From assembly GCA_010093705.1 (NCBI GenBank), contig MU006097.1, forward strand, positions 1,030,715 to 1,094,714: a DNA stretch of 64,000 nt, read 5' to 3'. The notes under the pieces were generated by a model. It was not told where the DNA came from. It saw only the letters and a program-made list of their open reading frames with translations, and searched no databases. This document shows, piece by piece, positions 1 through 64,000 of the stretch. The first letter of the stretch is position 1. Each line of letters opens with the position of its first letter. Source of the stretch: Patellaria atrata CBS 101060. Lineage: Eukaryota. The translations under genes and the position numbers were made by a program.

Positions 1-2201
1 CAGTAAGAATACGACTCATGCACGCTTCGACGGAAAGGATATGGAAAGTTCTTCGTTGATGGACATCCACGACATCGTAAAACGATACAATACGGGCGCG
101 CGCCCCTGGTCCGGTTGGTTCGGGCGGTCATGGGGATGCCACCGTAAAGATCGTCCAGGAGAGGTGCTGGCATGGAAACTGTAGCCTCACTACTACTCCA
201 GCATAGTTCCTCCTTAAAAAGCACGACAATTTACGAAACTCTTACTGGATAACTACTGATGGCTGGCTTCGTGCAGGAGAGTGAAAATCATACCACCTTT
301 TCCCGCACTCGACTCTTCCTCGGCGAGGAGGGTACCTGGAGGTCCATCTCGGATGCCTGGCGAACCCAGATTAACAAACGGCAATCGTACCGGCCCATGT
401 TTCGAGTTATTATAACGCTACGCGTGCGGAAATACCTCTAATAATGAGCTATTATTAACGGAACGTAATCCGGGTGGTCGCCTGAAGGTAGGATCATGAC
501 TTTACCGGGCTAGCTAAAGCAACCTCAATCGCAAATGTCGAATCAATATTATTCCCAATCAACCAAAAAGATGAAATTGTTTCGAGGGGACGAACTTTTC
601 GAAGCCTTTATTCTTAAGAAGTTAAAAGAAGCAACCAAGAGAGATACGGGTAAGGTAGACACGTGTGCCCCGTGCCGTGTACCGTAAAGGAAAGCGAACT
701 GTGGAGAAAAGCGGGTGCATCAACGCTATGGCCACAGGGCGGGCTGTCAAAATCTAAACAGGAATAGCTCCCCTATGTCCAACTCCGGATCAGTGAACTC
801 GCAGAGATCCGCAATCTACGGGAATCGTTATTTGTATGTTTTTTCATCATTACGGAATTCGTGCCATACAGTACGAGTGTTTCATATCCGCTTATCGTGA
901 AGGAGCGTCGACGGTGAGCATAAAGTAAAAGTTACATTGAACATTGGGTTTCCTGGATCCTGGAACCGGAATTCATTTGTGTCCGCATATGAAGCAATTC
1001 ACACAAAGTCCAGTTTGGCGTCCTTTTCTTGAGTAGATTTTCCGTAACTTACGGGTAGGAACTGACCTGGACAGTTCCTCGTCCTTTTTCCTGCATGTAT
1101 CACAATAAAGATGCCCTCAAATTCCAGCAGCCCCTAAAATATCTAAATCCTGCATAAGGTGCATAAGTCACTCTCAGGAGAACCACCCGAGCTGTTGGTT
1201 CAAGTTTAAGACCAATAATTCCCCAATTCAAAATCACCCCAATGATACGGGTAGCGAAAAGAGCCAAACGCGAGCTCTACTGGCCACCGATATCTGTAAT
1301 CTGTCAAATCCTTTTTGCTCTACAGGTTCTCCCTCAGATCATTTTGCTGACCGTGGTACTGGATATCTACCCTCCTACCGTACGACGTTTAATTAGAGAC
1401 CCTGAAGCGTGACTTATGGTCGCCACGTATTCACGACAACACGAGTTCAAAAGTTCATGCTCCGTTATAACACTTCATGCGTCCTTTCTCAACCGCAATA
1501 AGTTGGGGGAAGCGTTCTCTCTGCGCACCTAGCAGGTCTTAGAATTACAGTATGGTGTTGGAGATTAAGACACAGACTACGGTACCAAATGCAAAAATCC
1601 CACAAATCACGATGAAAACGTCCTAATCTAGGCTGCAAAGACCACTTTCTTTGCAAAGTATGTAGATAAGTGCATTTTCTTCAGAGATCGCGATCTCCCC
1701 AATTCAGTTGTAGAAGAAAATAGAAGATTTCCCGCCTTGGAAGCCTAATCTCCTTTCTTCCTCCGTACAGTAAGTTAATTCTACTGTACAGTAAGTGCCG
1801 TTCCTGTCCGCCCACACTTTTTGGGCAGAGTCAACTGCATTTAAAACCCTGAACGAAATTACCCAAACCAGATATCAGTTCTTTTCTTAGCTTTCCTTAT
1901 TCGAGAAGCGCTCTCTTGTTTCTATTACACTTCTAAGATCAGCCAACACATCTCACAACTTTCATGATTACTTTCTGCCACAAATCTTGAGTAACCCCGA
2001 GCAGGATGCGAAACAAAGAGTGGCACAATCATTAGGCACGGCTGGATTTTTCCTTTGCCACGTTGTTGGACTCTAACATGTAGACTTTACTACATCCGCT
2101 CCAGACCCGAGATCGACGTACCGGCTATTAGAATTCGATCGGAAGCTTAAACGTGTCAGGCATCAATGGTCGCACAGAACCTGCCGTGAAATGAAAGATC
2201 A

Positions 2202-2230
2202 TCTAGTTACTGTCTAGTTACTGTCTAGTT
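2202..2230. repeat. Short tandem repeat, 11-bp unit TCTAGTTACTG, ~2.6 copies
   Basis: tctagttactg tctagttactg tctagtt read directly from the sequence. Confidence 0.85.
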
Positions 2231-4580
2231 CTCTGCCCATGGAAGTACAATATTGATATGCACTGTAGCGACCCGTCCGCGAGTGGTATCACAGCAATAT
2301 CGACTTCACAGTTTCGACCATTTACCGAACCAAGGGACGAGTCCTTCCTCAGCTTTGTTATGATTTGTCCCTGCTTATGTTGTCAGCATATATTATAACC
2401 GTACCTGTCGAAGATATTCCATGTTGGATTCTGATATTCCGGCACCGTTACCAATTATTACAGCCAAATGGTTACTTAATCGACAGGTGGGATTCTGAAC
2501 AGGATGTCCGCGAATACCACTCAATTCACCTTGAACAAAAGGCTCTATCCGACTGAACTTTGAAAAGACTAGGTGCAAAACCTTCCATGCAAGGAGTGCT
2601 TTCATCATTCTTCCGCCGTCTCGTAGATTTTCCATCCTTGACGGTCCAAATATTCTCAGATATACCCCCCAGGAACGACATCGAAAGAACATTTGTCCCC
2701 CCACCCCGCTGTGTCGTCTGGATCAATTGGACAGTGATGAGTACGCCACATCGCTACTTCTAGCGGTACGACGCCAACGATATCGATCGTCTGAGAATCA
2801 TCAGATCTCATAGTGGACAGCAACGCACGAACAACAAGATCACGACGGCCTATAGAACGCGATAATAACCCCGTATTCAACTTACAGACCGAATCCATGA
2901 GTGGAATGGCGATAATTCCGTTTTAGTCTTACCATTACTATCCTATGCAAGATGTCGTTGCGTACCTTTATTATAGTGTAATGGAGGCTCATTATATGAA
3001 GCTCTTTTTTCACTTGCCACTTGGCTGAAGTATAATATTTCTCCGGAAATGACTTTGCAACAAATTATGAACGTTGGGATACTGGATTAGATTTTCCATT
3101 GTCATTCTCAAATCAGAAATTGATACAGAACCACCCATCGTCTGAAGTCGCAATCTTACCAACATAGCCTTCCCAGGAAAGTACATATGAAATATCAACA
3201 GTTGCATTCAAGTTACTCTTTCCGTTGACGTACTAATTCATCGTTACCTTGATATGAGAAGGTTACGTGGGTTTCGGAAGTTTACCTCTATGTGGAGTCT
3301 TGGACGAGAAGCTGTTAGCACTCCTTAGCATTTATTAGTAAGTGGTATTTTGTCGCAGATTGGTTTCTGATAAGTCTGTGGTAAGTTTCAACTTCGGTGC
3401 TGTTTACCAGGCAGAGATATACCCACGTACATATGAAGCGGTAGCGAGTGAAACGCCCAGCTCCCATCCTTCACACATCAGTGAGACAAATCCTTCTCTT
3501 CAACGATTCAAAATAAAACTTTGACAAATAATCCACAGTCATTAATCAATAATTTTTCCTTTGAATGTTTCCATGGTAATAAGTAAGTCCTTGTTCTTGC
3601 TTCTCGGTCTTTAATTTGTCTTTCCTGTGGGTAATGTCTAATCAAGGCAATACGATCAAACATACGTAGGGTTCAGAAGCACCCGTCCTTTCGCTCTTTT
3701 AGGCACAAACCTTTAACTCTATTGTTTTCGTACCTACGTCATCTGTACGGCGCTCTCAAAAGTTGTTACGTGACCTAAAATCTCGGTGGTAACCTAATAC
3801 ATGACAGGGGAACCATAATGGAGTGTTTGGCCCGATCCAAGCAAAGTCATTCAGATGATAAAGAGCTTGCTTCCGTTAGTAGATTACTTACACTAGAACT
3901 GAGGCTCTACGTTCATACATGAGGCACGGCATGAACTCGGCAGCACCCTACACGGATCTAAGCGAAGATGGTTCTTAAGGGTCTCGGTAAATCTGCATTT
4001 GAACGAGTTCACGCAGATTCGAACCAACATGTACAACCGCTGGGGAATGTGATTGAGTTTAACTGTCGATTTTGGTCTGGTGAGTGTACCACGGTTCGAA
4101 AGCGAAAAGACAGTCAGGAGAGCGGAGTTTGACGTAGAAAGCGGCGGACGGTCTGGTTACTATATACGCCGAACAGTGAGGAACGCAATATGCCAAACGG
4201 TAGTAAGTACTGCATGCATGGAGATCTGTGTCAGCCCGTGCCTGACAGTTTGCAGCGCGACGAACTCCTTTAGAGCTGCGCGAAAAAGCGAAGGGATTCA
4301 CAAAATCTGAGGTGATTGTCCAATTAGATGATTCTGAGGTTTGGGCCTGGGGATAGTGAGAGGAAAGGTGGTCCTGCTGTAGTTCTAAAGTGCTACGAGT
4401 TTCCTGTCATAACTTGGCTCAGATATGGTTATTATTGCGGCGATGCCCCTGGTGGCCGTACCCTAAAGGTACCTTACTGTATGATGTGCAAAATGTGTTA
4501 CCACACTACGCCGCAAACGCCAAGTAGCGGAAGGATGTGTGGGAGAAGATCGAAAGCAAGCGTACATCGAGTTTAAGGAG

Positions 4581-4606
4581 TGGGCATTGGTGGGCATTGG
4601 TGGGCA
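4581..4606. repeat. 10-bp tandem repeat TGGGCATTGG x2.6, carrying two reverse CCAAT boxes, upstream of the SREBP gene
   Basis: tgggcattgg tgggcattgg tgggca read directly. Confidence 0.8.
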
Positions 4607-5915
4607 AGATGTGGGCGTGGCAGGGTTAAAAGTTAACTACCTTAAGTTACCTCGACCTAAACCTTCCGACGTCAAAAGTGGTCTGATTTCTTCCAGCCCT
4701 CACGCATCTCCTCCTTTCAACACCCTCGCTTTCATCCTCATTCGTATTACTTTTGCTTGCCAGTTCAAGCCCAACCCGCGCTTTCACCCCTCCAGTACAC
4801 ACAGATTACATCGTCACCGTACTCCGCAGCACCGGAACACAATCGGTCCCTCGGCTTGGTCCTGCGCGCCTTCCGATTGCCCACCCAGTAGTCACCCTAC
4901 CTTTGTTGACACCTTCGTCCAAAGAAGGGAGCGCCTCATCGTCCTCTGGACCTGACTGCGCGTTCTGAACGTCTTGAATCCCTCCACTCTACCTAACCAT
5001 CGTTTGTCCGAGCATCCCCTGCTCGTCGCCGCCCTCGATCAAGCCCTCGAAGTCAGCCGTCAAGACCGAAAGCAGCATTGTCTTGCCTTTGGTGGTCGCT
5101 CCGATAGAGTAGAAGGTAGATCCAGATTATTCCCCATCGCTCCTCCCAATTTGAGTTTTTTATGTCTGAAATTTGAAAGACAAGACGGGACGAGACCAGA
5201 CACTTTCTATTACGGTAACCGTGACCCAGTCGGCTCTCAAGTCTCAAAGCTTACCTTACGGTACCCATATTCCATTATTGCCTTGCAGCGCATCTGGTGT
5301 GCGCCTGCCTGCTATGGGAGATTCGCCTGCTTAGCTCTACCCTTACTGACCCTCCCAACCTCAGGTACCTTACCCTCGCATTCCATTTCGCTCGCTATCC
5401 TATCGCCCTCCAAATTTTCCCAACCACACCTTGAGCGTTGACGCTCCATTCCATGTCATGTCTTGACTGACTCTTTTTCCCCCGCATCTTTGGTAAGACC
5501 TCATCTCTAATCTCACTATACTTCTGTACCTCAACCTCATTGTCCGATCACTTCGGCTGCTCCCATTTGTTCTTGCGCTCTAGGCGCTGTCAATCCCAGC
5601 CCCCAAAAACTTCCAGATATCTCTCCCTGTGCGCAATTATCCTGCACACAATGAGATCTAACCAAGGTCCAGGCGACCAATTGGACCTTGATAGGGTCGC
5701 CGTGAGTTGACTTTTCTTCTCGAATTCTATCTATCTATAGCAGATATCGCGGAACGGAATGGGTGATGGCGATATTCTGAAACTAAGCTTCTAACGTCGT
5801 GTTTTACGTTCAGATCGGTCCTTATTGCGTTTTCGATGACTTCAAACATCAACAAATAATATCAACCTTCAACGATCGGAAAACCGAACTTCTGTCCTTT
5901 CCACCAGATCCCGAG

Positions 5916-8900
5916 ATGGATCCGTTTGGGACTTCCCCTCAGTCCCCTTTCAACGAGGCTGGGTACCTCGACGGGAACGGAAACCAGATTCCAACAACTT
6001 CATCCTCTGACGAGGCAACAAGACAAGCAGCATGGGCAGACTGGATGCGTTGGGAGATGCCGCAGGAGCAGACTCAATATGATTTCCAGAATAATGTTTT
6101 AATTTCCGACTTTCAAGATGTACTCGACCCTTCCCAATCAAAGATCGAGTCCGACGGTATGTCTGCGAACTTCTCTACGATGCCTCCTCCCGCCAAATCA
6201 ATAGATAGCGGCTTCGAATTTGGTTCAAACGCGAATCCTCCTCCCTTTGGGTTTTCCGTCTCTGCTCCGAGCGCTGACATTTTCCCTTCACCTGGTGTTG
6301 CCATTGGTGGACTGTTCGCCTCCGGTACGTCTGATGGTATATGGTCGGCTCCTTTGAATGAAAAAGAAAAGACCGGTATGCCTAGGCCACATACTGATTT
6401 GCAAAACCGAAGAGAGTCACGTGATGTGTCGCAGGCTAGTGCTGGAAACTCCTCACCTGAGATGGAACCGTCTCAGTCAACGCCGAGCCTCCAACATTCC
6501 CCGACTTCCACTTCGGAGGGGCCGGGTGTCTCGTCTTCCGCGACATCTCCAGACGTTCCGATAGAGAGCTCAAGTAAAAAGCGGAAAGCCTCCACAGCAG
6601 AATCGGAAAAACCCACCACTCATGGTCCACGCTCGAAGAAGCTTGCACACAACGTCATTGAAAAGAGGTATCGTAATAACCTGAACGATAAATTCCAAAT
6701 GCTCCGAAATCGCGTCCCTACAATGAGAGCGATGTTACGGGGAGTAGAAATCGAAGGTAGCGATATGGAAGACCTTGAAGGCCTTGCTCCTGCGCACAAT
6801 TTCTCCAAATCGACTATCCTCACAAAAGCTATCGAATACATTGATCATCTAGAAAAGCTAGAGAAGCAGGAGAAAAAGCGAATTAACCAGGTCAGCGAGG
6901 AAAACTCCGCGTTGAAAGATGAAATCGCAACGCTTCGGGCCAGGTTAGACGCATACGAGCACAACAGTGTGCAAACTCCACTCGGTCTACATCACCCTGT
7001 GACCCCCCCGGAACACATACATTACCACGAGGATCCATTTGCCGTAGCACCACAAGGTCGTCCGGTTTCGCAGGGTATTCCTCAAGGAATGATACCTGTC
7101 CCGGAGAACATGAGGAACCTCCACCGGTCCGCTCAGCCTCAACCCCATTACGCAACTCAAAATATCTATTATCCCCGCATGCACAACCGCGTTACGCAAG
7201 GTCAGCAGATGCAACCTCGTTTAGTCCATAGTAACGGTCAGATGCTCACGGGGAGACTTGGAAAAGCCATGATCGGCGGTTTCGCCGGATTGATGTTACT
7301 CCAGGGCTTTAGGGAACGGGAAGAATCTTCTGGGCGTGCTCTATTCTCTTTCCCGACCTACGTTCTCCAGTATCTCCGTGCAATCCTATTTCCACCCGGT
7401 TCCGGTTTCGGAGTTACCGATAACTTCATCAATTTACTGAAAATTGTGCTATTTGTGGGCAGCGTCCTTTATTGCTTGGAACCCACATTCGTTTATATTC
7501 ATTACTTATATGTGATTCTATCCGATATCCCTATCGGACACGAAGGTAAACAGCGGCAGCGACCTTCACCTCCTCCCCGTGCCATCAGTGCCGCACCGTC
7601 AGTTGCTTCACCTGTCGAAATTCGCCGCAAAGCGTGGCTCACGGCAATTCAGACAGTTTGGGTTCCACGTCACAATATTTTGTTCGAACTTTCGGCGCTT
7701 GCATTGAAGATAGTAAAAATCGCCGTTCGCAATGCCATTGGATGGCGTGGTTATTCCCGTATCACTGGCATGACAGAAGAACAAGAGGCTGGTAGAATCA
7801 AGGCTTGGGAGATTGCTTTGGACGCTCAGCTTACCGGAGGTGATGAAGAGATCAGCATGAGCCGACTTCTTCTTTCATTCATGGCAAGTTGGACTTTGCC
7901 ATCAAACCCTTCCCGCTCTTTGATCAGATCATTGCAGTCCCGTATTATAGCCCGTGATTTTGCTAATGCTAAATACGGTGCTGGCTCGGTCATTGAAGTC
8001 ATCAGTATGACTGTTGCTAAATACTACTGGGAGAAGGCTGTAGAACAACGTTCAACGTTCAGAACTGATAACGCACCTTTATCGCCTCACATCGCAACAT
8101 TATTAAGTCTCGAATTTAGCGAGGTCATGGTACCGAGCGTCATCCAGCGTGCTTTTAATTTAGCGTGGAACAAGTCAAGTGCTGCTGATACGGATGCCGA
8201 TGCTGCTATGGACAATGTAGTGCTGGATTCGGCCATCTATTCACCGCTCGACGCAGTTGCTGCATGGACGTCCACGTTGTCCCTCCAGCGTATTCTCGCG
8301 CGTTACTTGGAAAACGATGTGTCATCGGATGATCAACTTGCAAAAGCTCTCCAGGTTACAATAGACGTTGCACCGCCAACTTCGCAAGCTAGAGCGCGAG
8401 CACTCGTTGCCAAGGCAATTATTGTTGACCAGCATCGAGCAATCAATGTTGCAGAAGCTTTCCATGAACTTCCATGCCATCCAACATCTCCCGTTTCTGA
8501 TTCACCTGGTCGTGTCACGTTGATCAATGCCGTCGGAAACGCACCAATTGCGAACGATATACGAGTTTCCCTTGCACTAGCAAAGTGTCTCGAGCTGCTC
8601 AGTTATGGTGTAAATCAACCAGGTGGCCCTTCTGCGTATACCCGCGCTCTAGATCTGATAAACAAAGCGTCATTATATGAGATGGACTTTAGCTGGCTTA
8701 GTTTCGCGGCAATGTACACCATGCTGGTAACTCTCGCGAGCGACAAGGTCTTCATTCAAGAGGCGGGTCACGGTCTTGAAGCGATGGCAAGCCATATGCG
8801 AACTTGGAAAGGCCTTCAGGTTGATCAAACAGAGCTGTCGTCTGAGGCGATCAAGCGTATCATCACCAAATGCACTGAAGTCAGTAAATACGTCGTTGGA

Positions 8901-8996
8901 CTCAAAGCTTCCGTAGGCAAAGGCGAGGTTGTAGAAGACGGTGTTGATGATGGTTATGCCAGTTTGGAGACGATGAGTGTCCATGCTGGTGACTGA
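5916..8996 (+). CDS. srbA: SREBP-family (SrbA/Sre1-like) membrane-bound bHLH transcription factor
   Basis: bHLH basic region HNVIEKRYRNNLNDKF carries the SREBP-diagnostic Tyr (EKRYR). Hydrophobic segments follow (AMIGGFAGLMLL; LLKIVLFVGSVLYCL), then a long C-terminal region (TAIQTVWVPRH, DAQLTGGD) typical of fungal SrbA. The ORF-track GTG start at 5799 lies in a probable 5'UTR intron (gtgagt 5702...ctaac...ttcag 5813); the first ATG is at 5916. Confidence 0.88.
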   Translation: MDPFGTSPQSPFNEAGYLDGNGNQIPTTSSSDEATRQAAWADWMRWEMPQEQTQYDFQNNVLISDFQDVLDPSQSKIESDGMSANFSTMPPPAKSIDSGFEFGSNANPPPFGFSVSAPSADIFPSPGVAIGGLFASGTSDGIWSAPLNEKEKTGMPRPHTDLQNRRESRDVSQASAGNSSPEMEPSQSTPSLQHSPTSTSEGPGVSSSATSPDVPIESSSKKRKASTAESEKPTTHGPRSKKLAHNVIEKRYRNNLNDKFQMLRNRVPTMRAMLRGVEIEGSDMEDLEGLAPAHNFSKSTILTKAIEYIDHLEKLEKQEKKRINQVSEENSALKDEIATLRARLDAYEHNSVQTPLGLHHPVTPPEHIHYHEDPFAVAPQGRPVSQGIPQGMIPVPENMRNLHRSAQPQPHYATQNIYYPRMHNRVTQGQQMQPRLVHSNGQMLTGRLGKAMIGGFAGLMLLQGFREREESSGRALFSFPTYVLQYLRAILFPPGSGFGVTDNFINLLKIVLFVGSVLYCLEPTFVYIHYLYVILSDIPIGHEGKQRQRPSPPPRAISAAPSVASPVEIRRKAWLTAIQTVWVPRHNILFELSALALKIVKIAVRNAIGWRGYSRITGMTEEQEAGRIKAWEIALDAQLTGGDEEISMSRLLLSFMASWTLPSNPSRSLIRSLQSRIIARDFANAKYGAGSVIEVISMTVAKYYWEKAVEQRSTFRTDNAPLSPHIATLLSLEFSEVMVPSVIQRAFNLAWNKSSAADTDADAAMDNVVLDSAIYSPLDAVAAWTSTLSLQRILARYLENDVSSDDQLAKALQVTIDVAPPTSQARARALVAKAIIVDQHRAINVAEAFHELPCHPTSPVSDSPGRVTLINAVGNAPIANDIRVSLALAKCLELLSYGVNQPGGPSAYTRALDLINKASLYEMDFSWLSFAAMYTMLVTLASDKVFIQEAGHGLEAMASHMRTWKGLQVDQTELSSEAIKRIITKCTEVSKYVVGLKASVGKGEVVEDGVDDGYASLETMSVHAGD

Positions 8997-10593
8997 AATC
9001 AGAGTAACGCCTCAACGAAGCTCCTTTTCCAGCGCAAGATATTAGCGCTTGCGACGACGAGTCTGCCTTTGCTGCTCGATTTTACGGCTTCCTGGTGATT
9101 ATAAGGCGTTTACGGGATATTTGGCTATCAAGGGGTGGAAAAGGGTCTAAGGCAAATCGGTGCGCGCCCAGGAGTACATTTTTCGGCATATGAATCGATA
9201 CCCATCTTCATTAACCATTTCCTACTATTCGGATCATCTCTCTCGTAGGGTGTCTCTGGACTGGATAGGTCCATCTTTCCGGTTTGAATCCTGTATGCAA
9301 TAGTCTCCCTCCTCACACACCTTTGAATTTTCTTTGTACTCTATGCTTTGTTTGTTCTGTCTCTGGGACGTACGGCTTTGCACTTGTCTTCGAGAAGCAT
9401 CATACACAACTTTACTATTGAAAATAGAGAATAACGAAAGTCATGGCCATGGTGATGAGCTGGCGGGCTTATTTGGCTTTTCGATTTATATGTATCTATC
9501 TAAACATATCTTACAGAGCGATATATTGATGACGGGTGTGAAGTCAATCTCTAGATAATTGTCATATACCTTTGAAAAACTGTACTAAAAATGTATCTAG
9601 GCTTCTCTGTGGAGAGGGTTACAGCTAACCGGTCTGTCACAGGTAGAAGTACGAACTTCCTAAAAATATTAACTTAACTGATAGGAGACGAACTAAGCGT
9701 TTGATGCACTGGACGCGTAGATTTACGGTACTACGTTACCCGGTGCGGAGGTGGCTTTTGACAGGTGCAGCCCCTTAACAGTAGGTCGGGTGCATTCATG
9801 ATGGCTGAAGTGGTGTGTAGATCTGGATTTCTATTTGGTGTATAAAAAGTTGATTAAATGTGAAGGTACAGGTATCCCATATAAATTTTCGATATTGGTT
9901 TGTTAGGTATGAGAGCGAAGGTTCTGAAACATTTGATGTGACGACCCATAGAGACGGTCGAGTTAGTGTTTTGTCGATATAACAGATGGTTGTTAAGGTA
10001 AAAGATAGATTGTTGTTGCTTTTCCAGATACGTTATCCAGTACAGTCCCAGGGTACATGGATACGGAGTAGACTGACATGAATCGTTGCCCCCCCCCCTG
10101 CGGGCATTTTGCCTCGCGGTGGTCACAGTAACGGGCCAAAGGCCGGGTGCGTGAGCCACAGTAGCCAAACAAGCCCAAGACCAACGTTTTTTGGTGCCTT
10201 TTGACTGTTTTCGTGCCTCCATCTTAACCTCACACTATCCATACAATTTTTGAACGACCTCTAACTCTCCATTACTTCTTTTCCGCCTCCGTTGAACACT
10301 ATACAGCTCGATAGCTCACCGCTCCACATTCGTCCGCTGCTACTTTGATTAAGGTGCTTGCTCTCGCCTGCTCGGTAGATTCAAATACACACTGGACGGA
10401 AATGCAACCTTCCCCCCTTTAGCCAACCTCCAACGAGGAGCTGAGGGCGTAATAAACTCGTGGATCTTTATTTCTTCATGTTAGAGTGGATGGAAGGAAA
10501 TTCCTTGGACAATTGACTCTCGTATTGCTCTAACAGGCCGTTCTCTTCTATCCGCTCCCCACCCCTCGAATGCATTGCTAGCCACCATCACGG

Positions 10594-13500
10594 ATGGCTC
10601 AGGCTGCACAGTTACGGAGCATGGAAACCTCGTTACCTGTTCCACGGATAGATGCTACAGAGGACTCTGGGGCCTCAGGAGGTCTGCATATCTCTTTCCT
10701 GCTATGAGTTCTGTGTCGCAGTCGCAGAATTCAGCTTGAGAACATTGGCTAAAGTATAGTCTGCAGCAGAAAATCGACCCCGACGAAAGTATCAGAGGAC
10801 GGTATCTGAGAATGAAAATATATCCAAAAAGAACATTACAACAAAAAATGTGGTTAAGCCTCCAGGTGATGCTTCATCGGGTTTCGCAGCGCGGCGGAGG
10901 TCCACCGTGAGAGAGCATAAAGCACCTTTAGGGCCGCGCCCGCTTGATCATTCACCCTCCAGAAGGTTCGTCATAATAGTTAATGGACGCGTTGAGAGTC
11001 TCACCTATTGTTAGGAACTTTAGTGACGCTTCTGCTTCTAATACTAGTCGATCATTCCTTCCCCCCTCGTCCAGCGGATCACATTTCGCAAACGACCCAA
11101 AGCCAAGTAATCCCCGATTTAGCTTTGGTCAATCCACAGAAACTTCCAAAGAAGACAACCATGATAGTACCGGATCCTTCGATTTCCTTCCCTCCGTTAA
11201 TTTCGATGATTTTCATTCTAGCCTTATATCGTACGAGGCTACTTTAAGCGACTTCCCAGCACCTGGGGGCGGTGGTCTGCTTGCGAAAGATAAAGTGATG
11301 AAGAGCAATTTAGGAAGGCCCGCTGGAGCAGGAACAAGTAATGGAGAACCAGAGGGCCGTCTTCTACGGAGCCAGTCACTCTCCCGCCGCTCGAGCAATG
11401 CAAGACACCCTTCATCCCAGGGTCCTGTCGGGAATGCCACCAGTATGGCACCCCCTACAGCGTCAATCTCGGCTCGAACACGACGTCAAACACAAGCTCC
11501 TGCTCCTACAGCTAGTAACACAAGTCGCGCGCCACGGAAATCTGTCGGACCGGGTCTGATCACAGCTGATCTGGAATCACGAACGAGCAGACCTGACACC
11601 GGATCTGCTACTACCAGTTTACCACAAGGCTCCCTGACGCGTACCACATCCAATCGACGAGCGACGCTAGCATCCAATCTGAGTGCTGGAGCTGTGGACC
11701 TACCAAGATTGTCAACAACTGCTCGTAATGCGAAGGCGAAGTCTTTTCATCAACCTTCAATTAAACAACAGTCCCATTTGACCCCCACTTCCATGACACC
11801 GGACCATAACATGTTATCAATGGGAAATGCTAGATCGCCGGGTAAATCTCCTGCTCCACGGAACGCTACTCCATCTTCATCCGCGAGTAGGAGACAATCA
11901 GTGATGCATCCCCACGTTAGTGGTCTTGGAGCACGAACAATCAGCCCAACAGATGCGAGGCGATTGAAACGCATGTCCTTAGCTCCCAGTGTCCCAGCTG
12001 TTCCCAGAACCCCGCCGACGCCCCAACACGAAACAGCACCGGATAGCAGACCCGCTAGTAGATCGCCAGCGCTGAATCTTAGAAAAACATCGACGCCTTC
12101 CTCCGCTCGAGGCACACCGGATGTGAATCGTAAATCCTTAAACTCTGGCCTCTCGTTGTCTTCTGGATCAAGTTTTCAATCTCTTCGTACAAGCAATGGT
12201 TCTCTTCAGCCCCGTTTATCCCAAAATCTGTCTAGCTCCAGGTTACCGACCCCAAAACCTCGAAATGTACATAGTTCTATTGGAGGAGAGGTGGACGAGG
12301 TTCCCCCAGTTCCCGCCATACCTAAAGCGTATGAGTCCCCGAAAGATACTTCGGACACCCCTTTTTTCTCTACCCGAACCCCTGTGACCCAGCAACAGGA
12401 TGACAGCGCTTGGAGCACTTCGATGTTCGAGAGTAGTACCATCTCCAAAATGCCGCCAAGTGGGGGTTCCATATCAGTCGGCACGGCGATAACGGATCCG
12501 AAAGTCTCGAAAGGAAATGGCCGGCATAGACGTGGATTAACCGTTGGGACAGGATCTGACGCAGAGAAACCCCAAACTTTACAAAGCACTAATAGAAAAA
12601 CACTTCAGCCCCTCAGACTTCCCCCGTTGAATTTGTTGCCTCTTAGCACTCCTACAGCTGCTCGTATTGCGTCATTTCCAGCGCCTTCTGGCGAAGTTGA
12701 TGCCCGAAGTTCGACCCCTCCGCCAAAGCGGAGTTACACGAAAACGCCTAGTACACCCATGACTGCTTCGAAAGCGACCTTCTTCTCTAAGAGCCAACAT
12801 GACGATGTGGACAACTTCACCATGCCACAACTGCGCAGTAGCAGTTCCCATTATCATTTACGAGGCGATAAATCATCATTCCAGTCATCAGGAGCGAATA
12901 TGCCAATGAGAGTCAATGGCGCGGGTAGCCGTAACGCAACGACTCCGTTTGCTTCTTCATCTTTGCCGAAGAACAGTGGAGACTTCAGTCATTTCAAGTC
13001 TAGGCCTAGTGGTGAGTACAAGTTAGGTGACACTGATACTGAGCCACGGAATATCAAGTTGGCCGGACCACGACCTCAAGTAGTTTCCAAGAAAGAGAGC
13101 TCCTCTATTCAAGCCTCGGCCTCAACCGAGACTGAAACGCCTTCCTCGGGCACATCTTTACGTCGGAAACTAAGTATTGGCTGGAAACGGAGTTCGTCAA
13201 AGGCTTCACATCAACACCCTACTGAAGAGCCCCCACCGCAGCCACCCAAGCATAATGGAATGCCACCTCCAAGATTGCCCGCATCCGCTACGTGGAGTGG
13301 ACCAATCTCCAGCAGTCCTAGTCCATCTGTTAAATCAAGACCTTCCCTTGACAATAGACATAGAAAACCATCGGTTGTCGCCCTTGCGAGTGATACCGAA
13401 GCGGAAAAACATGCGCAAAGAAATAAGGGTAATACGGACAGCCAACTACCCCCGTCATACTCGGAACACGGCTCGGGGCCGGCTAAGTCCAGCTCGTCTA

Positions 13501-15288
13501 TTCTTACGCCAATGCAGAAAATGCTCGGTCCTAAAAGTTCCATGTCCACTCTGAAAGCACGACACCTTGACTACAATTTAGACAAGGATGATCTCGCTGC
13601 TGAAGATGAGATGAAAAGACTGTCGGCTAAGCGTAAAGAATTCGAGGCCGCAGCTCGCGAAGTGGATGAACTTCGAAGAAGAGCTCACCCGAGAGAGCGA
13701 GTGGCTCCTGCCCAAGCATTGCAGATGGTAGATCTCAATATTTTCGAAAGAGGAGAAATCATAGATTATAAAGATATCTATTTCTGCGGTACGAAACCAG
13801 CGAAGAAGATCATCGGTGATCTCAATATGCAATCGAATAACTTTGGATATGACGACGAGCGGGGTGACTACAACATTGTCATTGGCGACCATCTAGCGTA
13901 CAGATACGAAGTAGTAGATGTACTGGGGAAGGGAAGTTTTGGGCAGGTCGTCAGATGTGTTGATCATAAAACGGGGCGGTTGATGGCTATCAAGATCATC
14001 AGAAACAAAAAGCGATTTCACCAGCAGGCGCTAGTTGAAGTCAATATTTTACAGAAGCTCCTTGAATGGGTATGTCATCAGCTGCAATTGTCGAATGGAA
14101 TATGGATATATGCTAATTAATGCAGGACCCTGAGCACAAGCACAGCATGGTCAAATTTAATCAAAGCTTCTATTTCCGAGGACATCTATGTATCTCTACG
14201 GAGCTACTCGGCATCAATCTTTACGAGTTCATTAAGGCTCACGAATTCAAAGGTTTCTCGTTGAGACTAATCCGGCGTTTCACCCGACAGATGCTCTCTT
14301 CCTTGGTTCTCTTACAAGGCAAACGGGTCATTCATTGCGATCTTAAGCCGGAGAACATATTGTTGGCTCACCCACTCCATTCCGAAATAAAGGTAATCGA
14401 TTTCGGCTCCAGTTGTTTTGAAAATGAGAAGGTATATACCTACATCCAGTCCCGATTCTACCGCTCACCTGAGGTCATTCTGGGAATGAGCTATGGCCTG
14501 CCAATTGATATGTGGAGTTTGGGATGTATTCTTGCAGAACTTTTGACGGGGTATCCGATTTTTCCAGGAGAAAACGAGCAAGAACAGTTAGCATGTATTA
14601 TGGAGATATTTGGTCCACCCGAGAAGCATCTCATTGAGAAAGCCAGCCGCAGAAAACTCTTTTTTGACTCGATGGGAAAGCCTCGTGTGACAGTTTCGTC
14701 GAAAGGACGTCGTCGAAGACCGAGCTCCAAGACGCTCCAACAGTCGCTAAAATGTGATGATGACGCTTTTCTAGACTTCATCGCAAGATGTCTACGCTGG
14801 GATCCGGAGAAACGGATGAAGCCAGATGAAGCCATGCGTCACGATTTCGTAACTGGTAATAAAAAGAGTGCTTCCCGAGCTCGTCTACAGGCTAATGGTA
14901 CGAGCACCACTGGCCCATCACCTATGAAACGATTCCCGACAATCGCGACTCCGCAACGGATTCGCCCTCTGCCGGAGCCGCCAGCGACAAGCCTTAAGAA
15001 TGGGACTGCTGTGGCAGCGAGAGATGTTTCGAGCAGCTCGCCGGTGAAGGGCACTGTTCCTCGGAGACATTCCACAGTCAATGGTATTCCTACCACTGTA
15101 GGCGTGAAGAGGACCTCTAATGGTGCAACTGTCAGCGGCATGAGTAACTTACCCAGAGTCGCCCAGAGAAGTGCATCTGGAAAGCCGGATCTGGCATCGG
15201 CAGCTGCGGCGGCCAGTTTGGTAAGCTCAATGGACTGCGCAGAACCATAAGCTAGGGCACTAACTAGGAAATCCAGAAATCACGGTAG
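10594..15288 (+). CDS. pom1: DYRK-family dual-specificity kinase, Pom1-like, with a long S/P-rich N-terminus; multi-exon
   Basis: DH box (YDDERGDY), GKGSFGQV, HCDLKPEN, DFGSSC, activation loop YTYIQSRFYRSPE. Predicted introns ~10682-10766, 10967-11013, 14070-14126 and 15221-15276; spliced C-terminus ...SLKSR*. Confidence 0.88.
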
Positions 15289-17155
15289 TATATTCCCAGA
15301 TAACTCTGTTCGGTCCAGCAGGCTTGGACTGCCGCATCTTCACATGCCAGCGATCGATATGATATGCATTTTGCATGGCGCTACTGGACTGGTTTCTTGG
15401 GCATTGTTCTCAGCGGGCGTGTGTCCTTTGTTGGAGGCTCGATGCTACTTTCTATACCCTCTTTGTTGCCTTGCCTTGGTGCGGGCTGTCATTTTTAACG
15501 TGCATTTGGAGATATGTTTTGATCTCCTCTGGCCAAGTTTGGAGTTATATTCCGTATCCCTATTCGGAGGAGGTCAGGATGGGAATGACTTGATGGAGAC
15601 CGGTAAGCGCTCGAGCGTCTGCCTATGAAACACGGTTTTGAAGACGATGAGGAGTGGAAAGGAAGGGGCAGCGTTTAAAAAAAGGATGCGAAACTGTCCT
15701 TGTACTTCTATTGTACCTATCGGTGATGAGAAGCCTCTTCCGCTGATACCCCTAGATGGAGAGTGGTAGACGGTTATTATATTAATTCTAGGGTCACTCG
15801 TATGGGACATAGTAGAGACAGATCAAGTGTTTATCTATAAATGAATTTGAGGACACCAGCGCCTGATCATTCAAACCGCTTTTTTAATAGGTCTCGCGAC
15901 GCTTCGTACTTCCTGATAAGCACAGCAGAATTATCAATAGCGCGCCGTTCTGGATGCAAAAGTCACCGATCTTGGCGTCGTTTATATTGTTCCTCGTTTA
16001 GAACTAGGGCTCAGGGGGTCGGCTAAGCAACGATCCGACCACTTTTAATAATAAGAGTGTGCTCGCGCGGCCAATTTCTGGGAGAGCAGATGACATTACA
16101 GCCCAATTCCTATGAAGATATTCCAAAGGTTCTGCAAGTCACCCAGTTTGTCATACTTGTTCAGTGGGATGGTCGGTGGTACAGTACAGGGACGTGCTTG
16201 TAAGTACTCTAACTTTGTACCTTGCTACCTTATAGACAACCCCCAGAAGCTTAAGGGGCTCTTCGCATGTGAAAAGTAGAGCAGAGCGATTAAGATACAG
16301 TGGAGTGACCATCGACCTTTCATTATGAGTAGCACGAGCACTTGCCGGAAAGGCAGCTCTACGGGAAAGGGCCAAATGGTTGAGCTTGAAAGCGATGTCG
16401 GCCATAGTTCGATCTCTAGCAAAAGACAAAGGTCCAGAAAACAAGGATGAAATTAGTGGGATGGCGAGAACCTTTCTTTCAACCTTTTTTTTTTTTTTGG
16501 TTTTACCCCTCCATAACCCCCACCAGGGGTCCAGTTAAATGTATAGTGGTTTCCCTACTCGGAATATCGTACCATGTCCTGTCCATCATAGTAGCTACTT
16601 TACGCGTGCTAAGGTACGGTAGCTCTTGACACCACGCGAGCCCCGTCGCTCTTTCCTTCACTCAACTTCTCTTCCCTTCTCAATAAACGTATCAGGTTAT
16701 TATTAATCCCGTTACGAACTCATTCGCTTATCCCGAAATGCTCCGTTCGGTGCGTTTGTGTAATTATGTTGGTACAAAAGAGTATAATTCCATCTCAATT
16801 CCTTTCTGATCCGGTTTCAACCGTTCTAAACTTCACCCCGTCTCCACAATACTGAGGTGGACAAGAACTCTCACTACCGTATCTTGCCTCTAGCTCGGAT
16901 CGAGTCATCATTCGCTTCCACTTTCCAGCAGTCTTGTCACTTGCCCTACTTATTACACTTTCTGACTTCCTTAGTTCTTTCCTTCTTTTCGTCTTTCTAC
17001 CTTTTTTTCAATTGTACTTGACCTTTTCGGTGTCCGCCGGACGAGCTTTACCGCCATCACGCGACAGTAAACGCTCCGGAATCTATAAGACCATCTCTCT
17101 CACAATCAAACATATAAAAGTTTCCAGTTAACTTTCCGTAACACTCACATCCATA

Positions 17156-18695
17156 ATGATTCCCAAGTTACCTCGACTAAGCGATTATGGCGTCTCCCCG
17201 GTATTCGGTTTCCTTCCATCCGAGCTTCCTCTCGAGATCCTTCCCGATCTGTACTATAGCCCGTGGGAAGCCGTCATTCGAAACCTTCAGCCGCTGATAC
17301 TGAGCAAGAGGTTACGCGGCGTCGTTGACAAGCTTCCAATTCTGTCTACTGACCTGCTACAAACTGAGTCGGAATGGCGGAGGGCCTACCAGATCCTGGC
17401 ATTCATATCACATGCTTACATCTGGGGAGGGAATATACCTGCTGACGTACGTAAACAATTCATCCTGATCCCGTGATCAGCTTGGCTAACCAATTCTGCA
17501 GAGAGTCCCTCCTTCAATCTCAGTACCATTCATTGAGACGGCTCAACACTTTGAGCTACCAACTGTGGCTACTTACGCTGCTGTGGCATTGTGGAATTGG
17601 AAGCCGGTATTCCCGGATGAGCCTATCGATGACCTTGAGAACCTCGCTACTCTCTCTACTTTCACCGGCTCACTTGACGAATCATGGTTCTATGTCGTCT
17701 CCGTAGCAATCGAGGCGAGGGCTGCTCCATCAATAACATTGATGCTGGCAGCAATCGAGGCGGCACGGTGCAACGACTCTTTCACCGTAACGGAATGTCT
17801 CCGCTCCTTCGCCGAGCTTCTTGATGATCTAGGTGCTCTTCTCATGCGCATGTACGAGAGCTGCGACCCCCATGTATTCTATCACCGTATCCGTCCATTC
17901 CTTGCTGGTAGCAAAAACATGGCAGATGCTGGTCTTCCCAATGGCGTCATATTCGATAATGGATCTGGGCAAGATCAGACTCCTGTGCATTTCAGCGGTG
18001 GAAGCAATGCTCAATCCTCCATCATCCAATTCTTCGATCTCGTTCTCGGAGTCGAGCACCGTCCTACAGGAGATGGGCCTCCACATGTTACAGATGACTC
18101 TAAAGCTACCGGTCCGCCTGCGCCATCCCACAGCTTCATGAAGGAGATGAGGAAATACATGCCTGGCCCACACCGTCGCTTCCTGGAGCACGTCGCCAGT
18201 GTGGCCAACATACGCCCATACGTCAACGCTCGACGTTCAGACCGTGCCCTTTGCACCTCTTACGACGCTTGTCTAGCCATGTTACGTGCTCTTCGTGACA
18301 AGCATATCCAGCTCGTGAGCCGCTACATCGTCGTCAAGTCGCGCGAGTCCAGACCACATTCGCGGTCCCTATCTCCCCGTCAAGCGCAACCGAATCTGAT
18401 CCCTCAACCTATGAATATTGCAAACGCTAGTTCGGACGAGGCGAATAGCCGCAAGCTCCGCGGCACGGGTGGCACCGCGTTGATTCCGTTCTTGAAACAA
18501 GCGAGGGACGAGACTGGTGAACCAGCAATCGATGCTTGGGCTAGACGGTTGCTGGGAAACGGTCCAGCAGATGCGGCTGGCAAGGGAGCCAGGATGACGA
18601 AAGTAGGCGAGTTGGCCAGCGGAGAAGTTGAGATCGTGGGGTTGGCGGGGACGTGGAGTCTGGATGATAGTGAGGGTGGGATTTGCCACTGGTGA
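17156..18695 (+). CDS. BNA2: Indoleamine 2,3-dioxygenase (kynurenine pathway), 2 exons
   Basis: Motifs FTGSLDESWF, FYHRIRPFLAG, GGSNAQSS, MRKYMPGPHR, RDKHIQLVSRYI (proximal His), GTGGTALIPFLKQ. Intron ~17447-17501 (gtacgt...gctaac...gcag). Confidence 0.93.
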
Positions 18696-19624
18696 AGCAT
18701 CACTCAAAGGAAGTTCCAGCGAGATTTTGATGGGAGGTTATTTGAGTATCGGGAAGAGATTTGCGATTGCATTTATGGCGTTTAGCACTTTGCGGGAGGC
18801 TGCAAGCTCGCATCTGAAGCTTTCGTGTTTGCGACCTAATATCACGTATGGTCCACGGAGGCGCACTGTCGTTTTGAGTTCTATATCCCAGTTCTCCGTC
18901 TCCTTTGCTTGGGTGGATGAGAGATCTGTTATCATCTTAGATAAAAGACTATCTGACTGAAATATCAAAGTCATATGGATGTTAGATCAAGACTATTGAA
19001 TCGGGAGTGGTATACCCGACTCTTTCCCTCCTCTTGAATGGAAGACGGAAAACAACAACGCAAATCATTCCCCAAGCAAGACACATTTAGATCCGTCCCT
19101 TGCGTAAGCGAATACCTCGGTTATTGGCGGCTGAAATGTACACCTTCTCTAAACCTTTTGGGCTGGCGCTTTCCCCAGTCAGGGGTTGGTCTCGGTTTAC
19201 CGTACCTTGTGGCTTTCCATTATCCTTTACGTCTGAGGCGTCTGAAAAGTCCGGGTGTGGCTAGCCGGTTTTACTGTGAGCAAGGGGGTTATGATGGTTA
19301 GGTGGAGGAATTGAGCGCTTTGTTTCACACAAATGGTATTGGAAGGGAGTGCTGATATATGTATATATTTATATGTGAATATGAGTGGATAGGTAGGTAA
19401 ACGTAGCGCACGAAAGGTGTATCGATCCACTGCCATGACCGGTTCTTCCATCATATCATTGAGGACCTTTCCGTCTGACTATCTAGAGGAAGAGGAATAT
19501 CTCTAAGTTAGGCTGTCATATCCAATCCAAAGGATAAGCAATAGCCTTCGATTGATATATACAGCCTTGATGCCATATCCATGGGGGAAACCCTCAATCA
19601 TTCCAATTTGCTCCTACCCACCCC

Positions 19625-20597
19625 CTAGAACCTAAACTTCGGCATCACAAACACAATCGCAAATGCTACAACCCACAGCCCCGCAATCCACGCATACATC
19701 AGCATACGTCCCCACCACCCTCTCCCCTCCGTCATCCGTCTCAGCATGCCCATCCGCTTACTCGCCAACTCCATGCTATTCGCGCTGTTATCCAGGCCCT
19801 CTCCCGCCCGGTCCACGATCTCCCTGTCCAACTCCAACGACTGACCGAAATGCAGCGACTGGTTCTTGAGCGCCTGTGCCATCGAGAGGAGGGAGTCGGT
19901 CAGCACTTCCTGCTCCGACCGATTATGCGAGAGCAACGTCTCCCTGTTCGACAGCGAAGACGAATTCAGGGCGGAAGACGCGCCGGTGTCGGGTTGAGAG
20001 GGCTGCTGCCGTCTCGCCCTCAGCGTCGAGCTCAGGTTCTCCGCCGCGCTCTGGAGCGCCGGATCTTGCTCTCTGTCTAGCCCGCCATGCACGCCCCGTT
20101 GAGCGGGGGCGTACGAGGGGTGAGTCTCCTCATCGTCGCTGTTGTCGGATGTGTCGCTCCCCGAAGAGGAGGAGGCGGTCTGGTTGGTATCGAGCTGCTC
20201 GAGCTCGTAGAGACGGGCGTTTAGACGTTTGATGAGGTTGCGCTTGGCTTGGAGGTCGGACTGAACGGATTGCTTGAGGGAGTGGGTTTTTATCGTTGAG
20301 GAGTCGTGTTCGAGGCGGAGGAGGAGCGTGCGTGCGTGCGCGATGTTCTGAAGATTATTAGGATTGAGGAAGGGCTCTTGGTCTGGGAGAAACAAGGAGG
20401 GGGAAGGGGACTAGCGCTGAGGACGGGGGCTCTGATGTACCTACAGCTCCGACTTTGGTGCGCTCGTAGCTCGATCGTCGTAGGTTGCTATCGCCATCTG
20501 GTGAGAGGAGGGTGTGTTCGAGGCGGGAGAGGAGGCGATTGAGATTTACCGAGGAGGGCCCGGGAAGAGAAGCTTGACGAGGTGCTACTTGGGACAT
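19625..20597 (-). CDS. USE1: Use1-like ER SNARE with a C-terminal transmembrane anchor, 2 exons
   Basis: Starts MSQVAPRQ...NLNRLLSRLE and splices to NIAHARTLLLRLE. SNARE coil EQEVLTDSLLSMAQALKNQSLHF; C-terminal TM WIAGLWVVAFAIVFVMPKFRF. Confidence 0.8.
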
Positions 20598-20931
20598 TGT
20601 GGTAGAAATTGATTTCTTGGTGGGTAGGTAGTTGGATAGGTATGAGTTCATTGCACCGTGTTGTCTTGAATCTGTCTAATTTGGCCTGTTTGTATATGTT
20701 TGATGCGTATGCAATAGATCAAGTGGCTCTATACCCGAAGAGGTAGTAAGTAGCAAACGCAACTATAAGTATCACTCATGACTACAACACTACTACAGAT
20801 AGAACAGATGAGTGGAAATTCAGCTGTAGCGTAGAATCATTGAATCTGCAATGACTATAAAATCTGTGACTTTATAGCTCATGAAATGGTGTTTATTTTG
20901 AAGATGCATTTACTTACAAACTTGTGAAGGA

Positions 20932-21362
20932 TCCGTGCGTCAACGTGGCCCCTGCGTGTTAAAAGAGAAATGGAACTAAACTTCCCCTCCAAGAAATCAC
21001 ATCGCATATCGATCGTCTAGATTTTTGATCGAATTCTCGGATAATTGTATGAATTATTTGTTTTCGAACTGTCAGGCAATTAACCAAAAAAAATCCATGC
21101 GTTTCAAGAATAAGAATGCAACCCAATACCTCCGCCGGGAAATGCCAAGCTTTCAGACATTGGTCGTGCCTGTAGTCCGTGCGTTAGGCATGGTAACCTG
21201 AACGCGACGAATTTGAAAGTTCTAAAAAATCATATCGCACATGAATCTTCACCATTTTTCAGCGAGATCATAGATAATTGTATTGATTCCTTCTTTTACT
21301 TAAAGTTAAGCAAATAACTAAAAAAAAAATCATGCCTCTTAAGAACGACCGTTAATACCTAC
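20932..21362. repeat. Old diverged tandem duplication, period ~235-245 bp
   Basis: Collinear shared blocks: tccgtgcgt (20932/21176), aaatca.atcgca.at, gataattgtat (21040/21273), gcaa.taac.aaaaaaaa..catgc, aagaa, aatacct. Confidence 0.7.
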
Positions 21363-24300
21363 CTGAGCTGCCTTACATCTGGGGCAGAAATCAGTCACGT
21401 GGAATTGCGACGCACCTCAAGTACGCCTGCTTCGTCATCAAAATTTTAATATTTTCAAGCTCACTAAACCCATGTTGTCTACTTGAATCGTGGGTTGTGA
21501 AGATCTCCGAAAACTCTTCAGTATTATCGCATTCTCAGACTCCATTTTCCACGGTCGTGAAATCAAGAAATCAGGAAATCCTGAAACTAGTGGTCCATTT
21601 TGTCCCGCATGTCCCGTGACCCTTGTTCTGGTTGACGTGAAGTTTTTGGTACTCTGTCACGTGGGTGAACCTTATAACCGAGAGCTATTCACGATACTTT
21701 CATCTAACTCAACACCCGTTCCTGAATGATGGTCGCAGTTTTGCTGATCCCTAGATCCTTTTGCAACACCTATAGCTATATATGGTAATTGATATGAGGT
21801 AGGCGTTACATCGGTTAGATCGGATGTTCGACAATTTCCAGCTTTGGACCTTGATGATTTCAGATGTCCTAGCCGTCGAGGCTCGCTAGGTACGTCATCG
21901 ACAAACAACGTCGCGGTGTTGGATCCTCTGAGATGCTCACCCACATACTCTGCACCCGACACTCCACGATCTGGGGAAATGGCGGGAACACCCCTCTGAT
22001 CGCCAGGAGATCATGCTGGCCCTGAAAGCTGACCACTTCTCTTTGTTGCACCTCTTCCAGTAGTCTCCCCAGGCATACTGTAGCGCGGTTTTCTTATTAA
22101 GAAGTCTGTAAAATGTTATGTGCTCGGTGCTCTACTTGTTGCGCACTATCATGCTACATCTCGAACCCTTTTGCTTACCATTCACTGCACTCAATTTCAA
22201 TCGAGCGGTCTGCGGTCCGTTCAATTGGAAATATCCACCAGTCGTATTAAGGGGATATCCAATTCATTATACGATTACACTCAAAGTGATCTCGCTCCCG
22301 GCCTTGCAGACACAGGTAATAATACCAAGAGCATCCACACTGTTCAAGCTGGAAAGTGCCGGTCTTGAACTTTAATTCTTAGTGTTGAATTTGTACCTTT
22401 TCTAAGAGTACAAGCGCATCGGTTACATCCTCTGTGTGTTGACCGTTTCAGATCATTTCCTTGATAGTTAATGTTCGAGAACGATTGTACCCTTCTCATC
22501 TCATGCAGTGTCGACTCGAAATACCTGGTTCCAAGCCGAGTGCATCGTTCTGGAAGACTGGAATCAATGTGGAAGTTGCACAGCTAGAGCCAACGATGTC
22601 ATACTGTACTACCAAAGCAGCAGAGCGTCTCTCGAAGAAGGGTCCACCTAGGTCGTCGAGAAAGTTGCACACTGCCGTGGTATTCCAATCAAAATGATTA
22701 ATCCCTGGATTTGTCCGTAGAGCGAACTATCGCGCGGTCGAACGCAGCGTTTTCTCGAGTATTGTGAGAACTGCTTACTTCGCGCCGTCTATGGTATGCG
22801 AAGCAATATACAGTCGGAGTGTCGTCCAGAAATGCCGAAAATTGAGCTGGATATGGATAATATAAGCTTAAATAACTTATATCCCGTCCACCAGTTCTGT
22901 ATTATAATCAATTTCGCGCTCGCTTGATCGATGCGCGACATCTTAAAGATCTCGGAGTCTATCCGAACCACGCGTTGTATACACTCTCTGCATCCAAATG
23001 CATACTCACATCTAGGAACACGATACTGACCCTTCATTTAGACGGCGAAGTCTGGGATGAAGCGGTATTTGCGGGGAGGTCGTCATACTCCGTACAGGCG
23101 TACACCAATGCTTTGCTGGACACTGCTTGCTAATACTAGTTGATGGCCTTACGCCTCGGGCCCCACAGCATTCCCTTCCGACGAAATAGTACGTACGGAT
23201 AGCATTGTGCCAAGTTAAGGAGTGGTTGTGAAGTATGGTATCATCTTCGAGAATGGAGGTCGATCCCAGTGCTTCAAACCTCAGCCTCCCGAGTCCACTC
23301 GTGCTAGTGGAATTGGAGGGAAGGTCAAAGTTGAATACACTCAATGGATACCACGTCATTCCCTGCCAAAAGTCTTCCGGTCCACTGGAGTAATCCACTC
23401 GCTCCGGTTCTGCACGATTGGGGAAGCGTCACACCAATTATTGCTGCGATGTGCTTTCTGATTGCCTATCCTTCTTTCTTATACGACTTGTTACCCGACC
23501 AGACGTCCGTGCGCGCTGAGTCCTCCGGTCTGCGTCTTTTAAAGACGATGCTGTCTCCCGCCCGCGCAACCAATCCTCTCATGAAGAGTGTGTGTGTGCA
23601 AAGATTTCAACTATTTCCAAGCTTATCGTTGTTGACCACCTCTGCATGACCAACCCGCCAACGCATACTTCCATTCTTCTTACAGGGGTCATGTAGTGCC
23701 CCGCTCCCATCCTATTTTACTTCAGCGCATCCCCCGCCGCCCGACCTTTCCTCCCTTCTTTTCTCAAAATCACAAACATCGACTCATAACAACATTCTCA
23801 AATTTCGACCAATCTTTCCCCCCCAAATTCCAAGAGTCAAAGGTCGGCACTCTACGTGCGGACTTGGATTATCGGTAAAGAGCGCCAATTGCTTGCTCAG
23901 GATGAAAAATCGCAGCCGCGACAGAGGAGCCCATACCAGGTACTACCTACCCACTGGTCGTTTTGCGCGTTTTTGCTTTTTATTTCCTTACTCTCTACAA
24001 TCTTATATTTATGTATTTCCGAATCTTATCGTCTCTCTGTTTTCATTTGTTTTTTCAAAGCCATACAGGTTCCGCTCAGGAGGCATTGATTCATTTCTGG
24101 ACCACGTTCTGGCCATTGATCCTGGAGTATTGGCCCTGTATACGGTTCCAAATCTATAGGATGATCTTCATACCCTCCACTGGATATTCCGGGGTTTCGC
24201 GGACTATTTTTGACAGGTAAGCTCCCCCGAAACAACTGTAAGCTAAATCATCCCACGCGGCCCAGGTTTTACCTGAGGTGCTGCACGGGTTATCACATTA

Positions 24301-25470
24301 TGGCATCCACTCTTCCGGAAGTAGACAACACGCAAGAGCGTTAAGAAATGGGTCTCGAACCATTCTGATTATGAGACCGTTTTTGGTCGCAGAGAATGAA
24401 TCGCCCGGTCCATTTGGGCTGCGATACTCTCCAGCTCAATTTCACCGGTCACATTCGCGGGTATGATCACAATTTTCCATGGATTTCTCAAACAAGCACT
24501 CTGGACAGATTACCATTGGGATTTACTGTGTGGACAACCCTTTTCCCGCTGGATATGGATACGGATTCCCGGACCACTTTTCCTTGGAAATTCGTTCTTA
24601 TTTTAGTCCATTGGACACTGATTCCTAGTTTTGAACGAGCTTCCATGGTCTAGTCTGAAGGAGTCACCTCAAGGTCGTACTCTCCGATTTGCTTGGTCTT
24701 CTCTGAGTTTCCTTGAACTGATATTGTGGACTCCGTTTGGTGCTCCGTTCCATCGGCTCATCCCGTCTGTTTATTAGATACCGGGTGGATCATTTGGTCA
24801 GGCTACCAGGCCTTACTAGTACGTACTCCACGTATTGATGTAACTTGATAATGCTATATGGGCGTCGACTAATTGTTAATGTCCTGGTAAAGCAATCCAG
24901 TCGTTTGTGCTTGAAGGTATACACTGCGTTTCATACGTTGGATCGCAGTCAACACAACAATCTTTTCGCTCCTTGTTCGCGGCCAAATGGTTTGCCTTTG
25001 GAAACTTATTGGACTCTAAGGCATATCCGGAATTGGATTTCGTATTCTCGTGGATTCTATTCTTGTTTTTACCCAACTGGAGGCATCTAACTTCATCAGG
25101 AATACCATAGTTCCGAGCACTACCTTGACCTGTACGTGCCACCCAGTACACACACATAATAACATATACTGATTCATTCTGAGTAGAGGAAGATATCCGG
25201 GACCGGCTTCCTGAGCTGCGATACTAATAATGGCATTCTCTTCACTTTCCTTACAGTTGATAACTCTTCAACATTTCTCATTATGTTTTCTTTTGCATTT
25301 ATTCACGTACTGACCCAGTCTCGTTTTCAAGCGAGTTCTCTCCAGACCCAGCTGGCACTATTTCTTTTTCAAAACCTCAACTGGACATCGATCTGTGGAC
25401 CCAGAGTGTTTCCGGACTCCAGTTTCCCCCTAGTGAACTCTTTTCTCTTTTCCCGGAGGATCTTCCAGAT

Positions 25471-27291
25471 ATGCCAGGAAATCAGTTCCTTGACCCATCC
25501 ATGTTCAAGGAGGACGAAGAATCTTTAACTTCATTGGACGACAGCACATACATGAGTCAGCCTGATACCAACCGTAGGGCTGCTGGTGCTCAGGCCAATA
25601 TCCCCTACCAGTTCACCCAGGAACCTAGGCCAAACATGACGGACAATTTCCAGGCACAATCTACTTATTCTCCAAGCTTAAGTGCGGAGAGCCAGGGAAA
25701 GTACCCACAACAGGCTCACTTGACCGCAATGTTACCTTCAGCTGCCCAGGAATATGACCTAGATCCGGCATTCAAGGTCTCCAATACCACTAACTTCAAT
25801 CAGGAGCAGTATACCAGACAAACTTTTTCACACACCCGATTCTATCCAGAATCGAATGAATTGGGACTGGATGAAACCCTATGGTCAGCTTCTGACTTGC
25901 AAAAATACAGTAGTCCGTTCGCTGTCGGTTCAACCGGCGCTACTGCTTTCATGTCACAACCACAAGATTTCTCGGCGCGACACGGAGATAATCCAACGTT
26001 CTTTCAACCATATCCACAATACCATAGCGATGATACTTCAAGGCAAGTATCCTTTAGTCAGTTTCCTAATGAACAGAAAAGGCCAAGACTTCCCCTGACT
26101 ACCAACTTATCGTCTGTGTCCTTACCCTCACCCCTTCGTCGATCCAGCTCCGCGACAGTTAGCAAGTCCGAGACGCATCCTCAGTTTTCTCGCAAATCAT
26201 CCCAAGCAAGTATTGCACTTGCTACTCCAACCATCGACAGTGTGATGTTGTCACCTGCTTCGTCCACTATGGGTAGCCAGCGACAAGGTGGTCGTCTTAA
26301 TCGGGATAACCATGCACAATCGCAAGCATTTTTTGACGTTGTCGAGTAAGTCGCATTTACCTTCAGATTTTACCTTCTGAAAATAATATACATGCTAACT
26401 GTCATTTCAGAGGGGAAACTACTACGCAATCCCCTTTACAAACTATCCGTGTGGAATCTGACGATATAGAGGATGACAATTACGAGACACCGAGGGGCAA
26501 TATCGTCAGTCCCTCTAGCGAGGAGGTTGAAATTCGCCTCGCTCGCCAACATCCTCTCTATCAAGCCTCAACGAAGGCTGATGAGCTTTACCATTGCCCA
26601 TATGAAGGCCAGGCTGGATGCGGTCATAAGCCAACAAAACTGAAATGCAATTACGAGTAAGCGTTCTATTGCACCTTCCCCGGGGTAGTTTCTAACATTG
26701 CCTAGCAAATATGTTGATTCTCACTTAAAACCTTTTCGTTGTAAGGTCACGGATTGTGTTGACGTTCAGTTCTCGTCCACTGCTTGTCTATTGCGCCATG
26801 AACGCGAGGCACATGGCATGCATGGCCATGGCTCTAAACCACATCTTTGTCTATATGCGGACTGCGACCGAGCTATTCAAGGAAATGGGTTCCCCCGTCG
26901 GTACAATCTCTTCGATCATATGAAGCGAGTGCACGACTACAACGGTCCTACGACGCCAAGCGATGATGTATCCCCAGCATTGCCCATTAGTGTGGCACCA
27001 AAGCGTCCTACAGGCAGGAAGAGAAAGTCCGTCGCTACTGAAGAAAGTGTGGAGCAACGCCCACGTAAAGTGTCTGTTCGTCAGACATCAATAATGCGAC
27101 CTCCTCAGGCTCCTCCACCTTCTCAAGCACAGGAGCGTCGTCGACTTTATGAAGAATGGAACCAGAGGCGAGACAGCCTACAGCAACACTTATCCAGCCT
27201 TCAAGGTCCCAAGGACATGTCAAATTTCGATCTCGCCAGTGAACTTGCGGCCCTCCAAGGTGTTGCTGAGAAGCTTGCCGGCATGGGTTGA
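25471..27291 (+). CDS. C2H2 zinc-finger transcription factor (Pezizomycotina type), 3 exons
   Basis: Spliced fingers YHCPYEGQAGCGHKPTKLKCNYDKYVDSH, FRCKVTDC...LLRHEREAH and HLCLYADC...LFDHMKRVH; NLS GRKRK. Introns 26346-26410 and 26657-26705. Confidence 0.88.
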
Positions 27292-28700
27292 ACAGAATAT
27301 TACATTTTTAGTTGGTATGTCTTATGATTAGACTTTCACGCCTCAGTCCTTTTCCTTACTAATCCTCCATAAGGACATTGAATACTTAGACTAGATGCCT
27401 TGGAACAACCTGGACACTGGATCCAAACTGTGTTCACGTGGACTATCACTTGTCAGGCCAGATCTTGTCGTCTGACCCATCCAATTAGAGGGAACCATCC
27501 CAACTCCGGAGTGGACGTAGACCGCAACCGGAGATGGATATACACTAGGAAAAAAAACCCAAAAAAAACCCTTCAGGACCCTTCAAACCATGGATACCTG
27601 ATAATAAGGGCCGTTCCTCCCTCGCTCCTGTCCAATTCGAGGGGTAGATCTTATAGTTCGTTGTGGAGCGATGCTTAGATATTATAGATTGGTACCAATA
27701 GGTGTATATTTATCTTTCAACATACGCTGGTTGTGTTTGAGAGTATAAGTCGGCCATGTATGGATACCGCCTCCTTAGGCAACAAGTGGATATTTGGATC
27801 TCGTAATTGTCTGTTGGATTCTGCTATCGCGCGTTTTGCACATTTCCTTTTCTAGATCATTGGATAATAGACTATCGTACACATAGAGCCTGGTCACGTC
27901 AGGTCCGACAAGTGCCGACACGATGCGCTTACAACCACGTCACCCTCAGCTCACCTCGTATCTAACGTATGTCTTTTTGTAGCGAGAGCTTCATATATCT
28001 CCCTCCCGTAAGCTAGAGGGGAAGAGTATAGTCTATAATTCAGCGATACTCTAAGATGGGCTTTTTATTTGAGACAATGTAGCTAGATCGTATATACTTG
28101 TACTGTGCCTACAATACTATGGCTTATTGCCTCAATATGAGAAAGTTATTATCAAGATCGTGACGCGGACTCCCACTTAACGAGCTCTCTGGTCTCTATG
28201 AAAGCATCTAAGGACGAATAATGTTCGCAAACCGCAGCCAACCAATGCGATTCCCGTTTTATGGGCTAAATGGAGTGTGCGATGGGGTCTTCCAATCCAA
28301 TTCTCTTACACTCGATAGTTGTAAGATAAAAGCCCACATAACCTGCTATGACGTAAACCTATCTTCTTACCTGGTGACCCATTCACATAAGCAACTGCTG
28401 CAAAGACCGCCAAAGGTATATGAACACATGGCAACAATGATGCAATCCAATTGGTACTGTAACAGACCGGTGAAGTATGGAGTATGACCGTGTTCTATCA
28501 TTCGTAGTTTGTCCTGCTGCTACGTAAATGCCCTTCCTGCCACTCGAACAGCACCCTGACATGCAACGTACCCCAGCCTCAATTAGCCCCTTCCCATTGC
28601 GCCAGTCATCAGACGGGGTACCCACGGACCGCGGCAATACCTTATCGGGCTTCAGAAATTACTGGTAATGAATGAAACCTACGGTTTCCAAGGTTTAAAT

Positions 28701-28772
28701 GCTCCGCTGGCGCAATGGTAGCGCGCCAGACTTCTAATCTGGAGGCTGCGAGTTCGAGTCTCGCGCGGAGTG
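28701..28772 (+). tRNA. tRNA-Arg (anticodon TCT), intronless
   Basis: Full cloverleaf: acceptor GCTCCGC/GCGGAGT, D arm GCGC-AATGGTA-GCGC, anticodon arm CCAGA-CTTCTAA-TCTGG, T arm GCGAG-TTCGAGT-CTCGC. Confidence 0.96.
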
Positions 28773-31327
28773 CATCGCAGTGATTTCACTTTTGCGGATT
28801 ACTTTTTGTTATATCTTTGCATGCATGGTTTGAAGTGTCATGTTCTCTTTGAGGATACCTTACGGGTGGGTGCAGGCGTGAGAACTTGACGATCGGTTGG
28901 GTGGAAAGTTGCCCTTATTTTGCGATCTCGGATGGTTGATGAACTTCCAGGACTATTTTTACTGCTTTGCCATATCACTTCAAGCATACTTAATGAACAT
29001 GCTTACGGATGGAAGTGCGACTTTACGTACACCATAGCATCTTTAATACTGTTACTGTCTACAAAAGTCCAAGTGGACAACTTCAAGCTCCATCATATAC
29101 CACACTGTTCCAACTCCATACAGGCATAAATTTCTTCTCTACACAACTAGGAAACGCACCCTACCTCGAACGAACAGCGACGACCTAGAAGCAGTAGATT
29201 ACATCCAGTACATGGTTTCCTGCAAGTCCATGCGCTCTTACCTACGATTAGGATGATTCGCAAACTCGTTCCAATCCCGCCTCATCTCCATCGCGACCTG
29301 ATCCTCAGGAACGTCTTTGACAGACCTCGGATTCGGACGAGCGGTCATGTCGTTTTTGGGAGGCGCGAACCACTTTCGCAAGTACTGACGTCCGCGCTCG
29401 CAGAGGCGATCAGCGTAGTACGCAGGGGGTGCGTAGGATACAGCAAGCGTTGCTCGGACGTAGGTGTGGCAGAGCTTGTGACTCTAGGATACATTAGCCC
29501 TGTACGGGGACGGAAGTATCATGTCAGTAAAGGGAATAACCAGTATGGGCTTACAAAGTCCTGCAAGTCGGCTGCGGATCCCCGAATCTCGTTCTGGAGC
29601 ACAAAATAATGAGTTGGTCTCGTCGTGGACCTCGTCTCACCGTCGGACCCAGCTCTAAGGCCATAGTGGCTTTGGAGGTAAAAATCTAAGTAATAGGGTG
29701 ATGTGACGCTGATTTCACGAGCGTTCCTGGTGGACAGTTTCTCTGCTTTCCCCACGCAGGTTGATGTCTGCTGTTTGCGATGATAGGCTTTTTCTGATTG
29801 TCGTTCACGATGGGATAGAAGCGGACATGGTGCCGCTTCGTTGCCACTATTGCAGCGATCTCGACTCTGGGGCATTTGGCCTGCGTGTGATGCTTTTTCC
29901 ATACTCTTTCGGCTGCTGGTCGGATCTTCGATACCTCGACTTCTCGGACTGCAGTGTATTGGCTCTCACTGACTCCATCCCTATAGTAGATGACGCTTTT
30001 GGGCCATTTATTGTTGAGTAAGCAGAACTGCTCAATCCGCTTAGGAACAAGGCTCTCGAAATTTAAGATCATCTATGGTATGTCAGTTCTGTTGGTGCCG
30101 CATATAGCTATGTTTTAGCTTACCTCCTGTCTCGATTCCTGTTGAAGACTTAAAGATCCTAAAAATCTGCCACCGTAACGATCAACATTACCAACCATCG
30201 CCGTAACTGATAGGGTACCTTTCACACTTGCAGGACCCGGATGAGTAACGTCTGCTCCAATGACGAGGATGTTCTCGAAGGTCAGATTCTCAACTGCATG
30301 ATTGATCCCTCCACTCTTCAAATTGATTTTCAACGCAATATCGCCCATGAACGCCTGGAATTTATTCATATCAAATGCTTTTTTGATGGTCTGTTCCGTG
30401 ATACAGAGAGAATGCAAACCATATTTGCGATCCGCAATACGTTTAAACAACGCATGCTCAGCAATCTTCTTCCGATTCATAATCAAAATAACAAGGTTCG
30501 CCTTGTTCATTAGGGCTGTCTCAAATCCGCGATCGAGTTCATTTTCGTTTATTATTTAGAGAGGAGTTTCAGTAACATTTTGCGCCACAGGGATACCGTA
30601 CAGTTTCAAAGGGTCGTACAGGTATTGATGCCAGTTCCTGTTACGAAGTTGCGGACCGTATAGCACGTGTATCCTGATCTCTTTGTTCCCACTTGTAACA
30701 TACAGGCGTAAATCGAGGAGATTCCACTGTGCGTTTCGCCCAACCGAGATTATAGAATCTGGACGAGCTTTGGATGGTTTCGACGGTTCGCACCATCTAT
30801 TACGGTATCGTACCTATGGCGCGTTTACCTTCCTATTAGGTACAGTCATGAAACGCGGGCAAATCCTGAGAGCATCCCGAGCCTTATAAAATTGTTAGAT
30901 AATATCACCTTCGGTGTCATAGCTACTTACGAAGACAATATCCGTTCCATTCCGAATATCAGGCAGCGGCAAGCCTAGTGCAGGCAACCCTTCGAAGACA
31001 ATGCATGATCGATTCTGGTCTGGACTGCGACAAGCAAGGGTGATCATACTATCGGTGAGATCAGCAGGCAACAATTGCTTCAACTGCTGATATGGGAGGA
31101 TCTGTAGGTATTCAGCTGGGAACCATACGGTCCTGCCCGATTCACCGATGTCAACGCAGGTACGTTTTTGACCGTAATAGATTTGTCGTGTCCTGCCTCG
31201 TATGCAGTTTTCTTTACATCCTAATATCATACTTACTCGACTTGAAGAATCTCTCCACCATGAAAGTCTCCTTTGTTTTATTGTCCGTAAAACATTCATC
31301 CTGTGGCGGTCTCCTGGAAAACCCTTT

Positions 31328-31545
31328 TATGGTCTTTACTCTTCTATGGTCTTTACTCTTCTATGGTCTTTACTCTTCTATGGTCTNNNNNNNNNNNNNN
31401 NNNNNNNNNNNNNNNNNNNNNNNNNNNNNNNNNNNNNNNNNNNNNNNNNNNNNNNNNNNNNNNNNNNNNNNNNNNNNNNNNNNNNNTATGGTCTTTACTC
31501 TTCTATGGTCTTTACTCTTCTATGGTCTTTACTCTTCTATGGTCT
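31328..31545. repeat. 17-bp minisatellite (TATGGTCTTTACTCTTC)n spanning an assembly gap
   Basis: About 3.4 perfect copies on each side of a 100-N gap (31387-31486). Confidence 0.95.
31387..31486. other. Assembly gap (100 N) inside the minisatellite
   Basis: Run of n characters. Confidence 1.
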
Positions 31546-34202
31546 AAGTTTAGCATTTCGTCTAGAGCACCTTTCTCATTCTTTCTCTCTATGGTGATAT
31601 AGACTCGCAATCCGATCAGGGCTTTCTGTCTACGATCCGGATTGGGGTAATTGTTATAGAAATCGCTAACAAGGAAAGTATTATAGAATGCACTCATACA
31701 AGTGTTGACATTGAGAAGAATCTCACCCATACCCGGCTTGAGGGTGGTGAAGTACCCCCGAAGCGCGCAGAGTGTCTTATTACTCTTTGAAAGTACCGTA
31801 TTGCTTCGCTTAAGAAAAACTTTGTTCGCTCCTGATATTATGGATTCCATTGGACCTTGAGCACTTTCTAATCCACTGGAGATGGGAATATTGACGGCAC
31901 GAATTACGTTTGCTGAACCGTATCCGGTGCTGAAAAGGCTTGGGTCACTGTTTGTGAAGTCAAGAAACGTTTGAAGATCAATTTCCTTGTTGAATTTAAC
32001 CTCTAGGGTGTAGACAGTGGGATCTTGAGCCACATTCCTCCTTGGGGTTTCAACATCCAGTCGATCAATTATACATCCTTCAACGAGCGGGCCATCCCCT
32101 AAAGGTTTCTTTGAAATAATAGTGCACTCATAGTCGGTAGCCCAATGATCTCCAAATGTCCTGAGTATTCCACTATTTCCGGTTAATGCTTCCATCAGCA
32201 TTCGCTTCGTTCCTCGAGTCATCTTATTCTTCTTCTGTTGCTCAGACTCAACTTTTTGTTCCCTATTCATACCAGTCACAGTGTACTCGTAGAGTTTATC
32301 AATGCCGTTAAACTTAACAACGAAGTGATTAGTGTACACATTTTGACCTGATGCACAGTTGGTAAACCCTGGTCGGATGAAGTGGTAGCTCCCCTCGTAT
32401 TCGGTCCCTTTGATCACCTTATCTTTGATATGTCTGATGGCGTCGAGCTGATCTTGACTCGGTCTCTGGGAAACAAGATTGTGTCCATTGTTTGGAAATG
32501 CTGGAATAATAGACTGATTGTTCTGTGCCATAACTGTAACTAGGGGTTCGGCTTTTGCGCGTACCCGTCTATTAGGTGCCCGGGCAGAGGCTACAGATGG
32601 ATTAGGGGTCGGCTCTAATGGAAGCGCAAGGGATCCCGTCCCGACATTGAATCTCCGAACAGAACCAGTCGGAGATACGGGTGTTGGAATTTGAGTGGAA
32701 GTTCCTGTGGTCGCTATACGAGTTGGATTGTGTAACTGCGTCTGATTCAAGCTCAATTCAATATGAACCTGTGGCATGGGTGCATCTGCTGATTGGAGGG
32801 CACTGGCTGAAGCTTCCCTGTCGGCACTGCCCCTGAATGTTGCTCGCGGGATGGGTTTTCCAGGCGCCCATTCCTTTTCTGCTTTCCATTTTTTGCCTCT
32901 ACTGGTATTTTCGGGCCAAAGGTCGTCCAAGTCCCTGTCAAACCGGCAATCATCATTCTCGTGGGAGTTCTCAGCTCCACAGCGCTCACACAATTTAGGA
33001 CCTGGGTAAGGATTGGTTCGTTGCCGATTGGACATGTTGGACACGTTCTTGGTTGATTTCTAACTCTGTATGTAGTAGAGTATGTGAAAGAGAACCTCTG
33101 AGGTAGGAAAACAAGTACATAGGACTTTATTTTTGAGAAACCCGCTCAACTGTTATCGACACGCACGATAATAATTTATACAAACGACTAGAGAAACAAC
33201 TAGTGGCGTAGAGAACATGTGTTCCTCGTTGTGGTTAAAACACGATGCGGGCAAACATACCTCTTGGTCTATCATTTTTGACTAGTTGAAGAAGTAAACT
33301 AGGATCTGGGAAAAAAATAACTACTTAGATGTATTATGAAACAATGACATTAAGAAACAGGCTACACTTTGTATTAGTTTTGAGTCCGTTGAAATTGGTT
33401 TGCGTGTTTCAGCATCCAGAAGATCGATCCCGGGAAGCGTTGTTTCAACTGCTAGAGACCAACATGATAATATGGCAATGCCATGAAGAGAACAGATGAA
33501 AGGATTGTCAAGCAAAGTTGGATAAAAAGAAAGAATGGGGAGCTGATTGCTGAGCGGCGTGACTAACCGCGTGATAACAACTGAGGAGTCGACAGGAAAT
33601 TCAAGAACAGCAACCCACAGCATAAACCACCTTGAGAAGCAGGAAAAAGATATTCGGGTAAAATAGACCAACGAGATACCGTTGGGTGATGAATATTTGA
33701 TGAAAACATCAGACACTGCTGATTAGGTACTCACAAGACAGTGTCTATAAGCACCAAAGCTACCCGTCCAGCTCATCTCGATCCTTGGGTGAAATCAAGA
33801 ACGCATTTCATAGAATATGTCAGTAGTGGGTTCAATGAGTGATATCTCCCATATGTTCGAAAAAAGTGTCATAAGATTTGGCCAACATCTTAATGCCTGC
33901 CAAGAACCCATTTGCGCTATACTCTTTGCGGTAATAGTTACACAAAAGATATGGCTTCTGGATTAGATCGAGTGCAAGGACAGTCGAAAGTTTCTTTGTC
34001 TCTATTTTTCTTAACGTAGGAAGGTAGCTCTTGAAAAAGGAAGCGCACAAAAAGATATCAAAACTCGTTTTCGTGGTTCTAAACATGTCAGTCTTAAGTC
34101 TTTCTTCTAGGAACATTTCTTATGGACAAATTCTGTAAGTTGCGCAAATACACACATACTATAGCATTACTCATCAGTTTATAGAACAATCACTCAAACA
34201 GA

Positions 34203-34947
34203 TTACGCCTTCGCGCTTGTCGCCAACTCTTTCAAAATCGGATCCTTCAAGGTCTCCGGTTTGGTAGCACTCCAGTATCTGGACTTCACTTTCCCGTCTC
34301 GACCAATTAAGAACTTTTCAAAATTCCACTTGACTCTTTGGAGACCAAGTAAACCCGGCTTCTCCTTTTTCAACCATGTCCATACCTCGTCCTCAGCGTC
34401 CTCCCCCTTGGTAGTGCTCCCTTTCGGCTTTCCATTGACATTGACTTTCCCTAACACAGGGAAGCTGACTCCGTAATTGAGCTGGCAGAAGGACTGAATT
34501 TCATCGTTGGAACCAGGATCTTGCTCACCAAACTGGTTACACGGGAAACCAATTATCTCGAAGTCATTGGGGTGTGCGGCTTTGATCTCCTTATACAGTT
34601 TTTCAAGCCCCTCGAACTGAGGTGTGAACCCACACTTAGAGGCGGTATTGACGATGAGGACGACTTTGCCCTTTAGCTTGCTGAAGTTAAAAGGTTTGCC
34701 GGCTTCTACATTACAAGTGAAAGGTCAGATCTTATAGATCTTTCTGGAGCGCGTATCACTAACTATCTAAGGGCTGGAAGTCGTAAATGCTTTTGACAGA
34801 CGACATGCTGCGAACTTCAGACGGCGCTGCAGCTAACGGATTGCTCCAAATGTTAAGAAATGGTCTAGTCTTCCTAACTCCTGTATAGGTGGGAGGCTGA
34901 TTAGGTAGTTTGATGGCAGTTTGAACTAGGGAACGAGAAACTTGCAT
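34203..34947 (-). CDS. HYR1: Glutathione peroxidase (Cys-type, Gpx3/Hyr1-like), 2 exons; second in-frame ATG at 34806
   Basis: SIYDFQPLD|KAGKPFNFSKLKGKVVLIVNTASKCGFTPQ (peroxidatic Cys encoded by TGT), GFPCNQFGEQDPG, VKWNFEKFLI. Intron ~34707-34763. Confidence 0.93.
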
Positions 34948-35782
34948 TTACAGTACGCGTGGCCAGAGAGGTCAAGAAGAGTATAGATATATGTATCCTG
35001 CCTGGTTCTCCTGGATCGTTGCAACCATATGAAGGATTCTCTCGGAAAACCTGTGTGCCGGTGACGCCGCCTCCCATGGTGTCATAGAAGCAAGAAGTTC
35101 ATTCGTTTAGAGCCACTCCGAAAGAGATGGGAGGGAATGACGCAACTACCGAGGTGTGGCTATTAGTTTTACAACATGGCGTTCAATTTATGAGGAAGAA
35201 GGCCTTGGCTCCTTCCTTTTCCTCCATCAATTAACATCCAGTTAGGGGTAGCCGACAGATGCAAATAGGGGTCGAGGTTAGCTACCTCCCAGAAAGAATT
35301 GCTGGAGGATACAGAGGTTGTCGTATTCTACTGTAAGCATTGAAATAGCAGAAATGCTCAAGCTTGGTGGAAGACCCTCAGAAACGGTTGTGCGATGACC
35401 CTAGCAGGTTTTGGCCCCTAGTACCCGCTTGTCCTAAGCAAATTTGGCCAACGGTTAGATCTTCCGAGCTATTACTTCTACTCTACCGACCCTTTCCAGA
35501 AATCCCTCATATCTTGACCGCGAAATCTCTAAGTACTTCTACAGGCATGCTTCATTAGGCGTGTCAACATGCTACATTACGCGAGAATGGCCGAAAAGTA
35601 ACCACAAAAAAGCAACATACTAGGGATGTTGGAATAGCAGGACACGATTGGGAGTACTCCTCAGCCTAGTGTGATAAGCGGGCGCCTATGAGCAGAAGGT
35701 ATTGCTGTGCCGTATAGGAAGCAGGAAGGTATATTTACCTCCTCTTAGACGGATTTTAAATGACATTCAGTATACTAACATT

Positions 35783-37876
35783 ATGGGTTCAGACACGCTT
35801 CAAACCCAATTTTCCTGCAATGTTTGCGAAGACCTTGCCAGCGGCCAATGGAGATACTGGAGCGATTACCAGAGCGTCTCCCAGCTGCATGTTGGAATAG
35901 AAAATGGATGTGAGATCTGTAGGATCCTGAAGGAGGGGATTAAGGCTAGCGGTCAGGAGACGGATGTCATGTGGAGCCTTGTCGATACTGGCGCCGGCGA
36001 ACCGTTACATATGAGACTGCGCTCTAAGTCTGGGACAAACTGGAAGGGGAACCTAGAATTTTATACTCGTTCCAGTAAGTATAAATCACTTCATTCTATC
36101 TGAATCGCTAGTCATGGGACGAGCCGGTAGTATGAAGTAGAGTAGTAGAGTAGCCGAATTTCCATGTTTTTTCAATTTATGATATCTGGATTTAGTTTCA
36201 TTGATGATTCTCTGATGGTATGAAAATTAGAGCATCCATCTCGTTGGCCTGCTTTTGGAGTGGGCAGAGAAGTCTCGATAGATCCCCTATCCGAAGGGTG
36301 CGTGAACCTTGTCTCGGACTGGATCAACGATTGCACTAGGGAGCATATCGACTGCTCGGGCCCTCATCCTACTGTATTACCAACTAGAGTGATTGACGTC
36401 GGATCTGAATTTGAAGAACCTAAGTTACGCATTAGCAATTCATCTGAATCCGCTAAATATGCCGCTTTGAGTTATTGCTGGGGCAAGATACCATTCCTTA
36501 AGACAACGGCAAGCACCTTGTCTAAGCACAAGGCTGGCATACCTTTTGACAAACTTCCCGAAACATTTAGGGATGCTATTCTGCTCTGCCGAAAACTCCA
36601 AATCCGCTACTTGTGGATTGACGCTCTCTGTATCATCCAAGGTAAGGCGCAAGTACTACCACTTTCAACTCCTATTTGATTGACGTTCTTATTAGGCTCG
36701 AAGGAAGACTGGGAAAAGGAATCAACGAAGATGGCTCAAGTATACGGGAATGCATATGTCACCCTTGTAGCATTCATATCCCAAAACACGTATGAGGGCT
36801 GTTTTCCCAGGAAAAGACATCTCGCTACATCAGTTGAAATACCTTGCCAGGGTGCTGATGGGACAATGCCTTCTATTTACGTTCGGAATGCATTATCAGC
36901 TCAGCACGAGGAGTTACTCGTCTGGAACGAATCAAATACTTTGACTACTCGCGGGTGGTGTTTCCAGGAAAGTCTCATGAGCAGACGACTGCTCATATTC
37001 ACCGACACAACCATCGTTTGGGATTGTCTAACAATCAGGGAGTGCGAGTGTAGTCCCAAACCCCTCGATCCCATCCGTGAGGGTTACCATTCTCTAAGAC
37101 GCTCCTGTGCCAATTCCATCAGAGATGACCTCAGCTCTGACACACTCCATGCTGCATGGACAGTAGTTGTAGATAGCTACACGAAACGTGATTTCTCACA
37201 CATAACAGATCGCTTGCCGGCTCTATCGGCGATCGCTGAATCCATGGCTCGTTGGACAAACGATACCTATATCGCTGGGTTGTGGAAAGGAGCCATTGTC
37301 CCTGGGTTGCTCTGGCAGAATATAGCAGGATGGAGAGAGTCGCGTAAAAGACTCTCTCCTTATTACGCTCCGTCTTGGACTTGGGCTTCAGTGACTGGCA
37401 TGATCTTCTTTGATGAAGATGAGGAATTTGCTACGAAACGAAAGTGCTCCGTTATAGAAGCCGTGTGCGTACCTGCGACTCTCAACCCCTTCGGTCCCGC
37501 GAAATCGGGACATCTTAAACTCCGCAGTATGATTTTCGACGTCAGTCTTGTCCTACCACCCAATGAGTTTGCTGGGGTCGAGTTTCGAATCCGAGGATCC
37601 CATGAAGATGCACTAGGACATATAGAAGAATATAGTGCTACCCTAGACGTCTGTGACGAGGGAATTTATGAAATTAAAGATGGCGCTGAGCACAAGATCA
37701 TTCTCATAACCTACACTGCCGACTATGCCCGATTCTTGCTTCTCCAAGCCTCAAATAACGTTCCTGGTGCTTTCGAACGTATCGGGCAGGGTAGTATGGC
37801 TCTCCCAACGGAAGCTGGAAGCTCTCGTGGAATTGAATCGGATGCGGGATCGACGGAAGAGATAACTCTAGTATAA
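35783..37876 (+). CDS. Heterokaryon-incompatibility (HET-domain) protein, standalone type, 3 exons
   Basis: LPTRVIDV, YAALSYCWG, YLWIDALCIIQ, MAQVYGNA, RGWCFQE, DRLPALSAIA, YIAGLW, APSWTWAS. Introns 36075-36230 and 36642-36695 keep the frame open. Confidence 0.92.
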
Positions 37877-38109
37877 ACCATTTCGTTACAATTTGTTGCA
37901 GTTCTCTTCAAAGCAAGGCACTGTTTATTTATCTAGTCATACAGTAAAACGTTGAATTCCTTGTCTTTCATTTCCCTTCGTACACATGAAGCATCAAACC
38001 CCTTTTGTAGTCCAGCAAGACTCCCAAGATATCGGCAAATAAACCTCCCTAAACATTCACAACACCGCACATGACTCACCCTTCCAGTCTCCCGCACCCC
38101 ATCCTTTTA

Positions 38110-38323
38110 ATCAAACGACCGGCAGCCCTATCCTCAACTAACTTAGCAGGGCGGTCAGGCAGTCTGACTACGATCCCCCTCCCTCTCGAAACGGTCGTCG
38201 GTTCAAATCCCTCCGGGCGGGTTTATAGGTCAATGGAGTAGCGGCAGCAAAAACCCGTCTGGGAGGTCAAGGAGGCCTACGGGCCTAATTGTTTTGTGAA
38301 TTTGAATAAATAAATTTTTTTTT
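38110..38323 (+). ncRNA. Candidate Pol III-type structured RNA or tRNA-derived SINE-like element (unidentified)
   Basis: A-box-like TAGCAGGGCGG (38144-38154), B-box GGTTCAAATCC (38200-38210), several complementary stems, a C(UACG)G hairpin at 38273-38286 and T9 at 38315-38323. Confidence 0.5.
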
Positions 38324-39214
38324 GGAATTGGTATGAGGGTAAGCTGATGTTATGAGTATAACTTGTTGTGGGTTGAATTGAATTTTGCTTGATGTTTTGT
38401 TGTTATGGTCTATCGTCGACACGGCGATATGGATTTTATGGTATCAACTATGTTGTCTACGGTGAAGACGTGTTATAAGGGTGTCATTGGCATTGGATAT
38501 TAGTGTTGAAGTCAGACACTCGTTGGAAAATATGTTCTTCATTCCTTCTACACCCCCAACATCATCTTCCTCAGACTTATTCCTGACCACCTTCTTACAC
38601 CCTCCTAACATACGCTGTTACCATCCCTCATCAACGCACGACCACGACCAACGCAACAGGACCTTCCACTCCCGGCTTCAGGCTAGGGCTCGAGTACCTT
38701 ATTTTACAGAATAAAAGATATGTCTTCGATTCAGCTCCACAAACAATCCGATGCAGAGCCAGCGAAACAAAACCACTAAAAAACAGCAAAGTAGCTCAAG
38801 CATACTTATACAGTCCGAAAGCACCACCCCCTTACACCACTCCTTACACTTCGCAAAACAATAACGGACGAGAAGATCCCCCACCTAATCCTACCTGATT
38901 CACCCCACTAAAAAATAAAGCACGAAAACCCTACAAACTTCTTGATACATGAGTTCATACAGCTTTTCCTTAGCTTGAGGATATACCGCGAACTGCCTTG
39001 CGTAGTTGGGGGTTTGGGTTGGAGGTTGGGGATAAGGGGTATGAATTAGCATCATCGAGTTGTGGGATATTAGAACAATATCAAAGCGAGAGAGAGAGAG
39101 ATGATTAGAGTTTCTTGGATGGTATTAAGGTCCATAATATCGATCTCCCATTCCATCTCACCACCTCCACAATCCACCCCAAATAAACTCCCCCCTTCCG
39201 CCATCCCACCTCCA

Positions 39215-40992
39215 CTACGCCCTACCCACTTTAAACGACAAGATATACGCCACCGTCAGCAAAGTCCTCAACACAAGAAAGATCAAGCAACTTACATCAT
39301 TCTTCCCGACCTCAACGACATCATCCTCAGCGACCCTAACACCCCCAACCGTATCCACATAAGCCAACGGCGCATCGCCCATGACTTTCCTATACACATC
39401 GCCAACCGTGGCGCCCCTCCTAACGAGGACACAATCGCGAAAGACCTTGCCGTCACCGCTGCCGAAGCTGCTTGCGTTCTTGACCGGAAAGACGGGCACG
39501 AGACCAAGCAGCTCGGCCGCGCGGCTCAGCACCTGCACCACGCCCGTACCGCCGAACCTATACAATACCAGATCCTTAAGGTTCTCGACGCGGGTCTTGA
39601 GCTTCTCGTCCATCTCCTTCAGCCCGCCGCCGTCGGGGTCGCCCTCCTCGATTAGATCGTCGCGGGTGAGGAGATAGTCGTCGCCCTCAACGTAACGGAT
39701 GTATCCCTGTTTGGCCAGGCGTCTGAGAAAGACCTCTGAAATGGCGGAGGTGAGAACGAGGCTGGAAGGGGGGTGAGATTTTGCAATCTTGGCGATGTTC
39801 TTGTCGGCGTCTGGGTGGTCGATCTTGTTAAGCGCGATGACGGTCGGGAATTTCTCGTCCGTGAAGGCGTTTACCACCCTCTCGATCGTCTCGTCCGACC
39901 AGTCTTGGAGCGGTTCTTTGAGCTGCAGTTTGTCGAGACAGCGTGCCACAACCGCGGAGGTGGAGCCGTAACCGGAGAATTGCGTTTGTAGGGTTTCGAC
40001 TGCTGTTGCTTCTATGGTACAGATCATATGAGTCCTCTGGATTGAATGATGATAAGAGTGCGTTGATGAGAAAATACTCACTTACAGCTAAATGCCTCCG
40101 CTTAATACTACCCCTATATCATACATCGAAATTAGCTCTTACCCTTGAAACTGAAATACGGGTGATATAAACACCATTTCTCCATGAGATTCCCCTGTAT
40201 CCATCTTACGATCTCTGATCTCAGCCACACAATATCCTCCGAAGGGTCATATCCTCTAGTCGCCTTCCCTAGAAATACCCATCAGCCTCAATTCTCAACA
40301 ACACGGAGAGTTCCAACTAGTCCATTCCCACACCCATTCCCTTCATATCCTTCTCCCTGTTCCTCTCCCTTTCAAGTATATCTCACCCACCTTCCGCATC
40401 CGTACACCCAGACACATCCACAACATGCACCAGCGCATCGGCATGTCTCAAATCGTCTAAAAACCGATTCCCGAGACCCTTTCCCTCATGTGCCCCCGGA
40501 ACAAGTCCAGCCACATCCAGCAATTCGATCGGCACGCTTCTCTTGCCGTCGATGCAGGACCCGTAGTTCGGCTTACACTTCGCGGTTAGGGGAATATCAG
40601 AGGGGTTATGCGGCGAGTGGGCGGGGAATCGGGAGCAGGCGCAGGGGATCTGAAGGTATCCAATTGCGCGTTGGGGGTCTATTGTCGTGAAACTGGGAGG
40701 AGGGGAGGGGCTTTAGCTGAGGTGTGATCGAGGGAAGGAAGTGGGGGAGCTTACGGAAAGTTTCCTATTGAGACGGTAAGCTAATTTCTCAATTCCAAGT
40801 ATATTTGAATTGTGTCTCGTTGAGATAGCTGGTGGGACATACCTACTTTCGAAGACGCGTCTGTCAAGCTGTGCGCGCGTGGGTTAGGAATATTGGACTT
40901 GGTATAATTGCTGGCGCAACGAACCTGTTGAGTGTGGTGGATTTACCCGACGAGGGTTTGCCTACTAGACCGATTAAAGGATCTCGAGGCAT
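39215..40992 (-). CDS. Obg-family P-loop GTPase (yeast YGR210C-like), multi-exon
   Basis: [22 protein letters not shown] (G1), NFPFTTIDP (G2), [25 protein letters not shown] (G3), ALNKIDHP (G4), C-terminus ILSFKVGRA. Confidence 0.9.
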
Positions 40993-41129
40993 TGTTGTAG
41001 AATTTTGAAATGAAAAGCCTTAAGAAAGAATATGGAGAGATTCAAGTAGATACGAGAAAGCTTCGGTGACGATATCGGTTTACCGCTGCTTGGCAGACTC
41101 GATGTTGGAGGGGTGGAGGGGCAAGGGGT

Positions 41130-42024
41130 AATTGAGATAATATCTTGATTCTATTATATATAGAAAAATCCCATCTCAATTACACGAGTTCTACCAAGGT
41201 ATCGTTATAGACAAGTTTCCGAACAATTCAGCCGTTTTAGTCTGTATCTTATTTTATACATCCTTCCAGCTACTCCAGTTATAGTAGAAGGGTTAAGCAA
41301 ACTACTAAAACAAACACCATATAACCGTATCGCTAATATAACTGATAACTCCGTGGGCTACTCAGCTCTCTAGGTATAGTCTATCTGGCACAATAATCGT
41401 CTCGGCACTCGCCTCAGATCTATACTGGAGGTACCTTATTGGTTATGTTTCTGATGTTCGAGGTAGAGACTATACGAGTGGCCGTACGAGTGGCATGTGG
41501 AGAGATTCGTGTACCACGCCGTATGGAGGCCTTGCCAGAGGCTCGTTATAGCCGTTGAAGAGACCGAAGAGATGGCCATTGACGAGGCCGAACGTGGCTG
41601 AATAGATGGCCGAAGACGTGGCCGAAGATAAGGCACCGTTGACGAAGCCGTACGAGGCTGAGCAGATGGCCGAACATGTTCTGAACGGATGGCCGAAGAC
41701 GAGTAGTGATGCCGTACGAGGCATCCGATGCTAAGGGCCGTACGGATCGCCGTACATCAGTCCGCATAGGTATACGAGGAGCCGATCTCGTGGGCTAAAC
41801 GGTACCAAATAGATAGAGGCAAAAGTACCCAGTTCTTTGATATTGTTAATAATGACGAGCCGGATCACGTAGGTCAGCCGGACTTATGACTATAAGAAAA
41901 GAAAATTAAGATAATGCCTTGATTCTGTTACATATAGGGGTAACCCCGTCTTAAATATAGGAGTTCTACTAAGGTATCGTTGTACATAACTTTCCAAGCA
42001 ATGTAGTCCGTATCTTGTTTCATA
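41130..42024. mobile_element. Decayed element flanked by diverged ~125-bp direct repeats (41130-41258 and 41904-42024)
   Basis: Shared blocks agataat..cttgattct, atatag, gagttctac.aaggtatcgtt, tttcc, tagtc.gtatctt, with mismatches mostly transitions. The interior has degenerate ~12-bp GGCCGAA repeats. Confidence 0.55.
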
Positions 42025-42343
42025 GGTATTATCAGTTCTGGCCATCGTCATGTCACTATTCAATCAAGGGGTAATACACAATGGTGTTTAACTTTTCTTA
42101 TATCGGACAGATATTTTCAGTTCGTCCGTCCTGAATCTATCTTTTACACAGCAAACAAATGAGCTATAATGGAATTTTTGCTAAGCACATCACTTGAAGA
42201 GTACAAAAGCCACACAAACATCCTAATAGCTTACTACGCCTTAAAAACAGTCCTAGCTGCGTTACCATGAGCTAAATGTGTCTTGACGAAATATATATAT
42301 ACGAGTATTTAGGTAACATAGCGCGATATCCTTGCTGAGATAT

Positions 42344-43872
42344 CTAAAGTAAAGAGGCACCGAAAAGGCTGGAGAAGAGGACGACGAATCCACAGACCAG
42401 AGGTGCAAAGCTCATCTCCGGGATATGGAGAGATGCAGCCGCACCAGTGGATGTTGCGCTCTCGGATTCGCCACCGCTAGTTCCAGATGAGATTTCGGAG
42501 TCGCTAGGAGTACCAGCATACTGGGAGCTGTCGCCAGAAAGACCAGGTCCCCGTCCAGCACCCTTCTGGAAGAAAGCCTTAGCAGGGGTAGGAATCTCCG
42601 GAAGTTCTGAACCGCTGACATCCCAGGTATCAGATTGAGGGGGGCACTGGCTAGCACGACCGTTCTCTCTGTAGCCGCCGTCACCTCTTGGTTCAGGGGT
42701 TGCTTTGAATGCAGCTTTGAGGGTAGAGAAGTCCTCAAGCTCTCGGACTTTGGTATCGGATTGAACCTCAACGAGACCGTAGCCAGCTTCCTCTTCAGTG
42801 TACTCGTAGACGAGACCGCCAGAGTAGACGCCAGTCATGGAATCGCTGTACAGTGTCTTGATTTCTTTCCATTGGCGGGTGTTTGTGATGCAGCCATACT
42901 CAGATAGGCTAGTTACTGTCAGTAAAGATTCAGGGAGATTTATGGTGGTAAAACACTTACAAGAGAGGAATGCTGTAGTTCGAGTAGGTCCGCACCTTCT
43001 GGTCCCAACCAGACTGTTGGAAGGTAGAAGGATCACACCAAGAGTAGTCATTGAACGCGAAGAAGTCACTCCTGACATCGTCGCTACCACAGTTCATGTA
43101 TTGAGCCATTTCATAGCGGTTGGCATCTACATCAGCTGCGGAGTAGCCGACTGGAATGTTTCGGTAACCACGAGCCTTGATATATGCCTTCATATCACGA
43201 GTAACAGCCTTGACGTATGGGGCACAGTGGGTCGTGTTATCCGAGTCAACCACTTCATTGGCGGAGAAGAAGAGCAACAGATTGTTGTACTTCGAAAAGG
43301 CATCGATGGTTGCAAAAACGCTCTGGAGGTACACATCGTTATAGGACGGGTGGGGATCCGCTCGGTTGATTGAGTAGTCGGGAGTGTTGACATCCAATGC
43401 GAGGTAGATTCCAGCTTCATCCAACAAGCCCATGCAGTAGTCGTGATCCTTGGAGTTGTCGATAGTGTAGATACGGACGGTATTGATCCCTAGCTCCTTG
43501 AACTTCTCAACATCACGTTCGCAAACGTCACGGTCTGCAAGAGGATCCGCAGCGTTGGCAGCACCACCTGAAGAGATTTATGTTAGTCAATGCTACAGGG
43601 TCATTTGAGTTTGAGTGTCAGGCATACCTGGCTGGTAGTCGACTCCACGAATGTAGAAGCGGTCGTCACCAGCGAAGAATGCTATGGATAACATCAACAT
43701 ATTGATTAGATAGCATATGATTGGGCGTAATAATACCATTGCCCTTCACGGTGACGGTTGGGAGATTGCCCCTTGTACCTGATGCTCGCTTCTCGACCTT
43801 GGTGGGTGTTGCGAGCACAGTATTTGCACATAGTGCTGCGGACGCGGCGATGAAAGCTCCGACTCCCTTCAT
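42344..43872 (-). CDS. GH72 1,3-beta-glucanosyltransferase (Gel1/Gas5-like), GPI-anchored, multi-exon
   Basis: Signal peptide MKGVGAFIAASAALCANTVLA; RFYIRGVDYQPGG, INTVRIYTIDNSKDHD, FFSANEV, FAFNDYSWC, LSEYGC, YSGGLVYEY; Ser-rich stalk and hydrophobic GPI tail; no X8 domain. Confidence 0.93.
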
Positions 43873-45669
43873 GATGACCTGTTCGTTCCTCGAGACACAC
43901 AATGCCTTTCCAATTGACCGATCCGGATGTCCAAAAAGCGAATGTTTTGGGGTATGAGTTTTGAAAGGTGTAAATAGAAGCGATAGTCCCAGAAAGAGTG
44001 ATGGGACGATCAGAGAAGGGTAATTAGATAATGATTAAGTTTGTAGAGGGAGGCGTAAAAAGGGCCTTTAACGAGAGACAGGCACGAGGAGGATGATGTT
44101 GAGTAGAAGTAAGAACGAACAGAGAAGAGAAAGGGAGCAAGAAGAAAGGAGAATGTGCAGGGATTACTGGAACTTTAATCTTCCAGGTTTGTTTTGGTGC
44201 AAATCTGCCCTGAATCCCCGATCCACCGACACCCCTAGCGAGCGGCTGCAAGCCAACGGCAACGCCCCCCCCAAGCCTCCAAGTCTTCCCCCCAGATCAA
44301 TAACTCCAAGCATCAATTCGTCAAAAGATAATCATCAATGCCTGTCCTGTAATCTCACAGTCATCGCAACCATCGCAATCGCCCCTCTATTTCTGTAACA
44401 TCCGTACATCAAACAACAAGATTTCCAACCGGTTTGCCTCAGGAGAAAGACGTCAGTCACAATGCTGTACTCCGTACTCTTATTACTCTATAATATTATA
44501 TGTACAGAACACCTATCATCCTATTAAGATCTGCCCCAATCCCACAATCCCTTCCAGAATCAAGACAATCGTCTGTACTGTACGAGTTACTTGGCAATTA
44601 CGCGTAACCATATGCGCCCGGAAAAAACACGCTCTTAAGGAGAAGAGCTTTGTATGAATTTGTTGAGGTTTGAGAAAAACTGAGCGTCGCCACGGTTGGC
44701 TAAGAGTCTTTGTATGAGTTTGACAAGACTATTTCCAAGCTGTCGCCGATGTACCTATGCCTTTTAGATGATAGATGGTTGTTACAAGATTGTCCTTGCA
44801 CTGTTTGCACTAACTGTGTCTTGCTTGCATATGAACGCACCTTGATGCTATTTATTAAATGAAGTCCTACGACTTCTATCAGAAGTCTACTTCCTCCTAC
44901 GTGTCTAGTTTTCCTACTATATAACCGCAAGGAATTAGTAAGGAGTAACGACAGTAATTCTCCATCGCAGCCATGTTTAGCAGTATATTGGCCTCCTCAC
45001 TTATCCATATCAGCTATAATATTCTATATCATTATTCAAGATTCACGAAGCAAAGTTATTCATAGCAAAATGATCGACACACATGCATTTATCAACTGCC
45101 TACTTATCTAGAGGCAAGCCACCACATCCAGCTACCAGACAGCAAATCCCACCCATGCTGATACGCTCAAAACTCGAAGAGGCCTACATGTAGAATTTGC
45201 CCAAAGCAAGCATCCCACCGCCTAAGAGAGAACATATCAGGGTAATTTTGATTTTTTTTCTTTTTCTTTTTGGATATGCCACTCAGCAAAATCCAAACCA
45301 GGTATATGCAGTCGAAAAAACAAAGTTGAAGGGACATCAGATATAGAGTTAGTTGTATAACCCGTCCGAAACCCCACCCAGATGAAGTCCCAATGCTTCC
45401 CAAACTCCATACAGAGCAGAAAAAACAGAGATACCGTGATACGGCATATGGTTGCCGATGTACCGATGCAATACCGAGAGACCCAAAAAAAAAAAAGCCA
45501 TCCATTAAGAGTTTTTGTCGTTACCCATCAGGGTCACTGTTCGTAAGAAGCAAATCCGTCATAAACAAGGCCATAAACATGAAAATTCAGCAGTGTGTGT
45601 TGAGGTGTGATGAGTGCATTGTAGAACAGAACCATGTCCCAAGCTACCGGTGCGTATAGCAAATCGACA

Positions 45670-48444
45670 CTAGTTTGTGTCTTTAGGACGGAAAAAGTGC
45701 ATCAATTTACTGAGACGTTTTCCTTTCTTGCTCTTGATGTTCTTTGGCGTTTCAAGATGTTCAGAGAGGGGCCTCTGTTCGATGTTGAGCTTGCTACGCT
45801 CTCCAAAACTTCCACCAACGAGCCTCGACAAACTAGCGATGCTTGAGCGTTTAGGTGGACGCTCAGATGCAACACTAGGGATGGAACTGACGGACGCATT
45901 GCGTTCATCGTGAAGGCGCGGCGCAGCCATAGGATAACCGCCATGCATTCCGCTTGGCACAGTAGAGCGACTGCTGGTCAGGGAAGGAACGTCATCAACT
46001 GATTTGCGCATGTTAGGTCCAGGTTGACCGAAAGCAAGGGAGTTAAGAGTCTGGCGGTCTGTAACCGACGAGCTCGCCGTGCCGAGGCGTGGTGTATCGA
46101 AGGAGTTCTGACCACGGGTGCTGAAGTCTGGTGATGAAAAAGAAGAAGTATTGAACGTGTCGGGCGTCATAACATTTTGGACAAGAGGAGCTCCAAGATT
46201 CAAAGCAGGTGGTTGTTGCTTCTCGACTTCAGCCGACATATTAGAAGTCACGGTTGAGTTAGAACCTTTCGTGGGTGTCGAGTTACAGGGCTCTTCATGA
46301 TCCTTAATAACTTCATCCGGGCTAGGTCCACGATGGGATGATTTCATAACATTCTTCGAGAAACCATGTTCGTCCAAAACACGCTCATTCGGAGCAGTGG
46401 AGGGCCTTGGGGTAGTACGTATACCTAAACCATCATCAAAACTCCAAGAAAGAGGAGCACCGGCACGGATCTTCTCATCATCAGACTCGACGACTTGAAT
46501 ACCAGTGCCTTCTTGAGCATCTTTATTTTGAACCTTCTCGTCGCTGACAGCACTCTTTGCGGACAGGGGTGAGGGTGTAAGATTGACGGAATGACTCATA
46601 GAACGCGCTTTGGGTTTCTCTTCGACTTCCTCCTCATCCTCTTCTTCAAAAACGTCAAGAAGAGGTGGCGGGCCATCATTCTCCATATCGAAGGGAGCTA
46701 GCTCTGGCGCACTTTCAGCGCGACGATGAAGCATCATGGTGCTGCTATGCATAGGTCGTCGCACGATCGCAAAACCACCACTATGTAGAGCACGAACAGC
46801 TGGGGTCGATGCTGAGGTATGGAACGGGCCAAGAGCTGCATCTAGGTCGATGAGCGGACTCATCGAGTCAGAATCTGGAACACTATAAGCCCTTGATTTA
46901 GGCAATGGAACGCTAGTGTCCAGTTTGATCCGTTGTTCCTGAGTCTCTGGTTGAGTTTCCATAACGCTAATGGTACTATTGATATGATACTCTTCGCCTG
47001 CTTCAAGCTCGTCATCATCTGAGGATGCAGTGGACGGTGGACTTTGCCCCTTTGGCAAAGGCGGCGTTGGCGCCCTTCGCGCCTGTTTCTTCGGTTTACG
47101 CGAGATAATGGAGTTGGCCCACGTCTTTACCTTCCGCTGCTTCCTAGTATTTTTGCGTATTGGAGAATGAGTCTTCTTGACCTTTGTACCATCACTTCCA
47201 ACAGAAAGATTTTCTGACGGAGATTCGGTAGGGCATCGTGAGGAGAATGATGGTTCAGATTTGCTAATCGGAAGGGAAATTTCATTTGATCCACTCTTAT
47301 CAGCTTCCTGCCAAAAGAAACCTTTCTTCTTTGGAGGGAACCTTGGAGTGTTTGGGCTGCTTGCAGAGGTTGAAGAGTCCGAAGATGGGGATAGAATTGC
47401 AGACATAGGTCGTTTGGTCGAAGTAGGCTCACCCTTAAACATGTATGATTCCAGAGCTTGTCTATCGAAAATTGCACCTGCGGTACTGGGACGAGTGCTA
47501 TTTTCACCACCAAAGGATGCACCTGCGGGCTGTCTAGGCACCCTGGAGGAAGGTGGACTTGATGCTCCAAGGCTGATGACGGAAGACAGACTATTCGAAA
47601 CCGAGTGGCCACGTACGGTTGATATTGAGCTTTCTGTTTCGGAGGATATCGTTGATAGGGGCCGGATAATTTCCACTTTTTCAGAAAATCCAACCCGCGC
47701 ACGTGATGGCGGTCTACGAGGCAACGGATCAGCGCCTTCTGCTGCAGTCCGTAGAGACGGCTGGGACATACTTCTACTGGCCGTATGCGAATGGAAGTAT
47801 TGTTGTGAGTGATCCTCGAGCGGAGTAGCGGGAGCACTGCCAGCTCGAGCTACGGCGTTCGCGTCTCTGGGTTGTAAAATGCTTGAGAGGTCGTGTGACG
47901 AGATCGCGCCAGACCTACGGTGCGCATGACCGCGTCGACCTGCTGGAGGACCGAGTTTGAGCTCAGAGGTAGGTGGAGGAAGGATTCCGTCTCCTTTCGT
48001 TGGACTTGTGCTTAAGATGCTTCCTGTACCTGTTCTTCCATCACCGCCGATGAACTCACTCCCTCCACGTCTATGTCCCATCGCACGTGAAGGGGTTGTC
48101 GGCGTTGTCGGATTTGGTGAGTGTGGTGGCGTCGTCGGGTTCAAGGCGGCAACAGAGGCTCCGGATGGGTTGAATGAGAAACTGGGCAGAGTGCTTGCCG
48201 AGCGCCTCTGGTTACGTCTGGCTCCAAGTGTTGGCTGTTGTGAAGTGTTTTGGCTGTTGCTACCTTTGCCCTCCATGGAGGCAAGCGAATCTGGCGACCT
48301 CATTGGGAATTGAAACGCACGATTAAGCGTGAGTTCAACAGGTTCTGTCGAGGTGTTACCGCTTCCATAAAGAGGCGTGCCAATAGACACATCAGCTTCT
48401 GATGAAGCAGCGGCTTCTTGCTCAGACAACACAATCGAAGCCAT
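45670..48444 (-). CDS. Conserved fungal Ser/Pro-rich protein (924 aa), function unknown
   Basis: Single long ORF with motif-like islands HRRGGSEFIGGD, HAHRRSGAISSHD, RARVGFS, IDLDAALGPF, HRRAESAPEL and KRSSIASLSRLVG in otherwise low-complexity sequence. Confidence 0.8.
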   Translation of the reverse strand: MASIVLSEQEAAASSEADVSIGTPLYGSGNTSTEPVELTLNRAFQFPMRSPDSLASMEGKGSNSQNTSQQPTLGARRNQRRSASTLPSFSFNPSGASVAALNPTTPPHSPNPTTPTTPSRAMGHRRGGSEFIGGDGRTGTGSILSTSPTKGDGILPPPTSELKLGPPAGRRGHAHRRSGAISSHDLSSILQPRDANAVARAGSAPATPLEDHSQQYFHSHTASRSMSQPSLRTAAEGADPLPRRPPSRARVGFSEKVEIIRPLSTISSETESSISTVRGHSVSNSLSSVISLGASSPPSSRVPRQPAGASFGGENSTRPSTAGAIFDRQALESYMFKGEPTSTKRPMSAILSPSSDSSTSASSPNTPRFPPKKKGFFWQEADKSGSNEISLPISKSEPSFSSRCPTESPSENLSVGSDGTKVKKTHSPIRKNTRKQRKVKTWANSIISRKPKKQARRAPTPPLPKGQSPPSTASSDDDELEAGEEYHINSTISVMETQPETQEQRIKLDTSVPLPKSRAYSVPDSDSMSPLIDLDAALGPFHTSASTPAVRALHSGGFAIVRRPMHSSTMMLHRRAESAPELAPFDMENDGPPPLLDVFEEEDEEEVEEKPKARSMSHSVNLTPSPLSAKSAVSDEKVQNKDAQEGTGIQVVESDDEKIRAGAPLSWSFDDGLGIRTTPRPSTAPNERVLDEHGFSKNVMKSSHRGPSPDEVIKDHEEPCNSTPTKGSNSTVTSNMSAEVEKQQPPALNLGAPLVQNVMTPDTFNTSSFSSPDFSTRGQNSFDTPRLGTASSSVTDRQTLNSLAFGQPGPNMRKSVDDVPSLTSSRSTVPSGMHGGYPMAAPRLHDERNASVSSIPSVASERPPKRSSIASLSRLVGGSFGERSKLNIEQRPLSEHLETPKNIKSKKGKRLSKLMHFFRPKDTN

Positions 48445-49407
48445 GATTGTGCGATTTACAGAGTGTTGTGAGATGTAAAGTCCAAGTCGGCCTACGGACG
48501 AAGAACCGACAAGAAGTAGTCTACGACAAACGCGAACAAAATAGCGCAGATATTATCTTCATGAAAATCTTGGCAATAAAGACTTCTACAATGTGAATCT
48601 TTCACTTAAAACTCTTGGCCTTCAGTTTACGTCGTGTGTCCGGGCGCTGGTGGTGGACGGATATACAGGGTATCGGATTCTGCGGACAAGGTGATTACTG
48701 TAGACGATAGGATGAAGGGTAGCGATCGAGATCTTTAATTCCTATGGCGCGCAAGATTACAGTGTCTAAAGATCAATCAGAATTCAGTCTACGTTGATGG
48801 ATGGGTGCAAGGGCTTTGTACATTGTATGTGCTGCTCTCAGAGCTGGCGGAAAGCTGTAAATAGGATTCAATAAGGAACGACAATGATGTACGAAATGAA
48901 TGGACAGCTGACTCTTTACGTCAAACGGGAGACGTCTGTCCCTATTTGACGATCAGAGAGCCTTTGGTAAAAGGTAGTGAGGTGATAGAGTGCTGTAGTG
49001 AAAGGTGGATGGTGGGAAAGTGAGTGTTGTTTTGGGTGGAGGTACTGGGGGGTGAGGGTTTGGTGAAAGGGGCGCCAAGGACGTTCACAACAGGAGCAGC
49101 AGCAACGAGTGGGCAAGCATAATTTCGATGCACAGACCTAGATAGACTAGCACAGACTGTACAGAACTGCACAAGTTCGACCAAAGCTGCACATGGATCG
49201 TCAACTTTTCTCAGCCTCGAACGACTCATGTTGCAAAGGTTAAGCCTATCATCATTCCACATTTGAAGCCGAGTTCGACTGCTAGTCGAACGCCCAATTA
49301 CCTACTTTTTCGTAGTTTGTTTCTATCATTAGAGTCTGATTCCTCATCGTCAATTCGTTTCCAACCAAACCTTTATCCCGAGTTCTGAGCAAGTTTGTTA
49401 GGGAATT

Positions 49408-49455
49408 CATAAGGTACTCCATAAGGTACTCCATAAGGTACTCCATAAGGTACTC
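49408..49455. repeat. 12-bp tandem repeat (CATAAGGTACTC)x4
   Basis: Four perfect copies read directly. Confidence 0.95.
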
Positions 49456-52400
49456 CTACATAAGATATCTCGGAGCAAGACTGATTTTGAATTTCCCTCC
49501 CATATGCGTCGCACTCAAACATACTTTTGCACTTTCGCTACGGAATAACTACACATAATCAGAATGCGTTGTCTCTGTTCGCATGTACGTATCCCGCTTA
49601 TCGGAATCTGTAGGACAGTTCGACACAGTATCCACAGTAAACACAGTAAACACAGTACCGGTATAGACTTGGGAGAGTTGCACCTCGGAAATTTCGGAGG
49701 TTGTACAGGTACCTTATGAAGTACATGCCGCTGTCATTTCACGGAACAGGGTCATTGACGGCAAGCTCGAGCCATATTACCGTCTTTTGGATATCTCGTA
49801 TCACCGATTTCGCCGACGCAAACCTCTCTTTGTCTACTTCAGTTCTCTCTTTTTCCCCTCGGAACGCGACAAGACTCAAGCGTCAAGGATGATGGTTGTT
49901 GTCGGCTCTGTATCTTCTCCCAGCTCACCAGCTCACAGTCACAGAATCTCAGGGGACTTTGTGGAGAAGGCAAGTGGCAGGCATCGTAAACAGTCAGCTT
50001 TTGACCTTTTGCTGAGCTTTCAGGTCTTCACCTACCTTAACAAAGTGTGGCTTCGGTGGAGCCGGGTTAACAAATCAGAGGAGTCGACGCGAATCCTACT
50101 TTGTAGTTCGTAGCTAAGTTGACCGAATGAAGCAAAGCGCAAGATTTCAGAGATGAGAGATCTCCCACTTGTGTCCTCCCGTTCGCTTCGCCGAAGCCTC
50201 TTGCCTTCCTTGCCGTGCTTGCTCAATTGGAAACCATGTTCTTTTAGCCACGTTGCAGGGTCTAGACGGCAAGGTACGGAGTGAGGTGCTGCTGGTAGTT
50301 CGCCGAGGAAGTCAATTTTGATATCTAAGGTACCTTACTGATAAACTTATAACAAACATCTCGACAGGGAAAGAACCCTTCGTCGGGTGCCTTCCTACAT
50401 TATTATCACCTGCTATTTGCGTCATTCTCTCAATGTTAGATCCGCAGGGAAGTCGGAATAGGTAGGAACGGTACCAGTAGGTGATTGAGATTCCTTCACT
50501 ACGACACTATCTCTTCGTCATTCATATATCAAACGTGGGTACTATCAGTCCGAAATTCTCATTATTAGATTGACCGCCTGCTGCATCGATTGATCTATTC
50601 CACCTAAGAAAGTATAGTAAATTCTTCTGTCTTGTTCTGTAGGCGAGAAGGATATTGAGCCTAGGGCTCGGAAACTCAATCCCTACTTCGATAAAGCAAG
50701 GCATTACAAAACAATATCGAGTGTGATGGATTGCTCTGCGGGGTAGTTCTACAGTATGTTGAGTTGAACTTGAAGCATTCCATTTAGGAACTCGGACACC
50801 GGCTCCTAAGCTATCTCATCAACGAAAATTTGGTGTTGTGGGGAACATCACAAGCACAACCTTACTCTCACCATATACCCTTACCTTCCATCATGACCTT
50901 TCATCTACACCCCAAGCACCATATTATCACGACATCTTTTTCATAAAGGTCATAAATATGCTCGAGGGTTTCCAAATAAGCAAATAATAAGCCACATAGT
51001 CATTCGTGTGCGGGGCGATATCGATAGAACGGCACCTTCCCTAGTTCTAGTCCTACTAGCCACTAGATACACTAACCTACACAGCAGTTCCATTTGAGGC
51101 ATTCATAAAATTCACTCATTACCTAAGGTATGTAGTTTCATACCCTTTTACACTTCCGAGTTGCGGTCTGAAACTCGCCCAACGACTCTCAATCCTCAGG
51201 TTACAGTATCACATCGCACCAAGACCCTTCTACGCGCTACGTTGCTCGAACCATTGCTCCAAACAGCTCGCAGGCACGTGCTTCGCAGCACAAAATCTAC
51301 ACCGCATCTCGAGAGATGAAACATCTGGTTCGAGGTGGTTACTCCAGCCCATATCCATATGGGGAGAAACGATCCCAATACCAATCCCAACCACACACCG
51401 CCCCGCTGCCCGAAATATACACTCCCTCAGCCGTCTCACTCCGAGCTCCGCATCCCGCCGTATAGGAATGCTAAGTCTCGTACAATCCACTCCTTTACCT
51501 CTCCAAGGGTACCTCTCCGCTCGTACCTTCATCCCTCCTCCCTCATAAGATCATCGCGCACCCCTCCGCCCTTTTTCCTACCCGGATCCCGCCCACTTAT
51601 CAACCTCTTTTCTATCTCCATCAACTCATCCCCATAGAGCAATTTCTTTATTTTCACGTCGCGGCGTAGCCACCTTACACGCCTAAGGTGCTTGCTCGCC
51701 TAGATACTGTACCTTATATATCCACGACCCAGAGTCGTACAATGTCCATTTCGCTCGTGCGAGCACCTCCATCCTAACATCATAGATGAGGGCGTAGGTA
51801 GTCAAAGGCGTCGAAACTCATTCCCACATGTCCCCTTCTCTCACCGCGAATACGATGAGAGAAAGGTAGAGCAAACGGGAAACACAGTAAACGGTTATTT
51901 CAGAAAGTGTGAACTTGAGTTTGCGAGAACCGGGAACTTTTTGATGACGTGTATAAAGGTGTTGACGTTGCGCTATTCCAACGTCTCAACAGCTGAGGTA
52001 GAGCATGTAGGGACAAGTGGGAGACGATGGTTGGGTTCCAGCGAGGGCGTAAATGGTAGGTAGATTTCATGGCTGGATACAGCAATGATATACACTCTCC
52101 TCTTGAGAGGCGTCCACGTTTATGTGTCAGTCCTGGGATGTTTCGATAGCGAGTAAAGAGCAGCATAATTTTGACAAAATGACGTATATGAGATTGATGT
52201 ACCCTTCAAGCTAGGACTCATCGCTTTTTAAGGGAGAGTATAGGGGTCTATTCTATTTCATTCTACAGAGTCACCTACTTCACTCCTGACTCCCTCACAT
52301 ACCTAGGACTTACGATGAAAGGGTACTTAAGTTATGGGGTGAGAGGTATAACGTTTCTCAGATCGTAACAATGGACAGACTTGTACCTATATAGCTTACA

Positions 52401-54397
52401 TCAAGTCCTCCACGCTTGGTCCGAATCCAATCCCATACCCCTAGCGATCTTTTTGATCAAGGCCTTCTTCAGAAACTGTTCTCGTGCTAAGCTCCTAGTT
52501 TGCTAACAGGATGTCAGTTTCATACGAGAACCGAGGTATCCACAGATACTTACCTTGATAAAGACATCTACACCGATTCTACCCTTATCTAAACCCCTGC
52601 CAAGCACGAAGATCGCATCAGCACACGCTCGTTCCTCCGCACAAAGATTGTACAATTGTCCACCAACCACAGTCGGTGCGACTAGAACCTCATCAACATC
52701 GGGCACCTTTCTATTCCTCGCATCGTTCATAACACGGTCGGCTTCGTGCATAGCCTGTCTCAGAATTTGCTCATTCGACGCTAATACGGAATCCAATTGC
52801 TGTAGCTGATCCAGTTCATTTTGCAGACGTGAGTAAGCCTCGCGAAGGGACGTCTGCTGGATTTGAAGAGGTTGGATCGCCTTCATGTTATCAGATATGG
52901 TGTGTTGTATCTGATTGCAGAGGGTACTGGAGATTGCCTTTAACAATGCATCCTTCTCGGGATTAGGGGGAATCGGCGGTGGAGCTACAGTCTGCTCTTT
53001 TCCTGTTTGCGAAGGTATCGTAACGTCTAGTGGTGAGGACAGGAGATCTTCAATGGGCTGTTGTTTCTTCGGTTGCTGAGCTTGTGCCTTTGGGGGCCCC
53101 ATGTATGGGAGTTGCGCTTGATGGGAAAGTACATTCGAAGGTAACCTTTGGAAGGGGACTGATTGTTGGTACATGGATTGAGAACTGTGCTGTAACTGTT
53201 GACCTGGTGGATGGAAGCTTGGCTGTTGTGGCGGTGGTGCCTGTGAGTATCGATTCGCATGAGGTAGAGTAAGATGTTCTGGAGTGATTGGACTAACAGG
53301 ACTTCCAAGTTCATGCTGTTGAGCTTGATACAAGTGCTGAGTTTGCATTCGTAAAGGAGTGGGTTGCGGTGGAGGACGAGAGAGACTATCATCGAGACTC
53401 ACTTGTCTTTGGGGATACTGGGAATTACCTTGATGCTGGGGATACTGGTGAGTATAGCCTTGTCGCGAACTGTTTGGCGTTGCTTGTCTCTCACCCATCG
53501 CATGAGGGGGTAGAGGTGGGATAGGGGGTGCCCCTTGATTATGCACAGGCGTACCAGTGTACGGGGACGCTGTGGGTGTGGATATCTCATGTGGTTTCGG
53601 GGGCCTAGGTGGCGGTCTTGATTCTGAACTGGAGCTTGCGGATTGTGGAGGCTGTACAGATCTTTTTAACTCCTCCGGTGGGGGAGGTCTTGGTGGAGGT
53701 GCTTGCTGCTGTGGGCGAGGAGCAAATTGCTCTTCTTGCCGTGATCTGACTGGTGGCTCCTTGGCGAATACGCCGCGTAGAACCTCAAGGAAGTCGAGTA
53801 AGGACGATTTCTAGAAGATCACGTTTGTATAAGCATTGAAATTAGTGTTAATAGCCGCAGAGCGGGTTGCAAGGGGGATCTATCAGATCCTTTGAAGTCA
53901 TCTTCTACTTACGTCCCAGTACTGGTTCCACTGCGCCAAATATGGATGATACACTTTGCCATCTGGACTGACGTGTTGTCCTGGTCTTACGACCATACCT
54001 CGGACTGGTGTGACATAAACTATAGGTGCTTCTTTGGGATATGCGTGGGGTATCCAGAGAGCAAGTGGGAACCGATACACAGTGCCCCGAAACGTTACAG
54101 GCAAAGTACCGCTAATGAGGAGTAGTAGAGCGGACGCTCCATTTTCGTAAGCTACATTTCGATCTTAGCGTTTTGTATAGACTTGTTTCGAGAGCACCGT
54201 ACTGTAGACCTCCGTCCGCGGTGAGAGGGAATGGTAGTGCGACAAGCTTCGGGCGACATCCGAGTAAGTGCGATTGACATCGTGGTATTCCTTCGTATAA
54301 TTATTAGTTAGATCTAGTTTCAATTTTTGTTAACGGTTCTCACGCTTGTCAGCACGCTGTAAAGCCAATTGAGGACTTTATCTGGTACGGTGGTCAT
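52401..54397 (-). CDS. VPS23: ESCRT-I subunit Vps23/Tsg101 (UEV domain, Pro-rich region, steadiness box), multi-exon
   Basis: MTTVPDKVLNWLYSVLT; UEV GTLPVTFRGTVYRFPLALWIPHAYPKEAP...GKVYHPYL; core QLYNLCAEERA...FIK|QTRSLAREQFLKKALI. Confidence 0.92.
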
Positions 54398-55058
54398 GGT
54401 GTTGGTTCGGAGGTGATCTGCGGAGATGCCTCATTTGCCGCTTCACGTTTTATCACGGACATGAGACATAAATGATACTTGGGTAATGCGCAAAAGACTA
54501 CAAAGATTTTAGAGATCAAGAAGATTTATCCCGAATAGGTGTAGAATTTAGCATCGTCATATGGTCTTGTTTGACTCTCCACGTTCCACCAAGGCAGCGG
54601 CATTGGCATCAAAAGTGAAGCCATCAAAGTACCGGTGGAAGAAATCAGAGCTGTCAACCGCATATAACTCTTTCATAGAGATGAGTAAAATGGATCGCTT
54701 ATGCATAATTGAGTTCTCATTCCGAATGACGGAATATCATCATTTGCTCATCAAGCACATCACACTGTGCCGTCTACTATCTACAATTTTGCGTTGTACA
54801 GCTATATTATGACATTTTGTACGCCTTAGGCACGCCCGAATGCCCAGAGACAAAGACGAACGAACCACTCATTGAAGAGTGTATATTGAAGGGAGAAAAT
54901 GTAAACCATGAACAACCCCTCAACTCCAAGAACTTGAACAAGGGCTGCTCAAGGTACACATAGGTGATAATCGCATAATCTACCATCCCTGATAAACGCC
55001 TAAACCAGCCGCTCCAATTAAACAATTATAGGAAGATAAAGCCCTATAACCCAAGAGT

Positions 55059-56861
55059 CTAGTGTTGACTCCATTCGATGGTATTCAGATCGACCCCTTC
55101 CTGAACGAGCTCCCATAGTGGACTGAGTTCTCTGAGGAATGTCACACGTTCTTGAACCGCTTTCAAGACATAGTCGATCTCACCTTCAGTAGTGAAGCGT
55201 CCAATGCCAAAGCGGATGCTGCTATGCGCATTCTCATCACTATTGCCGAGTGCTCTTAGGACATAGCTTGGCTCTAGAGAAGCTGACGTGCAGGCGCTTC
55301 CCGAAGAGAGAGCGATATCTTTAAGTGCCATAAGCAAGGATTCGCCCTCCACATATGCGAATGATACATTTACACAACCGGGATAAAAGCGTTCTGGGTC
55401 ACCGTTTTGGCTCGTATGCTCTAGGGATAGCAGCCCTTTTAATAGACGGTCGGAAAGTGCTTTGATTCTCTTGGAATCATACTGAGCAGTCGTTAGCTTT
55501 GGCTCGGAACGAATGTCTCCGGTTAAACAGATATAAGTAATAAGCATAAATCATAACCCCTGCTATGTTCAACAGAATGCTGAGGTACATCTGCCAAAGC
55601 AAATGCAGCTCTCCTCAAGCCATTCAGAAAGCCATGCATGTATAAAGCGTATAATCATATGAGCGCGAGTAGTATCAAATCAAATTCTGCTCACCTCTAA
55701 ATCTTCTTTGCAGATCCGTGCAGCTTCACCAATACCGACAACGAGAGGAGGGGCAATTGTTCCACTGCGGAGACCACGCTCCTGTCCACCACCAGTTATG
55801 ATGGGGTCAATTCTTACTCTTGGTCGGCGTCGAACATAACAGGCACCAACACCCTTGGGACCGTAGATTTTATGACCCGATATTGACATGAGGTCAACAT
55901 TCATTTTGTTAACGTCAACTGGAATCTTTCCGACTGCTTGAGCACCATCCGTGTGGAAAAAAACTTTCTTTGACCGACATAATCTTCCAATCTCCTCAAC
56001 GGGCTGGATGACACCAATTTCATTGTTAACGGTCATGATACTTACGAGACAGGTTTCTGGTCTTATAGCAGCTTCTAATTCTGCCATATCAATAAGTCCA
56101 TTATTGCCTACAGGTAGATATGTAATATCAAAGCCTTCGTCTTGGAGATGTCGACAACTATCAAGAACACATTTGTGTTCCGTCTGAGAAGTAATGATAT
56201 GATTCTTTGTTCCGGAGCGTTTGAAAAACCTCGCAACACCTTTAATACTCATATTATTACTCTCCGTGGCACCACTAGTGAAAATTATCTCTTTCGGATC
56301 TGCGCCAATGAGATCTGCAAGATGAGCGCGGGCTTGTTCGACAGCTTTTTCTGTCTCCCAACCGTACGCGTGTGTCCTGGAGTGCGGATTCCCATATAAC
56401 CCGGTCATAAAGGGAAGCATTGCGTCTACAACTCGCGGGTCCATTGGAGTGGTTGCCTGCATATCCAGGTAAATTGGTCTTGAACCTTCATCCATAATCG
56501 TTGCTTGTTTCAATATACCTGCATACAATTGTTAGAGATGGGACTGGGTCTTAAACGGCGTAGGTGCTGTACCAGCTTGAGGGCTCATCATCACATCGGC
56601 ATCCATACCGGTGGTTGGCATTGTAGCATCCTTCGGTTTTACGCCCGTCTTCTGTAGAAAAGCCCTCTGATCCGCTTTGATGGCTGATTCGACGTTGACG
56701 GTCGCCTGCGTAGCTTTCGTCTCCGATACATAGCTACGTCGGCCATTGGAAGCTAATGCGTTGCTCGTTCGAATGATGGATCTTGACTTTGGTGTTTTAG
56801 AGAATAATCTGGAGCAGAGTTTGAGGGCCTGCTTTGTAGCTGTTGGCGTAATACTGGTCAT
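55059..56861 (-). CDS. NFS1: Mitochondrial cysteine desulfurase, 3 exons
   Basis: [41 protein letters not shown] (PLP Lys), [17 protein letters not shown] (catalytic Cys), C-terminus IEWSQH; basic N-terminal presequence. Confidence 0.96.
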
Positions 56862-57675
56862 GATGTCGAAGGTAAATGGGGGTGGATGAGGAAAATGTTT
56901 CTGCAGTGGCGGAGAACCGGTAAGATCTGATAAAGATGTGTAGTAAGCAAAATGTACAAAGTAGGCTAAGCCGAAAATGTCAGCTTAACACCGACTAAGG
57001 ATCTATGCCATAAACGGTGGGTATTCGTCACTGAATTGGACTACCTTAACTTTATCTTACGGTAAGGTACCTTACTCGTACCGTATCAGAAGGTGGAATC
57101 TTTCGGCTTGATTATTACAGATGAGAATAGGATCCATATGTATATCTTATTATTTGCTTCGGATATCTAGTCTGATTTGAAGCTCAAGACCTTTGCGGAT
57201 GTTACAAAGTTGAGTCTGGGTAAATGTAATTAATCAACGGTTTAACGCTTTTCGGGCATTATTTGTTCTACTTGTGTCCGCTTCATCCGTTGTTTTCGTG
57301 GTTGCCCTGCTTATGCCCGCATGTGGGCGGGTTGATCAAAGATGAACTGCCCGCCACGCATCCTCGTTTGCTACTGTTAATTCTAACTCACTCGTATACT
57401 TTCTCGAAGATTTTGTACACGAGACTCTGCTGTCGTGGGCAACAATCATAAAACATCAATTCCGTCCTAGCTCCAAAACTGCCCGCGTGTATGCTAAGCC
57501 ACTTGGAAGCCACGAACTGCGTCATATTCTTCCGGCAACACCAGCATCAATCACCGTGCCTGATCCTTTAAACCTCATCGTTCTCCTTGATATTTTGAGG
57601 TCCCTACGGAATCGCCTTTGGTGAAATTAATTACACACATCTAGTTCCGTTACGCGCGCGGAGTACACTTAAAGC

Positions 57676-59242
57676 ATGAGTTTCAAAGGCTTTCAGAAGA
57701 GTGTTGTTCGGGTGCGTCGGTTACATGGATACTAAGTAGCATTCCACTTCGCGATGACTGACTTTGATATAGGCGCCGCAAACCTTCAAGCAACGTTTCA
57801 ATCTAGTAAGTCAACACCATAAGCAAAGCGTCAAATGGTCCTGCACGAATCTTGCAGATTGGTGAAGCTGTGAAACCGGCAGATTGGCTAAACGGTCATA
57901 GGGTGAAATATCGAAGGACCCTGTTTATGTCGACGCGGAGAGACGATTCCAAGAGTTAGAGAAGGAGACCAAGACACTTCATACAGAATCGAAAAAGTAG
58001 GTCTATGAGATTGACTTAAGTCTAGACATGCGCTAATGGATACAGGTACTTCGATGCGATCAATGGTATACCGTGCCCCATCGAGTTCCTCAAACACTTG
58101 TCTGATACAATTTGACACTAGGCATGCTCAATCATCAAATCGAGTTCTCAAAAGCTATCGCTGAGATCTACAAACCCATATCCGGCAGAATGTCTGACCC
58201 CGACTCATTTGTGGTTGATGGAAATCCAGAGGGCATTCGCGCATGTGAGGAATACGAGGGGATCGTCCATGACCTCCAGGCGACACTACAACCTGAATTG
58301 GAAATGATCGAGACCAGAGTTATCCGACCGGCGGACGAGCTTCTAGAAATCATCAAAGTAATTCGAAAGGTAGCGTTGAAGAGGGATCACAAGCAGTTAG
58401 ACTATGACCGTCATAGGGCTACGCTCAAGAAGTTACAAGACAAGAAAGATAAAACTCTGAAGGACGAAAAAGCACTATACAAAGCGGAAAACGATGTCGA
58501 GCTTGCAACGCAGGAATATAACTATTTCAACGACCTGCTCAAGGATGAATTACCCAAGCTCTTCCAGTTAGAACGGGAATTTATCCGACCATTGTTTCAA
58601 TCCTTCTATTACATGCAGCTGAACGTTTTCTATACTCTTCATGAGAAAATGCAGAATATAGACATCGGGTACTTCGACCTAACTTTAGACATCGAGGCTG
58701 CATTCGAGAAGAAACGAGGAGATGTAAAGGATGAAACTGAAAAACTCACCATCGTACATTTCAAGACTACGGGAGGGTTGAAAAAGCCACAATTGAAGTA
58801 TGGAAGCAAGTTGGCAATCGAGAACGGGAGATCCCCTGTTCGCAGGTCAACGCTGGATTCTTCTTCGGATACACCACCCCCTCCATACAGCCCACCCGTA
58901 GGAGCTTTGACAACGACGCCCACATCACCGGCACTTTCATCCATTGCCGCTGCGAAATCAAAGCCCCCACCACCAAAACCGAAGCCCTCGAGGCTCAGTG
59001 GCGCTCCTGCAGCGGAGACTGTAACGGCTCTCTATGACTATGAGGCGCAGGCTGAAGGAGACTTAAGCTTTAAGACAGGCGAAGTGATTGAGATCATTAC
59101 GAGAACGCAAGACGAGAACGCGTGGTGGACAGGTAAGGTTGGGATCAGGCAAGGGCAGTTTCCAGGTAAGTGAAATCCCTTTCCGTGATCGCTGCTAAGT
59201 ACTAACCAAACCAAAGCGAATTATGTGCGTCTAAATACCTGA
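57676..59242 (+). CDS. RVS167: Amphiphysin-like BAR-SH3 protein (Rvs167/Hob1), 6 exons including a ~20-nt microexon
   Basis: Spliced N-terminus [42 protein letters not shown] region [15 protein letters not shown]3 [15 protein letters not shown]...WWTG...GQFPANYV. Confidence 0.92.
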
Positions 59243-60854
59243 TTTCCAGCATGGGTGATTTGGCGTTATGCAGGTGTATTGCATCTCTTGTTTGGTTCTA
59301 TGAACTTTGTTTTCGCGAGAACCCTCAATTGCTCGGTCAATAATTGTTAGGTTACAGACGATAGATGATTAGACGAGGAGAATGAGATACGCAGTTTCCG
59401 CACATAAGACTTACGTTCTGTGATGCAGAATCTGCACAGAGTATTGGTTAGTAAATGCCACTTTACAAGTGCGGACGGTCGAACGTAGATACTACAGGCC
59501 GAAAGGAACTCACGAGGTTATATTCAACAGGTGATAACTACCCACGCTCAAAAACTAATTCTTTTCAACAATAACTGTTCTGTTCCATTGATCCCTTTCT
59601 CTCGCCTTGACTCCGTACCACCTACAGTACTCACCATCGTAGCAAGCAACCCGTCCCACAGCTGTTCCCCGAAAGACGACCCACATACGCTATCCATCAC
59701 GTTTTCACTTCCCTGTCCAACTCATAAGAATAATCCTACCCTATTCCACACCTCATCTAATACCTTCCCCCCTTCTTCCCCCTATACGCCCACCATTCTC
59801 ATACCCACTCCGCTCCACCACCATATTAAACCCAATTCACCCACAACGCCTCTCCCATGAATTCCCTACCCAATACCCTGGTCGCCGTCAGTGTCCCTCT
59901 CACAGGGTAGATCCTCCGTATCATCAGCAGAGAAATGTAAGGACAAGCTCAAATATCAATTCTCCCACCTCAGCCCTCCTTACTATATCTTCACACCTCC
60001 TTAGTCAGAACCGACTGGGCTGAAAGCAATTATAATTATATCCAGACCCGCGGGAGGAGTTAACGTAGGACTTGTTCACGCGCCTTGAGTCCGTGGATAG
60101 AGCAGACGAACACATCCCCCCAAAATAGTCCGGTGTCTATGGATATAGACATCTCGAGGAGGAAATGAGGTTATTTGCAGGAGTGGGGTCGATAAAAGTA
60201 GGACGGCAGAAACGAAAGGGAAAGAAGATGAATATCCGAAGTGGAGATTCATACCCTATTTGAATGAGCGATGAGACGGTGCGTCGACTGCGCACACTTT
60301 GCAGATATGGTATGTAAGGACTAAAAAGGGGGGATAGTAAACAGATCTCCTAAAATTACCTGGTTGAACTTCTGTCTGCATGCTCTATCAACACATTACC
60401 GCTTTCGGTAATACGTTGACATCAGCCAACTACCCGCGTTTTTGCCACGCGACGTCCCATCGTGAGTCTAACGAGAGAACAGGAATTATAGTAAATAAAT
60501 TTCTAAAAGAGGAAAAGTCTACGTGATAGTGAAGTTCGTCGAACGTCTATGGGATTTGTAAACGGATTGCCTAAAGCGGTGATAAGTTGACATCCTCCAC
60601 ACCCTTGACTCCATGAAGCACGAAACATATTGGACCGATCAAAACAACGGGAACTGAACTTCAATGGAGTCAAATATCGTACCTAAATCCTCCATCTCTA
60701 TACAAAAGCTCTTCAGCTCGAATAGCACTAATAGTGTATACACAAACCCCATCTAGACTCCTCAAACTCCCTTAAAATGCATCCTACATAGCTCCCGTTT
60801 TCATCCGCTGCTATATCCCACGCCACACCTTGCGTCCCTGGGAATCTAGGTCTC

Positions 60855-62222
60855 TTATTCCAACCCCATTTTCTCATCGCTAAAATGCCTCCCATGCAAC
60901 ATACCCATACTGCTTCCTCTGCCCCTACCCCTTTTCCGCAAGACGTCCCCCAGCCAATCCGAGAGCTGATACACCCACCCCATCGTAACTAGCACGCCGG
61001 AAATGACGTTCACCAGCCTGATCAGGAGGGTCAGATAGCCTCCCCGCTCCTCTGCCACGGTCAGTAGGATGGGCTCGATGTCGAATTTCACGAAGATACC
61101 CGGGACCGAGGTTTCGGAGACTGTGCGGGATTGCTCGGTGACGGCGTACTGGTTGGTGTAGATGGTGTGTTTGGAGGAATAGGAGTGGGTGGGGTCCAAT
61201 GGATCCTGTGCGCGGCGGAGAGCGGAGGTTTTGGCGGTGTAGATGGTCGGGACAATGGAGAGGTAGTATTGGTATTTGAAGAAGTGCTCGTCGGTTGTTG
61301 CGATGGTGTTGTCGAGGGGGTTGGTGAGGGAAGGGTAGAAGGGACCGAAGGAGAGTTCGTTTATTTGGTGAGAGAAGTTGAAGGCTAGGGATTATTAGCA
61401 TGTGTGGTGGCATTGACAATAGATATGAGTACTCACACTTGTGGCTCAAGTGTTCTCCCATCTCCATATATCCGTGTCCTCTCGCCGTGATGTGGAAGTC
61501 TCCCTGAACCTTGTTAAGGTCTAAGCTGCCATAAACCCTACACGCATCATATGGGCCCCTCATCCTCGGCGTTTTGGAAAACTTCCTCCTCTTTCTCGCA
61601 ACCGCCAAATAGTCGTGGACATCCTCCATCTCATCACTATCCGCGCCCTCCCCTAGCCGATGCACCAGCGCACCTTTGCCCCACTGTTCCCAGTGCGTGC
61701 GATCCTTTTCCAACCGTTGCGCCGCCTGAATCAGATCCCCCGAGGCGTCTTGTACGTTGATGTGTACGTCTTCGCAGTGCATAGCTACCACGACATCGAT
61801 GTTGATCTGCAGCTCGCGCGAGACGCCCTTCTCAACGGAGAAGGCATGCGTTGTCTCACCCGCAAGCCAGCGCGAGGTTTCCGAAATGGTGAGCCAGGCA
61901 CACGTCGCGATCATAAGGATGGTAAGAACACCTCCATTGCGCGATCGGGTGAGGTATGTCGCTTTTGTCTTTGCTGGAGAGAGATGATATGTGAGCTTGC
62001 GGGTACTCCTCCATTGCAATAGAATTGTAAATCCGAAACATCTCCGAAGCTGCTAGTGAGGACGAGGAAATGCAGTACTCACGAAATGCATCGAACGCTT
62101 TCACAGACAGCCCACTGCTGGTGCCAAAATCTGTAAGTTCTGTCAACTTGCTCGATCTACCAATACGTTAGGGGAGCAAACATACTGCCTTCTTCAAGGC
62201 CATGGTCCGCGAATCCGTTCAT
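60855..62222 (-). CDS. ERV41: ER-Golgi COPII vesicle protein Erv41, multi-exon
   Basis: MNGFADHGLEE, VKAFDAF|AKTK, LQINIDVVVAMHC..VHINVQDASGD, CRVYGSLDLNKVQGDFHITARGHGY, NFSHQINELSFGPFYP, PGIFVKFDIEPI, C-terminal TM. Confidence 0.92.
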
Positions 62223-62692
62223 GAGTACACTGTGAGGCACTGCAGGCCTGGAGCGACTCGTTCAAACTTGTGTTGCTATAGTTCTCTTGAAAGACATGTA
62301 GAACTGAAGGCTGGTCACATCCGCATTTAGATACTTTGTAAAAGGACACATGTTTCGGAGGTTATGTGGTCTGTGCACTGAAATCATCATCTGTCCTCCG
62401 CAGACACCATTAGGTATTTCCTCAAAATACTATTTCGACGAGTATTACCACCTTCCAGTTCAAATACTACACTTTTGTATGGCAGCAAAGTTGCAATTGA
62501 ATGATTGTTCACCAAGTTCCTGGGGGGTAGAACGCCCCTTGATTGGAAGCAAATGTGGCAGGTTGCATATCGATTAACTAGACATCCATTGTCTACAATT
62601 TACTTTCCATATAATACAAGACTTTAACCAGCCGGACCCATTCCAGCATATTCCCACTCAGATTTTCATGGTCCTCATTCAGGTCATACCCC

Positions 62693-63496
62693 TTAAGCGG
62701 AGGTCTCATCTAAGTTATCATACTGTCCATCCGCCGCAAACGCTGGCTTCCTCGATCCAGCAGCATCAGCTCCAGCCTCAGCGTTTTGTCGTTGGAACTT
62801 ATTCTCCGCCGCTCTTCCCGGATCATCCTTCGTGGCGATCTCACTGTTAAAACTCGCATTTGGAGCATCGCTATCGAAGTCACCTTCCGTGATATTCTTC
62901 CCCTTAGGAGCAAAGACACCTTGGTTCTCTAAGACACCATCCGCGGAACCGGAATATGCACCTGTTGGCGCGATTCCACCGTTATTGGTACCGCTGCCGG
63001 TGGTTGTATTGTATGGTGTGGAGCCGGAATTCGAGCCTCCTTGAGTGTTGTATGTCGGACCTACACCTCCCTCCTTTCCGAGATTACCACCAGCCTTGAG
63101 ACTCGCGGATTCACTCCAGCCCTCTTGAGCTTGGCGTGCTTCGGCATCTGGAGCGGATCCTAACGTCGTAGCACCAGAGGTATCTGTGTTGTTCGTTGTC
63201 GTCCCCTTCGATGGCTGTTTGGACGCCGCTACCCCAGGATTCCCCGAAGCGAAGTCACCGCCCGAAGAGAGTGATTCTGCTGCTAGGGAATCTGATGTTA
63301 CCACACCAGTTCCTTCATTGACGGGGTTGCGAATTGATGCGGGATCAGTGGTGACCTATAGTATTTGTTAGTCAGTCCTCACTTTCAAGAGACAGATTAC
63401 GCTTCCTAATCATTCAGTGGCTCTTGAATCAGGAGGAAGCGACAATTGACAAAGATGTGAAGTAGTTCGTACCTTTGTTCCTTCTGAAGAACCCAT
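62693..63496 (-). CDS. Conserved hypothetical Gly/Ser/Thr-rich hydrophilic protein, 2 exons
   Basis: MGSSEGTK|VTTDPASIRNPVNEGTGVVTSDSLAAESLSSGGDF...PKGKNITEGDF...NASFNSEIATKDDPGRAAE; intron ~63357-63472 (gtacga...gactaac...tatag). Confidence 0.75.
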
Positions 63497-64000
63497 GGTG
63501 TTTGTGTAATTTGTGTAATATCAGTTTCCAGTTTCTGTGAGGTGTGAACTTCGAGTTTTCGAATGTAAAGTTGATTCTCTGAAGCTATACGGCGTATCGA
63601 GTTTCTGATGTAGAGTGTAAGATATTCAATGTTTATTAAGGGTACGGTAGGTAGCCAAGCAGTTTCGTACTTATGACCTAAGGGAAGAATTACGTTTTGT
63701 GGATCTAATGATGTCAAACATACATAGTTCCTTAGGTCATCGTTGATCGCGTGCGGCAAGTGGCAGACCCTCAAATTCAGCACAGGGCAGGGCATGAGGC
63801 ACAATTCTAAGGTTATCACTCTGGCTAAGCCCTTACATTGATAGCTTCTGTCATTCACTAATTTATCTTGATTTATATCTGCTTAAAGTCATATGACAAC
63901 TTCACTAGATGCATATAGCTGCAGATTTGGTGAGGATTTCATATTCCATGCCATCACCCATAACTCCTGAATTTATGCCCTCTCTCAGATCAGGATAATG

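Follow-up and report, generated by a model that had tools for sequence, protein, structure and literature searches.

A 64,000-nt stretch of the genome of Patellaria atrata CBS 101060 (assembly GCA_010093705.1, contig MU006097.1), hereafter the window, contains at positions 38136-38295 of its forward strand a unit that extends from an AACTAAC start through a T4 tract and is one of 22 copies dispersed over many contigs. On balance, the sequence favors a lineage-specific, dispersed, multicopy family of Pol III small-RNA genes that would have arisen from an unspliced tRNA-Arg(ACG) gene. The layout, copy number and boundaries of the unit, the carry-over of upstream DNA between copies and the uneven conservation along the unit are directly observed and speak for this interpretation.

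Copies, promoter and relation to tRNA-Arg(ACG)

A DNA search of the genome revealed 21 places including the window copy, the others being 70-84% identical to it, and a search with the 3′ half added one decayed place. Pairwise identity between family copies is 76-95%. Both the head and the 3′ domain are found in each of the 22 places where sequenced; one copy (L020) stops at an assembly gap. Every complete copy has the same order of elements: AACTAAC, A box, 6-bp hairpin, variable pyrimidine spacer, B box, long stem with a large loop, UACG hairpin and T4G. The predicted transcript is ~160 nt long for the window copy and 155-184 nt, about 170, in the family. A genome scan with a 21-nt loop pattern, allowing up to three mismatches, recovered 18 copies of the family plus a further site, C30. 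The most decayed copy, L076 (G000:C1:1792865-1793055), is the one copy without a TATA box and has broken A and B boxes and a branch of about 0.5; a GC-rich palindrome is located upstream of it. Exact-match scans, which diverged homologues would escape, gave no match to the loop pattern in metagenome contigs and none to the head pattern in viral contigs. The 5′ pattern had 23 matches in metagenome contigs, all of them chance, with a best score of 10 bits by the family model.

Comparison with known RNAs was undertaken with Rfam and ARAGORN. At gathering and E-value thresholds, Rfam assigned no family to the window unit (the best match, mir-1788, scored 15 bits against a cut-off of 57), which agrees with the failure of a first-pass annotation of this DNA to match the unit by eye to U1/U2/U4/U5/U6, SRP, RNase P/MRP or 5S motifs. 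Rfam gave no match up to E 1 at 20 other family loci, and the tRNA model RF00005 matched neither the window unit nor the 20 other loci tested. ARAGORN, run with normal settings on the window unit and on 21 loci, detected no tRNA; the earlier observation that no cloverleaf forms thus holds. SRP, U6, 5S, snRNA, RNase P/MRP and snoRNA were rejected as identities of the unit, with no covariance-model match, while SRP, U6, 5S and 5.8S genes are present elsewhere in the same genome. The analysis gave no support to a resemblance to hammerhead, spliced-leader, Sm-site or branch-point elements. Complementarity of the loop to a 2.2-kb rDNA fragment, one U6-like copy, SRP and 5S, considered in connection with a guide-RNA role, did not exceed that of shuffles.

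The Pol III type-2 promoter layout proposed earlier was borne out. In the window copy the A box TAGCAGGGCGG (family form TGGCAGAGCGG) occupies positions 38144-38154 and the B box GGTTCAAATCC positions 38200-38210; these and the other features of the unit and its upstream region are on the forward strand. A TATA-like box, TTTTAAT (38105-38111), is a weak form of the family TTTATAT and is located at −31 to −25 from the predicted start. A strict TATA pattern was found in 14 of 21 copies, always at −42 to −38 from the A box, and at 25 of 420 random sites; in tRNA genes it occurs in 13 of 30, scattered over −55 to −42. The AACTAAC motif (38136-38142), the predicted 5′ end, is present within one mismatch in 20 of 21 copies and also in the tRNA-Arg(ACG) leader, the motif being found in one of 39 tRNA genes. 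Since the TATA box stands ~30 nt above AACTAAC, the spacing of the dispersed 5S genes of this genome, we infer that transcription would start at 38136. The unit is followed by T4G (38292-38296, with T4 at 38292-38295), the terminator form behind most tRNA genes of the genome, and by a T9 run (38315-38323), the terminator region as a whole covering 38292-38323. In such genes TFIIIC occupies the A and B boxes and brings in TFIIIB, with a TATA box at −30/−24 assisting (PMC10137851).

Further upstream, a block at 38055-38099 is common to other copies and aligns with that of L010, on another contig, over −81 to −36. It includes a CACATG site (38068-38073; family CACGTG), presumably E-box-like. The CACRTG-type motif, which we take to be an E-box, is found upstream of 12 of 21 copies, of one of 30 tRNA genes and at 7 of 420 random sites. 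In five copies (L004, L005, L006, L007 and L012; by pattern, 4 of 21) the CACGTG block is replaced, as judged by eye, by a reversed B-box-like motif ~75-110 nt upstream of AACTAAC, and in L006 and L012 GATATCAG stands before this motif, an arrangement also seen at the intron/exon junction of tRNA-Arg(ACG). The spacer between TATA and start is 33% identical between copies (26% when shuffled) compared to 86% for the body. The relation of TATA quality to copy identity is only suggestive (p 0.056).

The likely parent of the family, judged from alignments, is the tRNA-Arg(ACG) gene of this genome (L115). The first-pass annotation had likened part of the unit to a tRNA-Arg(ACG) anticodon arm, and this resemblance was strengthened: the anticodon-arm remnant at 38162-38174 is identical over 13 nt to the tRNA gene of L115, the gene and the family have GTCTGACTACGAT in common, and CAACTAAC is found upstream of tRNA-Arg(ACG) alone among 39 tRNA genes examined, a number that is a lower bound for the genome. 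The variable pyrimidine spacer (38175-38189) is at the place of the tRNA intron; ACGTC is present in the intron of the L115 gene and kept by the family at the matching place. The resemblance of the L115 gene to the family continues through its 3′ acceptor strand. In raw alignment score to the family tRNA-Arg(ACG) is best (46.2, compared to 42.2 for the next tRNA gene). In shuffle z-score, however, tRNA-Cys and tRNA-Ser genes do equally well (Cys 14.3, Arg(ACG) 13.5, Ser 13.3). This parentage is likely rather than proven.

Spread of the copies

The first-pass annotation had offered an either/or: a new ncRNA if the unit is single-copy, a tRNA-derived SINE if it is multicopy. The distinction fails, as there are 22 copies, yet the SINE insertion hallmarks examined are missing and fixed upstream promoter elements are retained. 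The best competitor of the small-RNA gene family, although an unlikely one, is nevertheless a tRNA-derived SINE (SINE2), one master of which would have been retroposed by a LINE and whose copies would now be dead and decaying. The anatomy is that of a classic SINE2: a tRNA-related head with A and B boxes, an unrelated body, a 3′ hairpin and a T-rich end, in 22 interspersed copies. Some plant SINEs have T tails. LINE-type RT matches are present in the genome, and Gypsy-type ones are abundant; many RT copies are rich in TAA/TAG stops, as RIP-type mutation would presumably give. The family tree is a star with branches of 0.025-0.25, none of them starred, as expected of one-master copies, and substitutions are mostly C>T and G>A (106 compared to 36 in the reverse direction), a GC-to-AT excess that fits neutral decay. 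Homology between copies stops near the predicted transcript ends, as in retrocopies, and in the first family upstream similarity does not correlate with body similarity (r −0.02). All four observations count against the preferred interpretation, as do weak selection on pairing and near-shuffle folding of the whole RNA (see below). The star tree, the substitution bias and the r of −0.02 could reflect one-master copying or, alternatively, an ancient radiation accompanied by gene conversion.

Three SINE tests nonetheless fail, and the unit is for this reason not classed as a SINE despite its SINE2 anatomy. The first is target-site duplication (TSD): in exact-match comparison of 20 copies, which could miss old, eroded TSDs, the longest shared word was 5.25 near the ends (control 5.26) and 7.15 over 150 nt (control 7.09). 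Old TSDs can indeed erode (PMC5063351). The second is the tail. There is no A-rich or tandem-repeat tail, the copies having T-rich ends only, and no LINE-shared 3′ end was found: the 3′ half matches only family copies genome-wide and, in 20 fetched loci that mostly carry an RT, had no match below E 0.05; these loci are part of 78 RT matches, and one of them was checked for a LINE ORF2 end. The third is the upstream flank, which should be unrelated between SINE copies. In the 80 nt upstream, a local score of at least 24 was reached by 11.6% of 190 copy pairs, compared to 0 of 190 further upstream, and blocks on different contigs align over −81 to −36 (L001/L010), −87 to −27 (L007/L012) and −57 to −15 (L004/L014). 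The fixed TATA, the E-box and these alignable blocks could not be delivered by a retroposed Pol III transcript. Because such a transcript, starting at AACTAAC, cannot carry upstream bases, the copied unit most likely included its promoter, as far as the alignments tell.

Upstream carry-over would also be accounted for by a selfish promoter-carrying unit, an explanation that we regard as improbable and less so only than the two taken up in the next section. Such a unit could be a solo TRIM LTR of the Helenus or Cassandra type, another DNA-level mobile element, or cDNA inserted at a TFIIIB-bound TATA, and its structure would be selected for mobility, not for the host. Ty3 inserts at TFIIIB-bound sites and provides a model for the cDNA version. 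A U6-like copy of this genome (L125, G000:C1:639983-640079), intronless and diverged in the ACAGAGA region, lies ~30 nt below a TATA box with a spacer similar to that of the family, in line with such insertion; another U6-like locus (L126, C1:675328) has an intron with a B-box-like motif. The abundance of Gypsy-type RTs also suits this explanation, as does the presence of tRNA-like promoters in fungal Helenus LTRs; the fungal Helenus families described, however, come from rusts and Agaricomycetes (PMC10886601). No paired LTRs or internal region were found in the 1.5-kb flanks, and a terminator ends each unit. The LTR signature of TG..CA with a 5-bp TSD was found in 2 of 20 copies, compared to 5.3% in the control, at unrelated offsets, and no displaced tRNA or Rfam gene adjoins the unit at 20 loci. 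The tRNA genes of the genome offer a parallel: the duplicate genes L121/L122 and L047/L048 have upstream DNA in common by eye (~85 nt in L121/L122), which suggests that tRNA genes here also duplicate with their promoters.

Folding, conservation and genomic setting

The first-pass annotation had described the unit as highly structured, a description that folding of the whole does not sustain: its span gave a z-score of −0.87, with 35 of 200 shuffles folding equally well. With 40 shuffles each, the predicted transcript had a z-score of +0.81, and only the 3′ domain reached −2.39. Across copies, the mean z-score is −1.35 for the 3′ domain and −0.36 for the whole RNA. Two 5′ helices, ACGACCG (38115-38121) with CGGTCGT (38192-38198) and GCCCT (38125-38129) with AGGGC (38148-38152), are present in the sequence as described, but are private to the window copy and lie outside the conserved unit, both needing bases upstream of the shared start at 38136. 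The arm at 38115-38121 pairs at 7 of 7 positions in the window copy and at 1-4 of 7 in 19 others (two of them mis-anchored), and the upstream-to-head duplex energy per copy equals that of swapped controls (−11.4 and −11.3). The two helices are chance features of the window copy. Of the earlier Pol III ncRNA reading, the type-2 layout and the tRNA-Arg(ACG) link stand, and the 5′ multi-helix domain falls.

The other helices of the first-pass annotation are family-wide: the long stem, the 3′ hairpin and the GTCAG/CTGAC hairpin are conserved, with 92.6% of 592 cells paired. The conserved hairpin has 6 bp, GGTCAG/CTGACT (38153-38169; GTCAG 38154-38158, CTGAC 38164-38168), with pair probabilities mostly of 0.67-0.75, and is paired in 93% of cells across the family with no two-sided changes. 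The long helix (38210-38266) joins 38210-38224 with 38251-38266 and closes a purine-rich loop at 38225-38250; in the window copy its inner 10 pairs have probabilities of 0.83-1.0. The family alignment places a deletion of 11 loop bases between 38226 and 38227. With this deletion and its weak TATA, the window copy is probably a decaying family member. The terminal hairpin AGGCC-TACG-GGCCT (38273-38286), with a CAA/TTG extension (38268-38291), has two-sided changes in three of five pairs across the family. An alternative fold with a GGUUUA/UAAACC hairpin is paired in 95.6% of cases, with no two-sided change, and is a possible competitor of the long stem in the predicted structures.

The most conserved part of the family is the unpaired 37-nt loop, with 28 substitutions compared to 53 expected (p 1e-4). 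Counted as distinct events, there are 20 compared to 33 expected (p 0.011), a value that would not survive correction for 13 regions. Variation per site is 0.039 in the loop and 0.061 and 0.088 in the arms of the long stem. The first-pass annotation had called for covariation analysis. Among the 592 cells of an alignment fitted to the structure, 12 have a two-sided change, compared to 5.0 in shuffles (0 of 500 as high); by pairs the excess is weak, 6 compared to 3.4 (40 of 500 shuffles), mostly in the 3′ hairpin. Most of the two-sided changes fall in one hairpin pair, where four copies carry the same variant. In G-C pairs, C>T changes number 31 of 354 and G>A changes 20 of 355; at unpaired sites the corresponding numbers are 20 of 411 and 36 of 533. 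Overall, this comparison of paralogues provides modest evidence for selection on RNA structure.

The GC-rich island in AT-rich surroundings noted earlier is real (55.6% GC in the unit, compared to 43.6% in the upstream and 37.0% in the downstream flank), and every motif noted with it is found at its position. The unit is located between a HET-domain gene (PF06985; 35678-37876, forward strand, defined from ORFs) and an Obg/YchF-type GTPase gene (39215-40712, reverse strand), both with their 3′ ends towards it. Among the matches listed for the GTPase, the best named one belongs to the Dothideomycete genus Patellaria (97%); the remaining 119 are at most 79% identical. An intronless, ordinary tRNA-Arg(TCT) gene, found by both Rfam and ARAGORN, is present at 28701-28772. 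On the reverse strand, 5 kb from the unit, an Argonaute gene is recognized from ArgoN, ArgoL1 and Piwi pieces (29686-33059); near 31300-31550 it is interrupted by an assembly gap that falls within a short tandem repeat.

Long ORFs flanking family copies have their 3′ end towards the unit in 20 of 24 cases. Together with the reversed B-box-like motif upstream of five copies, this would suit TFIIIC/Pol III-occupied sites that act as DNA barriers between convergent genes, the RNA being a by-product. However, long ORFs flanking tRNA genes have the same bias (21 of 28), so the convergent position is nothing special, and the most conserved part of the family is an RNA loop outside the promoter boxes; we consider a barrier very unlikely. 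A milRNA-type precursor, similar to Pol III milR loci of Neurospora, some of which have TATA-like elements or a tRNA origin (PMC3547838), with Dicer or Argonaute cutting the long stem, is scarcely credible even with an Argonaute gene nearby, as the stem has just 15-18 bp and its arms vary more than its loop, the reverse of a miRNA hairpin.

A second family, a proposed mechanism and known systems

A strict scan of 600 kb gave two matches, one tRNA and one other unit, compared to 0, 1 and 1 in shuffles. The other unit (seed G000:C2:1053960-1054110) has 29 matches in the genome and defines a second family, the details of which come from 20 fetched loci (L187-L206). In layout it matches the first family: a TATA-like box precedes the start by ~30 nt, and A and B boxes, hairpins and T4 follow. 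It has no match in Rfam and no excess of TSDs (5.47, control 5.50). The first-family model scored at most 12.6 bits on it; no homology between the families was detectable, their similar 3′ ends included. Its copies have upstream DNA in common as far as −181, which has been inherited together with the body (r 0.22, p 0.011). In 19 copies (the truncated L188 was dropped), 11 of 26 pairs of a structure predicted from the same alignment have two-sided changes, a level reached by 0 of 500 shuffles on all measures. The 5′ end of the second family resembles the 5′ strand of tRNA-Arg(ACG). Its 3′ domain includes an AUGUA/GAA internal loop, which we assume to be similar to a loop-E motif, and in L197, L200, L201, L204 and L205 this domain is joined to a different head.

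A broader reading, which we offer tentatively and would not yet back over its alternatives, is that tRNA genes of this lineage may have given rise to a whole class of genes for structured Pol III RNAs. It would comprise at least two separate families, in which each locus would have a TATA/E-box promoter of its own and encode a folded RNA with a conserved, protein-binding loop. With ~50 loci in the two families, the class would be comparable in size to the 39 tRNA matches.

The small-RNA gene interpretation implies the following mechanism. TFIIIC would bind the A and B boxes, with TFIIIB on the TATA box at −31 to −25, and Pol III would start at the A of AACUAAC and stop at U4, yielding an RNA of ~160 nt. 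RNase P and RNase Z act on transcripts with the acceptor stem of a tRNA; because this stem is gone, the predicted RNA could not be matured as tRNA. Instead, a new antisense strand would lock the old tRNA 3′ strand in a helix of 15-18 bp, which would display the conserved unpaired 37-nt loop and be followed by the UACG hairpin. A candidate job, guessed by analogy with 4.5SI and BC1 RNAs, is that of a stable decoy or scaffold RNA that would bind protein via the loop. Like the tRNA and 5S genes of this genome, the copies may have spread by DNA-level duplication that took along ~80 nt of promoter upstream of the start; the family may evolve by birth and death. Two sequencing runs cover introns and intergenic DNA evenly and without joints, and therefore represent DNA.

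If expressed and selected, the units would show the birth of new Pol III RNA genes from tRNA genes. Each such gene would be duplicated together with its promoter, and what repeat annotation lists as a SINE would in fact be a gene. If the units are mobile instead, promoter-carrying movement without TSDs itself calls for explanation. In either case it is the family that matters, and the particular window copy is of little weight.

In literature searches outside Repbase and most subscription papers, no multicopy, TATA-driven, tRNA-derived structured RNA family from filamentous ascomycetes was found; this missing precedent is weak evidence of absence. Seventeen fungal RNA structures described in PMC8216456 are mostly single-copy. 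AfuSINE2 of Aspergillus fumigatus is similar to the present family in being low-copy and tRNA-headed, with A and B boxes and no cloverleaf, and one AfuSINE2 is said to be tRNA-Arg-derived (PMC5063351). In contrast to the family, AfuSINE2 is defined by TSDs of 4-14 bp, AfuSINE2-1a has an ACT-repeat tail common to the Tad1 LINE, and the fixed upstream TATA of the family is not among the AfuSINE2 features in the available text (PMC5063351). Helenus TRIMs of fungi also combine a tRNA-like Pol III promoter with a short repeat that includes upstream DNA; compared by description, the family differs in having no LTR pair, PBS/PPT region, TG..CA ends or 5-bp TSD (PMC10886601).

The dispersed 5S and tRNA genes of this genome are similar to the family in being scattered, with mostly unrelated flanks, a TATA-like box at ~−29, T4G and occasional pairs with common upstream DNA, but they are known functional RNAs with near-identical copies, compared to 76-95% in the family. 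Several sequence types are represented among the 13 dispersed 5S rRNA matches (L052-L064); a TATA-like box stands near −29 in most of them, and the 5′ ends of two have diverged.

Rodent 4.5SI is tRNA-derived, with A and B boxes and a TATA-like box at −31/−24, and is similar to the family in being SINE-related, lineage-restricted and present in several copies (PMC10137851). The A box, B box, TATA-like box and oligo-T terminator of a 4.5SI-type gene are all present in the family. The differences are considerable: 4.5SI is an abundant RNA of 98 nt from three linked copies (PMC10137851), while the family has, in a fungus, 22 copies on many contigs with a predicted RNA of about 170 nt, and no large sister SINE family; sequence homology is not claimed.

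Dictyostelium Class I RNAs are lineage-specific, multicopy, structured ncRNA genes with conserved upstream elements (PMC7919456), and Plasmodium RUF6 is a lineage-specific, multicopy, structured ncRNA family transcribed by Pol III (PMC9670795). Both are similar to the family by analogy only; they are demonstrated to be expressed and functional (PMC7919456, PMC9670795). Should the tentative reading of a wider class of tRNA-derived genes be true, Patellaria would have, in its two families, the fungal equivalent of Plasmodium RUF6 or of the Class I RNAs of Dictyostelium.
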